DNA of 63,019 nt, the filler included, from Circinaria calcarea (Eukaryota), in the NCBI GenBank assembly GCA_051942165.1. It is 11 parts of 11 records of this genome, joined end to end, with 100 filler letters (N's around TTAATTAATTAA, not from the genome) between each part and the next. Parts side by side here need not be neighbours in the genome. Positions count along the whole stretch, not along the records: positions 11,503 to 17,153 come from JAVECS010001836.1; 10 more parts are not named here. One strand, given 5' to 3'. Position numbers and translations under genes: made by a program. Positions 1 through 63,019 of this stretch are shown here, piece after piece; the first letter of the stretch is position 1; the number at the start of each line of letters is the position of its first letter. The notes under the pieces are model-generated. The model ran no database searches. It was not told where the DNA came from and saw nothing but the letters and a program-made list of their open reading frames with translations.

Positions 1-1547
1 TTATGCAATAGTTCAGTATAAGTAATGTGGTACGGACTTTCGACGTTCCCGGGGGGATAAATCTGAAGGCCGCTATCTCCATTTTCGATAGCTGCTAGGT
101 TCAAAAGTTCCAACAAATTTTGAGGCTGCATGTTTGGTGAGAAGCTCCCAACAACTCAGCATAAAATGAAGCGGCGGTCTGAAGTCGCTTTCACAGATAT
201 GAAGAATGCAACAAACGAAGCTTAGATACTAAGTTGCAATTACAAAAAGAGCACCTACCTTTTCCACGAGCTTGAGGAGGCACTGTCTCAATGGGTGAAT
301 GGGATCCCAGTGGAGTGATGCGTCTTAGAAAACGTTAGGGGCTGAGAATCCACTAGATGTACCAGTACGGCGTTGGTCATCCTCTGTGTAGACTCCCTAT
401 ACGGTGCTGCCGCTGCGCTCTCGTCTTTTTCCACGGTTCCATCATCATTTTGCGGTGCAGGTTCCTCCAAGGCTCTGAGAGATGCACATTCAAAACCATG
501 CAGCAAGGATTAAAGGATAGGGCGAGGGCTTCGAAGAGGCCGAGTTAGCGTTAGATGCCGTTTCGCTGCATGATGGTCACGGACACTAGACAATAGGTAG
601 GTAGGTTGATGCTACCTTTGAAAACGTACGCTGCAGACATGTAAATGTTGCGGCATGCAGTGCACACCGACAGCCTTATTATACCTATCTATATATTAAA
701 AGGGAACCAACCATATACTAGGTCCGGAGGTATGAGGGAATTTACAACCAATTATATCCGGTTTCTAGTTCCGCTTCCCTCCCGGCCTAACATAGTTCTT
801 GATATATCTGACGTTGTACACGGCGTCGATCCAGTAAGCTACATAAGCTACCACGACTTGACAATATTTTAGGGGAAAAAAGTCACCCGTACTTCACTAA
901 TCCAGCGAGCTCTGCAACCCTCCGCAACCCAGGAGCCAATCATATAAACATGTGGTCTGAAGCCCGTATTGGCACTTAGTCGTCGGCTTCTCCGCCCGCA
1001 AAATGATCTGATAGGCTGTCACTCAATGCCAACCTGCATGCTTTGGCTTAGGATCATGCACTGTCCGTCCGGCTCCTAGGTGAACTTCGACCAGCTCAGG
1101 ACCCATTGGGAATGTTTGACCAAAGGAGGGCTTCAAAATAATGCGTGTTACAACATTGTGCCGAGGTGTGTAGAGACTGAAAGGCTGAAGCATCTCGGTG
1201 TTCTGGAACCTGTGGGCTGCACTGTGCCTTCTTTAAATAGCAAATTCCTATCCTCGCCGGCATTCCGTTAAGGATTTCGAGTACGCTGTAAGTTGCTAGG
1301 TAGTCTGTATCCCAGCCTTAGGCATATGCATGATAAGCTTGCCTACCTATGTAAGCTTCCACCATTGCTTATACCACTTGTTTGGGAAGCAAGCACGAAA
1401 TTCAACAAAACTGATTCAATACATAGGCGTTTGTGCTCTAAACAACAGTCGCTGTTTCTGTTCACCACCGTTTACATTATCTGAAACCCATTCCTTCATC
1501 TAAATCAGCTCTCAAGAATTGTGGTGCATGAAAACGTGAGTTTCGGA

Positions 1548-2706
1548 ATGGATCCTCAACTGGCATTTCTGGGAATGGGCAATATGGGTCGGGTATGTGT
1601 AGATTCAGGAGATAACTGGCGTAGCTAACAAATTGCTAACTCGACCAACCCCAGGCTATGAGCAAGAACCTAATAGCCAAGGGAGACCTAAAAAAGCCGC
1701 TTATCCTTTGGAACAGGACATACAGCCGTGCTACCGACCATAGCGTCAGAGTCGGGTACTCGATCGTTGTTGACACTATCGAAAAAGCTGTTGATCAATC
1801 CGATATTATATGGTCGTGCCTCACGGACCAGGGAGCGGTCCTGGAAACCTTCGACGTCATCCTCAAGACAGATGTTAGAGGGAAGTTGTTCCTAGAATGT
1901 TCCACAATCGCCCCCCAGGTCACAAACAGACTTTCCCAAATGGTCATTGATGCTGGAGCGGAGTTCGTGGCCATGCCAGGTATGATTCTTGATGAAGTGT
2001 CAGACGCATCAAAGAACATTTCTGATTCCCCGGTGAAGTTTTCGGAGAGCCTGGTCTAGCAGATGCAGGTCTTCTTATATGCGTTCCAGCGGGCTCCCCC
2101 AAGTCCGTGAGTCGTATCAAGGGATATCTAGAGGGAGTGTAGGTCTTGGATTCTAACATTCCATTTCTTCACACCCTGCTGAATCAGATTTTGCAGAATC
2201 GGTCGAAAAGTCGTTGACTTTAGCGGAGAAGAACCCGGCAAGGCCTCACTTCTCAAGAACATAGGTAACGTACTCATTCTCAACGCAATAGAGACTGTGG
2301 GCGAATGCCATGTCTTTGCGGAAAAGACCGGGTTGGGTGTTGGAAACCTCCAAAAGCTCCTTGAAGCGATCTTTCCTGCTGGGCCGTATACGATTTACTC
2401 GAAAGGGATGAGTACAGGCAGATATTTTCAGCAGCAGGTTTGTTTTAAAACGGTATTAATAGCGCACTGGGTTGCTAACCTACGGTTGTCACCTAGCCTA
2501 TTGTACAAATCGGAAACGCACGGAATCTTGCCTTGCATGTCTCTGACCTTGCTGGGGAGTCTGGGATATCATTGAAGGCTTACAAGGTGGCAACTGAGCA
2601 TTTAGCTGCAGCGGAGAGCCACGTTGGCCCAGCCGGCGATATTTTGGGCATTTATGGCGCTATTAGGCTTGAAAGTGGATTAGATTATGAGAACACCCCT
2701 ACTTAG
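1548..2706 (+). CDS. NAD(P)-dependent beta-hydroxyacid dehydrogenase family protein (6-PGDH/3-hydroxyisobutyrate dehydrogenase-like), 5 exons
   Basis: Exon 1 MDPQLAFLGMGNMGR is a Rossmann GxGxxG; then LWNRT, ECSTIAP, AMPVFG, LLKNIGN; GT..CTAAC/CTGAT..AG introns; last exon ends GIYGAIRLESGLDYENTPT* at 2704-2706. Confidence 0.85.
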
Positions 2707-2767
2707 GTATCACTTCTCAATATATGTAGTTCAATTACTCCAATCCCAAGCGACCTACGATCTCGCC

Positions 2768-4187
2768 TCATTCCGGAACCGTAACAATCACACTCTCATA
2801 TAGCCCAGGGGTGTATACATACGTCTTAATGATTTTGAGACCTATAGACTTCAACAAAGCTTGCCACTGTATCTGTGTACGCTCCATAGAAGCGAGGGCA
2901 GACATCATTGTGAGATCCACTTGCGTCGCTTGCCAATGTGCGTTCGTATCCGGAAGAACCATATCGTCGATAAGGATCAGCGAGTCTTTGCCCATTGCTC
3001 CTATGGTGTTCTGGAGGATTAAACGGCATTTGTCGTCTGGGAAGTCATGTAGGATTCCGCGCATATAATAGAACTTGGCTTCTGTAAGCCGTTTAGCTTT
3101 CACTTTCAAAAGCTCAGGCAGGTACCGATTGGAAGATACCTTGAACTGGTTGTGGCTGAAAAAAATCGTGAACCATATTCTCGACACCTGGTGTAGACAG
3201 CGCGTTGTCGATACTGTAAGAAAGATCCTGTAGAATTACACGTCCTGGAAGATTGGGATATTTAGCTTTGAATTCGGCACACTGATGGCCAATGCCTCCC
3301 CCAATGTCGACGTAGACAGGAGCTTCCGATTTCCAAGCTTTAGTGTCTTGTTCAACTGGATATACAGATAGCCATGTAGGCATTCCTTTGCGTCGAGCAG
3401 CCATGTGTTGATTGAGATGAGTGAAGGCTTCTGGATGTTGTGGAAGCCAGAGAAAAGTTGGGAGCTCCGTTTTCCAAGCGTCCTGAAAAACTGTTTTAGT
3501 ACTGTCTGTAATATTCTGATATCTGTTTCTTGCTAGAAAGCTAGGTAGCTCCTGGAACTGTGGTCCAACGGTGTCGAAACTATGAAACTTCAGGCATCAG
3601 TTATCTATATAAAAAGAAGCAGCTTGCAACTGCGTATGAAGAGTAAATGGATAATACTTACTAATGACGAATGCCAGCTTGATTTCCAGGCAAGGCCAAC
3701 GCCTTAGTGATATTGGTAGCAGCATATGTGTCTTTTCCAGCCTCCTTAATCATTCCCACAGAGGCAAGGTATCTCAGCAAGCGGCCTGTTTTCCAGAGTT
3801 AGTATTGATTGACGATAAGAAAATGATAGGTACACGCTACTCAATAGAAGAGATTCTGCACCCGTCACTTGTGTGAGCTGCTCAAGGCTCAGTGGGGTTT
3901 CGCTCGCAGCGAGAAGGTCAAATATCTTTAGGTCAACGCCAACTCGGACACCTGAAACTCGAAGATGCTGAAAATTCACATATTAAACCCAGGTCCTTAT
4001 AATTTTCGCTCCATCTAGAGCTTTGAAGGTACAGTAGTAAGCTTACGAGGAACATGATCCTTCCCATCGTGTCATCTGGCGACTCAATAGAGTAAGCAAG
4101 ATCGCGAAGTGCTGTGATGATTTTTTTACGAGTAGCCTCATCGGCTGTGCTGGAGAGATCCTCGACTGTGTCAATAACTGCCTGCAT
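2768..4187 (-). CDS. SAM-dependent O-methyltransferase (Methyltransf_2, OmtB/AflO-like secondary-metabolite type), multi-exon
   Basis: Spliced ORFs give an N-terminal dimerisation region (RVGVDLKIFDLL), SAM motif VDIGGGIG, ILQDL, HDFFQPQPV and catalytic YYMRGILHDFPDDKC; ATG at 4187. Confidence 0.9.
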
Positions 4188-4286
4188 TCTACCAAAGGGT
4201 AATCCGAGAAGGAATAACAACAGATAAGAAGCAAGGAGAAACAAAAAATAAGCTGGGGCATTAAACTAAATACTGTAAGAGGCTTG

Positions 4287-4293
4287 TTATATA
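4287..4293 (-). promoter_or_regulatory. Candidate TATA box of the O-methyltransferase
   Basis: TATATAA on the minus strand about 100 bp upstream of ATG 4187. Confidence 0.4.
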
Positions 4294-4735
4294 CGGGAGC
4301 CCGGCATCCACCTCTATGGGAGCGCGTACTACCTATTGCGCCGAAAGGCAACCAGGCGGGGAATATCATCAGAATTGGGTTCAAATCCCATTAGCGCTTG
4401 ACTTTTGGCTGGCCTGATGGTTTTCCCGTCCTGTTTTTTATGACTTCGATTCGAGCCACCGTACACACAGGCTAAATGAACATCCTGTTTAAGGCTTTCT
4501 CCGGCTTCTAGCACAATCACAGGAATGCCCATCTTTCTAGTGGGAGAAATGCGAATAGCACACAAGCACCAGAGAGATCAAAGTTGTTGTGAGACCCCAT
4601 CACTAAGCTATAGATTCGTCCCAGAAGCTCAAAGCTCCCGAATAGCTATTCTCCAGCTAGGCTATCGATCTATATATACGAGTACTGCCATGCCAGAAAA
4701 CATCCAGGTAGCAGAAAGCATACACTATTAGGGCA

Positions 4736-5651
4736 TTAAAGCCCATTCTCCTTCTTAAACCGATCCCACGCCTCATTCAGCGTGCTAAAAACCGCACCGC
4801 TAATCATCGTTTGCTCCGTCGTAGCGGTCGTAGGCAACTATATATCTCCCAGTTAGCTTTGATACTCCTCACCACGGCCTAGCATATTCCACAAAGCAAC
4901 ACGAGAAACATACCTTATCGGGGTGAACTTTTGAAATCCCCTTCATATAAGCCACCTTGACCTTCCCCGGCACAATCAACTCGCCCATCCCTACCTTCTT
5001 CCACCCAGCTCCTTCCCATAGAACAGTATCTAAGCTCCCAAGTAACGCTCTTAGGTTCCCCTCCTTTCCTTTCCGCCATTTGGTGAGTCTCTCATCAACA
5101 CAGTCTGCAAGCGCGAATTTTTCATCATCCACCCGCTCAGCTTGGGCATTCGCAGCTCTCAGTCGATTCACTGCTTCGGTGGATGAGATTATGGTGGCAC
5201 CTTGCTTTCCGGAGAGATCCTGGATAACGGAGCTCTTTGGCTTCGGAGGTCTCCGTGTCGCAGGCTGAGGTTTGTGTGCAGCAAAATCACCTTGCAAGCT
5301 ACCGCTACCAGCAGCAGCCTTCTTGCACCTATTCCTTCCTTGAATGCTAGTGTTGCCTCCGACACCTGCTTCCGCACATTCCTTCCATACCTTTTCTGCA
5401 TCCTCCCATCGCTCAAGCTGCTCAAGTGCTTCAGCTTTACGAGTCATGGCTTTGCCCCAGAAAGCTGCCATCTCCTTACTTCCCTCTTCAGGGCCTAGTT
5501 CAATAGACTCACTCTCGCCTTTGGAAGGACCGATAACATTAAGAGCAGCGTCAGCGTCAGAAATGCATGCTTTGGGGTCGCCAGTCTTAAGATGAGTGAG
5601 GGCTCGGTTTGTAAGCAATACAGCCGTAAGAGGATGTGCTACGGGCAAAGA
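4736..5651 (-). CDS. SWA2: Auxilin-like clathrin-uncoating factor (TPR + C-terminal J-domain), 5'-truncated by contig end
   Basis: TPR (LLTNRALTHLKTG..KAMTRKAEALEQLE) and auxilin J-domain NLRALLGSLDTVLW..AYMKGISKVHPDK; intron 4838-4913; last exon LPTTATTEQTMISGAVFSTLNEAWDRFKKENGL*. Confidence 0.88.
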
Positions 5652-5751
5652 NNNNNNNNNNNNNNNNNNNNNNNNNNNNNNNNNNNNNNNNNNNNTTAAT
5701 TAATTAANNNNNNNNNNNNNNNNNNNNNNNNNNNNNNNNNNNNNNNNNNNN
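5652..5751. other. Artificial contig linker; identical linkers at 11403-11502, 17154-17253, 22902-23001, 28648-28747, 34389-34488, 40129-40228, 45859-45958, 51587-51686, 57304-57403
   Basis: N44-TTAATTAATTAA-N44 (stops in all six frames), always 100 bp; contig lengths 5651, 5651, 5651, 5648, 5646, 5641, 5640, 5630, 5628, 5617, 5616. Confidence 0.99.
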
Positions 5752-5815
5752 TGCTATCACCAATCGGGACTTAACATATTCCTCATTAGGCCCCAAGGAT
5801 TGCAGCGCCCTTACA
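5752..5815 (-). mobile_element. Possible LTR end truncated by contig edge
   Basis: Minus strand begins TGTAAGGGC at 5815, the same 9-nt terminus as LTR family B, then diverges; abrupt GC-to-AT transition at 5815. Confidence 0.3.
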
Positions 5816-6015
5816 TATAAATCGTAAAATAATTTATATTCGTGCCACTTTTCTATAATTATAACCATAGTAGTACTGATTTCAGGTAAGTAATATTAAG
5901 AGAACATGTTTACGTATACGTATAATATATTTGGCAAGGTAAATTAAATATAATTAAAATTCTATTATGCGACTGACTTCTATCATGCGACTGACAGGCA
6001 CTAACTAGTTAGTGC

Positions 6016-6073
6016 TTTTGAAAAAATTATTTCGCGAAATAATTTTTTCAAAATTTACCCTTGGGCACGATTA
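6016..6073. repeat. Dispersed palindromic repeat, copy 1
   Basis: Perfect 38-bp palindrome TTTTGAAAAAATTATTTCG|CGAAATAATTTTTTCAAAA (6016-6053) plus flank TTTACCCTTGGGCACGATTA shared with copy 2 at 28434-28499. Confidence 0.9.
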
Positions 6074-6160
6074 CCCCGATTAAAAAAAATATCGGAAATT
6101 TACAAATTTATACCCCGCAGGCCCAGTTCAGTAAAGAACTCATTACTGCTAGAAGGGTAC

Positions 6161-6494
6161 TGTAATGGCGCACCCCGCGGGGCTGTGCCAAGAGGTCTGA
6201 GCGATACGCGGGTTAGGCGTATCATTGGTACTGGACGTACTGGACGTGCTCGACGTCCACGACGTCCACCCCTTTCGGGAAGGTTCGTGTAACCTCAGAA
6301 AGACCTATATAGTCTCAGTCCTTTCCGTAGCATTTGACCTGTGTGGTCAAGACCTTACAAGTGTAGCAATATACTTCTATTGTCACTTATTACTTGCCAA
6401 GTGATTGGTATAGAACCTTAGTGCATATTACAGAGTCCCCGCCTTATACCAGTGACTAGCATTGCCTTTGCCTAAGAAGCTTAGGGACGTAACA
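6161..6494 (+). mobile_element. Solo LTR, family A (334 bp) with 5-bp target-site duplication
   Basis: TGTAAT...GTAACA termini; GGTAC directly repeated at 6156-6160 and 6495-6499; second copy at 45154-45502; internal CTATATAG TATA-like motif. Confidence 0.92.
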
Positions 6495-6545
6495 GGTACA
6501 GGCTTAAAGCAGCCTGGCTAAGTTCACTGTCGCAGTTTTCAGTGG

Positions 6546-6719
6546 GTCACCGTCGTAATACCACTGTCGCAATGCTACTATCGCAATGTTACTGTCGTAA
6601 TACCACTGTCGCAATGTTACTATGCCATTGGGGCCAGTAAGCTCTGCGGTAATGGGTTTTTGCAGTAATGACCTCTGCAGCGACAGTGACCTCTGCAGCG
6701 ACAATGACTTCTGCGATAG
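6546..6719. repeat. Minisatellites: six 14-bp units (6546-6629) and about 2.5 18-bp units (6669-6719)
   Basis: ACCACTGTCGCAAT-like units with a 42-bp higher-order period; TGACCTCTGCAGCGACAR x2 plus a partial unit. Confidence 0.85.
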
Positions 6720-6904
6720 TAATCGTTTCGATAGTAACAGAGACCTTCCTTCCACTAATAAAGGTTAACCACTGAAACAGGGCGACGGGGTACAAATTTG
6801 CAAGATAGGGTATAAATTTATAAATTTCCGAAAAAATATACAACTTATACCCCATTATACAAATTTATACCCCATCGGCCAAAATTAAAAATTCATCGTA
6901 AATC

Positions 6905-7124
6905 TGTAAGGGCTCTACCCGAGAACCCCTACGAACCCTACGGGGGAATTATACACCGAGGTCACGAGGTGTTGGCTTAGCGAGAAAGGTTTTCCTCGCG
7001 AAGCGTTATATAAGAACTTTTTAGGAATAATTTATACGCTGATGCGAATTAATTGAGCTCATTATCACACAATTCACCGACCCTTATCATAAAATCATTA
7101 TACTAGTCATAAAGGATCCTTACA
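6905..7124 (+). mobile_element. Solo-LTR-like repeat, family B (220 bp), copy 1
   Basis: TGTAAGG...CCTTACA inverted termini; colinear with 15845-16055; no TSD (AAATC vs GCATA). Confidence 0.8.
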
Positions 7125-7600
7125 GCATAGTAGTTACACACACAGCAACCCATACTCGTAGTTGCGCCACTTACTCTTTCACTTATTAATCGATGCCTAT
7201 TAGTGACGCCGTAGCTTGACACGAATACTAGCTATTATATATTTTTATTTTTGGGGGGTCACGTATTTAGTTCATAGGATCCTCTTATGGTAGATCCGAT
7301 CCAGTGGCTTTAAATGCGATTAGAGATGTAATTGCTGAGCTTTGAAGGGAAATAATAACTACTGATGTAAATTTAAAGCAAAGGCTTGAAATGTTTTACA
7401 GAGATGGATTATTGAGCAAATCTGATAAAGGTAGAATAAGGAGGTAGTTGTCTCACAAGAGTTTATATCTCGAATGAGTGAGCAACATCCCCCCCCCCAC
7501 CCTTTTAATTGCCAGGCACTGTGGTTTGAATCGTGAGTCTGCTGATTGTTCCTTCACCATCCCTTCTAGCCCTCATCCGCTTCGCCAAACCAAAATCCGA

Positions 7601-8070
7601 TCAACTCTGCTCAATCACTCCCCATCCCACCTGCTCCTTTCCATTGTAGATGGCAAACTGTATAAGGCCAAACCCATTCGATTCCATCTTCATGTACATT
7701 TTATTAATTGCCGCCAGAAGCTCACCCCAAGTCGTCTTCTGTCCTCGCATGTTCCACGTCGAGAGACTCAGGCCATGCTGGCCCCGCCATGAGAAGCCGT
7801 CTGATGTAATTTCTCCGTCACCGAGGTGGATAATGATGTCCTGTACAACGCCGTAAACCTCATGGAAGAGAGCCGCTAGGAGTGGTTTTGCGATGCCGCG
7901 TACTAGGCGGTAACGCACGTAGGCGCCAGGGTAGGGAATGCACCATGGTCCGCTGTCGGCGTCCACACGGGTGTGGAGTGTGCGGGGTCCGGGAATCGTG
8001 GGTGGGTGGTTAGCGGTTCTTGGGCCCCGGAACCCTGGACTCCGATGTGGGTTGGGGGCGGAGGAGCTGG
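7601..8070 (-). CDS. Hypothetical small protein; 3' exon, 5' end unresolved
   Basis: Frame is open from a CTGAC..CAG acceptor near 8068 to stop 7601; C-terminal TTWGELLAAINKMY..FAIYNGKEQVGWGVI resembles an uncharacterised family I recall from lichen-forming fungi. Confidence 0.55.
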
Positions 8071-10276
8071 CGGAGAAGACGTCAGTGTCTGATTTCTACC
8101 TGGTGATCTGAATGTGCTTTCTTGGGGACACATTGCCTGCCTTCTTACATTCCCGCTATGGCGTCTGGAGCGTTGAGACAGTGGCCCCCGGTGCTTGCGG
8201 GGGGAGCGTATTCCACTGCTCGTGGCCCCCGCCTTTCAATATAAGGGGATCGTGGCCTTCCTAGACTCGGTGCGGTCCACAGAGCCAACGTTAGAATGGT
8301 CAGGTGAATATAGATCCGCATGGCTAGAGCATGGAAGTAGGGGTCATGCTGACATTGTACAAGTACACGGAGGAGATAAAGACAGGTTTTGAATGCAAGA
8401 ACTCTTTGTAGATCTGGATCACGCTTCCAACTGATCGATCCTCACTAGGCGCATCAATCTGGCAACTTGCTTGGAATTGCAGTGGATTGCATGTCTCGAA
8501 TGGAGAATGTAGGCGCAGAATACAAGCGGCCCCGCGGTTAAGGATGGAGTATGAAAAAATCTCTGCAGGCAATTGGGCTGTGCAGGAGTTGACAAGAAAT
8601 CCGAGAGGGCTAGAACAGGCGCCGCTTCATACGTGGCGGTTATTGCGGATTGTACGGAGTAGAGAATGGGGAGACGTGTCCTACCGAATGGGAAGTTAAG
8701 GCGCGAGAACACTGCATCACTTAATAACACGATAAATCTTCGTTCACTTGATTCCAGCATGCGCATCGAGGCACTGGAGTCTCATAATTTAGATAGTAAA
8801 TAATTAGTTATCAATCAATGGAACGTATTAATTTGAGCCAAAACGGTCCAGAATTGCGTGCGCAATAAATTCGTAAAATTTTCGTCGAGTTTTTAGAGGC
8901 GAAATATCTTGAGTTATTTTACAAGGACTTTTTCTCACGATTCTACGGGCAAAATTACGTGTAAATAAGCGGAGATAAAGGGAGGATGTAAAGAAGTTCC
9001 TATAAATGTAATTATATATTGAAAAAGTTGTAAGTAATACGGTAAGTGCTGCTACACGACCTATTGGTGGAACCACCATTGCATTAAAGGCTATCATACT
9101 AGCTACGCTGTGTGGGCGAGATATATACTCGCCCACTCTTACGCTATTCCCTATTCGGTGTTGCCTATAGCAACTCGCTAGTGAGGAGGAATGCACCGTA
9201 TTTCAACTAAAAAAAAGAGGTAAAAGAAATAAAAAGAAATTAGGTCTATTAGTATTAATAGATTTTTAACATCATTTTTAGCGCCGTCATCCACTTGTTA
9301 TCCATGCCAAATTTTACCCAAAAATAAAGTCTGCGGGGCATAAAAACAGACCTGGAGCGCTGAAAATTAGGTGTGGACAGGGGCGTGGATGACGCCAAGA
9401 CCTATGACACCAGTTTTTTTGGGGGCGATCTCCGCAAGGGTTAGACGGTAACTCATTGATACAGTCTATACTCCCGAGGATCCAACCGCATCCCTGCAAA
9501 GAGAGTAAAATACATATCGCTTATGGAGTATTCCGTAAAATAGCGTTTACTAGCAATTACTATGGTACGCCCGGGGATGTTGGTAGTGCCCTGAAACCAA
9601 AGGAACGACGTTGAAGGGTTTAATTTAAATCTGGGCACGACCCGGTCCGATCCGAGCAAAATTTTGCTCGAGTCCCAGCGAAACCCTTAAAGTGGCCGTG
9701 TGGAAAGTAGGGGTTATTGACGGAGGGGGGTATGGCAGTAAGTTAGGGAGGTATGAGCCTGCGGTGTCTATCTTGACGGATTCTCAAAGTCAAAAGCTCG
9801 CGATCTCCCAGCCTTCCTTCTCGAAAGAGAACCATAATTAAGTGGTGGTGGCCCTTCGTAACATTCATATCTTTGCAAATCCAGTATCATTTGATTGACC
9901 CTTGGGAAATAAGACGTCCGGGACGTTCTTCGGTAGGCTCTAGTAATGTTTCTACTCTATCAACTCGGAGGGTGTCCTTCAGTAGGTACGCTCAATTTGA
10001 CTTGGACCATTCGTACGTGCTTTTTGCGTTACACTCTAGTCGCTGAAAGGGAAAAAGTAAAGAACAATCGACGTTCTTCCCAGGCCAGATGCATGCTCCC
10101 AGCAATTTCCACCAGACTTCCCGCATTTCCGTAACCCTCCCATGGACAGACCTTCGGTACATCAGCACACGGCCCACGAAGAAAGCCCTGGTAGCATGCT
10201 TGGGCACCTACGGCAGCCCCTAATCTACCGAAATACATTAACAAATGCCCGACTACGGAAAATCGTATGCCCACCT

Positions 10277-10519
10277 CTAACAAGCCGTCTGAGTGCAACT
10301 CCCACAGAACGAATGCCCACAGGTGCACATCAATGGTTGTCGCGGGTGGATAGAGCTCTGCTTGCAACAACAGCAGGCCATTCGGACATCGTTCTGGACC
10401 GGGTTGCCTGTCCCATGGATGGGTGTGCAGATCGAGGTCAACGTTGGATCGGGGACGGGCGAAGTGACTGGCTGGGCGGCAGGAGCCTTGGTGACGGAGT
10501 CGAGGTAGGTGTTGAGCAT
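10277..10519 (-). CDS. Possible Cys/His zinc-ribbon protein fragment, may be a pseudogene
   Basis: CCCCK-x11-CTCGHSFCGSC metal-binding-like pattern; several in-frame stops follow. Confidence 0.3.
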   Translation of the reverse strand: MLNTYLDSVTKAPAAQPVTSPVPDPTLTSICTPIHGTGNPVQNDVRMACCCCKQSSIHPRQPLMCTCGHSFCGSCTQTAC

Positions 10520-11502
10520 TGTGATGGAGCATCCAGGAGGCTTGTGGCTGTCTTTCTAAATCGGTCGACAGAGAGAGGTATGGCTTGGTGCAGCTCTGGC
10601 GGCTTTGGATGCTCGAGCGTGGTTTGATATGCAGGAAGAAAGATCATTGGAGCTTCCTGAATGCCGGGAAAAGGATTCCAATCATTCACATTTTCCCTCG
10701 TGTTGAGAGATGAGCACTTGTGTGTAGCAAAGACTTACGTGTTAGTATGCAAGGGGCTAACTGGCAAGTGCTACATATCGAAGGTAACACCTTGAAATTG
10801 TGTTGATGGAGTCCTCTCCATTGTCAGCACTTTCTGTTATGTGTGGAGGATGGCAGTGGTGTCTCTGAACTGAACTTTATCCCTGGTGCATAAAGTGTTG
10901 AAGAAATGGTCTGTAAATCTGTTCGGTCTGGAACATCAATGGGAATAGGAAGAGCGGGCAAATGCCCCGAGTATATAGGTTGTCCACATGATTTAGGGTC
11001 ATTGGGTGTCTTGGCTAGGCTTTTAAGGTGTGGCGGGAATTCTTCATCTACAGACCGTTTGATCAGAAGAAAGACTCGGATTTGCATAGGAAAATTATGG
11101 ACATATCATTTGTAATGGCTGCTGAGTCTGCCAGTCTTTTATCTATTGCTCAACCAATCTCAAGTTCGATAGATTTCCAGACTCTGCTTCACTAGCTTTC
11201 CATAATAGAGGCATGTGTATATCTGCACAGCTCTATCTAACGGGGGCTCGAGGAGTTTGATGACTTCAACGCTTGCTGTAACAGCCTCTCAAAGTTCGGT
11301 ACGCCCAAACCAGTAACCGGATCCCACCCCGTCGTAGCATTCCAACTGGCATAGGGTATAACACTTCCGCCAGGGACCTCGGATCCTGGCGTACTCAAGC
11401 CGNNNNNNNNNNNNNNNNNNNNNNNNNNNNNNNNNNNNNNNNNNNNTTAATTAATTAANNNNNNNNNNNNNNNNNNNNNNNNNNNNNNNNNNNNNNNNNN
11501 NN

Positions 11503-12468
11503 CGAATCTGGTGGTATGTGTTTGGAGGGCAATTCGTCCATATATCGTACATCAAAGCGGCCGACACAAGCGACGCGGACGACAACGGATGGCGGAATGC
11601 GTGTTGCGTCGCACGGACTGCGGAAAGGAAAGCATATAAAAAAGCTGCCAAAGCGTACAGACAGTCGCAGCGAGACAACAAGGAGGATCAAACGATCATC
11701 GCCAGCGGTACTAGTAGCCTTATCGAAGCCGAGATCCACAGAGAGAATACTTTCAGATTTCGACATAAGCGATGTGCCAGGCTAATCGACTTGGATCCGG
11801 ATTACGAGAGTGATTTCAAGATCGGATGTCGGCCTGAACATCGCTTGCAGCTTGCGCTGCTACGGACTTCTCGTCAGGTGTACTGTGAAGCCAACCATAT
11901 CCTTTGGTCGACCAATACCTTCTCCTTCAACCATGCGAATACTGCCAAGATGTGGCTTAGCAATCGGAATGCTACGCAGAAACGCTCACTGAAAAGTTTG
12001 CACTTCACGCTTGGGTGGAACTCCGATGGAGAGTTCCCATGGAAAGGTGTGTTCCCCATGAAGATTGTCAAAACCCTTGTCGCGCTACGCCTTCTCCGCC
12101 TCTGCATTGAACAGTACGGGCCGTTGGAAGAAGTTGAGGATGTAATCTGCCGACCTGGAACAGGATGGAAATTGTGGACCGAAGGCATCCTGCGTTTTCA
12201 AGTTCTCCCTCTTGAGAAGGTTGCTATCCTCTTCGGTGATTCTAGTTCTAACGAACATGGTCTCCTCAACATCGCGAAGAGAGTAGAGTGCGCCGAGATC
12301 CTCGAGAAACGCTTGCTTCACTCGAATAGTTTAGAAGATTACCAGGAGAAACGGGCGGATGAGACTGAAGAGGCAGAAAAGAAGCGGTTGTTACTGAATG
12401 GGGAAGATCCGGCAGAGGACGATCCCTTGGATGGATTAAAAGACAAACTCTCGGACGATGAGAAGTAA
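11503..12468 (+). CDS. Conserved fungal hypothetical protein (DUF7730-like), 5'-truncated
   Basis: Frame open from contig start (RIWWYVFGGQFVHI); family motif LALLRTSRQVYCEANHILWSTNTFSF followed by LKSLHF and LRLLRL repeats. Confidence 0.75.
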   Translation, partial: RIWWYVFGGQFVHISYIKAADTSDADDNGWRNACCVARTAERKAYKKAAKAYRQSQRDNKEDQTIIASGTSSLIEAEIHRENTFRFRHKRCARLIDLDPDYESDFKIGCRPEHRLQLALLRTSRQVYCEANHILWSTNTFSFNHANTAKMWLSNRNATQKRSLKSLHFTLGWNSDGEFPWKGVFPMKIVKTLVALRLLRLCIEQYGPLEEVEDVICRPGTGWKLWTEGILRFQVLPLEKVAILFGDSSSNEHGLLNIAKRVECAEILEKRLLHSNSLEDYQEKRADETEEAEKKRLLLNGEDPAEDDPLDGLKDKLSDDEK

Positions 12469-13472
12469 AGATATGGATGTGATGATGAGTGGAGACATCG
12501 GTTTCATGCGTAATTGATGAAAAGTTAACGATGAACGGGGTAAGGATCCTCGACATTGCGATGTCCAAACATAGAAATACATACCCATGCATGATGCCAT
12601 AACGTCAATTGGTCACCCGGGCGGGAATCACCTTTCCACTTACTCTTTGCTAGAAACAAGCTTCAATAGCGATTCCTTGATCAACATAGAAAGTGATTAT
12701 ACTCCAGACGTGTGGTTGATGAGCGCAATGCGCGGCGCCTCCTTCGACGAATAATAGGTCAGCGGAAATGCCTTCTCTTTGAACGTGGCAACACTATACT
12801 GGATTGAAATGACAAATTCCGATCGCATGGAAGAGTGCATATCTACACCTTGTATAACAATTCTCGCCGTTTCCTAGTAAGATTCAAACGTAAAAGCTGG
12901 TGTAATGGGGAAGGTGCGCGAGCCTCATGTTAATGCCCCCGAGTTTAGGACGCCAGGCCTTAGCGCTAGTTCTAGCACGGGCCATCCAGCAAGAGGCTAG
13001 AGATTTGGATGTTTTAAACTGCCCAACATCACGACCATCTATCAAGATAATGAATGGTAGCTGCTAAATTCACAATCAGGATACACAAGTGAGGAGATAT
13101 TTACTGATTGCTCGAAATGCTCCTTTGCTGTGAAAAGTGGGCCTAGACAATCTGATCGTCGCTGCTCTTCGTTCCCCCCTAGGGCTTAGATTGCGTTGCA
13201 CCCCCCATCACTGTCGTTGCGGTGGCATATTTTCGCAGTGGTATTAGTAACTTTGTTCTGAATCTTCTTTGACTACGAATCGCGCTACGATTACGTTTCG
13301 AAGTTGCGGAATCTCACTCCCCGATTGCCATTCCCGGCGTCCCACTCTTCTTTGGTCATTGCGGTTCTTTCTTATTGCTAGAAATCAAGCATGTTTCCAA
13401 TGGAGTCATAATTCGATTGTCTCGTCGGCTTTGTAATACGCGTTACTGTTCGCAGGTCTCGACGTTTGCGGG

Positions 13473-13480
13473 TATATAAA
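13473..13480 (+). promoter_or_regulatory. Candidate TATA box of the USP-like ORF
   Basis: TATATAAA about 210 bp upstream of ATG 13689. Confidence 0.45.
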
Positions 13481-13688
13481 CCCGGATGCGGCGAGATCTC
13501 CCATTGTTGGTGATGCTTTGTCTATCTATACCTCATGAAAGGTTTCCTCATTCTCACCGAATATTTATCGTTATTACCATTGGTAGCGCGCACTATCAGA
13601 ACTTTATCTGTTCCTGCAATCATTTAACACTATAAATCTGCTTCGGAAACAATCTCGTAATCAATCTCTCCTTCCCGTTCCTTTCGTC

Positions 13689-15443
13689 ATGTCCAAGCTA
13701 CTGACCCCTAACGCAGTATGGCGTGGGCTGACACACAAGCAGTTGGCTGGCCAGACACAGGTAGCCACCTTAAAAGAGATTGTTGAAAGGGGAGGAGATC
13801 CAGATGGTGAAAGACCTAATACTAACGCAGCCAAGCAAACTTGGATGTTGGCTGCCATGCGAGTCATTGACAGTCAGGTACCTCGGCCCGATGACGAACA
13901 AGCATTAACGATCTGGAAAGGAGACACAAGCTCTCTCAAACAGCCGACGAAACAGACGTCGCGAGCTCAAGCACCCCGACCTCCAGCACCTCCCACCCAA
14001 GGATCAAGGTCCCGTCAACCTGCCCATGCTCAGCCTCTCGGTCCTAATCCGCCGCTTCCTCCTCCTTTCGGGCAGCGGATTCCGGACGCTGCAATTCGTA
14101 ATTCTCTAATTCTGCGCAACAACATAGTTGCCATGGAGAATCTTACACTGGGGTCGGCATACGATGACCGCACTGACCCCGACATCGCGAGTCTTCGAAT
14201 TTCGTTTTATAGCAGTTTGAAGGGTCCAAGACTGTTTGACCCGGCAAAGACTCCGTGTGGTCGAGTACTTACGCAGAGTTACAGCCTCAACCGCACTGGC
14301 AAGTCTTATCCACTTCGGGGTAGGGGCGCAGTATGGGATAGCAATTCCTGTGCTTTTGACTGCGTCTTGGCTGCATCCCGACTGTTGGGAGTTGGCTCGG
14401 CCGCTGTAGATTACGAAAATCAAAGTCGTCAAGAGTGGATCGACACATTGCAACCCCAGCAGCAAAGTTTCATGGCCGCGGTCGACTATGAATGGGACTT
14501 GGCCACTTACACCACAAGCATCAGAAGGCGGCATGACTTTCTCAAGATACAGCTGGCGCCTTACAATGCAGCAACAAAGGAAAATCATACAATTGGAAAG
14601 TTCCTGTCTGCGGTTATTTTATGGAAAATCTGTACGTCAATGACTACTCAGTTCACAGTCAGTACTAGGAACAAACGCGGTTGCACAGAGTGCAATCTTC
14701 AGATGCCAGATCCCCTGCCAGCCGTTAAGACAACCAGCAATGGTATAGACATTAGAGCAACCATGGAGAATGCCGAGAATCAGGCATCTATGCGAGAGCT
14801 ACTTCAAAGGCACTTTGCTGCCGTACCTGCTAGAAAGGTCGACCACAACTCAAGCTGCCAGGACAATGCAATAGTGAAATACCTAGAGGTGGAAGGAGAC
14901 CTCCCGTCTCACCTAGTAATCTACACGAACCCAAACTATAAAAATGTGAAAGGAGCGACGTCCGATGACATAACCTTTCAGTACTATTCTGACTGTACGG
15001 ATGAGCAACCAGGCGTCACTCAAGTAAAAGAGGGGCTTCGAAGAGTAACGTATCGCTGGGTAGGCGGAATATACCTACAAGACGAGCAGAACCATTACCG
15101 CCTATACTGGACAGACGATAGCCCCAACCCCAGAGGGAACATCAAAATATATGACGGACAACGCGCTATGGGGGCAATTATCGGCGGCGTCCCTCCCGAC
15201 CACCCGGTCGATAAAATTGTCGATTACTGGGCAGACGGTGCGGCCATTCTTTTCTACGAGCGAGTGGAACCCCGGCGAACCAAACGAAAGGCGGACGGCG
15301 ATGGTGGGCCGGTGCCACCCCGAACCCCTTTGAACAAGAGTGATCATCCAGTCAAGAAGCCAAAATTTTCAGGCGTTGGGCCGACACCCCCCGAAACCCC
15401 TCAGAATACGGGGAGTAACATTGACATCGTCGATCTAACCTAA
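13689..15443 (+). CDS. Intronless 584-aa protein with a USP/papain-like cysteine protease domain, NLS-like clusters and a C-terminal SIM-like motif
   Basis: Cys box WDSNSCAFDCVL (C221), CTEC, LPSHLVI, His box YRWVGGIY..NHYRLYW (H469), IYDG (D489), terminal ILFYER; basic clusters RRTKRK and KKPKF; ends IDIVDLT*. Confidence 0.7.
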   Translation: MSKLLTPNAVWRGLTHKQLAGQTQVATLKEIVERGGDPDGERPNTNAAKQTWMLAAMRVIDSQVPRPDDEQALTIWKGDTSSLKQPTKQTSRAQAPRPPAPPTQGSRSRQPAHAQPLGPNPPLPPPFGQRIPDAAIRNSLILRNNIVAMENLTLGSAYDDRTDPDIASLRISFYSSLKGPRLFDPAKTPCGRVLTQSYSLNRTGKSYPLRGRGAVWDSNSCAFDCVLAASRLLGVGSAAVDYENQSRQEWIDTLQPQQQSFMAAVDYEWDLATYTTSIRRRHDFLKIQLAPYNAATKENHTIGKFLSAVILWKICTSMTTQFTVSTRNKRGCTECNLQMPDPLPAVKTTSNGIDIRATMENAENQASMRELLQRHFAAVPARKVDHNSSCQDNAIVKYLEVEGDLPSHLVIYTNPNYKNVKGATSDDITFQYYSDCTDEQPGVTQVKEGLRRVTYRWVGGIYLQDEQNHYRLYWTDDSPNPRGNIKIYDGQRAMGAIIGGVPPDHPVDKIVDYWADGAAILFYERVEPRRTKRKADGDGGPVPPRTPLNKSDHPVKKPKFSGVGPTPPETPQNTGSNIDIVDLT

Positions 15444-15844
15444 ACCTCTCCTTATATAGGCTACCTTTTCCGAGTTAGTCTGGTCATTGAAGATATAAAC
15501 TCATTATATTTAACTGAATTTAATATCTAAACCCTTAGAGATGTGACTGTTTATTTGATCATGTTCTGCTATTTTATGTTCTATTGTAGCTAGCTCGCTA
15601 TTATATACAAAAACGGACTAGACTAGACGAAAAAGACTTATTAGATTGATTTTATACAAACGACCGAATTCTCTCCCCCAAATGGCAAAAGCCGAGCGAG
15701 TCCCAGGATCAGAAAAAAGTGCTTTATTCGAAAGAAAAAGCGGAAACGAGTTTCAAACGCAGAAATCTCCACATACACATACACACAGCCATTGCCAATT
15801 TGGATTCTTACCGCATAGATGGGGCCGCTTGGCTTGTTCGATAC

Positions 15845-16055
15845 TGTAAGGGCTCTACCCGAGAAACCCGACGGGTGAACTATACACCGAGGTCACGAGG
15901 TGTAAGTTTAGCAAGAAAGGTTTTCTTCGCGAAGTGTTACACCAGAATTCTTTAGCAATAATTCATACGCTTACGCGAACCCATCGAGCTTATTATCACA
16001 CAGTTTACCGACCCTTATCGTAAGATCATTATACTATTCGTAAAGGATCCTTACA
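15845..16055 (+). mobile_element. Solo-LTR-like repeat, family B (211 bp), copy 2
   Basis: TGTAAGGGCTCTACCCGAGA...AAAGGATCCTTACA, colinear with 6905-7124; no TSD (GATAC vs TAGAT). Confidence 0.8.
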
Positions 16056-17824
16056 TAGATGAGATACGAGAATAAATACGGCAACCTGAAGCAATACTGC
16101 AGCCCGTCAGCAGCCGTGAGATGTTAGATTATTATGGAGCCCGACGTACTGTTGAGTTGATTGAGGGTAGATTTCTAAATAATGCGAAAGAAAACCTCCT
16201 AACGCGTTTTTATTTTTGACGGAACATGCAGCCCCGAGTCCATTTTTGCTTATTATTTTTTCGTTATTATATTCTCGAGGGGCCAGATTTCCTGTCCTTT
16301 TTTTTTTTGGTTCCTGACTGCCGCTCACTCTTTCCCCTTCTCCCCCTCTTCAATATACAGACCCTCTAAACCAGCAATACGTAATTTTTCCCCAAAAGGG
16401 AGACAACCTAATTGGGCCCCCCACCCCAGACGATCGATAGAGCCCCCGGATTTGATATCGATAGTATTACCAAGTCTCAGGCCAAAGGCCGTACACCGAA
16501 GCTGCTGCATGTCCGTCCATACCTCGGGGTTACTTGAGCACCTCGACCCGTTTTTTCTGTGCATCTCCCCCGGGTCACGGCAACTACCCCGGTAAGCCAC
16601 TGCGGGCGAGAAGAGAGCTGTATCTGGGACCAATTAGTCGAAGGGGGGGGGGGGAAAGGCCAGATCGCGGGAGCTTAAGGACTAGCCTCAATTCGCTTCC
16701 CTATTCTTGACCGGAAATGCGGTATGCGCCTGTTGTTCCGGGCCGCCACTCCTTGAAGGATAGGTTATCTACGAGAGAACGAAGGCAGCTGTTGAATGGA
16801 CCCTGCCCCTAATGTGGGTGAGTGGATTTATAGTAGATGGGATAGATGAATAAGGCCGGTTTCCTGGGAGGGAAGATGCAGCTAGAGGATAAAAGGTCGT
16901 ATTAATGTATATATATGTCTTTCTGAATTAGCGTGACGTCCATGCTTATTTACCCAGCCCGGCAATCTCCTGAACTGGAATACACACTTCAGCGGCCCGG
17001 GGCGAAGTACCGCGAGACGTTTGACTGATTGAAATGGTTCTCAGGATTGCAGGCCGTGGAGCCTCGTGCTTTAAATCTATTTGCCCCTGATCTGGATTCC
17101 TATCCCCTCTCCCCTTGAGCCATGACTGATGCGGTTTGATATCCGTAGACGTCNNNNNNNNNNNNNNNNNNNNNNNNNNNNNNNNNNNNNNNNNNNNTTA
17201 ATTAATTAANNNNNNNNNNNNNNNNNNNNNNNNNNNNNNNNNNNNNNNNNNNNTTCTCGAACCTGGGCATTGACCATAGGCGGCTCTCTTTAGGCGCCAT
17301 TCTAATATTCTGTAAGGGTAGTTGTAGGGTGATGGTTATCTGAATATACCGAAACAACCATTACCGGAACACGAACTCTATATATTCGGCATGGCGTGTT
17401 CACTATTACAGCATCAAAGAAATTGACTCCAAGCCCCTATTCTTCCTTTGAAACAACCACTATTCATTGTCGATTGTCTTAACAAAGCCCCTTCTTAGAT
17501 ATGGTTCGGACTGGCCTCGAAATTCGAAGTCATGGGCACGTCGTCGCATCCTGGAGGGACCAAGCTATGTTCTGTTATGCTATGAACATGGAGATCACCA
17601 TTTACTAATTGTAGGAGGACTTCCGCTAAATTTGGAATATGGTGGTTTCTAAGTAGCAATATAGTTTACGTTAAGAGAGTGCCAAATACCATAGATTAAC
17701 TTTGGCTCAGAATAGACCTTTGTAGATAGTTCTCACTTTGTTCCTTTGTTAGCCTTGTATTGTTGCGGGGTGGACCAGAATGTTGTCTCCTAGGAACGAA
17801 CAATGTCAATTCAATGCAGAGCGC

Positions 17825-18670
17825 TTACCTCAATCCGGATACAGTTTTGCGAGTTGAGGAATAACCCACCAAGAACAGAATACATACAGCCGTGTCAGAA
17901 TCTGTACCTGTCCGTCCTATATCGATTGTGAGTCCTGGTCCCAGCATTTCGAATCGGTGAGGAAATACCTGCTGACCACGCCTTTTGTAAATCCTTTTGT
18001 GACATCTCGGCCTTTGGCAAGGAACGGCAGAAATGCAGCAAACATGAAGAACTAGGCCGTGACGTTTGTATTGAAAGTCTCTGCCCAACTTTCTGGCTGG
18101 CCTTATCCATAAATGTTCCGAGACGCCCCGCGCACAGCTGAAGTCCGGCATACTGTTAGAATACCTCGATTCCTTGTCACGAGCAATTCCAGCTTGACGC
18201 ACCGTCAGCATCACCCTCCAGCACCGGCTGTTAGGGCCTGATGGACCATTGTTCACCAATAGTTGGATGCCTTTGGACTCCTCGCTCGCTACCTCATTTG
18301 CAAGCCGCTTCACATCTTCCTTCCTACTTAATGTCACCACTGTAATTGTCGTGTTCAGCTCAGGGGGAATCTGAAGGGCGAGATGAAATGCCTACGGGGG
18401 ACTAGATAGGGCACGTCAGTTTTTAACCTCGTGCAAGGAAGCTGTACATACACAATGGTTTCTCCAGGGCCGGTACTGTATTTATCTATCACTGTCTGCA
18501 GAGCGTCCTCGCGTCGACCGGTTATGTAGACCTTGGCTTCATTGACACAAGGGCCTGAGTGATTATCAATCTGATTCCGTTTCCGCCACCCGTCGCTAGA
18601 GCTATGAAGCTGACACATCAAAAAGTTTTGAGGCCTTGAGGTCGTCATTGGATTTTGCACTACTCGCCAT
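17825..18670 (-). pseudogene. Short-chain dehydrogenase/reductase pseudogene
   Basis: MASSAKSNDDLKASKLFDVS / ATGGGNGI (TGxxxGIG-derived) / AKVYITGRR / IQLLVNN..AGIARD split over several frames with a stop; no YxxxK C-terminal half recognisable. Confidence 0.8.
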
Positions 18671-20145
18671 TGTTCTAATATAGACGGTGAGGCTTTGTTG
18701 GTGATGAGATAATTCTGCGAAGGGGACGTAGATGAGTGCCTTCGACCATCCAACAATGGTAAGGCATGGCGCAAATTGGCTAGTCAGTCGGTACCTAGAG
18801 ACGTCATGATACCGAAGGGTGAGCAGAACATTGTTTGCCAAAAGAAACAACGTTAACAGAAGACCGTCATTTGATTATTTTGGAAGGTTTTGAGCGACTG
18901 CAGTTCGGTTTATTAGACTCAACTTTACCTTAGATATAGATACATTGTGAGGTACGAGGCACCCCTTGTACATCAATTGTCTCTTATGGGTAACGGCTTT
19001 TCTTAAGAGTCTGGGCTTCACGGTCAACAGACGACATAAGTCGATTGATCATCCTTTCACTCGTATGTGTCAGTGAGGAAGTATTTGTTCTTGGGTTCTT
19101 GAAGCGTTTCTCCTTTCACATTCAACTTGAACAGAACGATTGGAGTTAGGTGCGCGGTGATTTTCTTACGTGGCAGATAGGCCGAGTGAAGCTCTCAGCG
19201 GGCTCAGTGGGTTATGGACGCATCCCCAGTCGTATGACAATGAAAATCCAAGTAGCGATGCTAGGTCGCCGCGTTGAGTGCTGGGATATTCTTTGACATG
19301 CTCTCGAGAGGATCCTCAGGTGTGTACAAGAATCAATTATTACGCGAATCATTTACTTTCATGGGTATATGGGAAGCCTCGGTTTGAGAAGAACAGAAAG
19401 GAAAATAAGAACAAAAGAAGATGGGAGGAATGGACGCTATGGCTTTCACATTGGTATTGGAGTGCTTGAAGCCATCCTGACGGCGAGATATGGTGAATCG
19501 ATTTTTGTTTACCAATCTACTACCTATCAATTCTTGTTTTCCTACTGCCATTCCATCTCAAGCTCAAGATTTGATAAACTGCCAACCACTTCGTCACAGC
19601 CGCGTAGGGACAACCATTCGCTGCCCCAGAACATCATATCGGCCTATCTCAATCAGCTCCATGTGCCTATGGCACTTGAACCCCGCTTAACTTACATTAT
19701 CGGTGTCTCCTCAGCATGGGTGTCCACACTTGGGACAGTGCTTCCCTGGAAGGACCCAGCTCTCTACTCCGCGTCCGGCGCACTTGGGGCAGCGTACACC
19801 CGGCATCTAGTGTCGAGGTAAGCGTTATGATTCCGCGGTGGTAACATACATTCGCGCTACGCAGAGTGTGTTCGGAAGTAAACTAGTAAGACGTTGAGGA
19901 TTGGGTGGGAGCCAGGTAGGATTCTCTTACGCACCTTAAAGGTTGGGTTTTCAGGGTTGACTCTCGCTCCCAGATTGGTAGCCGCATCTTCGAACCCGTT
20001 CCGAAAGGCGTTGGAAGGCATCACTCTTACTGAGGGAGAGTGAGGTTATATTGGTGAAAAGCTGGGATGTCTTCGCAAGAGTACTCGAAAGCTTGGAGAA
20101 GTTTAGTACGGCTGATGACGCTGAAGGCCTAGAATACCAAGATCA

Positions 20146-20349
20146 TCAGGGCGATGGCTTGAATTTATATTCGCATTGTCGGGCAAACTCGCTCGACAAT
20201 GGGAGGCACCGTCGACGAGATTCGGAGCATTGACTGCAGGCTCCCTGATCGTTGTCCAACTCCGTCGGAATGCCCAGTTTGCACTGCATGGGTCTTCTGC
20301 AGAAGTAATCGACAACTCTGCGGCGCTTTCTAATGTAGCGGTCGTCCAT
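20146..20349 (-). pseudogene. Possible degenerate Zn(II)2Cys6 transcription-factor N-terminus
   Basis: MDDRYIRKRRRV...ACSQCSESRRRC...CEYK resembles basic stretch plus second half of a Zn cluster; first CxxC missing; no intact downstream ORF. Confidence 0.25.
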
Positions 20350-22401
20350 GAGGCTCAGGTTACATGAGCTTTCAAATCGTCGCCTTGAATGTTCTGTGCT
20401 GGTCGATATTCGGAAAGGCGTATTGAGTATAGCATGATGGTCTTTCTGCTACGCAATTCCCAGTTCCATTCAACCTCGACGATTTTTGGCCTTTGCTTTG
20501 TGGCTGTAGGTACCACTTTTCGTGGGCTCGATTGTCACGCGTGACATGGATGTAAAATATGATACCAAGATCCCGTGGTTTACTCCAAGGGTAGCGGCAG
20601 TGCGTGGAGTTTAACATCTATCTTAGCACTGGTTACTATTCCTTCTAGCCCCCAAGTAAAGTCGCTGCAGATGCTACCCTTGTCGTGCCTACAAGCGTTT
20701 CTCCTGTGCCAGGAGTGTGAGATGGCCATTCTCCCCTATATCTGCAATTTGTCAACTCCGTTCTGGACTTGAACCAAACCTAAAACGCGACGCCAGAATT
20801 TGTCTCAAAATCAGCACTCGAGCAGGCCACATCCTATACGCAGAAAGTGACAGGTCGACTCCATGATGAAGCCGTATGGTCAACTTCTTGGAGCACCTGA
20901 TTGCTCGATCGTTGTTGAGCGACTGCAATTAATCGGCCTTCTCCAACGGGGAGACATGGATGCGAAACAGCAATGTTTCCGTAAGCCTGCTACGTTGCGG
21001 TGTATCGTGATATGATGACGGTGGCTGATGCGTGGGTTCGATCTTCCAGATCTGAACCATGCCGGCAAGCGAGGCGTCTTGTTACACAGAGATGAGGATT
21101 GATATATCATACTCTTCGTCCTCGAGAGTCGGTAAGTGGGTTGGTCATGGTGGATGGGATCTCGAGTCATCCGATGGGTCACATTTGATTCGAACATCTC
21201 CCACCCGTTAGTTTTCCATTTCCAGAGCATGCACAGAAGGTAATCAGCCGGACTGCATGTGCGCCATACTTGGTATCTAAGCCCAGATTGGTGACCCGTT
21301 GCGCCGGATATGCTTCATGCTCTGCTCCCCTCTCTTGGAATCACTCCGGGCTTACCCTGCTGGCAACTGGCAATAGCAACGGCCTTGACCGCCTCCGCTG
21401 CCTTCGAGGTACCTTGCACATAAATAACATGTACTTCTCATGGATGCGGCTGACAACACGCTGCATGCTGGTGCGCTCCGCTACCGATAATGTTGCAGCG
21501 CGCATTTGGTCCTTCGTTTCCACACTGGACCATATTGCAAAGTTGACGGCGCAGGTTTCGACTTGTTGAAAGACGCATTCACCAGAGTGTCTACTGGGCC
21601 AGCAACGACCGGAATTCATACCCATTGTGACCAATCGCAATCAATCATGCAGGTAGTCGCGCAATCGGTGCAGGCGTAACGTGGTTGCCAGATACTGGTC
21701 CTGATTTACTACCTCACGAGTCTCGAAGCTTTGCTAGCCCAACGCAGGCCGCATCCGCTCCACGCCCGTCTTGGGTTTGGCAGTCATCTATAACTATTAC
21801 CTATCTAAGGACTTATCGGTGTTACACCTCCGACCCGGGACTTGCCTTTCCGTGAACAGTCGTGTCTTAGGACAACCGTCCAGATTTGTACACATCCATA
21901 CACAGACCCCAACGTGGGAGCAGGCTCAATAGGTCTTGCAAAGAAAACCCCCAAGGAGTAAGGAAAGTTAGTGTGAGGTCGATGAGTCGGCCGCCACCGC
22001 TAATACAGATTACCTTGCAATATCCTACCATCACATCGATAAAGATACAAGCGTCAGTGCCGTTGACCTAATTCATATCTTGTGTCCACTGTGACGGCTA
22101 TCCACTTCAAGCCTCATTGGTGTGTACAGAAGGAGCCATGGCGGATACATTTGGACCAACACCTCGGAATCTAGGTCGTGTGGCCATGGGCCGTGGCCTG
22201 AAAAAATAAACCAGATGATGAGGTGGTCCTCTTAGGTGCTACAAACCAAGAACACTTAGCTGCATACTGCCGGTAGTTTGATGCACAGCCAAAAGGGTCG
22301 TACAACCGGCACTGCAGCTCGTATCATTTGGCAGAGGCCCATAAATGCGGATCTCAACTGACTCTGACGTAGACGAGAGGGTTCTAGTGGTATCTGTGGC
22401 A

Positions 22402-22901
22402 TCAGGTAAGATGCTTGGTGATGTTTACTAGCAATATGCCTTTACTCTCAATGCCTTCGGCGTCCAAGAGGTGAACGAAGCGATACCCTCCTTGCAGCCG
22501 GTCCAATCTGATGCACGCCCAGGCAGCCAGGTCGTCTTTTCCAATGTCGTCGTCTTGTACCTTGAACCTATATGCAGGTTGGCAACAGTCAGCAAGAAAC
22601 AAGCAGTCTTTGCATGGTGACGCAGCATGATGAGCCGCCAAACGCAAGGGTCCGTAACGCACGCTAGCCATGCACGACTATCTGGCAATGCGGTCTTCTT
22701 CGGGTGGAGTGCAGATATACAGGCTCACCTTGGGTTGGTAGTCTGGGAGATTGCATACAAATGACGATTCAAAACTTGGTACTAACCTCACAAAGCTCAG
22801 TTCCTCGACAACTCCCGGAATAGCAATAAACTTCATCAACTTGCCGCCAAAGTCGGGCTCGACGCCTTTGCTGGTCCTAGACTGCCGCTTGTACTCTCCT
22901 T
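22402..22901 (-). CDS. Phosphoinositide-specific phospholipase C, C-terminal C2 domain; 5'-truncated
   Basis: PDFGG..IPGVVEELSFVR | FKVQDDDIGKDDLAAWACIRLDRLQGGYRFVHLLD; intron 22568-22786 (GTTAGT..CTGAC..TAG). Confidence 0.85.
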
Positions 22902-23358
22902 NNNNNNNNNNNNNNNNNNNNNNNNNNNNNNNNNNNNNNNNNNNNTTAATTAATTAANNNNNNNNNNNNNNNNNNNNNNNNNNNNNNNNNNNNNNNNNNN
23001 NGGTGGGGTGGGGTATTGAGAACACTGTCAAACACGCCGGTGATTGGAATAGCAGAGTGGAAAGGACGTTCGGCAGGCAAAAACTCCAATTGCAATCAAT
23101 TCTCATAATGGTGGCGCTGTATGTGGCCAAAATTTCCCGCAGAAGGAATAATCAAAATCATATATCCCCCACAATGCTAAGATGGGCGATGAACTGCTGA
23201 TCGTAGCTGTGTCAATAAATGGGGCCCTAATTATATTAGAGCTTAAACCCACGTTTGGACTCTGGAGCATAGCGCCATAATTCCCACCCAGCTCAAGAAA
23301 TGGGAGAACGTGAGACTAGAGATTGATTGAACGTGCTGACATTCATGCTAAACGAGAC

Positions 23359-24088
23359 TTAGTTTACACTGTCTCCTCCGCCATTGGGATGGTCTCTTGC
23401 CTTCTCAAGTACTGCCTTCATTCGTAAATCCCGCGTCTTGTCTTCAGTGAACCCGTGTGACTTGATATAAGTTAAGAAAACTCTCGTCCGTAACTCAATA
23501 AAACATGGGATCAATGGGCGACAATGTTGAGTAACGTTCGCATCCAGTATTTCAGCAAACCAGATATCCGTACCCATTATAGCTGCCGTATCCGCACCGA
23601 TTACAATTGCCGCCTTCTTCCTTGTTAGGCTTGATACATCCATTTTCCACCATCTTTCGTAGACAGAGACCTCTTGATCTTCCGGATCCGGTACAATAGA
23701 TACAGATTCAGAAGAGAACCCAGACGAATGACTCGAGGTCATGGAGAAATTCACAGGCAGCCGTCACAGCCCCGCCAGTGTTGCGAAGGATATTCAGTTG
23801 CTGGTAATGCAAAGCGTCCTTCATTACTCGGCGTGCTTTAAATTGATGAATAAGGTAGCGAAGGATGGTCCATGAGCAAGAGCCAGCCAATCCAAAATAG
23901 ACGGCAAGGAAGGCCGCTAGAAGACCACCGGATCGAGTAGAGAGTGTGAGTGTATAGCCAAGGACACGGCCATTAGGCTAACTGGTCCACACTTTTAAAA
24001 AAGGAGGTTAGTCAAAGAGATAAGAGATAGATATGATGTCCGTAATCCTTGCCTGTGTAGACATATGGGGGATAGACGTAGGAGCCAT
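23359..24088 (-). pseudogene. Pseudogene of a conserved uncharacterised fungal membrane-protein family
   Basis: YVYT..VWTS*PNGRVLGYTLTLSTRSGGLLAAFLAVY..WTILRYLIHQ..DALHYQQLNILRN; family Trp mutated to TAG (23978-23980), frameshift after the ATG, early truncation. Confidence 0.7.
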
Positions 24089-25337
24089 TGTTGCTTGACA
24101 TGTTCATCACAAAACTTAGAGTTAGGTGAAAGGGAGCATCAAGCGCATGAAGATAACCATTTCAGAAAGTATGGCGGAGGGGCTTGATCATATAGGTAAA
24201 CCAACGCTCAACCGTTTTAGCCTCGTGGGAATGAATGGCGAAGTCCGGTGCTCTGCAGGACGGCGCGGGAGGAGTCATTCCAGTGGTTTATGATGAGAAG
24301 TGGGAACTTGCAGACTGTGCATATATAGTAACCTCAGCCGAGCTCAGTCTGCCAAGAATAAAGACTTAGGCTGAGAGAAAAAGGGTTTTGCTAACACTAA
24401 TCCATAGAAAAAACATGTGGCTGATTCGCAAGTAAAGAAAGCCGGTCCCAAAGAGGAAAATCATGTCAACATATAGCTTCACGCAGTCGCTAGCACAATG
24501 TGGCTTTAGCAAGAGGTTTCCCCCCTCCCCCGAAGCAGATCCATTCCCGAGGCAGTTGCTCTGTACTTGTACATATATGTACAGTCACATTACCAATTAC
24601 GGTGATCAGCTACTGCACAACCAATGTAGATTGTCACAAATAGATGAATGAGATCCTGCTTGATACAGACTTAATAGAGGTATGTACTCGGGGGTTCCAG
24701 AAAGTATGGCTACGCCATTCGGGGGCTACGGCTGCAAAATCCGTGGCTAGACTTTTTGAAGCCCCCGAGTACATAAGTGCCCTGCCAGCACGGGTTGGAC
24801 ATCTTGAAATTTCCTGCTTCTGCGATTAAAGGGATTCAGTACTTGGAAAATATGCCAGAAAGGCCAGGCCGACCATCTGTACGTAGTATGCTAAAGAGAA
24901 TTTTGAAATAGAACATTTCAAAGCAGAGGATTTCGAAGAAGAGAATATTTTGTCTAAAATGGATTGGATTTCAAAGCAATGACATTTTAAACCAATGGCC
25001 ATCGTAGTATAAAAGAAAGCCCATGGCGGTCAACGGAGGCTTTCGACTGAAGGTAGCTCAGCTAGATTAATTCCGAAATACACAACAGGACCAGATGCAT
25101 AACCTAAAACAAAAATTTTATGGCGCACACCTACACATATTGGTCGAAATTCAAACGGAAGCGAAAAAATATTTCTTGCTTCTTGAGCTATCCAATGCTC
25201 TTTCACAAATATATTGTCGGAAGGATTTAATTGAGGAGGGGGAACATCAGAGGAATGGGACTCAATATATAGTAATCCCCTATCTGTCTCTAGGTTGTAG
25301 TCATCGCTGGAGAAAAATAGGTTTCTAATAAATGCAT

Positions 25338-28010
25338 TTATCTTGAGTGTCTGCAGTGAGCTCCCGTGGGCGGGTCCCAGAGCCTAACGGTGTCGTCGTC
25401 GGATGCCGATACCACGATCTTGCCGTCGGCCGAGAAGGCCACGGCGCGGACGCAATCCGAATGACCCTCGAGCGTCTGCAGCAAAGAGCTCCACTCTTTT
25501 TGCACTTTTGGCAGCCTAGGAATCCAACCAGGCATCTGGTCTTCAAACTGTCTCCGAACTAAACTAATCTTTGGCGCGAATACAAGAGCAGAGCAATATG
25601 TTTGAAGAGGCGCCTCATCAATTACTGATCGATTAATAGGAATGAATCGTTTTGCATCATGAATGAACGGGTTACGAGAGGGACTTTGGTCAGCCTAAGT
25701 GACTATAAGTGAGTTGGAATCTTCCTAAGTTTGCTTTGAGTGTTGCTTACTACAACCATACTCTCCAACGCACTTGTTGCAAGAACGCCCTCGGAAGTCT
25801 TCCCATCAAGCTAAGGGCTTCAAGCTAGTGAAGAAAGTGCATTTGGAGGAATGTATGTACTCGGTCATAATCGCACTGGTCGATCTTGGCTCCCTAGAGA
25901 TGGGCGACCTAGTAGCAACATGCGTACTGGACTGCTGAAGGGAGGCAGCTATCCACCTTACGTTTTTCTTTCTCGGAAGCGAGGAATCCTGGCTGTCGAA
26001 GCTCGCCCATGTCTCTCAGAGCTGACCATCGAGACACCTTGCGCTGTCAAGGAGAAAGTTGTGGAAAGAAAGGTGAAATATGTCAACAGGAGATCTATCG
26101 TCGTCAGAAACAATCAAAACTGAGCGTAAGTCACGTAGAACAATACGTATTTCTTGTATATAAACGCCAAGTATCATAGCCAAACCGGAGGGAGAGAGCA
26201 TCTGAGACAGAATAGTAATCGATCCCATAACACGCCGAAAGAGCGGAACCAGATAGCTGTTGTTATTGCTTTCAATTGCTTGCCGCAGAATCAGTGGATA
26301 TGCGCCATTCAGCTCATTCATAGGGGAGTTACTGGTATAGTTTGCACCAAGAAGCACAGAGAGTTTGGCCTCTGGAAAGCTGGTGTCCAGAAGAAAACGG
26401 CATGCTCTCGCAGCATAAATAAAGAGGCGACCGGCTTTCTGAACGAGTTTCTGTGTCTTCTCCTCACCTGGCCACCCATTCTCCAGAGAATTTTTGATCG
26501 CCACCTCAGCAAACTTGCCCTCAAGAATACTGAAATATCGTGCTCAGTCTGGCGGGTTTGTTCATCCTTGGTGGAGTTAAGCTCCGAGTTCCAGTAAAGC
26601 TTCTTGAATATTTTCTCAAAGCTTTGTGAAATAGCTCTCTCAGGTCTGCCGGTGATGAAAATTTGTACCCGTATTCCCTTGAGGTCGCTCACCTTAGTAG
26701 GAGTTCAGGGATCCGGTCACACTGATGACCTCTGCACCCATCTGGTGCATTAATCACCGAAACTAGGACCAGGGGTATAAGCAGGCGATCACCTAGTACC
26801 GATAGAGGCTCGAGAATGGGGCGTTCCCCACTGGTTCCGTGGAGGTTGCTCGACTACTGTCTTATCCTGGTCTATTGCGTTGCTGATATAAGATCTGAGC
26901 TCCGGCAACGCGTTTGCCAACTAGGAGGCGAGAGTGGCAAAAAGTCCAATTGTCTCACCACTGAGTTCTCCGCTCCTCGAGAAGAAGAAACTTGCTCCAA
27001 GGTGATCCTGTTGGTGAAGGTTTTCCGCTACAGTACGTGCGATAGTGGACTTGCCAGTACCGGCCACGCCACTGGGCCAGAAGACACATTTTGTTATCGT
27101 GCAGTTGGCCCCAAAGGTTGATCTCTTTAAGGGATCTCAATCCGGGTCTTTTCATGACATGTGGAGGGAAGGTGAAGCACCTTAGGGTCGATGGTTTTGA
27201 AGGCCGCATACTTTGCGCAAGGGAGTTTTGCTAAATTCTATTCTTGATTGGCATTCTGCAAAGGAATAATAAGCAGTTGTCAAACGGTTTCCCATACCTC
27301 TAGTTTACTCAGTATATGATTGGCTTTGTCTTGAAGTTTGGATACTTCAGCATCGATATTCTTCAATGTACCGCCGCCAAGTGTCTCTAGATCTACGTAG
27401 ATACTCTGTTATATTTTCAGTAGTTTCGCAAGCATCTTCTTCCAGTTGTCCATCCTAGCTAAACTTCTCCAAAACCGGAAGAACGCGGTACGCGAGTATT
27501 GACAAGTGATGCGGATCTGGCCATTTAGAAATTATGAATAGAGAAGGATTGTTTTGGTTCTAAGCCGCCGTCCAAGTTCCTGAATGGGGGATGGTGGCAT
27601 GCTACAACACAATATTAGTATATGGCTAGATGGAAGTAGGTTGCATATTCTCCGGACTTGAAGGCAGAAAGCCCACGCCTTGGCAGCCCACTGGCTCCCC
27701 GGTGTACTACAATGGAATTAAGCAAGTACCTTTGCCTCATGCTCCCCTGTGTAAGTCTGTATGTATGTCCAATTAGTCTGAAACGAACCAGAAGGTCTGA
27801 TATATATTCAACAACTTCTATGGCATCGTCAGCCTGCGTGACCGGATTCGATAGCAACTACAAGATGGAAATTAGCATTATAAAGCGGACAGCAACCAGG
27901 TAACCAGGTATATACCAAAATAGATCGATACTTACTGGAAGATTGACTACAACTCCGGCCCATGCTAGTGCAGCGTGAGGTTCGGCACTAACTGCTATGG
28001 ATTTGATCTT
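25338..28010 (-). pseudogene. NACHT-WD40 NLR (HET-E/NWD-like) pseudogene
   Basis: N-terminal PHAALAWAGV; P-loop GVAGTGKSTIARTVA near 27030-27073, LGASFFFSR, IFITGRPE, LFIYA, FHLSFHNFLLD, PLQTYCSALVFAP, one WD40 (TLEGHSDCVRAVAFSADGKIVVSASDDDTVRLWD); stops at 26921 and 25825 plus multiple frameshifts. Confidence 0.9.
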
Positions 28011-28433
28011 TGACCCGAATTTCTTTCTCTTATGATCACTCTCAGATCATCCTCTTGTATTGCTTTCAACTTGCGTTCAGCCAGCCCTCGGAGCTGCTCT
28101 TCCCGGCCCTCGCCTCCGGGACCATTATCTGACGAGACTGTTCCCCCAACTGTGGACGGTTGACTCTCGAGTGTATTTGTTTAGTTTACTTCTCTACAGG
28201 CAACTCCTAATAAAGGATAGCGTGATAATGGGCGAGTCAATTATTAATGCAATGTAATTCCACCCATAAGTCGTGTAGTACGCGCTCACCGCATACCTTT
28301 CAAGTGATTTTTAAAAACGAATAAATAATATGTTTGTAGAGTATGGTAATATCTTAAAAATTAAATCGTTTAGTTTTCTCTTAAGTTTTTATGTGGCAGG
28401 ATGTGGGGGTTAAAATCCGCTTACCGCGCGCCT

Positions 28434-28499
28434 TAATCGTGCCCATGGGTAAACTTTTGAAAAAATTATTTCGCGAAATAATTTTTTCAAAAGTTTACC
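28434..28499. repeat. Dispersed palindromic repeat, copy 2
   Basis: Perfect 52-bp palindrome 28448-28499 centred on TTTCG|CGAAA; left flank TAATCGTGCCCATGGGTAAA matches copy 1 in reverse complement (19/20). Confidence 0.9.
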
Positions 28500-28647
28500 A
28501 GATATCCCTTAGCTATGCCGCATCCGGTTAAATGCCGCAGCATGTCCCCCCCCTCTATTTTTAATAATTTATTATTATAAAACAACAGCAATAATTAGCG
28601 CTATAAAAATTAAATGTATTATAAATTAAATATATATAAATAATAAT
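28498..28647. mobile_element. Terminus (TIR) of pogo/Fot1-like DNA transposon, RIP-degraded, contig-truncated
   Basis: TA|CCAGATATCCCTTAGCTATGCCGCATCCGG is 28/30 identical to the end at 44561; followed by very AT-rich sequence. Confidence 0.75.
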
Positions 28648-28747
28648 NNNNNNNNNNNNNNNNNNNNNNNNNNNNNNNNNNNNNNNNNNNNTTAATTAAT
28701 TAANNNNNNNNNNNNNNNNNNNNNNNNNNNNNNNNNNNNNNNNNNNN

Positions 28748-30200
28748 CTACGAAAGTCATCTCAGCCCGCCGGCCGGTGGGCGTCGACGGGAAAGCTCGG
28801 CCGATGTCTTTTACCGCCGAAGAGAGAGCGGACCGGGATTCTACGAAGAGAAGGATCGATATATTGTCGAGGAAAAATATGGACCTCTGGCCAGACGTCC
28901 AAGAGGAGGACCGGGAAGGTATTATGATGAGGAGATCGACAGTGCCGAGGACAGTCCCAATCGTGGGCAGATGATGTCTTTTGAAAGAAAAGAACGGAGC
29001 TTCGCCCCGCCTCCAAGGCGAGGACCCGCCCGGCCGACTTTTATCAGAAGGCAATCCAGCCTTGATACATTCGACCGCAAACCATTACCAAGGTATGGGG
29101 ATCGTATGAGAGAGCCGCCCGAGGTGATTGCTATTCCGGTTGGTGGTCGCAGGAGGAGTCCACCACGGTTTGTCGACAGAGAGTACGAGGAGGAAATCAG
29201 GATCGCCGAGCCTGATTACTATGGAGATGAGGAATTCCGAGGGTACAGGGAAAGGGAGGTCAGTACTGTCAGGACAAGGAAAGATCGAGGTGAAGTGGAG
29301 ATTAGGGAAAGGGAGGAATTTGTTGTCGAAGAGGAACCTGAAAGGGAGGCGCCGAGGAGAGGGAAGACACGAATGCCGATGAGGTTGATCAACAAGAGGG
29401 CTATCATTGAGCTTGGATATCCTTATGAGGAAGAGGTAGGAGAACGTGAGCCGCTAATCGGATCGGTGGCTAATAATTCGTAGGGTGACACCCTTGTGAT
29501 CTTGAAGGCACTGAGTAAAGATCATATTGACGAAGTTATCAAGATCAGCAGGGAGATGAATGCAAGGGGTGAAAGTAACTGCCACCGTCATGATTATCAT
29601 CGTCAAGCTTCTACTGACTCTAAGTTAGGTCGCACGACTTATCTAATCGAAGCACCAGCTCCACCCCCAGAACCGCAGCCACAAGTTGTTGAACGCCGCA
29701 CCGAGATCATCATCAATCCACCTCAGGAAACGCATAAACCGCTAAGTGAGGCGCCCCGTTCCGTGCGTGAATGGGATGCCATGAGCTCGAGAACCGAGAG
29801 ACGGGACCATTCTCCATCGGCCAAGACCTCAAAATCCCATCACTCACGTCACCGCTCCGTCTCGTCAGCTTCGACCCGTCGTGAAATTATCATCGAAGCG
29901 GGCGAAGAATCAAGCTCCATCCATTCCCCGCTCGCTCTTGCTATTCCCGATCGTCGTAAAGACGAGCGAAGCATCAAAGCCGAGATCCGCGCCTTGGAGG
30001 CCGAGAAGAAGGCGTTGCAACTGGAACGGGAAGTCGAGAAGGAGCATCGAAGAGCGGATCGGTACCGAGACGGTGAGGTCATTGTTGGGAGAGAGGTTGT
30101 CCGTGGGGATCGAGAAGTCATTATCGAGAGGGAACGGCCCAAAGAGACCGTCGTCAAGATCGAAAAAGATCGGAAAGGTAGGCTGAGTCTTGTCCGCTGA
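28748..30200 (+). CDS. Conserved fungal Glu/Arg-rich protein (DUF8035-like), 5'-truncated, 2 introns
   Basis: RRQSSLDTFDRKP, RRGKTRMPMRLINKRAIIELGYPYEEE | GDTLVILKALSKDHIDEVIKISREM, IKAEIRALEAEK, KIEKDRKGRLSLVR*. Confidence 0.8.
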
Positions 30201-31027
30201 ATGACTGAAGTGGGGAGGAAGAGGGGGGGCTGATTTGTATGTACGCGCAGCTCCGAATCCGAAGCTCCTCAGGGCCATGCTGGGTACGTTGACCTAGTCG
30301 GTGCACACCCTGACGGGTCACTCCCGGCGAGTGGTCGACGTTCATTTTTACGGAAGTCGATGCTTTTGCCCAGCCGGCCACTACTTTCAATTCCGCCGCA
30401 GCTCAGGACGAAGACAGTATGTGTACCTAGTACTGCTCGAGAAGATCATGCATTGTCTCCGGGTCCCTCTGCACCTAGCCAGGGTCGAAAAAAACCACAC
30501 TCCCCTTAATCGACTCCAACCCCCCCTCAGGTTAGAAGTTTGCCTCTTGGATTATCGGAACTTCTTGTCAACCTACACTCGTTACCGCGAGTTCATTCGC
30601 CAACTTCCCTTTGTCGGCCAGACAGTTAGTTTTTTTTTTCTCATCTCAGCAATGCAAGCTGCATGCGTCCAAGACTGCGGGTTATTGTTATCCCCAATCA
30701 TCTCCCCAATCGATCCCACGCTGCCCCTAATTCCTGTTGTCTTTTTTCCTGGCGCCCGGCATGGCTGTACCTTGCTTCCTGGAAGCATAAATTGAGAACA
30801 TGGAAGTTGTGGGCTTGGAAGCTTGGGGGAATTTGGGATAGGAGCTTAGTTTTTGTCGTTTAGTTTGGTCATAAACCTCACGAATCTCTTTTGTTCAGGG
30901 ATTTACTTTTTTTGGAGTTTCACCGTCGTGAGATGAGTTCGTTGTGCCCAACTCCAACTGGGGAAATTGTAATCTCGTATACCTATGGATCCCATCCATG
31001 CGCTGACCAATACGTGATCCTGTGGCA

Positions 31028-33418
31028 CTAGACTTCCCGAGCTGAGTCACTCTCTTCGTCCTGTTCATCTTGTGCATTGTCACCCAAGCAGGTCGGGCAA
31101 ACCCGCGAGAACCGTAGCCAGCCCAGCCAGCGTACATGGAACACATCTCGCAGCAGGAGCAGAGACCCCGCCCAGAGCACATACCAATCCGACGGTTTGG
31201 TGGAGCGACGATTCGGTTCGAAGCGGTCGAACCTCTTGGCGCGATCCGCCCACGTCTGGGATGGGAGGTCCACCCTCATGCGGTGGACGATTTTCTTCCG
31301 GTACCCGGAATACAGGCCGTGGCCATGCCGGACTAGCCGTTCGATGTTGAAGACGACGATGTACGTGGCCAGTGCCACCGATGGCATGGCGATGGCAAGG
31401 TTGGTCAAGTTGAAGGCATCCGTGGTGCTCCATAATGACTGATCCGGTTAGCCCCTTGATTGACAACGAGTCCCTCGTTTGGGTGAGCGGGGCTTACGGC
31501 GCAAAACGAGAGAGGCAGGTAAAAGATGCTGACGTAGGTGAGTAACTTTACGTTCCGACCGAGTTCACTCGCCGCTCGGGATTCGATGACAGCGCTGGCG
31601 TTGAAAAGCTGTGACGGAGACATGAGTCTAATAAGGGCGCCGGGGGATGTCTTCTCGGGGGGCCACTTACACCGTCTCGGAGCAGCTTGGTTCTTTCCAG
31701 GTGCTTCTCCAGTTGATGCTGCACGGCTTTGAGTTTTGCCACCTCAGAGTCAGCCGTTTCCACCCCACCAAGCAACTTTCCATGGCCTTTCCAGCCACTC
31801 AATCGGAGGTAAGGATCAACCTCCTGAGCGCGGTATCGCTCCCACGCGTGAATGGAGTCGGAAATCTTGTCAATGAACGTCGTGACGGCCTCAACGATCC
31901 AAAAGTATTTCCTCGATCGTGAGAAGCTTTCATCTTCAAAAAGGAGCAGGTCGTGCTTCTCGGGAGATAGAAGAGTCGATTCAGCCTGGTTGAGAAGGTT
32001 CTCGCCAACCAAAGTATCAAAGTAAGATGCCATCTGCTGCCATTCCGCAGCCGCGGTACGCAGGGCATAACCTACCAAGACAAGCATAGCTACTTGCATT
32101 GAGCTTTCTTCAGCAAGGGCGTCTTTCAAGATATCTTCGAGATCGTTGTACCAGGTGACGGGATCCATGAGGAGAATAGTCCAATACTTGTCCGGTTCCC
32201 TCGAAGTCTTATCGATGGCATTTGTAAGTCGATCAGATATTGCGTCCATCTGTACCATGTTAGCGCCGTTCATCGCCACTAGATCCCAGGATAGTATTAT
32301 TGTCTGACTGTGATGGACTGAAACTCTGTTGAGTGATGCTGCCCACCCGGATAAAGCGAGCCTCCATGCCATACAGATGGCGCGATATCTTCAGCACGCG
32401 ATGTACTGTTCTTCGGATATGTCAATTGAAACAGACAACCGCTTTTCTTATGGATGTCTGGACGATAATCGGTCAACATCCTTCCGTGGAATCGACGGTG
32501 AAGGTGCATGGATGCAGGTTGACTAATGTCACTGAAGTAGGGATCTTGGATGATCCCATTCGAGTCGACCATCCGGGAAAGACCTCGACAAGAACTGCGC
32601 AGTTACATTAGCGACCTTCAAGGTGTCGCTACCTGGTACCCATACATAATTCGACGCCACGGCGCAATCGGTCTCAGCTCATGTCGAGTCAGCCATTCCG
32701 GCGGCCACTCGGAGGCTGGGATCTCGCATTGATGATCTGTAGAATTATTCTTGGCAGGCGATACCGATGGAGGATCTACGCAATCCCATTGAGTGTAGGC
32801 ACCACTGCTGTCGTAATCTCGAATCCAGAAATGCCCTCGGCCGAGCCTAATTTGAAAATCCTCAAACCGTCGAAGCTCTGCTAAGCACAACTGGATGTCG
32901 CTCTCGGTTGTAAAGCCAGACGGGAGCGAATCCGACATAAATTGCCGGAGGAAATGGCCTTTTGTAGCCGGAACCCGATGTCGAAAGTCATCAGGAGGAA
33001 GGCGATTGAGGCGATCCAACACGTCTGATCTATCTAGGACACCGTTGTAGTGTTGTACGAATCTCGCCAACGTCGTCTCATCCAGAGGGGAAGACTTCCC
33101 ATAAGGGACGTAAATTGTACCGACGGTTTCGCTAAGACTTTCGGAAACGGATTGATGGGCAGAACCAATAGAGATATCCAAGGATCGAGTCGCTGATGAA
33201 CGGCCAGCATTAACGTCGCCGGGGGTCAGGCTTCCCCCGTTCGATATCCCGCTTCGGCATCGACAGTGGCAGCCGTCGATTGCGGATTGACTTGCGCATC
33301 CACGATTCTGATTCTTGATACTCGTCAACGAGGCACTGATGTCCCTCAACAATGATACGATCGTCTCCTCTTCGGAAACAACAAGGCTCTCGGCTACCGA
33401 AGCATTACCAAGAGGCAT
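31028..33418 (-). CDS. Fungal CorA-like protein with two C-terminal TM helices, multi-exon
   Basis: HDLLLFEDESFSRSRKYFW, coiled coil, LRDG | LFNASAVIESRAASELGRNVKLLTYVSIFYLPLSFCA | SLWST, then a second TM AIAMPSVALATYIVVFNI. Confidence 0.75.
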
Positions 33419-34488
33419 CCTCAGACAGCATTTCTTCTAGATTAGAATACTTGGTAAATACATAAACCAAAAAGATTGCTAAATATTTCTTCAAAGCTGC
33501 TTGGAATGACTAATCGCCAGGTAGCCAAGCCACCATCGTGGCGTAAACATAGATAAAACAAGGGTTGGACCTAGCAATCGCCATGTGCTGGATGAAGCTT
33601 ATCAATAATTTTATGCATATCGTAGGTAAATGGTATTACCCATGAGAAACTCATATGTTGTGCTTAGAACTATTAAATTAGACAATATTCATTGGAACAG
33701 AGAAGCAAGCATCTTCATGTTAATGTGTGGTGTGTGGGCTGTGAATATAAGCGGCAGCCCCTGAGCTAGAGAAAACCCGCTACTTCTAATGTATACACCA
33801 GAGCCTTTCTCATTCTTTGTGGGAATCCCCAACAATATGTAAGATTTTACATGCCTAGAAGGCTCCCCATATTCGGATACCGGTGGTATGGCTCGTGAGG
33901 AACCTCGACGTCGAGTCGGGTAGTTTACGCAGCAGGGTAATCAAGGTGCAGTGTCAGAGATGGGACTCCATATGAAATTATATGAGTTTTCATAGACGGC
34001 AAAAGGATTATGAGACAGACTCTCCTCTGACACCCAAGGAGAGTCCTCTGTGCAAATTTTCTAAACCATCATTGGTCCCGATTTAAGTACCATCGTATCA
34101 CTCCAAGCAGGGTCCCAGGCTCTACTCCCTTGTAAACCTCCCTTGCTCAACCAGCTTCCTCACTCACATCTTCAGACCTACGATGCCTAGGATACAACTC
34201 CCCACCAGCCACCTCGACGCAGCGCCCACCGCCACCAGTAGCCCCGCAACCAGGTACGAGCATCCCAGCAGGATCCTCAACGCCTCGAGATTCTGCACCG
34301 CGACCGCCCACTCCACCCCTCTGCCCACCTGCCCGCCGACGTCGTCGTACTTCCATACGACCATCAAGATCGGGAACAGTTTCATACANNNNNNNNNNNN
34401 NNNNNNNNNNNNNNNNNNNNNNNNNNNNNNNNTTAATTAATTAANNNNNNNNNNNNNNNNNNNNNNNNNNNNNNNNNNNNNNNNNNNN

Positions 34489-36204
34489 GGACCTCCTCCA
34501 GTTGCTAACGCTTTTCTCTGGAACTCGTTAACTTCCTTGTTTCTTTATGGCGGATTGTACGCTGACAACGAGGACCCATTGCCCTCGCCTGCGCCTTTTT
34601 CTTTATGGGAATACGATATCGCATCATCATCGTGGAAAGAACACATGAACCCCCAGACTTCTTCGGGGATTAATAGTGAAGCGGGCAATCAACCAGTGCA
34701 AAATGCAGCGGAAGGAGCAGGAATCAGTGTTCCAGAACTCGGAAGAGGGTTCTATTTTGGGGGTCATCAGGATTTCCGAACTACGCCCGGATGGAACGTT
34801 AACGTCCCGCGGATATACCTGAAATCTTTATTGGAGTTTACTTATCCAGGCTATACCAACGACGCTGTCGATGACCTGAAAGGCGGCAAAACCGCTGGCA
34901 GTGACGGGGTCTGGAGGAACATCACACAAGGCGGGTTACAGGATCAGGCTGGGTTCACGGAAAGAGCAGACGGTGTCTTGGTTTACGTCCCAGGGTTCGG
35001 TAAAGAAGGCATCCTACTAGGACTTGCTGGTGGTACGGTTGCTGATGATACGGATGCTACTTTTACCGAAATGAATATCATCGACGTGTATGACATCGCC
35101 AACTCGACTTGGTACAAGCAATCAACTGCTGGCACAGCGCCCAGCATTCGAGTGAACCCTTGCGCTGTAGCCGCGTCTGCTGCAGATGGTTCTAGCACAA
35201 ATATCTACATGTTTGGAGGCCAGAATTTGACACCATATAAGGAGCAAGTCCAGTACGACGACATGTGGATTCTGACTGTCCCAAGCTTCACTTGGATAAA
35301 GGTAAATCAAACAGGTCAATCCATCCCGCCTCCTCGAGCCGGTCACACATGCAATATCTGGGATGGTCAGATGATAGTGGTGGGTGGATATGTCCCACAG
35401 AACATCAGTTGCGATAGCCCCGGGATCTATGTCTTTGACGCTTCGGAGCTGAAGTGGCAAAACCAGTTCACCTTTCTTAATGGTGCAAATGCACAAAACC
35501 AGCAAAGTGCACAGTCACAGGATTCATATGGTCTTAGCGGCAGCTATGGCTACCAGGTTCCTGCCGCTGTTCAATCGGTCATCGGTGGCGGCGGTTCTGG
35601 AGGAGCGACAGTTACCGCCCCGGTTAAACAACCCACTGGAGGTCCGCTGGCAACCGGTAAGCCTATCATTTACACAGTGACTGACTCGAACGGTGCAACC
35701 GTGACCGAGACCTCAACAGTTACCGGCGGTTCCAATCCTAATGCATCCAGCCAACAAAAGGGTGGTCCTAATATTGCTGCCATTGTTGCGGGAGTCGTCG
35801 CTGGTTTGTTCGCTGTGTTGGCTGGATACCTTGGGTTTTGTGCTTGGATTTACCGCCGCCAGCTCGCCCTTTACAAGAATCACGTTGCCATGTCTCAGCG
35901 CGCCGCAGCTAGCGGTCCAGACGAGAAAACCGGATTTTTGTACCCTACGTCGACTCAAGGCTCCTCCGGAGCTAGAGGGAAATTCTCTGATCGCAGCAGT
36001 GGGATCACGGGTAGTGCTACGGGAATGAGTGGTGTAGGTAGTGGTAGTGCATCTGTTCCACCAATGCTAGGATCGATTACCGCACCTATGGGAGGTAACA
36101 GTACGGCGAACTCGAGTACGGAAGACCTAAGAACATGGGAACCAAGTTTTGTGGGGGTCCTACTGAATCCAAGAAGGAGCTTGAGGGTCATTAACCGGGA
36201 CTAA
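34489..36204 (+). CDS. Kelch/beta-propeller single-pass membrane protein, 5'-truncated
   Basis: Kelch GG motifs (LFLYGG, FYFGG, IYMFGG, RAGHTC..MIVVGG), S/T/G-rich stalk, TM NIAAIVAGVVAGLFAVLAGYLGFCAWIY-RRQ, C-terminus PRRSLRVINRD. Confidence 0.85.
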   Translation, partial: GPPPVANAFLWNSLTSLFLYGGLYADNEDPLPSPAPFSLWEYDIASSSWKEHMNPQTSSGINSEAGNQPVQNAAEGAGISVPELGRGFYFGGHQDFRTTPGWNVNVPRIYLKSLLEFTYPGYTNDAVDDLKGGKTAGSDGVWRNITQGGLQDQAGFTERADGVLVYVPGFGKEGILLGLAGGTVADDTDATFTEMNIIDVYDIANSTWYKQSTAGTAPSIRVNPCAVAASAADGSSTNIYMFGGQNLTPYKEQVQYDDMWILTVPSFTWIKVNQTGQSIPPPRAGHTCNIWDGQMIVVGGYVPQNISCDSPGIYVFDASELKWQNQFTFLNGANAQNQQSAQSQDSYGLSGSYGYQVPAAVQSVIGGGGSGGATVTAPVKQPTGGPLATGKPIIYTVTDSNGATVTETSTVTGGSNPNASSQQKGGPNIAAIVAGVVAGLFAVLAGYLGFCAWIYRRQLALYKNHVAMSQRAAASGPDEKTGFLYPTSTQGSSGARGKFSDRSSGITGSATGMSGVGSGSASVPPMLGSITAPMGGNSTANSSTEDLRTWEPSFVGVLLNPRRSLRVINRD

Positions 36205-37185
36205 TGATATTCTTATACTCTCATTCTCCTTGATGCGTTTTGTATTTCTATTCTATCCTGGCAACATTTGGATGACGAGCAGCGATTACATAAGGGGACA
36301 TGGTTTCAGATACCCCTTCCTTTTGCGACTCGTGTTTATCTTGATTGGGCTAAGTAACGGCACTGATGACATCTACACAAAAGGCCTTTGGTTTTTCCGA
36401 GCTTGTCCCGCGGTCTTTGAGACCGCGCCGAAAACTTTTGTATATAGATAGCAATAGATAGTTGATACGTCCACAATATGTATCAAAATCATTCCGTCTG
36501 TTTTGTTTTCAATCATGATATTGGATCCTTTCACTTTAGTCATATCACAGGCGTTAGATAGCATCCGGAAGCCTCACAATTAGATTATATATTATAGCAT
36601 TGAAAACATCCTGAAGACAGCTACAATACCCGTATCAGCAAAATGTTACCTACGCGGTGGTCCCCGCGCCCAAAAATCATCCATGAGCAACGAATTTTGT
36701 TCGCCAGCCTCGGCTTATCGTACGGACGCACCTTCTTCTTGCAGCAGAACAACATGCCGTATCAGACCGCTAGGAGCGGCGGGCGGAATTAAAGCCGCTA
36801 TCAACCTTTTAGAATTGCCGAATTCCGTCAGAGAATTTCTAGCTCGTTGACGATTGAATCATCGCACGCCAGGGACGCCGTATCCTCATACTCTGGGTTG
36901 CCTAACCCTGCAGATGGCTATGTTCTCGAGTTGGATATGCTTGGGGTGTGCTACTCTTCCCCCGTCTTTTACCTGGAAACCTCCTTAGAAAATAGCACCC
37001 CCAGTTTAACATGGAGTGAGGGTTTGTTTACCAATAGGTTTGAAAAGCTGTGGAAGCGGAGGAACAAGATCGGAGCATTTGAGGTTGATATTATCCACGG
37101 TATAGGAACACGAGGAAGATTAGGAATTCCCAAAGTCTTGATTTTGCGTCCAAAAAAAATGGAGGAGAGTGCTGGTATTTTCATA

Positions 37186-39122
37186 ATGGCTTCACCGAAA
37201 GATCTCGAGAAGCCGCTGTCAACAGACGATCAATCCGTACACTCTTCTGCACCCAGCGTAAATACCGGTGGGTTTGCTCTATCTCACGGATGCGGCGATC
37301 AGGAGACGGCCCCTACGCCACGAATTTCGCGGGTCCCTGATAGACCTCCCCTTGCGAGAAAGGCGACTTCGATTGGCACTACAGGGACCACTGACCCAAA
37401 CTATGAGGTGGACTGGGACGACGAGGATACCTCGAATCCGAGGAATTGGCCGGTGTGGTACAAGGGCTTGACGATAGGTTTCATTTCATGGAGTACATGG
37501 GTGTATAGATATTCTCTTGGCTTCAATAAGATAAAGGCTTTGCTGACTGAGAATAGGGTGGTCGTGTACTCCACCTCCTACACCAGCGGTCTTCCTCAGA
37601 TGATGGCGGACTTCCATACCTCGGAACCTATAGTGACACTAGGCGTGACCACCTATCTCATCGGGCTGGCAGTCGGGTCCGTTGTGCTTGCCCCGGTTTC
37701 GGAAATCTATGGCCGAAAACCCGTGTACATGATCAGCATGCTGCTTTTCGTAGTGCTTATCATTCCCTGTGGCCTTACTACGAACTTGCCGGAGGTCCTT
37801 ATTGTGCGATTCATTTCTGCTATTGCCGGCAGTGCTATGATCGCCAATGCCCCAGGGAGCATTAGCGACATTGTAAATGACGACAAACGGGCATTGGCGT
37901 TTTCTATTTGGTCCATTGGTCCCCTGAACGGGCCAACCGTAAGTGATACTCGTTCTGAGCGGCAGCGAATATGGGTTGATATTTTCCCAAGTTTGGCCCT
38001 ATCATTGGTGGTTTCTCTACGCAGTATCTTGGCTGGCGCTGGACAAACTGGATAGTCATGATCATCTCCAGCATCGCCTGGATTTTCGTCTGCATCGTCA
38101 GAGAAACCTATTCTCCCACCATCCTCAAGCGCAAGGCCGCCCGCCGCCGCAAAGAAACGGGTGACTCCCGCTGGTGGTGCCGCTACGATCAAAACGTCTC
38201 CTTTTTCGAACTCCTCCAGGTCAATCTCTCCCGTCCCTTTGTCATGGCCGTCACCGAACCCATCTGCGTCTTCTGGAATCTCTACATTGCCGTCATTTAC
38301 GGCATTCTTTACCTCTGCTTCGTCGCCTACCCCATCGTCTTCAGCGACATTCGGGGCTGGTCCGTTGGGATTTCCGGACTCGCATTCTGTGGGATCGGGA
38401 CAGGATCGCTGATTGTCATTTTCTGTGAACCCCTCATCCGTTGGATGATCAACTCGCACAGACATGATCCGCAAACGGGAAAAGTGATTCCCGAAGCGGC
38501 GGTCTCCATCGTGTGTGTCGCAGCCTGCCTGGTGCCCGTTGGCGAGCTCTGGTTCGCATGGACTTGTGTTCCCCCAGTGCACTGGATCTGGCCCATCCTC
38601 GCCGGCATCCCGTTCGGCGCCGGGAACACGGCCGTTTTCATCTACGCGACCAACTACATCGCCGGCAGCTACGGCATCTACGCCGCCAGCGCCCTGGCAG
38701 GCAACACCGTCGTCCGCTCCGTCGTCGGCGGTACGCTCCCCTTGGCAGGACCGGCCATGTATGCGACGCTGGGCCCGCATTGGGCGGGAACGCTGTTGGG
38801 CCTGGTGCAGGTGGCCATCGTCCCGATTCCGATTGTGTTTTATATCTACGGCGAGGGCATCCGGCGGAGGAGTACGTTGATCGGGAGGATGCAATTGGAC
38901 GAGGAGAGGTTGGAGGGGAAGAGGGAGAAGAGGGAGAAGAGGGAGAAGAGGGAGAAGAGGGAGAAGAGGGAGAAGAGGAGGGAGAAACTGAGGAAGGACG
39001 AGGAGAGGGCGATTGAGGTTATTGCTGAGGCGGGAACGGCGGGCGTAGAGGGTAGGGAGCTCGAGCTCGAGCTGGAGCGGGAGCGGGAGCGGGAGCGGGA
39101 GAGGCAGGGCCAAGTCAGATGA
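37186..39122 (+). CDS. MFS multidrug transporter (DHA1 family), 3 exons
   Basis: VDWDDEDTSNPRNWP, APVSEIYGRKP (motif A), GPLNGPT | FGPIIGG, RETYSPTILKRKA, SRPF..EPI, YAASALAG; introns 37503-37556 and 37939-37991; start at CATAATGG chosen by context. Confidence 0.92.
38919..39103 (+). repeat. Coding microsatellites in the MFS tail: (AAGAGGGAG)6 and GAGCTC/GAGCGG hexamers
   Basis: Encode (KRE)6 at 38919-38972 and ELELELERERERERER near the stop. Confidence 0.9.
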
Positions 39123-40228
39123 TGCAGTCCCGGTCCCTGATGATTGCCCGAAGGCTTACGAAAGTTGGCCTTGTGATATCCCCTTTTTGAAACAGGCCGC
39201 GTAATAAGGGGGGTGGGAGGGGAGGGGGGGATGGAATGTAGATCCCAAGGCATGCCAAGGCCAAGATAACCTCGCCGTTGGGCGCTGACTTTAAAAAGGA
39301 AAGGCCTGGATCAGGGGGCGCTAATCCTGATGGGAGCGAAAAGTCCATGGGGAGGCCGTAAAGGTAAGGTAAGAGATCTTACTTACCTGCGGGGACACTT
39401 TTTTTTTTTATATATATATACTCTACGGCCCAAAAATTAAATCAAATTAAATTAGAAACGGATGATAACACGAGCTTTTTTTTTTTTTTTTTTTTTGGGT
39501 AAAGATTTTGAAACCGGTGTGGGGTTTTATATATATACTATGCTTTGTGTTTGCAGTCGGAAAATACAATAGTCGTCATTACGGAGTATAGTGTAGTGTA
39601 CTTTGACCACTAATCATGAAACTATGAAACCCTGAAAAGCAAACCACGTAGAAAAAGGTCCACACTGTTGAAAACCAACTGGCCTCGGCCTCCCCGATTT
39701 AACATACATATTATATTCCGACCTTTACTTTAGGTTTTTGCTCTTGGTTTTCGTAAACTTTTCAAAAGCAGATGGTCAGGGGGGGGGAGGGAAGTTGCTG
39801 AGGCTTGTTTGGCCCCCCAACAACCAAAAACCAAAAACCAAAACCAGATAATAATAAAAAGAAAAAGAAGAGAAAAGAAAAGTACTAAAAGGGGAACCGC
39901 GCTAACGATCATTCCCTCGTCTTCTCACTGCCCGACCTCCCCTTTTATTCTTTTTTTTTCTTTCGTTTTCATTTTCTTTCTCGTTTTTCCCCGACACAAA
40001 AATCACTCACTCATACTCGCAACTCGCAACTCGGGATTCCACAGTAGGTAGGGGGGACCTCGATAACGGGCCGAGGTTTTTGGTTCCCGAGGGCGCCGAA
40101 CAGAAAAAAACCTCCCCCCCCTTCCCCCNNNNNNNNNNNNNNNNNNNNNNNNNNNNNNNNNNNNNNNNNNNNTTAATTAATTAANNNNNNNNNNNNNNNN
40201 NNNNNNNNNNNNNNNNNNNNNNNNNNNN

Positions 40229-41191
40229 ACAATCACGAAACCTAAACGACTCTCCTACTCCGGCGGCCTCCTCGAAGCCCTCTTCCTTTCCACCTCTCAC
40301 GCTAAATTCTACACTGCCATCTCCACCGTCGCCATCGCACCCTGTACAGTCGGCAAATCAAACATGTTCCGCCGCACCCATCTCAATGCCTTGACTCCTC
40401 CACTTCCACCTCTCAACCGTGCTCCAGGGATCGATTTCTTCTCCGACAATATCTGCGAAGACCATCTCATTGGTGACCTCCTCTGGCGCTCCTCTGTCCC
40501 AAATTCCGTGGTCGAGATCGCCAAAGGCGAAGGAGGTGCTTCGGCTGCTGCACTACAGAGCACCTTCAGCCCGTATATCAAATGGGCAAACCATGCGCTC
40601 CTCCCCCTTCCTCCTTGCATTCAACCTCTCTCCCACCTTCCCCTTCACCACTACCTCGCCCGCCGAACCCGCTGGCTCCGCGTACGGAAGTTCACAGTAC
40701 CTCTCGCCACCCTCGTCGAACCGGGCACCGAATCCCTTTTCTGCACCCTCTACGGCGCATTCGGCCTTACAACATTATCCTGGTGTAACACCACCCTTTG
40801 CATACCACGAACCTGGTCCGCCTTCTGGCTACTTTGGTTGATCGGCGTCCTAAGTTGGATGAGTGTAGACTGGCTCGTGTGGAAAAGACTTCAAGGATGG
40901 GATGGCGAGACGGCAGCTGAGCAGACTGCTTCAGCGAATACCGATGGAAATTTCCCAATCCCCCCTTTCATCGGCACCGGTCGCACATGGTCCTTCCGCC
41001 GCTGGCTCGGCGCCTGGCTCGGTAGAGAGATTCTCGCGTTTCCCATCTGGGCCGTTGCCATTTTCGGAGGCGTGACTGTGAAGTGGCGAGGAAAGACATT
41101 TAGGGTTAGTATGGATGCAAGGGTTAGGGAGGTTACCCGTAGGGTTGGTAACGCGAAAGGAAGAAGGGAAGCAAAGGAGAGGACCGATTGA
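40229..41191 (+). CDS. GCS1: Ceramide glucosyltransferase (glucosylceramide synthase, GT21), 5'-truncated
   Basis: SHAKFYTAISTVAIAPCTVGKSNMFRR, ICEDHLIG, ARRTRWLRVRKFTV..EPGTES, WLGREILAFPIW, VKWRGKTF. Confidence 0.92.
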   Translation, partial: TITKPKRLSYSGGLLEALFLSTSHAKFYTAISTVAIAPCTVGKSNMFRRTHLNALTPPLPPLNRAPGIDFFSDNICEDHLIGDLLWRSSVPNSVVEIAKGEGGASAAALQSTFSPYIKWANHALLPLPPCIQPLSHLPLHHYLARRTRWLRVRKFTVPLATLVEPGTESLFCTLYGAFGLTTLSWCNTTLCIPRTWSAFWLLWLIGVLSWMSVDWLVWKRLQGWDGETAAEQTASANTDGNFPIPPFIGTGRTWSFRRWLGAWLGREILAFPIWAVAIFGGVTVKWRGKTFRVSMDARVREVTRRVGNAKGRREAKERTD

Positions 41192-42206
41192 TGAAAAATG
41201 ATAGATCTGATATGGAAAACTAGAGTGATGTTGATCAAAGGACCAAGTTTTTCAAAGCCTGAGATGTTTCAAAATTTCACCCCATCATACGGTCAGGCAC
41301 ACTGGAGATGTTCATCTATCTATTCTACAAAATCCTACCGTCTCCCAGGTTCCAAACCCCACACAACATCTACATCTACACTTACCCTAAACCTAAACCG
41401 GGACCGGGGACCGGGACCTTTTTGTAACGCAGTTCATCTCCCCTTTTCCCAACCTCTCCCAGGCAAAGTTACAAAAAAAAGGGAATACTTACTATAAATC
41501 ACCATTTAATTTAATTACCTTCCGCAAAATCTATATTATACCAATCTATCTAATGCAGAAACTAGCTCTCACTTTCCCCTTTCCCTTTCTTTCCCCTTTC
41601 CTTCCCCCGAAAAAAAAATCCTCGGAAGATTCCCACCTCCACCTCCAACCCAACTACGCCACACCATATCCAAAGCTGTGATACTTCGTATACATCCGAC
41701 TCAGCCTCAGCCTCAGATTCAGCCTCAACCTCGCCTGAGACATTTTCGCTTCCTCCCGCGTCCTGCGACTTCCTCCGGGGGCAGTTGTGTGGGAGTGAGG
41801 AAATCCGTAGCTAAAATTCGTCTAGCATTTGGTTTTTGGGGGGAGGGAGAGAAGTTTAAGAGGTTTACGTAAATTAGATCAGGAGAGGAGAGGAGAGCAA
41901 GGAGAGAAGAGGAGAGGAGAGAAGAAAAAGTAAAGGTTTTTCCATTCTCTCTACCCTTGGCAAGTGCAGCTAGGATGGCTGGGCCCAAAAGCGAATGGCA
42001 AAGAAGCAAGAAGCAAGCAGGAGTGATAACCGGATCGAGACCGGATCAAGATTTAACCCGCCAAGGACTCCAAAGTACACACCATACGTACAAGCCACAT
42101 TCTTCCTCTTCCCGTACCCCTACCCCTACCCCTATTGTATCACCGTTGCAGACTCCCACAACATGTAAAATCCCTATTGATGTCCAAGAGGACAGTTTGT
42201 GTACTC

Positions 42207-44350
42207 TTACTTGAGTCTCCAGCGCTTATCCGCCTCCTTAGCCCCCACGCGCTCGGCGATCTCGTTGATGGTATCTTTGATGGTGTCTTTGGCTGCTTTG
42301 GGGAATCTACAACACACGAATATTAGTTAACCCATCCGTCCAGCAGCACCAGGATATCTAGAATATATACGTACTGTTTCTTCAAAACCTCCACCAGCCC
42401 CGCTTTTGTAAGATCGCTGCCCTGAACCGCTTGCTTAAAGTCATCAAGTAGCTCTGGGGGAAGGGGTTTTGTGGCTGCTTTTCTGGCTTTGGAGGTGGAG
42501 GATCCGGTGATGGGAGAAGGTTTGGAGGAGGTGTCTGTCGAGTGTTGAGGGAGGAGGATTTGATTGTTGGAGGTGTTGACGGTGTGGAGGGGGATGCGTT
42601 GGGGTGGAGCCATTGTTGCTGAGGTGGATTTGTTAGATGTTTGGGTTGAGATATGGGCGGTGGAGGGGGAGGGCCAGTAGCTGGCTGAGTAGGGATCGAT
42701 TGAGCTTTGTGGATGGACTGCTCGAGTATCAGCTAACCATTTATTAGGGTAGCCAGGGTAAGGATAAATACCTAAAAGCACATCCATCCTGAAGGGCGTC
42801 AGATCGAGCAATGTCTGTCCGTACTGTACTGTAGATAACTTTTGACTCCCGGAGGAGGACTCCCAGCAAAGACCAGTACTGACAGGTAGCACATCACCCA
42901 TCATATGTCGTCTTTTTGTCCCTTTCGTTCCATCACCCGCATCATCGTCATCTAAGAATCCTTCCATATCATCTACCTCTTCCTCTTCACCGACCTCTTC
43001 CTCGCCTTCCGAATCTAAATCCTCCCCTTCTCCAGGTTCTTCCCATTCCGCTTCCGAGTCATAGTCGTAATTGGTTGCTGGTAGAGCCCGTGTAAATGGC
43101 TTTCTGCAGAGCTTCGACACTGATTGCCCTTGAGGTACCTTGGTATATGTGCCAACATACGGCGGCCTGACATCCTCGGCGTAGCGAAGATATTTGAGTG
43201 AAGTTGATTTCAGCAGATCGAGTGGCTCCTGCGAAGAAGAGGAATTCTTTGAGCCTGCCAAATCAATGGGATTGCCCATCGTCCCATGTATTCGTGCAAC
43301 GATATCTTTTACTGAAGTAAGACGGCCATATCTCCTACGTAGTCTTCGCGAAGATAAATAAAGTATTTCGCTAACTCGGGTTCTCCCAACTTCACCAGTT
43401 GACTGCACAAGCAATCCCGAAGATTCCCCTCGAAGGCTTTCATCAATGTGCTTCCAAGATTGATTAAGGCCCTCTTCGTCCCGAGGAAACTGGTTGAAAG
43501 GGGCCAATTTTGTATGGGATTGAATGAAGAACGGCGGAAATTTCCGTTCATATTCGGACTTCAAAATCTCCTCGGGTGATATAGATGCTGATCGACTACT
43601 AGCCACTGAAGTAAGACCATCCAAGGAGGCCATTGAACCCCGACGGCTTATAGTGACTCGCTCTCGGAGCGGTGATTCACCGGATCCATCCAAAGGAAGT
43701 GAAGGTATCGTGAAGAACGAGTTCAACCGTAGTTGTGACTATATCACCGTCAGCAAGGAACTTGAGTGTAATTTGAGACTACTCACTTTCTCCTTTTTCG
43801 CCTTTTCGTCCTCCTTGGCTTTCTTCTCAGCTTCCCTCTTTTTCCGTTCCTCATCCCGTGCCTGTTTCTCTGCCTCCCTAGCCTTCTTCTTCTCTTCCTT
43901 TTCTTCGTCTCTTCTTCGCTTCTCTTCCTTCAATGCTTCTTCCTTGACCCGCCGCTCCTCATCCTTGATCCGTTTCTCTTCATCTTTCCGAGCTCTCTCC
44001 TCAGCTCTTTGTTGTTCTTTGAACTGTTTCTCTAGCGGCTGAACTTCTTTTTCCGCGAAAGTCAGTTTCCGCCTCTTAGGCTGACTACTTGAATCGGAGG
44101 CAGCGCAGGCTACTGGGGGAATAGATCCATCTCTTGCCGGAGAACCTCCAGTGCTTGGGGCCGCCGAGGAAGTTCGACTTCTTTCGGGTGTCGGAATGGT
44201 TGTGGTGACATCTGGCTGAGAACTCAAGATGTATCCTGGTTGGATAGCTACCTCTCTGGTACGTGATACTTCGTCTGGTCGCTCCTGGAGGGATGGAGTA
44301 TCTAATTGGGCGACCTCACAGGTGCGTTTGAGGCTGTTTGGGGAGGCCAT
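42207..44350 (-). CDS. RLF2: Chromatin assembly factor 1 large subunit (Cac1/Rlf2), 4 exons
   Basis: KER coiled coil, PIP-like QLRLNSFF, EDVRPPYVGTY, NYDYDSEAEWEEPGEGEDL, acidic ED region, WHD-type tail GSDLTKAGLVEVLKKQ | FPKAAKDTIK..DKRWRLK*. Confidence 0.92.
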
Positions 44351-44524
44351 TGAGAGATGAGGACTGCGCTCATATCATTATATTGAGATTGTTATGAAGG
44401 AACTGTTGCCCGGAGACGTAATCAAACAATGGGTCTAGAGAATTTACAATGTAAGAGGGTCGATGTACAGTATCATTAACATTGGAGCTTCAAAACTCAT
44501 GGAGCGACGTGATCTTTCCGTGTC

Positions 44525-44530
44525 ACGCGT
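44525..44530. promoter_or_regulatory. MCB (MluI cell-cycle box) upstream of the CAF-1 gene
   Basis: ACGCGT 175 bp upstream of ATG 44350; MCBs are the MBF sites of G1/S replication and chromatin genes in yeasts. Confidence 0.5.
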
Positions 44531-44560
44531 TGTGGTCGCTTAATTTAGATTGATACCATA

Positions 44561-45153
44561 CCAGAGATCCCTGAGCTATGCCGCATCCGGCCTAATACCG
44601 CATTTTCCCCGCATTCCAACCACCATTTCAAAAAATCATTACTCCACCAATATGGCCCCAATTGATTCAGTTCTTGCAGATCTAGACGCCTAATTGCGCC
44701 CGAATATATAAACCACCGCTAGAAAATACGGCCTGGTCGAAAGCATCCTAAGAAGACGTTAGAAAGGCCAAACCATATCTCGTCAAGACGCCGCCTCGGA
44801 ATATATTCAACGACTTACCAATAATTAAGAAGAGATATTAATAGGCTAAATTAATTATTTAACCGACCGAGAAATACCTTTAATTAATAAAATAGTATAT
44901 AATTTTACGGAGGAAGTATTAAACGGCCTTATTAAAAAGAATTAAATAGGGGGTTTTATCTAGAGATATAAAAAAAGGCTTAAAAGTCTATATTTACGTA
45001 ATATCGATAAATTATATATATAATCCGAATATACGCTTATATTCAAATAATTCTACGATTTAATAAGTTTTAATTAGCTTTATAATAATTATTATATTAA
45101 TTTTTTCTTAATTATTTAACGCCTACGAAAAATATTATATTACGGCCGATAAT
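44561..45153 (+). mobile_element. RIP-inactivated pogo/Fot1-like (Tc1/mariner superfamily) transposon, left end and transposase N-terminus
   Basis: TA|TIR CCAGAGATCCCTGAGCTATGCCGCATCCGG; ATG 44652 reads MAPIDSVLADLDA*LRPNI*TTARKYGLVESILRRR*KGQTISRQDAASEYIQRLTNN*EEILIG*INYLTDR.. (HTH plus CENP-B-like HTH) with stops at Gln/Trp positions. Confidence 0.9.
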
Positions 45154-45502
45154 TGTAATGGCGCACCCCACAAGGCTGTGCCAAGAGGTCTGAGCAATAC
45201 GCGGGCTAGGCGTACCGCTAGTACTGGACGTACTGGACGTGCTGGACGTGTTACGTCCACGACGTCCACGACGTCCACCCCTTTTGGGAAGGTTCGTGTA
45301 ACCCCAGAGGATCTATATAGTCTCAGTCCTTCCCGTAGCATTTGACCTGTGTGGTCAAGACCTTACAAGTGTAGCAATATACTTCTATTGTCACTTATTA
45401 CTTGCCAAGTGATTGGTATAGAACCCGTGCGTATATTGCAGAGCCCCTGCCTTATACCAGTGACTAGCATTGCCTTTGCCTAAGAAGCTTAGGGACGTAA
45501 CA
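45154..45502 (+). mobile_element. Solo LTR, family A (349 bp), copy 2, no TSD
   Basis: TGTAATGGCGCACCCC...TTAGGGACGTAACA, colinear with 6161-6494; flanks ATAAT vs CGGGG. Confidence 0.9.
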
Positions 45503-45719
45503 CGGGGTTATATCCGCCTCCGGTTTTTTTTATATTTTTATTTTCTTTTTTATTATCACCGTTAAAGCAGTGGTGGCCTGAAACGAGGTCGATATATTTA
45601 TCGAGAAAAAGATAATTTACCACGGAATATTAAAATACGCGGCGGGCCCAAAAATAGAATATTTAAAAAAATATTAAATAATTTTTATAAAATAAATAAA
45701 TAAATATTTATAGAATTAT

Positions 45720-45858
45720 TGTAATGGCGCCACCGGTCGTGATCAGTACTGCGCGTACCAAGGGTATTCAGGAGGATGATCCGAGTGATCCCTTGTGTAA
45801 CGTATGGGATCAATGGGAGCACTGGTGATCCAAGTGATCCGGTTGATCTGGTCATGGA
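45720..45858 (+). mobile_element. Start of another LTR (related family), truncated by contig end
   Basis: Begins TGTAATGGCGC like family A, then diverges; sharp AT-to-GC boundary; GATCC-rich short repeats. Confidence 0.55.
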
Positions 45859-45958
45859 NNNNNNNNNNNNNNNNNNNNNNNNNNNNNNNNNNNNNNNNNN
45901 NNTTAATTAATTAANNNNNNNNNNNNNNNNNNNNNNNNNNNNNNNNNNNNNNNNNNNN

Positions 45959-46590
45959 AGTACAATCACGCCGGTATATCGGCTGAATCTACAGGTAGCT
46001 ACTAGCCTTGACATCTGTTTGCGGCCGGGCTAAACTCATCAGATGTTCCCCCGTACGATCAACATCAGCCAAACAGCGCCTATCCCCCACAGTAAGTCCC
46101 CTTCCGAGACCCGTTCTATTTGAAGTGGCTAAGCTATCTCCAGAGCATACCACCAAGAACCCTTCAATGCCCAAACTCCTCCCCCAATGAACGGTCAGGG
46201 TGTGAAGCCGGTCGGAAATCCAAGACAATACCAGACCGCTACTCCTCTCAGAGATCTCGGACCCGGGCCTGCCCCGGTGGATTGTCCTGCTTGTAGAGTG
46301 AGGGCTTTGACGAGGGTTGAGTATGAGTCGGGAAATACAACCCTGTATGTGCCATGTTCCTTCTTGTTGTCCGTCCTTTGGTCCACGTCACTCCTGGGCT
46401 TACCTGTGTATACTGAGATATACTTATCAATAGTGCCTGGGCTGCCGGTCTCTGTGCCGTCAGCTGCCTCGGCTGTATTCCGTTCTGCATGAACTCTACC
46501 AAAAACGTTGTGCATTTCTGCGGTCATGAGGGTACGAGGCTGGCGACTTGGCATCGAAGTGGCGTCACGGAGGTTCATGCTCATGCATGA
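45959..46590 (+). CDS. LITAF/SIMPLE-domain protein, 5'-truncated, multi-exon
   Basis: Pro-rich N-terminus (DVPPY), LRDLGPGPAPVDCPAC, hydrophobic segment WAAGLCAVSCLGCIPF, KNVVHFCGHEGTRLATWHRSG; stop 46588-46590. Confidence 0.8.
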
Positions 46591-48913
46591 TAGCCGATAA
46601 AATGGGCATGGGAGATTGGAGTTGTACCGTTGCTTGATATCTCCCGTTGGTATCCCAGAATCACCGCCGATGGGTAAAGCAATGTTTTTTGAAGGGTATG
46701 TGTAAGAAAAAGTTCTTAAGATGAGGTGGGAGGATGATATTGCTGGACTCTATCTCCTAGCTAGCCTACTAAGCAGAACAACTATTTTGTCGCTACATTG
46801 TAAGATTACTTTCTCCGGAGAGTCAACATGACCAGGATTTTTCCATTATCTTATTCCTTCTTTATCAAGATACATGTCATATTAATAACTAATGTAAGTC
46901 AGTCGCCTGGCATGTCGCGGTGGTGTGAAGCGTATCTCATCACTGATTTACGATAAGAAGACGAGTGCATTGATGGATAGGTTAAGAGAAGTAAAATCTA
47001 CGATTCTTGTTGCTCTACTTCTTATTTCGAGCGTATAATAAGAGGAAATATATCCCAAAAATTGCGCGATCTATATGAAGCCCAGGAATTGCAAGAATAC
47101 ACGGGTTTCTATGAGTATCCCTTCTTCAAAACTTCAATCGAGAGCCTCATAAATTTCTATGATACTGGTGTGGTGGAGCCAAGGCGACCAGTGACTGGGC
47201 GCGCGTATGGAATGGGCAGGCAGGCATGGAGGATTTCTACACACATACACATTCTTTATACACGTATAGCATAGCAGAATAGCAGTCAGAAACGCAGTAC
47301 TGATACCGTCCGATACCTCTCCTATATATGCACTATACTGTAGCAGTCAGTTTGTGCCATATACCCTCTCATTCGTCACTATTCAGGCCCCCGTTACCCA
47401 TTCTCGTCAGCGTCTTTGCCTATACCTTAGGGGCATAGCGGAGCACCCTATATCCTTCACACTGGTTATGTGGCTCCTTATATGTTTAAGTCTACCTAGT
47501 ACGCTGCTATCCTCGGTGTCCTCAAGAATTATTTGATCGAAAACCTTCTGATTATTAAGACCCTTAACACCATGAGCTGATCTTCTGAAAAAGAGTAGGC
47601 CGACGCGTCTTTGCATTTTATTGATATATACTTTTTAAATGTTATTCAAAATTGTTATTCAAAACCCAACGCTAGATAAATCCGTGAGCACTTTTCGATA
47701 AGCATGTCCTTTTAAAGCACCGGGCGGTGGTAGCCGGAAGAACCGAGATGTTGGAGAGCGGAGAAACTATATAAGTTCGTACCTGGTGATATCAAATTAC
47801 GCCTGGTGTCACGTGTGAGGGCATTAGATATCTTCGGCAGGCACATTGTGATAGAAAATCTGGCATCAGTAATGAATCTGAATCTCGCCATGCATTTCAA
47901 CAGTGGTCATGCATTTGGTTAGTGTTTCATTATTTATTTGGGCTATATGGTCACTTGTCGTTGCCCACAGCTTCAGGCCGATCTGCTGGGGTCTGAGGAG
48001 TGGGTTGGTTTTGCAAAACGTGGAAAAGCTTCGCTGACCTAGAAAAAGGGATGTTAATACAATAGTCGCAAGGAGGGCGTCTTAATAGCCGCTGGTGTTA
48101 ATCGGGCTTTACAAACACACAAGGATCAAGGGACCATATATACAGCCGCCGGTTAAAAAACCAAAGCGTCCGAAAGTGAGAAGACCTCTTCCTTATATCT
48201 AGCGCGGCTTTATACTTTCTCCAGCTTGCATCCTGCATTGCCAAGGAGCACTTCTGATACCTGTTGAAGTCTGAAATATAACACTTACCCATGCGGCAAA
48301 GGATATTACAAACTGCGGCGTGGCGAGAATACTCATCACCAGCATATCTCTCCTGAACATTGTGTTAGCTAGCCCATGCCCTAATTGGTTGATGTGAAAA
48401 CAATACTGGAGAAAGATCCACGATAGAAGAATTTCTCTCTGTAAAGACTACTTGAGGAAGATGGCTTGGTATACTAAAAGGTGATAGTACTGAATTTATC
48501 ATCGCCATAGATGATGATGACAGATTGCATATCCTTTTGGGCAACATCTTTTCGTAATAATACATGGTATGGTAACTAACGATAATAGTGGCAAGTTATA
48601 GCTATCCTAGCGGGAGGAGCACTAGTATCAGCAGCGGCCAAAGAGTAAGAGGTAAAATTAATAGCGAATCGGGACATGTAGGTAGTAGGTAAATAACGGC
48701 TCGCCAGAATAATTTATGTGAAGCCTAATGAATCAGCAATGGCAAAGCCCGCCTGGATAATGAAGATATGATGCTGTAATTGTACATGGCTATCGATAGC
48801 AAGGTTTGAATCACATAACAAAGGCAGATGGCAGTGATACTATTGTACCAACCGCAACAGAAAACTCCGAGAAGCTCCTCGAGGAAATTTTGAATCTATT
48901 TTGCGAGGTGTAT

Positions 48914-50280
48914 TTACTGCCACACCAGTCAGCCAACGATGAGTGAAATATTTTATGACTGGGCTCACCAAGAAGTAATCCGCCACAGGCTTTTTGGCTG
49001 GCATGCCTTTGTAATCCTGTGGTGCTGCCTCAAACACCCTGTACCTCCTTCCAGGCCCTGAATTCATCTCCCCGAGAGCTGGCATCACACCCGCACTTCG
49101 ATTGGCATCTCCATTACTTCGCGCTATGATCCCTCCGTTACTTGTGTCCTCTCCAAGTTCAAGAATTGCCGCAACATTTCCGCATCGGTAGCAGTAGTTG
49201 GGAGCCGACCACACAGTCACAATGTTAGAGTCGAACATCTCTTTGAACCCCTCCATCACCAACTGATGTGCTCGGGCGATGAGGGAGAGGTCGTTGACGT
49301 GGTTGAACCTCTTCACGATATCTGCTCCGAAAAGAAAACCAGCACCTCGCGGTGAAAGTCCCCAGCCATCGATTTCGTCAGGGTCACTCCACAGGAGATC
49401 GCACATGGCACCCTCATGAGGTACCTCTTGTTTTCGATCTAGTAATCTTATCTTGTCCACCGTTTCCACCAACGGACTGAGGCCGCCGTGAACGCACAGC
49501 ACAGCGCCTCCGCCACTATCCCGTGACCCACCACTATCTCCCGTCGCACCAGTTCCAGAGGTGCCATTTCTTAACGGTGATGCTGCAGGGGAAGATTGGA
49601 GGTTCTCTCGATCTAGCATTCGCCGCCTTGTACGTGGAAAGCGAGCTGTGACTTCGTTATTGGAATTCATGATCTCAATCTCAATGTCGTCGTCTTCAGC
49701 TTGAGTGGTAGTTTGCGTAGATTGGTCCATAGATGTGGTTGTCGTAGGTTGTAACGAGGCGCTGGTCCCTAGAACTAGTGCCCCTAGAGCAAGGTAGTCG
49801 AAGACGTCGCAGCAATATCTCCATACATTTGCACTTCCATATTTCCGCAAGCATTCGTCGTAGAATCCGTAGACTGTAGTGATCTGTCGCGATTCGTGGT
49901 TGCCTCTGATGAGAGTAATCCGGTCGGGGTACCGCACCTTCAGGCAGAGGAGCAGAAGGAAGCTTTCAAGCGAATAGAATCCCCGATCCACAAAGTCCCC
50001 CATGAAGAGGTAGTTGGTGTCTGGTACATCCCCTCCAACCCGAAATAGCTCCATCAGGTCATGGAATTGACCGTGAATATCCCCGCATATCGTCACCGGA
50101 GCATCCACCTGGACCACGTTCCCCTCTTCGATCAAGAGCTCTCGAGCTTTGTGGCATAGTTCGCGAACTTGCGGTTCGGGTATAGTTCTGCAAGCTCGCA
50201 GTTCGGATATTGCTCTATGAGTCCTGATCAGCGCTTGATCTCGTGCAGATTGGAGAGTTGTACTTGTCGAGATCGCTCAT
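48914..50280 (-). CDS. PPH3: Ser/Thr protein phosphatase 4 catalytic subunit
   Basis: MSDLDK | [55 protein letters not shown]4-type C-terminus KKPVADYFL; final intron 48917-48968 directly before TAA. Confidence 0.9.
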
Positions 50281-50777
50281 TTTTGTCTAGTCTTCTGCAC
50301 CTCAAGAGTCTGGGAGTATCTGTTCATGCAGTGTATCCAACCAACCAAGAGAACTGGGAATACTCCGTGTTCTTATATTGTGACTGGAGCAGCGTAGAGA
50401 CTATCCAATCGGCGATGAAGGGCATTGATGTAGTTGGAGGATATTTAAATGTTGCAACAGATATTTCCTGCGGCAGTGCTTGCTCATCATAGCCCGTCGG
50501 TATATCATAGATCATTCGAGGGGATGTTGATATTCTACAACTAGCGCCTAATTTCGCCGGATCTAGATAAAATCCCCCTTTCGCAAACAACCTTAAGTTG
50601 GTACTGATGTTCAACTATAGCGGAGCTTATGATCCAGCTCTGCTACTGCGCAATATGCTAGGTGAGTTTCCAACATGCGCTATCGTATTGAAGATACTAA
50701 CATACACAGTCTACGCCAACCCCCTTCTCCTCTGTACCCAATAACACTTCCTAACCCTCAAGCCGTCTACCATTATT

Positions 50778-51170
50778 ATGCCTTCGCACCTCCATCCCCG
50801 CTCCCGCTTTACGACATCTCTGTTCGGTACCACACTTCTCGTCTCGTTCCTCGTGGTTGGTATGCCACATATTCTACCATGTCCCGCTCCAAGAGCCGAG
50901 TTTGCAGATGTTGAGATCATGGAAGATGGACGACGGAGGCGGCGGAGAAGGCGCATGAATGGTGATACAAGGGTGGTAGAGTGTGCACAGGACGACTGGA
51001 AGTTGGATGAAGCTACGTTGAGGGAATTGGCCGTGGAGGAAGAGCTGTTTAGAAGGAAGACGCATGAATGTCCAGTACCGAAACCAAAGGTTATCGTTGG
51101 GCGGGTGTTTGGACTTGAGCAGCCTAAGAGGCAAGATAGTGACAACGCTGCGAAACCAAATACAAAATAG
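50778..51170 (+). CDS. COA2: Coa2-like small mitochondrial cytochrome c oxidase assembly protein
   Basis: MPSHLHPRSRFTTSLFGTTLLVSFLVVGMPHILPCPA...HECPVPKP pattern; divergent from PPH3 across about 500 bp. Confidence 0.65.
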   Translation: MPSHLHPRSRFTTSLFGTTLLVSFLVVGMPHILPCPAPRAEFADVEIMEDGRRRRRRRRMNGDTRVVECAQDDWKLDEATLRELAVEEELFRRKTHECPVPKPKVIVGRVFGLEQPKRQDSDNAAKPNTK

Positions 51171-51269
51171 CCATAAAAAGATACAAAAACCCTCATTTTT
51201 GTATTCCACGAATATCTGCCACACATCTTTAAGACGGTAGTTTTTTCTCCCACGTACCCTATTATATCA

Positions 51270-51586
51270 ACCACGCGACCCGCCGCCTTATATTAATCCC
51301 ACGTATTTTTTCCTATATTACCGATGCACCCCTATAATTATTTTAAAACCAAAAGAATTATATTAAAAAAATTCGAATTTAATTATAATTTAATTAAATT
51401 ATTACGGATTAGCTCTAGATTTTTATATATACGGAAATATATCGGCCCGGCGTAATTATTATTATTATTTATTTTATTTAATTCGAATAATATTTAAATT
51501 TAAAATTTATATTAATATTAAATATATATATTAATAATTTTCCATCCGATGAAATCGGAATATATATAATTATAATAAATTAAAAA
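51270..51586. mobile_element. RIP-degraded AT-rich repeat remnant, unclassified
   Basis: Progressive rise in AT toward contig end, TpA-rich, residual G/C mostly in CG dinucleotides. Confidence 0.55.
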
Positions 51587-51686
51587 NNNNNNNNNNNNNN
51601 NNNNNNNNNNNNNNNNNNNNNNNNNNNNNNTTAATTAATTAANNNNNNNNNNNNNNNNNNNNNNNNNNNNNNNNNNNNNNNNNNNN

Positions 51687-52214
51687 CGGAGGATGAGTAC
51701 TTGGGGTACTTGGGGTCTGATGGGGGTTAATGTCTTGCTATTTCTGGTCTTCCAGATTGGGGTTGAGCCTTGGAGAAGGAAGAGGTTGGTTAAGGGGTTC
51801 GAAGAGAAGGTCATGGAAGCTCTAGAAAGGGAGGGCGCCGCAACGACCGCTGCCACCGGCGCTGCTTTGGCAGCTCTACAGGCCAGCCAAAAGTCTTCAC
51901 CCGTGGAACCGATGGAGGAGGAAGTCGCTGAGCCTGTTGTCGTTACATCAGAGGTGATGGCAGCTGTGGATGGGCTTGAACCGGTAACAGATGCTGTTCC
52001 AACATCAATCACCACTTTCAATGAGTCAGAGGAATTCAAGGCGGACAATGCGGTAACCGCAATCCTTTCCGATATCAGACGATACATCGAGGATCTCTTC
52101 AGCGAACAGCAAATACCAATGTCCCGCAAGGATCTTACCACTGCGACCTTGGAAGGGGCCCTATGCGGCATAGCAATAGCTAGTATAATTGCTGCGCTTT
52201 TACGCGGTAGATGA
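51687..52214 (+). CDS. SHE9: Mitochondrial inner-membrane protein She9/Mdm33, 3' part
   Basis: [35 protein letters not shown] signature plus second [17 protein letters not shown]. Confidence 0.9.
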
Positions 52215-52970
52215 AGAATCTCAAAACCCAATCCACGTCAGCGTATCCAGTGCAAGACTTTCCCATTATGATCTGTATCACTCAACATCACTACCTATAG
52301 CAGGCAATCTTAGCTGGCGGGGGCCAGAGCTTTGCAGTCAGGACACGTACTCAGATCTAAGCCTTCGACAGCCAACAATGATGAGGAAAATTTCTAACCA
52401 GGACTAGCTTTCCAGTCAACCCATGAATCTAAGCAACCTTCCAGCAAGGAAGCTTAGAGGTAATCTTGGCTACGTCAAAGCTCGACAGTTCTTCTTGATC
52501 AAGCAATACCTCGGCGGCGGATCCCGCTTGTTCGGCATATCAACTCCACTGGTTGAAGATGTCACCGCCTACGCTAAATGTATTGGAACGAAGAATGTCG
52601 CCCAAACATACTGGTACTGTAACTGGAGCCGGCTGTACACCCTTAGATGCATAGTTTGGCCTATAGGTTGGCAGCGGATATAAATCAGGTAGGCGAGGTA
52701 GGGCGAAGCATCTGCAACTCATAGTTCAGTGAATGCCGTGTCCAAGGCAAGCCAAATATACCAACATTTTGCTCTTCTATTTTCTACTAGTCTACTATCC
52801 TCAAGCATTTCGTTGATGTGACTTGAAGAATTTATTTGAATGAAGCTGAGTTGCAACTTATGCCTTTACTTCCCAGCTAGCCTCTGGGTACTGCACAACT
52901 CATATAACCACAAAGCACGGTGAAATGGCCGATGACATGAGACGAAGCTATGGCAACCCGCAAGAGCAAA

Positions 52971-55900
52971 ATGTCCAACGCAAAAGGGCCTAAGGAATCA
53001 ATCGATATAACCCTCTCACCTCTTGATACCAATGCTCATCGAAAATGAGGTTTTATCCACAAAGTCAGCCTTAGGACCATATACCCATTTCTGGCTAGGC
53101 GGAATGGTCTTGATAACCTTCCTCATTTTCCTAACGAGTATGACCACCGCCTTGGAGATCATGTACCGAATACTCCAGAAAGCACCTTAGTCTCGCCTCG
53201 TTTACTTAGATAAGCATTATCTCTGAACCTATGGACCAACAGCTTGTAAGTTTTCTCCACTAGTTTCGAGCTCGTTGTTGATACTACCTAGTACTAGTAA
53301 TTGTCCTAGCTTTCTGGCGTTAGGTGATCACAGCGTGAAACGCTTAATACTGTAGGCAGAGATGGTAAGACGCCCAACGCCAACGGAGAAGTTACTCCTG
53401 CTCGACTATCATTCTCCGATGCTAGTGATGATGATTCGTGCAGTCGAGTGTCGTCATTTATCGTTATCTGAAGTATATCAGCTTTTCTTGTGACCAAGAT
53501 TATTACCATTGTCTCTACTAGCTAGCTGATCCTGCAGAATTAACTAACTCCAGACAGGTCTGTTCAACTAATAATAAGCAATACATTCTAAGCTGGAAAT
53601 TTCGACAACGGCCGTGCCCTCACTGGTAAACCAAAGTCTACTGTTTATGGCGTACAGAATTACATCTTACCGCATCCTCTCGGCAGGACCAATGAATATG
53701 TTATGCAATCCTTCGAATCCGACCTTTCTCTAGCCATGACTAGTGCTGCTAGATAGGCGGTTTCATGAATTAGTTTACAATAAGCTATCAAAATTTGACA
53801 GATTCCAAGGGTAAGATACAACCCGATATCAATAGCCTCACTGTCTCGTCAGCAAGCTGTCGTGTTCTCGATGCATATAAAGAACCATTTAAGCTTGGAT
53901 CTGTAAAAAGAGGGATCTGCGCGTGCCTTTCCAAGGGATCTGATAATTCAAATCTTTTGTTCATAAGCCTTTGCACCTCTAACTCGTATGCAATTACTGT
54001 TACTACGGTTCAAGCAGCGACGCCCTGTCATTACAAGTGACAAGCACAGTGTGTAAGCCACGGTATGAGATCGAACCGGCGTTGTCAGGAGTTTGAGACA
54101 CTAACCGCAAGACATATCAGTGTCACCACTACCGAAGATTGGTTACCATATTCACACCATCAATCAGGTCACTGCATGGGATATCACTACCAGCATACTC
54201 ATTAACCGACTTTTCTAACAGCGGAGCTCCGACATCGACTGCAGGTTCAGTTGCTTCCAACCTTAATCACTTGCACTTAAACGAACTTCTTCGCCCTAAT
54301 GCTATCTATAAATCAAGCGATATCGATCTCAGCATACTTCAATGCAGAGTTGCTAACCAATTCATCCGGGGAGATATTTAAAACTTGCAAGTCGAGTCGC
54401 TCATCAAAATCTGCTCGTACTTGTCCAGCGTTTGGTAAAGATACTCTGACGGACTGCTTTGAACGTATCGTCGTTGAAGCTACTCCGCTAAGCATGATGC
54501 AAGCTAACCTTGTAACGCTAGCATTGATGACCGTCGTTGTTTGCGTTACCTGCGAAACTGGACGGTATTGCATTGACGGCCCCGCCCTAGCAAGAAGCTC
54601 CCAGGCTCTCAAGCCTCTCCATACTCCGCATGCCGGAATAAAGAAGAATTAAGGTCTGGTCGATTCGGACAACTTCGGCTACGCTCGTATGGTCATATAT
54701 ATCAACTTTCTTGCTCGTCCTTGTGGCAACTCTGTATAACTCTCTGGATATTGAGATCCAGTCAATTTGACCCTTGCGGGCCCTGATGCGCAAGGCTGTG
54801 TTTGCTTTTGTTAGCTTCAATTACGCTCCCATCTCACGCCTCATGCCTCATGCCTCATCCCTCACGCCTCACGCCTCATGCCTCATGCCTCACGCCTCAT
54901 GCCTCATCCCTCACGCCTCATGCATTATGGAATACTTCACGTCTGCGCCAGGTTGCTGTTTGTGTAATGTCATCTCTGTGATTACAGCGCCATTGCTCAC
55001 AATCGTTTTCAGTGGCTCTATACCACTCAGAAGGTGGCCTATGAGCAAGGCGGCTTCCTCCTACTGATCAGTTCAACTAATCGATGTTCCCAATAAGCAT
55101 GCTATAGTTCCCAGAACCACACTCGGTAAAGTTCCTGGTTTGGTTCTGGAGCAGAATCTTACTTCCACAACGGAGATACAACGAAATCGTCCTTCCTCAG
55201 ATGTACACTGTTGATGCCTCGGACAGCAATAGCTTCAATGCAATTTTTGTACGAGCCGAAGTCCCAGCTCTCCGTGGAGAATTCAATTGCAGCATGTATC
55301 TAGTAATTTGGTTGTACAAATAAATCCATCCGATATGATACCAATACGGGTATAACAGGACAATGATGCAAGCCGTAAACCAACTACCGAATGGCTGTAC
55401 TAGTGGTGGTTGGATGCGAAACACCGAGACTGCCATGGTATTCCTTGATGCGCCGACCGGTTCAAGTGTCACAGGCTATCTGGATGCCGTCGATATGCTT
55501 TCTGATACTGAAAAGCACATATGCGAGAATACTGCGCTCATCTACGTGGATACACGTCGAATAATGTAACCGACACATTCTAGATACTCCAATGCAGTCC
55601 TTACACACAGCAGTGACCATCACTATGACCGACAATCCACCCGAATTCACGGCACCCTCGGACCAGCCTCCAGCAATAATGACAACATGGCCAGGTTTCG
55701 ATCTAGTAATGCTTGGGATCCAGAAACCCTTCCTACAATGCAGCTTCCTGACACCGGCGACACGCTCAAACACTTTTTCCAAGTACTGATCTATGGAAGA
55801 GACGGTATTCCCGGCGACGAGCCCGTGCATAACATTACACGGCTAATCGGGGCCTCGAATCAACAGTACGCTGCGCAGGGGCTGAATTTCGCAAACCAGA

Positions 55901-56612
55901 TACCACTCGTTGCCGGGGGCGATGATGGCTCACCTGCCCGTTCCCCTAGCCGAGGTTACAAAAATGCAGCTTCGTTCAGCAACCCGGAGCGCTCACGCCT
56001 TGTCCAACAGCTGATCCCGACACGAATCCTGCAAGGGCTTCTGGGGCTGCTTTTCATCTGCGGCGTAGTAGCCTATGCAGATCTTAGGATCTCAACTAAG
56101 GGGACGAGGAGAATCCTGCCTCAGAATCCAAGCAGCATAGCGGCGTTGGGACATTGCTACTTGGATCCGGAATGTTAGGTATGGCTAGTCCGGGTGGTCT
56201 TTGTGGCCCGGAGGTATTCGACAGGTTTTTGCTCCGTCTGGGAAGGAAGAGATGGGAAGATGTTGGCATCGACATTGACAGAACGGTCGGGGAAGAAAGT
56301 GGTGTTCGGAGGGAACCAATGGAGCAAGAATCGATTATCAACCATGGCGTTGATGATATAGAGGGTGAAGAAAATGACGTTCAAACGGATTCAGCTGAGC
56401 AAGAATCAATTATCGCTCACGAGATTAGTAATATCGAAAAGGAAGAAGGTAGTATCCGGATGGAAACCACTGGTGCAAGAATTAATTACCGGCCACAACA
56501 GCGAAAGTATGGAAAAGGAAAGAAGGCGGTGTTCGGAGGAGTATCAGCGACTAAGGAATCGAAATATCCGTCACGTCACTCACTGTTACAGAGTGGGAAG
56601 TTGAGCACATGA
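52971..56612 (+). pseudogene. Large degraded DUF3433-like membrane-protein pseudogene
   Basis: N-terminal FWLGGMVLITFLIFL..ALEIMY..KHYL*TYGPTA (stop 53224), mid APLLTIVFSG, C-terminal RLVQQLIPTRILQGLL..ILPQNPSSIAALG/LLLGS with frameshift; many stops in between. Confidence 0.65.
54833..54923. repeat. Heptamer tandem repeat CTCA(C/T)(G/C)C x13
   Basis: 13 contiguous 7-bp units of three variants: CTCACGC, CTCATGC, CTCATCC. Confidence 0.95.
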
Positions 56613-57403
56613 GAGTAAAGAGGGGAATATAAAGGCCCCCTTGCGCTTGAGCAGATGAAAACATCCAAATGCTATGACCGTTCAACATTAGTTGAAAGGC
56701 ACCCCCCCTTTGGGGTTCTCCTAAGAACGAAAAGGAGACCCGCTGGTATACGGCAGACCCGTATACGATAGAAACATCATTCCACAATAAAATAATGATC
56801 CACCCTTGACTGCCTATTTCTTTCCAATTTAGAAGGGTTACAGCGTTCCCGGGGGGGGGGGGGGTGTTAATTATTAAAGAGCCCGTGTAACTCACCTATA
56901 TTTCATCAAGCGAGAATTAAGCTATCGTATATATATCTTTCTCCCTACCAAATGGCAAACATTCCTTTGGACCCCCAATTCTTAGCAACGTTTCTTATTC
57001 TAGCCTCTCTAAACCTCGTAGATGGAAAACAAATATAAATTTATAATCTCTCGCGTGTTTCTATAGCAAGTACGTTTGATACCTTCCCCCCCCCCGGGGG
57101 ACTTTGGAAATCCGGACGGATTTCCAAACCTTTGGTCGAAATTGTGTTTTCAAATTATCGAATCGAACAGATCCGCAGCACTGTGTATATTTTGAAAAAG
57201 GTGGGGGGGAATAACAAGCTTAAGGGGTTATGTTGTCTGTCAGTTAGTTATCTAACAGTTATTAAACCCTTTGTTCTTTTTTTCAGCGTAACGGGGGCCA
57301 AGGNNNNNNNNNNNNNNNNNNNNNNNNNNNNNNNNNNNNNNNNNNNNTTAATTAATTAANNNNNNNNNNNNNNNNNNNNNNNNNNNNNNNNNNNNNNNNN
57401 NNN

Positions 57404-57723
57404 ATCATCTGTTGTCCAGTCACCCCCTCCGCTGGGACATTCCCCTGCGTAAACAAACAGATACCACCACTGCCAAAGATGCCAGGCTCGCACACAATCT
57501 GCTCACCGGCGGGATATACATCCTCCGCAGGGATGGGACCGCCGTGGATGAAAAAGGAATCTCCTTGGGAAATGGCTCTGTGGAAGGCCAACATGAGGTT
57601 CCACTTGGGCCATATCTGACTCATAGTGTCGGAGCAAAACGTGGAACCACGGCAATTAATGCCGATTGAAGCAGTAATAGGCAGGAAGATGAAGGCAAGG
57701 GGAAGGCCAATGGAGAGATGCAT
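57404..57723 (-). CDS. Secreted KP4 killer-toxin-like protein, 3'-truncated by contig edge
   Basis: Signal-peptide-like MHLSIGLPLAFIFLPITAS followed by IGINCRGSTFC (KP4 N-terminal LGINCRGSxxC), then QIVC and GGICLFTQ. Confidence 0.85.
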
Positions 57724-60700
57724 CAAGGTAGATTTAGGATGTGGGTGAGGCGTCGGCAGGAGGTAAGTTAAGTGAGTCTGAGGTGCGGGACAAGAGGATC
57801 AAACAGTAAATTAAATTGGTCTTGACAGAGCTTAGCACCAATTAGTTCGGCATTGACATGGAGAACAAAGAGATCAAGAAAGACGAGATTGAATTGATAA
57901 TAAGGGTTATTCCTGCGCCCTTGAGAGAGAAGACGTTCCAGCGGCAGTAGTCTCTAACGACTCGAGCCCTCAGAACATTGCACACTTGCAGTAATTCAGC
58001 CTCGTAGTTTTAAAATGGCGGGATTCCTTCCCTACGATGTGAACGACAGAGGAGCAATCATGAGCATTACTTCTCAAAGGTGTTCCGTTGATGTATCATC
58101 CCCTTGCAAAACTGATAGAGCAATATTTTGGAATTGCCATGTCGTGCAAGTGTTGTGCGACGCTTCAAAGAAACGTCAATTTCATCAACGTTTTCGGTTC
58201 GACGGTAAAGCGGAGGTGGGTGTTTCGCGATACCCAAGCGCGGAATTGCAGTGGAGTACTTGCGGTGAGACTGATATGCGAGCGCTTCAAATTTGAAGCG
58301 TTTAACTTGCATGCTATGCCAAGGAAAGTGTACACTCTCGTCTGCTTTATTGGCCGGATTCTTTAGCGGAGTGTAACATCCACCAAAGAGCGACACCTTG
58401 ACTCCCCGTGCAGTTGGTCTTGGCTTTCTGCTATCGTACTTTCCCCTCTAACGCATCCACGCTTATAGCTTCACCTTCTGAAATCCGAACTTCCGTATGG
58501 TTCCGGACCTCCAGTTCCGTAAGTCGATATCGCAGCTCTCAAGGATACGTCTTGCAGATACACCTTTGTGGCGCGCCGGTCGTTTGTAACGCAGTAAAAA
58601 CGAATTGCTTCTTGGTGCCTTTTCACCGTAAAAGTGCTGGATCATTCGGGAGAAGATTCTGCATCTGTATGCCAGCTGTACTTCAAGCTTTGTATTATAA
58701 AACAGATCCTCGGTAGCGGGCTCAACCACTGCGAGGAATGGACGAGTAGGTCAAGGTTTGAAAGGTTGATAGAAAGGAAAGGGTCAATGTACAAAGCTTC
58801 AGCAGCTACAAGCCAGAGGATCAAATTGAAGAAGGGGTTTGACATAGCGAAAACTCGAGATGGATGAAAAGCAAACCGACTTTGCCATGACAATGCTGTA
58901 CTCACGCTACACTCTTTGCTGGTGGCAAAGCCGAGCTATCTAAAATTTCTCTAGCCACGGCTCCATCTTGAAGTTTGACACAATAAGCTGACGTGAGTTA
59001 TATTGCATTGTAGCTACCGCAAACCCACTGCGCTGAATGTCGGAGAAGTATTCTAGCTCCCCCTCCTAACCCAGGATATTTCGAGTTCAGATGAATGGTG
59101 ATTGAGCAAAGGATGCACGGTATATTGTAGGTGCATAATAACGAAGTTTTCCTGCGTTTGCACCAGCATGATAGTAGCCCAGTCAAGGCAATAAGCATAG
59201 ATATGGCAGTAAATCCGTCTGAAGCCAAGCGACTTGGGTCGTTTAATATGGTCGGAGTAACGCCTAAGGACACCGCGACAGCTTGCAGACTTCTGCTAGT
59301 TGGATGTTAGAGACATGACCGGATTGAGGGGACTGGTGTAGCCCTTGATTGGTCTAAATGGCACATGGTCCAAAGAGCATCCTATCTAGATTATTACAAC
59401 GACGGTTGAGCCAACACGATTCTGTAGGCATGCATAGAATTGTTTCCTGTATACTCAAAGGACGGAGATTTGTCTATGAAGGTAGAAGTTTGGCGGAGTT
59501 CGGTTTGTTTACGTGTTCATATGGGTAGCTCTGGAATAGGCCTAGTGCGTATGAATTCCATGCTAGCAACATGTAATAAGTCAGTACTCCGCATTGAAAC
59601 GTTATTTCTCTCCATCTACAGCTTATCCTAGACATTGCAAAAATCACGCCTTCTCGTGTGGCAGCAAGACGCTTCAGATGCAGTTTTCTGCTTCTTACCG
59701 CAGGGCTATTCCTTTTGCTCCTTGACCGCGAGGTACGCGGACTACAGCCCTTCGTGGAGACAGTCTAAGACGCTCGCGGAGGTACCCTCAGCAGGCTATG
59801 TGATCAGTCTCTATAGAAGAATGGTCTTTCTCCCGTTCGCTTTGATATAGGATCACGCTTTTCCTCGATTTCTGCACCAATCTTAAATACCTATTGGCCT
59901 CTATGACGGTCGAGAGGGAGCTCCTGCCGGTCATGCTGAGGGGCCTATTTTGGGGACTAGGGCCAAGGAAAGACTTGAAAGGAATTTAGCGTATAACCTC
60001 GAGGTTTTGAAAATAGGAGGCACCGCGAGAAGGAGCCTACAAACATGGACTGGGCATCGATTCTGCAGCACAGTTCATCGGCGTTGCTCTTGGTGGCGAA
60101 GGGGCGGATTTTGGTGGAGCCCAGAGGAGTTTAACCCGGACATTGGGCAAAAACAGAATATGATTTGAGAAATAGAAGGCAGGGCCAGGTCCCAAAAGAA
60201 GTCAGGATTTGGGCCATTGGAAACATCGGAAAAGGAACTTTCTGAGAGTGTACCTGCGGCATGGGCTAAGGGCTACGGAGGGCGGGAAGATAGTTTAATA
60301 AGAGTTATTATCATCGGGTGTTACACCGGCATCTAACTATTGCGCTTCACGAAATACCTCTTATACCAGATAAATGCTTGCTATGAAGCAACATGACGGG
60401 AGTGGTGTACAACCGTATGGGAAGGAATTGGCGACTACGATCAAACAACTGACCTATCATTACTTAGTATAAGAGGACAGAGTGGGTGTGGGAAGATTGG
60501 TGTTGAAATAATATAGTCTGCATGCGACTTGTCTGTACAATCTGTTATTGTACTCGAAGAAAATGCCATAATGCTAACCACAGGAACGGGGAATTGTGGA
60601 TACGGCTACAAGATTTGAGGCAGGTAGTTGCGATCCTTTTCTAGGATTTGAGTCCATGACAATGTTGCAGTGACTTGCAAGTGTTTGTTTCACTTTTGCA

Positions 60701-61600
60701 ATCTGGATTCTTACCTTCACTTCTCTGTCTGGCTCTTGATGCTTTGGCTTTCTCTCTTGCTATTACTGTATTCACTCTCCAGTCTGGCTGCCGATGCCTT
60801 CACTTCTGTCCGATTCGTGCTGCTTGTGAGTCTGTGATGTATGTTGTCTACCTAGTTCTTCCCTTTCTATACTCGATTTCATAAGCTCAACACTTCAATG
60901 TGTCTTAGATTGTTTCCTGTTAGTCTAGGCGTTTTCACTGGACTTAATGCCGACAACTCTTACTCCACGCGCCGTATCGAATTTCCATAATATCCACCAT
61001 GGGTACACATGCACCGCCCGCCTCCTGCCCCATGTACATACAGGATCGAACAACAGGATGATGAACAGTAGTCCTAACTGTCATGTCGGCCAATGCTCAC
61101 GCTCGTAAGAGGGTATATTTAGAAATTGGCGTCCACCCTAGTCAAAAGAGAAGGCACCTTGCCTCCGTACAAATTATCCATGCCATCGTACCATCTGTTG
61201 ACAGCGACACGGTCAGGTTTCCTAATCAAAGTAGCTGAAAGGTAATATCCCGAATGTCACTTGGTCAACGACCTTCCACCGCGCACTTGTACTACTATTT
61301 ACACGAAACAACGGATGAGTTTACGAGGATCAAGCTATCACCTAATTTATCTCACGCAAGGTTGCTTTGCTAACGCCGAGTATGTATGTATGCTACGAAC
61401 TAGATACATCTTCCACTTGGGTTTGAAGTACTGTCTCATGTTTGTTGCGAAACTGTTTCGTGTCAAGTATAGGCGATTTCGCGGTGCTTCACACGAGATG
61501 TACGTCTTAGTATTTAAGGCCTGATAGATATCTTATGCTGTAAATAGCCAATGAAACGTTTGACTTTACTCTACTGGACCTTTTGATCTCGGTTTTCAGA

Positions 61601-62507
61601 ATGCGCTTCCATCTCGTTTACGGGAAAGGACTGTTCAAGTACATTCTCATTGCGCTCTTCTTTGCCAGCCATGTGGTTGCGCAGTCAAGTAGGTTTGCCA
61701 TACTTGTGTTAAGCGTCTCCCTACTAACTCCAGCAAAGGAACAGATATATTCTATCCAAGTGGTAACTACCTAATCTACGGATGCGGCGCCTCAACCGAG
61801 GCGATCAAAGCCATTCTCGGACAAGTCCACCAACACCTTCAAAAAGCCATTGAGACCATCGAGAGCGCGGGTCCCTCTACTGAAACTTACAATGCATTCT
61901 TCCGAGGTGTCGACCCAAAGATCGTCACAGGCGTGTTTAGAAGAATAATTGCAGGAGGAAACATTATGGTCAACGGTCAGCCACAGCATCCCAGCATCAC
62001 CTGCCCGCATGCGAATCACCCCATGCTGCGAGAGCACTGGAAGCTATGCGAGGGTATGAAAAGGTTCGCCTATCACGACGAATCCCAATTCGTCTTCCTC
62101 TGCCCTCGCACCCTCCGCCTGCCAGCATACCCGAACGTGAGAGATTGTGTCCGGCGGACCAATTCAAAGAATAGGGGCATCAGTCTTCTCGAAACCCAGT
62201 TCACCATCCTCCTTCACGAGCTGGTGCATGTGTACCTCAACCGTCCGAACCTGAAGCCGGAGGTGTACGGCATCTTCGAGTGCCTGGAGTTGCCACCTGA
62301 AAAGTCCGTCGCCAATGCGGGGAGCTATGCTTTTTACATTGCCAGTATGTTGACCCTTTGTTCTCCTTCGTTCGTTGCTTCCGGGGATCCTCCGAACTGA
62401 CCAAATTTTTCTCCGGGATAGATTTGGTGGCGGGTTGCAAACAATTCCGGCCGGCGAGACGGCCGGATCAACATGAGTTGCTGGAGACGGAGATCCATCG
62501 CCTCTAA
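61601..62507 (+). CDS. Secreted HEXXH zinc metalloprotease (M35/deuterolysin-like fold), 3 exons
   Basis: Signal-like exon 1; YNAFF, VFLCP, ILLHELVHVY (62215-62229), PEVYG, NAGSYAFY; GT..CTAAC/CTGAC..AG introns; stop 62505-62507. Confidence 0.82.
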
Positions 62508-63019
62508 GCAACGGGGAAGAGGGGCGTGTAGAATGGTATGGATTGTCTCAATCATTCCCACACAGGCACGCTTCGGTGGGGAACGGGCTAAATAAATATG
62601 ATATACTGCATCGGGGAAATTCAACCCCTTGTTGCTAATAGCACCTTTGGCGGTTACGTAAAGGGGGTGGCTTGGAGTCAAACCAATGAGGGGATAACAG
62701 TACCGTTGATTTTGGGCGCTTGTCCTATTATTATTTTGGTTACTAAACCCGCCTGGGTTTTATCCCCTCAAATCGAACTCTGAAACTTATCGGAAGTCAC
62801 ACCCTGTAGACCCGATTAGGCTTAGCGGCTTGGTGCTTCCCATGGTGTAAAAGGCGAGAGTAGCGTACACATGGAAAAAGCGAGTAAACCTTCACATCAT
62901 GCATGCCCACCTGCCTTTGTTCAATAGTAACTTCGAGCGGCTTATGTACCATACCATCCTGCCTATTTCAAATGTTTCCCCCCTCCCTGTATTACCCCCG
63001 GGGGGGGGGAAGGTGAGGG

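Follow-up and report, generated by a model that had tools for sequence, protein, structure and literature searches.

We identified a gene in Circinaria calcarea (assembly GCA_051942165.1) that encodes a predicted nuclear cysteine isopeptidase with the USP fold. The protein belongs to an old, inherited family of fungal proteins that we place in the SUMO system tentatively, with slightly less than even confidence; its most likely function would be that of a deSUMOylase for chromatin-associated proteins. The window analysed is a stretch of 63,019 nucleotides made up of separate contigs of about 5.7 kb and N spacers, and genuine genomic context for the gene is confined to positions 11503-17153 (JAVECS010001836.1, here contig C1836). 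Feature coordinates are given in Table 1.

The reading frame is uninterrupted over all 584 codons, as expected from the first-pass annotation of this DNA, which had described an intronless gene, and each of the ordered motifs listed there was recovered at its assigned position. These motifs go beyond chance: the first alignment, of 13 proteins, shows no variation at C221, D224, C332, C335, H469 or D489. Comparison with a second intact copy (contig C871) indicates purifying selection, with a dN/dS of 0.39 overall and 0.25 over residues 151-530 (15 non-synonymous and 17 synonymous differences). The sequence TATATAAA at 13473-13480, some 210 bp before the start codon, is a plausible TATA box.

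Table 1. Features of contig C1836, in window coordinates
Feature	Position	Strand	Basis or remark
DUF7730 gene	11503..12468	+	Upstream, cut by the contig start; common to the contig C871 copy
Single-ORF gene, 584 aa	13689..15443	+	Translation free of stops; member of an unannotated USP-fold family
N-terminal four-helix domain, residues 1-76	13689..13916	+	Helix-extended-helix core (helices 25-35, 49-61); possible chromatin tether; weak support for a SAP/HeH type
USP-fold catalytic domain (thumb, Zn fingers, palm), about residues 194-530	14268..15278	+	Model, structure matches, profile comparison
WDSNSC	from 14334 (C221 codon 14349)	+	
Predicted catalytic Cys221	14349..14351	+	Helix start (model); box RGRGPxWxxNSCxxD
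CTEC	from 14682	+	
Finger zinc site C332, C335, H386, C390	14682..14858	+	Conservation
LPSHLVI	from 14901	+	
GGIY	from 15063	+	
Y462...H469-Y470	15072..15098	+	Tyr at blocking-loop His position, short loop, catalytic His, gatekeeper
NHYRLYW	from 15090 (H469 codon 15093)	+	
IYDG	from 15147 (D489 codon 15153)	+	
Predicted catalytic Asp489	15153..15155	+	D in 144/148; aligned with the xDD motif of canonical UBPs (hhalign)
ILFYER	from 15246	+	
Two basic NLS-like clusters, RRTKRK (15273) and KKPKF (15354)	15273..15368	+	Motif positions
C-terminal SIM-b-like motif IDIVDLT	15420..15440	+	Kept at the C-terminus of the closest clade
LTR-like repeat, 211 bp, TG...CA	about 15845..16055	+	402 bp after the stop; later insertion, outside the gene

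No Pfam family matched the 584-aa protein at E<=1, and neither the protein nor the family profile found anything significant in sequence and profile searches of the PDB. An AlphaFold2 model of residues 151-536, based on 73 sequences, has a pLDDT of 92.5 and a pTM of 0.91, and all Foldseek matches listed for it are USP-family domains (USPL1 at ranks 6, 7 and 10). VIA-align gave Z scores of 19.3 for USP2 (rmsd 4.4, 274 residues aligned) and USP11, 19.1 for USP30 and USP35, 17.8 for USP54 and 16.1 for USPL1 (rmsd 5.2, 246 of USPL1's 251 residues aligned); more than 20 structure entries score at least as high as USPL1. Profile alignment (hhalign) of the family to seven canonical UBP domains encoded elsewhere in the genome spans fingers and palm with a probability of 94.5 and an E-value of 7.5e-8. 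The structural comparison with peptidase families C19 and C98 suggested in the first-pass annotation thus returned a USP fold, and the USP/USPL1-like protease proposed there agrees with this fold and with a USPL1-like active-site region.

The predicted triad C221-H469-D489 maps onto the USP triad by structural alignment and hhalign, which bears out the earlier assignment of these residues. It is complete in 101 of 148 family cores (those of at least 270 residues among 159 proteins; 11 partial ones were dropped) and in 115 of 168 in a larger, partly redundant set that adds further proteins and loci. C221 falls on USP2 C276, USP30 C77, USP35 C450 and USPL1 C236 according to alignment start offsets, which assume that the first 11-15 residues are ungapped (reference numbers are from PDB titles and PMC8983731). 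H469 is placed by hhalign on the His of the canonical GHY motif. Secondary structure of the model, alignment offsets and hhalign together put the predicted catalytic Cys at the start of a helix and the His and Asp on adjacent palm strands, the arrangement of a USP-type triad. Three of the finger zinc ligands are nearly invariant (C332 in 146, C335 in 145 and C390 in 142 of 148); the second pair is CxxC in 119 and HxxC in 21 of 168 proteins, H386 being Cys in most members. A gatekeeper aromatic residue follows the catalytic His in 92 of the 115 members with an intact triad (Y470 in the C. calcarea protein), a feature described as marking Gly-Gly-ending substrates generally (PMC7391069).

The gene had initially been considered an orphan. 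A full scan of 50%-identity representatives instead found 207 homologous clusters at E<=0.001 (150 of them listed), 169 at 1e-10 and 61 at 1e-30, which share a region of approximately residues 194-530. Names were looked up for 30 clusters and are available for further matches; most matches are nameless, and all names found are 'hypothetical' or 'uncharacterised' proteins. The closest named homologues are from lichen-forming ascomycetes. Named members occur in Lecanoromycetes (e.g., Circinaria, Xanthoria, Schaereria, Brigantiaea), Eurotiomycetes (Aspergillus, Penicillium, Talaromyces, Paecilomyces, Thermoascus, Onygenales, Pyrenula) and Xylobotryomycetes (Cirrosporium), with lineages confirmed for three of the labels. 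Most matches being nameless, the true taxonomic range may be wider. A Pfam scan of 73 members gave four matches to UCH_1, all under the cut-off, and none to Peptidase_C98. Longer or fused forms (1454-4150 aa) were absent from 5117 candidates, which argues weakly against their existence. Four pattern matches in IMG/VR were not confirmed as homologues, and phage records contain no homologue. A word-matching literature search, largely outside subscription journals, returned no paper on this family; supplementary DUB inventories could list members. Excerpts of a classification of papain-like families (PMC10318531) and of a study of DUB evolution (PMC5381560) show no such fungal family.

Residues 1-76 are alignable across 39 selected homologues. 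The SAP/HeH helix suspected in the first reading receives weak support: there is a conserved helix-extended-helix domain of about 76 residues (model pLDDT 78.7), but the best structural match has a Z of 4.2, short of 5. Rho-N scores 3.5 and SAP entries 2.4-2.7 (CDNF 2.7, MANF 2.6), and death domains score like SAP/HeH. Foldseek returned no match for this domain at E<=0.001, and its HeH lead in the ESM Atlas has a score of 0.77.

The C-terminal flanks of the family were searched for SIM and NLS-like motifs. The basic clusters proposed as NLS-like are present, and NLS-like motifs are enriched family-wide, in the C-terminal flanks of 101 of 147 members against 33.7 +/- 4.3 in shuffled sequences. 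The proposed SIM is found at the very C-terminus, where the IDIVDLT-type motif is kept despite a diverged tail, but only in the closest clade (P0001-P0005). SIM-b is mildly enriched across the family (12 of 147 flanks against 2.5 +/- 1.5; none of 300 shuffles reaches 12), and SIM-a and SIM-r are not (10 against 7.6 and 8 against 5.9). Both enrichments favour the deSUMOylase reading. The absence of SIM-b from 135 of 147 members, the concentration of four of the 12 carriers in the clade of the C. calcarea protein and the weak HeH call all weaken the deSUMOylase reading.

Under that reading, the basic tail would import the protein into the nucleus, where it would be tethered to DNA or chromatin by the helix-extended-helix domain, with SUMO chains bound by the SIM-like motif at its C-terminus. 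Thumb, zinc fingers and palm, as modelled, would hold a modifier that presumably ends in Gly-Gly, with Y470 as gatekeeper, and C221-H469-D489, as placed by alignment, would cut the isopeptide bond.

USPL1 is described as lacking blocking loops and as carrying Tyr451 in place of the His of ubiquitin USPs, Met330 and Phe335 in place of their Gln and Glu, and Phe457 in place of Tyr; four residues separate Tyr451 from the catalytic His456 (PMC8983731). In the fungal family, the QxDxxE motif occurs in 0 of 148 cores, against nine such motifs in the canonical UBP loci of the same genome, and Y462, at the His position of canonical UBPs, is Tyr in 142 of 148. The first blocking loop, short relative to that of canonical UBPs, has no LKRF. 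Spacing from this Tyr to the catalytic His is Y-x4-H in 125 of 168 proteins (x6 in the C. calcarea protein); in canonical UBPs, 7-8 residues follow the His in all 13 His boxes recovered from 27 loci of the genome. With QxDxxE lost and His replaced by Tyr, the contacts to Arg72/Arg74 and the tail of ubiquitin described in PMC8983731 are missing. An S1 site without canonical ubiquitin contacts, as in USPL1, argues against general deubiquitination. A loss of ordinary ubiquitin binding in the family is thus well supported, and SUMO would be the likeliest replacement modifier. The SUMO gene of C. calcarea was located on contig C59 (1345-1746, - strand); it ends in EQIGG, and its intron is in frame and free of stops.

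Other features weaken the deSUMOylase reading. Structure comparison gives USPL1 no advantage over ubiquitin USPs, and the family profile never reaches USPL1: the search against the PDB at E<=10 gave no USPL1 chain and weak matches (E 0.5-4) to USP18, Ubp8 and USP9X. The residue after the catalytic His is Phe in 66 and Tyr in 46 of 148 cores, and Tyr470 of the C. calcarea protein is of the ubiquitin type. With the register taken from the helix start alone, family column 310, the putative Phe335 equivalent, is variable, and the SUMO contacts of USPL1 (Arg324, Phe335, His421, His493, Asn398) are not evident in the family, fungal SUMO itself differing from human SUMO2. The x6 loop counts in the same direction, as does the precedent of USP53/54, which have truncated blocking loops yet are reported to cleave K63 ubiquitin chains (PMC12037411). 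The top structural matches, Tyr470, the USP53/54 precedent and the weak UCH_1 matches would suit a deubiquitinase that has a weakened S1 site and a chain specificity like that of USP53/54, or a SUMO-targeted DUB recruited via its SIM to nuclear proteins co-modified by SUMO and ubiquitin; fungal enzymes of the latter kind have yet to be elucidated, according to part of a review (PMC11986368). We consider this alternative rather unlikely, since the missing QxDxxE and the Tyr-for-His exchange remove the Arg72/Arg74 and tail contacts mentioned above.

Active and apparently dead members coexist in the family. The triad is incomplete in 47 of the 148 cores, across several separate branches; losses are mostly Cys to Ser and are concentrated in Aspergillus, Onygenales and Talaromyces, a few isolated ones occurring on other branches. 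The triad is kept in most lichen members and in named Penicillium (e.g., Penicillium oxalicum PDE_08099), Paecilomyces and Thermoascus members. In two Cirrosporium paralogues (P0083 and P0097), Cys replaces the catalytic Asp (C-H-C). Triad-less members keep RGRGP, D224, W269, W312, QF, the zinc cysteines and YRWLGGIY, mostly at 80-100%, while conservation drops from 0.94 to 0.27 at W216 and from 0.84 to 0.50 at N219 once the triad is lost. This retention of the scaffold suggests a role for the fold beyond catalysis, and triad-less members with an intact scaffold are probably binding proteins. Essential non-catalytic functions are reported for USPL1 (PMC8983731), and these fit the existence of pseudoenzyme members. 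The same members could be taken to mean that the family as a whole is a non-catalytic USP-fold scaffold (like Pan2 or Sad1), or a protease for another modifier (Rub1/NEDD8) or for a protein unrelated to ubiquitin. That seems improbable to us, given the many members with an intact triad, including the divergent paralogue described below, and given that W216 and N219 decay alongside the triad, as expected of a genuine active site.

Besides the gene in the window, the C. calcarea genome contains the intact copy on contig C871, which is 93.9% identical across 4248 bp that take in the DUF7730 gene, a third, decayed copy on contig C1412 (about 4070-5220, - strand), which is broken by stops and frame breaks and lacks most of the palm region, and a very divergent paralogue on contig C746 (2267-3925, + strand; about 22% identity) with an intact triad. 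The ORFs near this paralogue (771-1751, 6097-8007 and from 8739) are orphans without Pfam matches, one of which we take to be GIY-YIG-like, and a 149-bp inverted repeat pair (4297-4438 and 5577-5722) adjoins it. Unlike the contig C1836 copy, the contig C746 copy could be mobile-element cargo. Downstream of the second copy (contig C871, 6871-9917) is a WD40 gene, presumably similar to DIM-9/Raf1; its 95.5%-identical twin on contig C2401 has different upstream DNA, indicating a rearranged haplotype or segmental duplication.

The LTR that had been noted some 400 bp from the gene corresponds to the LTR-like repeat of Table 1, which occurs 40 times or more in the genome. When the two intact copies are aligned, similarity stops precisely where this repeat starts, and contig C871 lacks it; thus, the LTR is a later insertion. 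A target-site duplication was not found, as the inserted sequence extends to the end of the contig. Within the window, two families of LTR-like repeats are each present on more than one contig (6904-7124 and 15844-16055; 6161-6494 and 45154-45502).

Neighbourhoods were compared in 18 metagenome loci, which reduce to nine independent ones. CDC45 lies within 10 kb in five of the nine, in a block that includes Ccdc124, GPI8 and an F-box/LRR-like gene (a label from reading the sequence, which has no Pfam match). The protease gene is head-to-head with CDC45, 794-946 bp apart in three loci and 3.8 kb apart in one. The 0.8-0.95 kb between the two start codons in three independent loci hints at a shared promoter. 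A sixth independent locus, on a short contig, has Ccdc124 upstream, and in three independent loci the gene lies between carboxypeptidase Y-RPS18 and a peroxidase. One Cirrosporium gene model fuses the protease to its F-box/LRR-like neighbour. The whole core is a single ORF in eight of the nine loci, so the family has long been intronless. In C. calcarea, CDC45 lies directly beside the F-box/LRR-like gene, and no remnant of the protease is left there; either the gene moved, or that copy was lost. In a tree of the family, named members group broadly by taxon.

On these short contigs, beyond which a large enclosing element might extend in C. calcarea, the gene lies neither within the ends of an element (LTR, Starship, Helitron or KDZ) nor beside transposase or captain genes, and the search for Starship, Helitron and KDZ neighbourhoods that had been suggested led to housekeeping genes. 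The empty CDC45 slot, the additional copies (one of them among orphan ORFs) and the intronless family are what recent capture from a transposon or virus, or retroposition, of an anti-silencing factor might leave, but this origin and role, proposed in the first-pass annotation, are highly improbable given the LTR-free contig C871 copy, the conserved housekeeping neighbourhoods of the independent loci, the taxon-like tree and the absence of IMG/VR or phage homologues. The family as a whole may have an ancient mobile origin.

Returning to deSUMOylation, we also put forward, as a distinctly tentative proposal, that this is an overlooked USP-fold deSUMOylase of Lecanoromycetes and Eurotiomycetes, a USPL1 counterpart by deep kinship or convergence. 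It would be HeH-tethered to chromatin and ancestrally head-to-head with CDC45, possibly acting in S phase, and in Aspergillus and Onygenales it would repeatedly have become a pseudoenzyme that binds SUMO. For fungi, one review lists SUMO proteases of the Ulp type and Wss1 (PMC11986368); SUMO removal, not recorded there for fungal USP-fold enzymes, may be the role of this family. If so, USPL1-like chemistry would be older than reported, or the USP fold would have switched to SUMO a second time, and Penicillium, Aspergillus and lichen fungi would gain an enzyme missing from their ubiquitin/SUMO inventory. The active and dead members side by side are a natural test case for non-catalytic USP functions.

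Among known systems, USPL1 (C98, PF15499) shares the USP fold, the finger zinc site, Cys-His-Asp, a Trp a few residues before the Cys, the Tyr-x4-His without a second blocking loop (family; x6 in the C. calcarea protein), a short first blocking loop, the lack of QxDxxE, long disordered flanks and a nuclear location (predicted for the C. calcarea protein). It differs in that there is no sequence or Pfam match, the Phe335-type SUMO contact appears not to be conserved in the family, Phe rather than the Tyr of the C. calcarea protein follows the catalytic His, and DUF4650 is present rather than the N-terminal HeH-like domain of this fungal family. According to one study, USPL1, a SUMO isopeptidase, arose in bilateria (PMC5381560), and sections of a plant and algal study record none in Chlamydomonas (PMC7522501).

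Canonical USP/UBP enzymes (C19, PF00443) give the top structural scores (Z about 19) and a finger and palm profile match, and share the aromatic gatekeeper and the ILFYER final strand. The family, however, has the box RGRGPxWxxNSCxxD rather than GLxNxGNTCYxN and lacks QxDxxE, the HxG-x-GHY loop and LKRF; a PF00443 scan of the C. calcarea genome gave 27 matches, the gene at 13689-15443 not being among them. USP53 and USP54 (K63-directed DUBs) are similar in their divergent USP domain and truncated blocking loops (Z 17.8 to USP54), without a sequence match. Pseudo-USPs (the Pan2 UCH_1 domain and Sad1/USP39) likewise keep the USP scaffold, and loss of the catalytic Cys or His is common in the fungal family; the C. 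calcarea protein, in contrast, has a full triad and no nuclease or spliceosomal partner domain. The nearest ESM Atlas look-alikes, by Atlas score alone (0.94, residues 170-530), are C14orf28 and unnamed basidiomycete clusters (283-335 aa), which score above UCH-labelled clusters and may make up a wider group of atypical USP-fold proteins. As it qualifies as a member of neither canonical C19 nor C98, we regard the family as a separate, unannotated USP-fold family. On the model and its residue patterns, the C. calcarea protein appears to work in the manner of a USP-fold Gly-Gly isopeptidase, with active-site loops that resemble those of USPL1.
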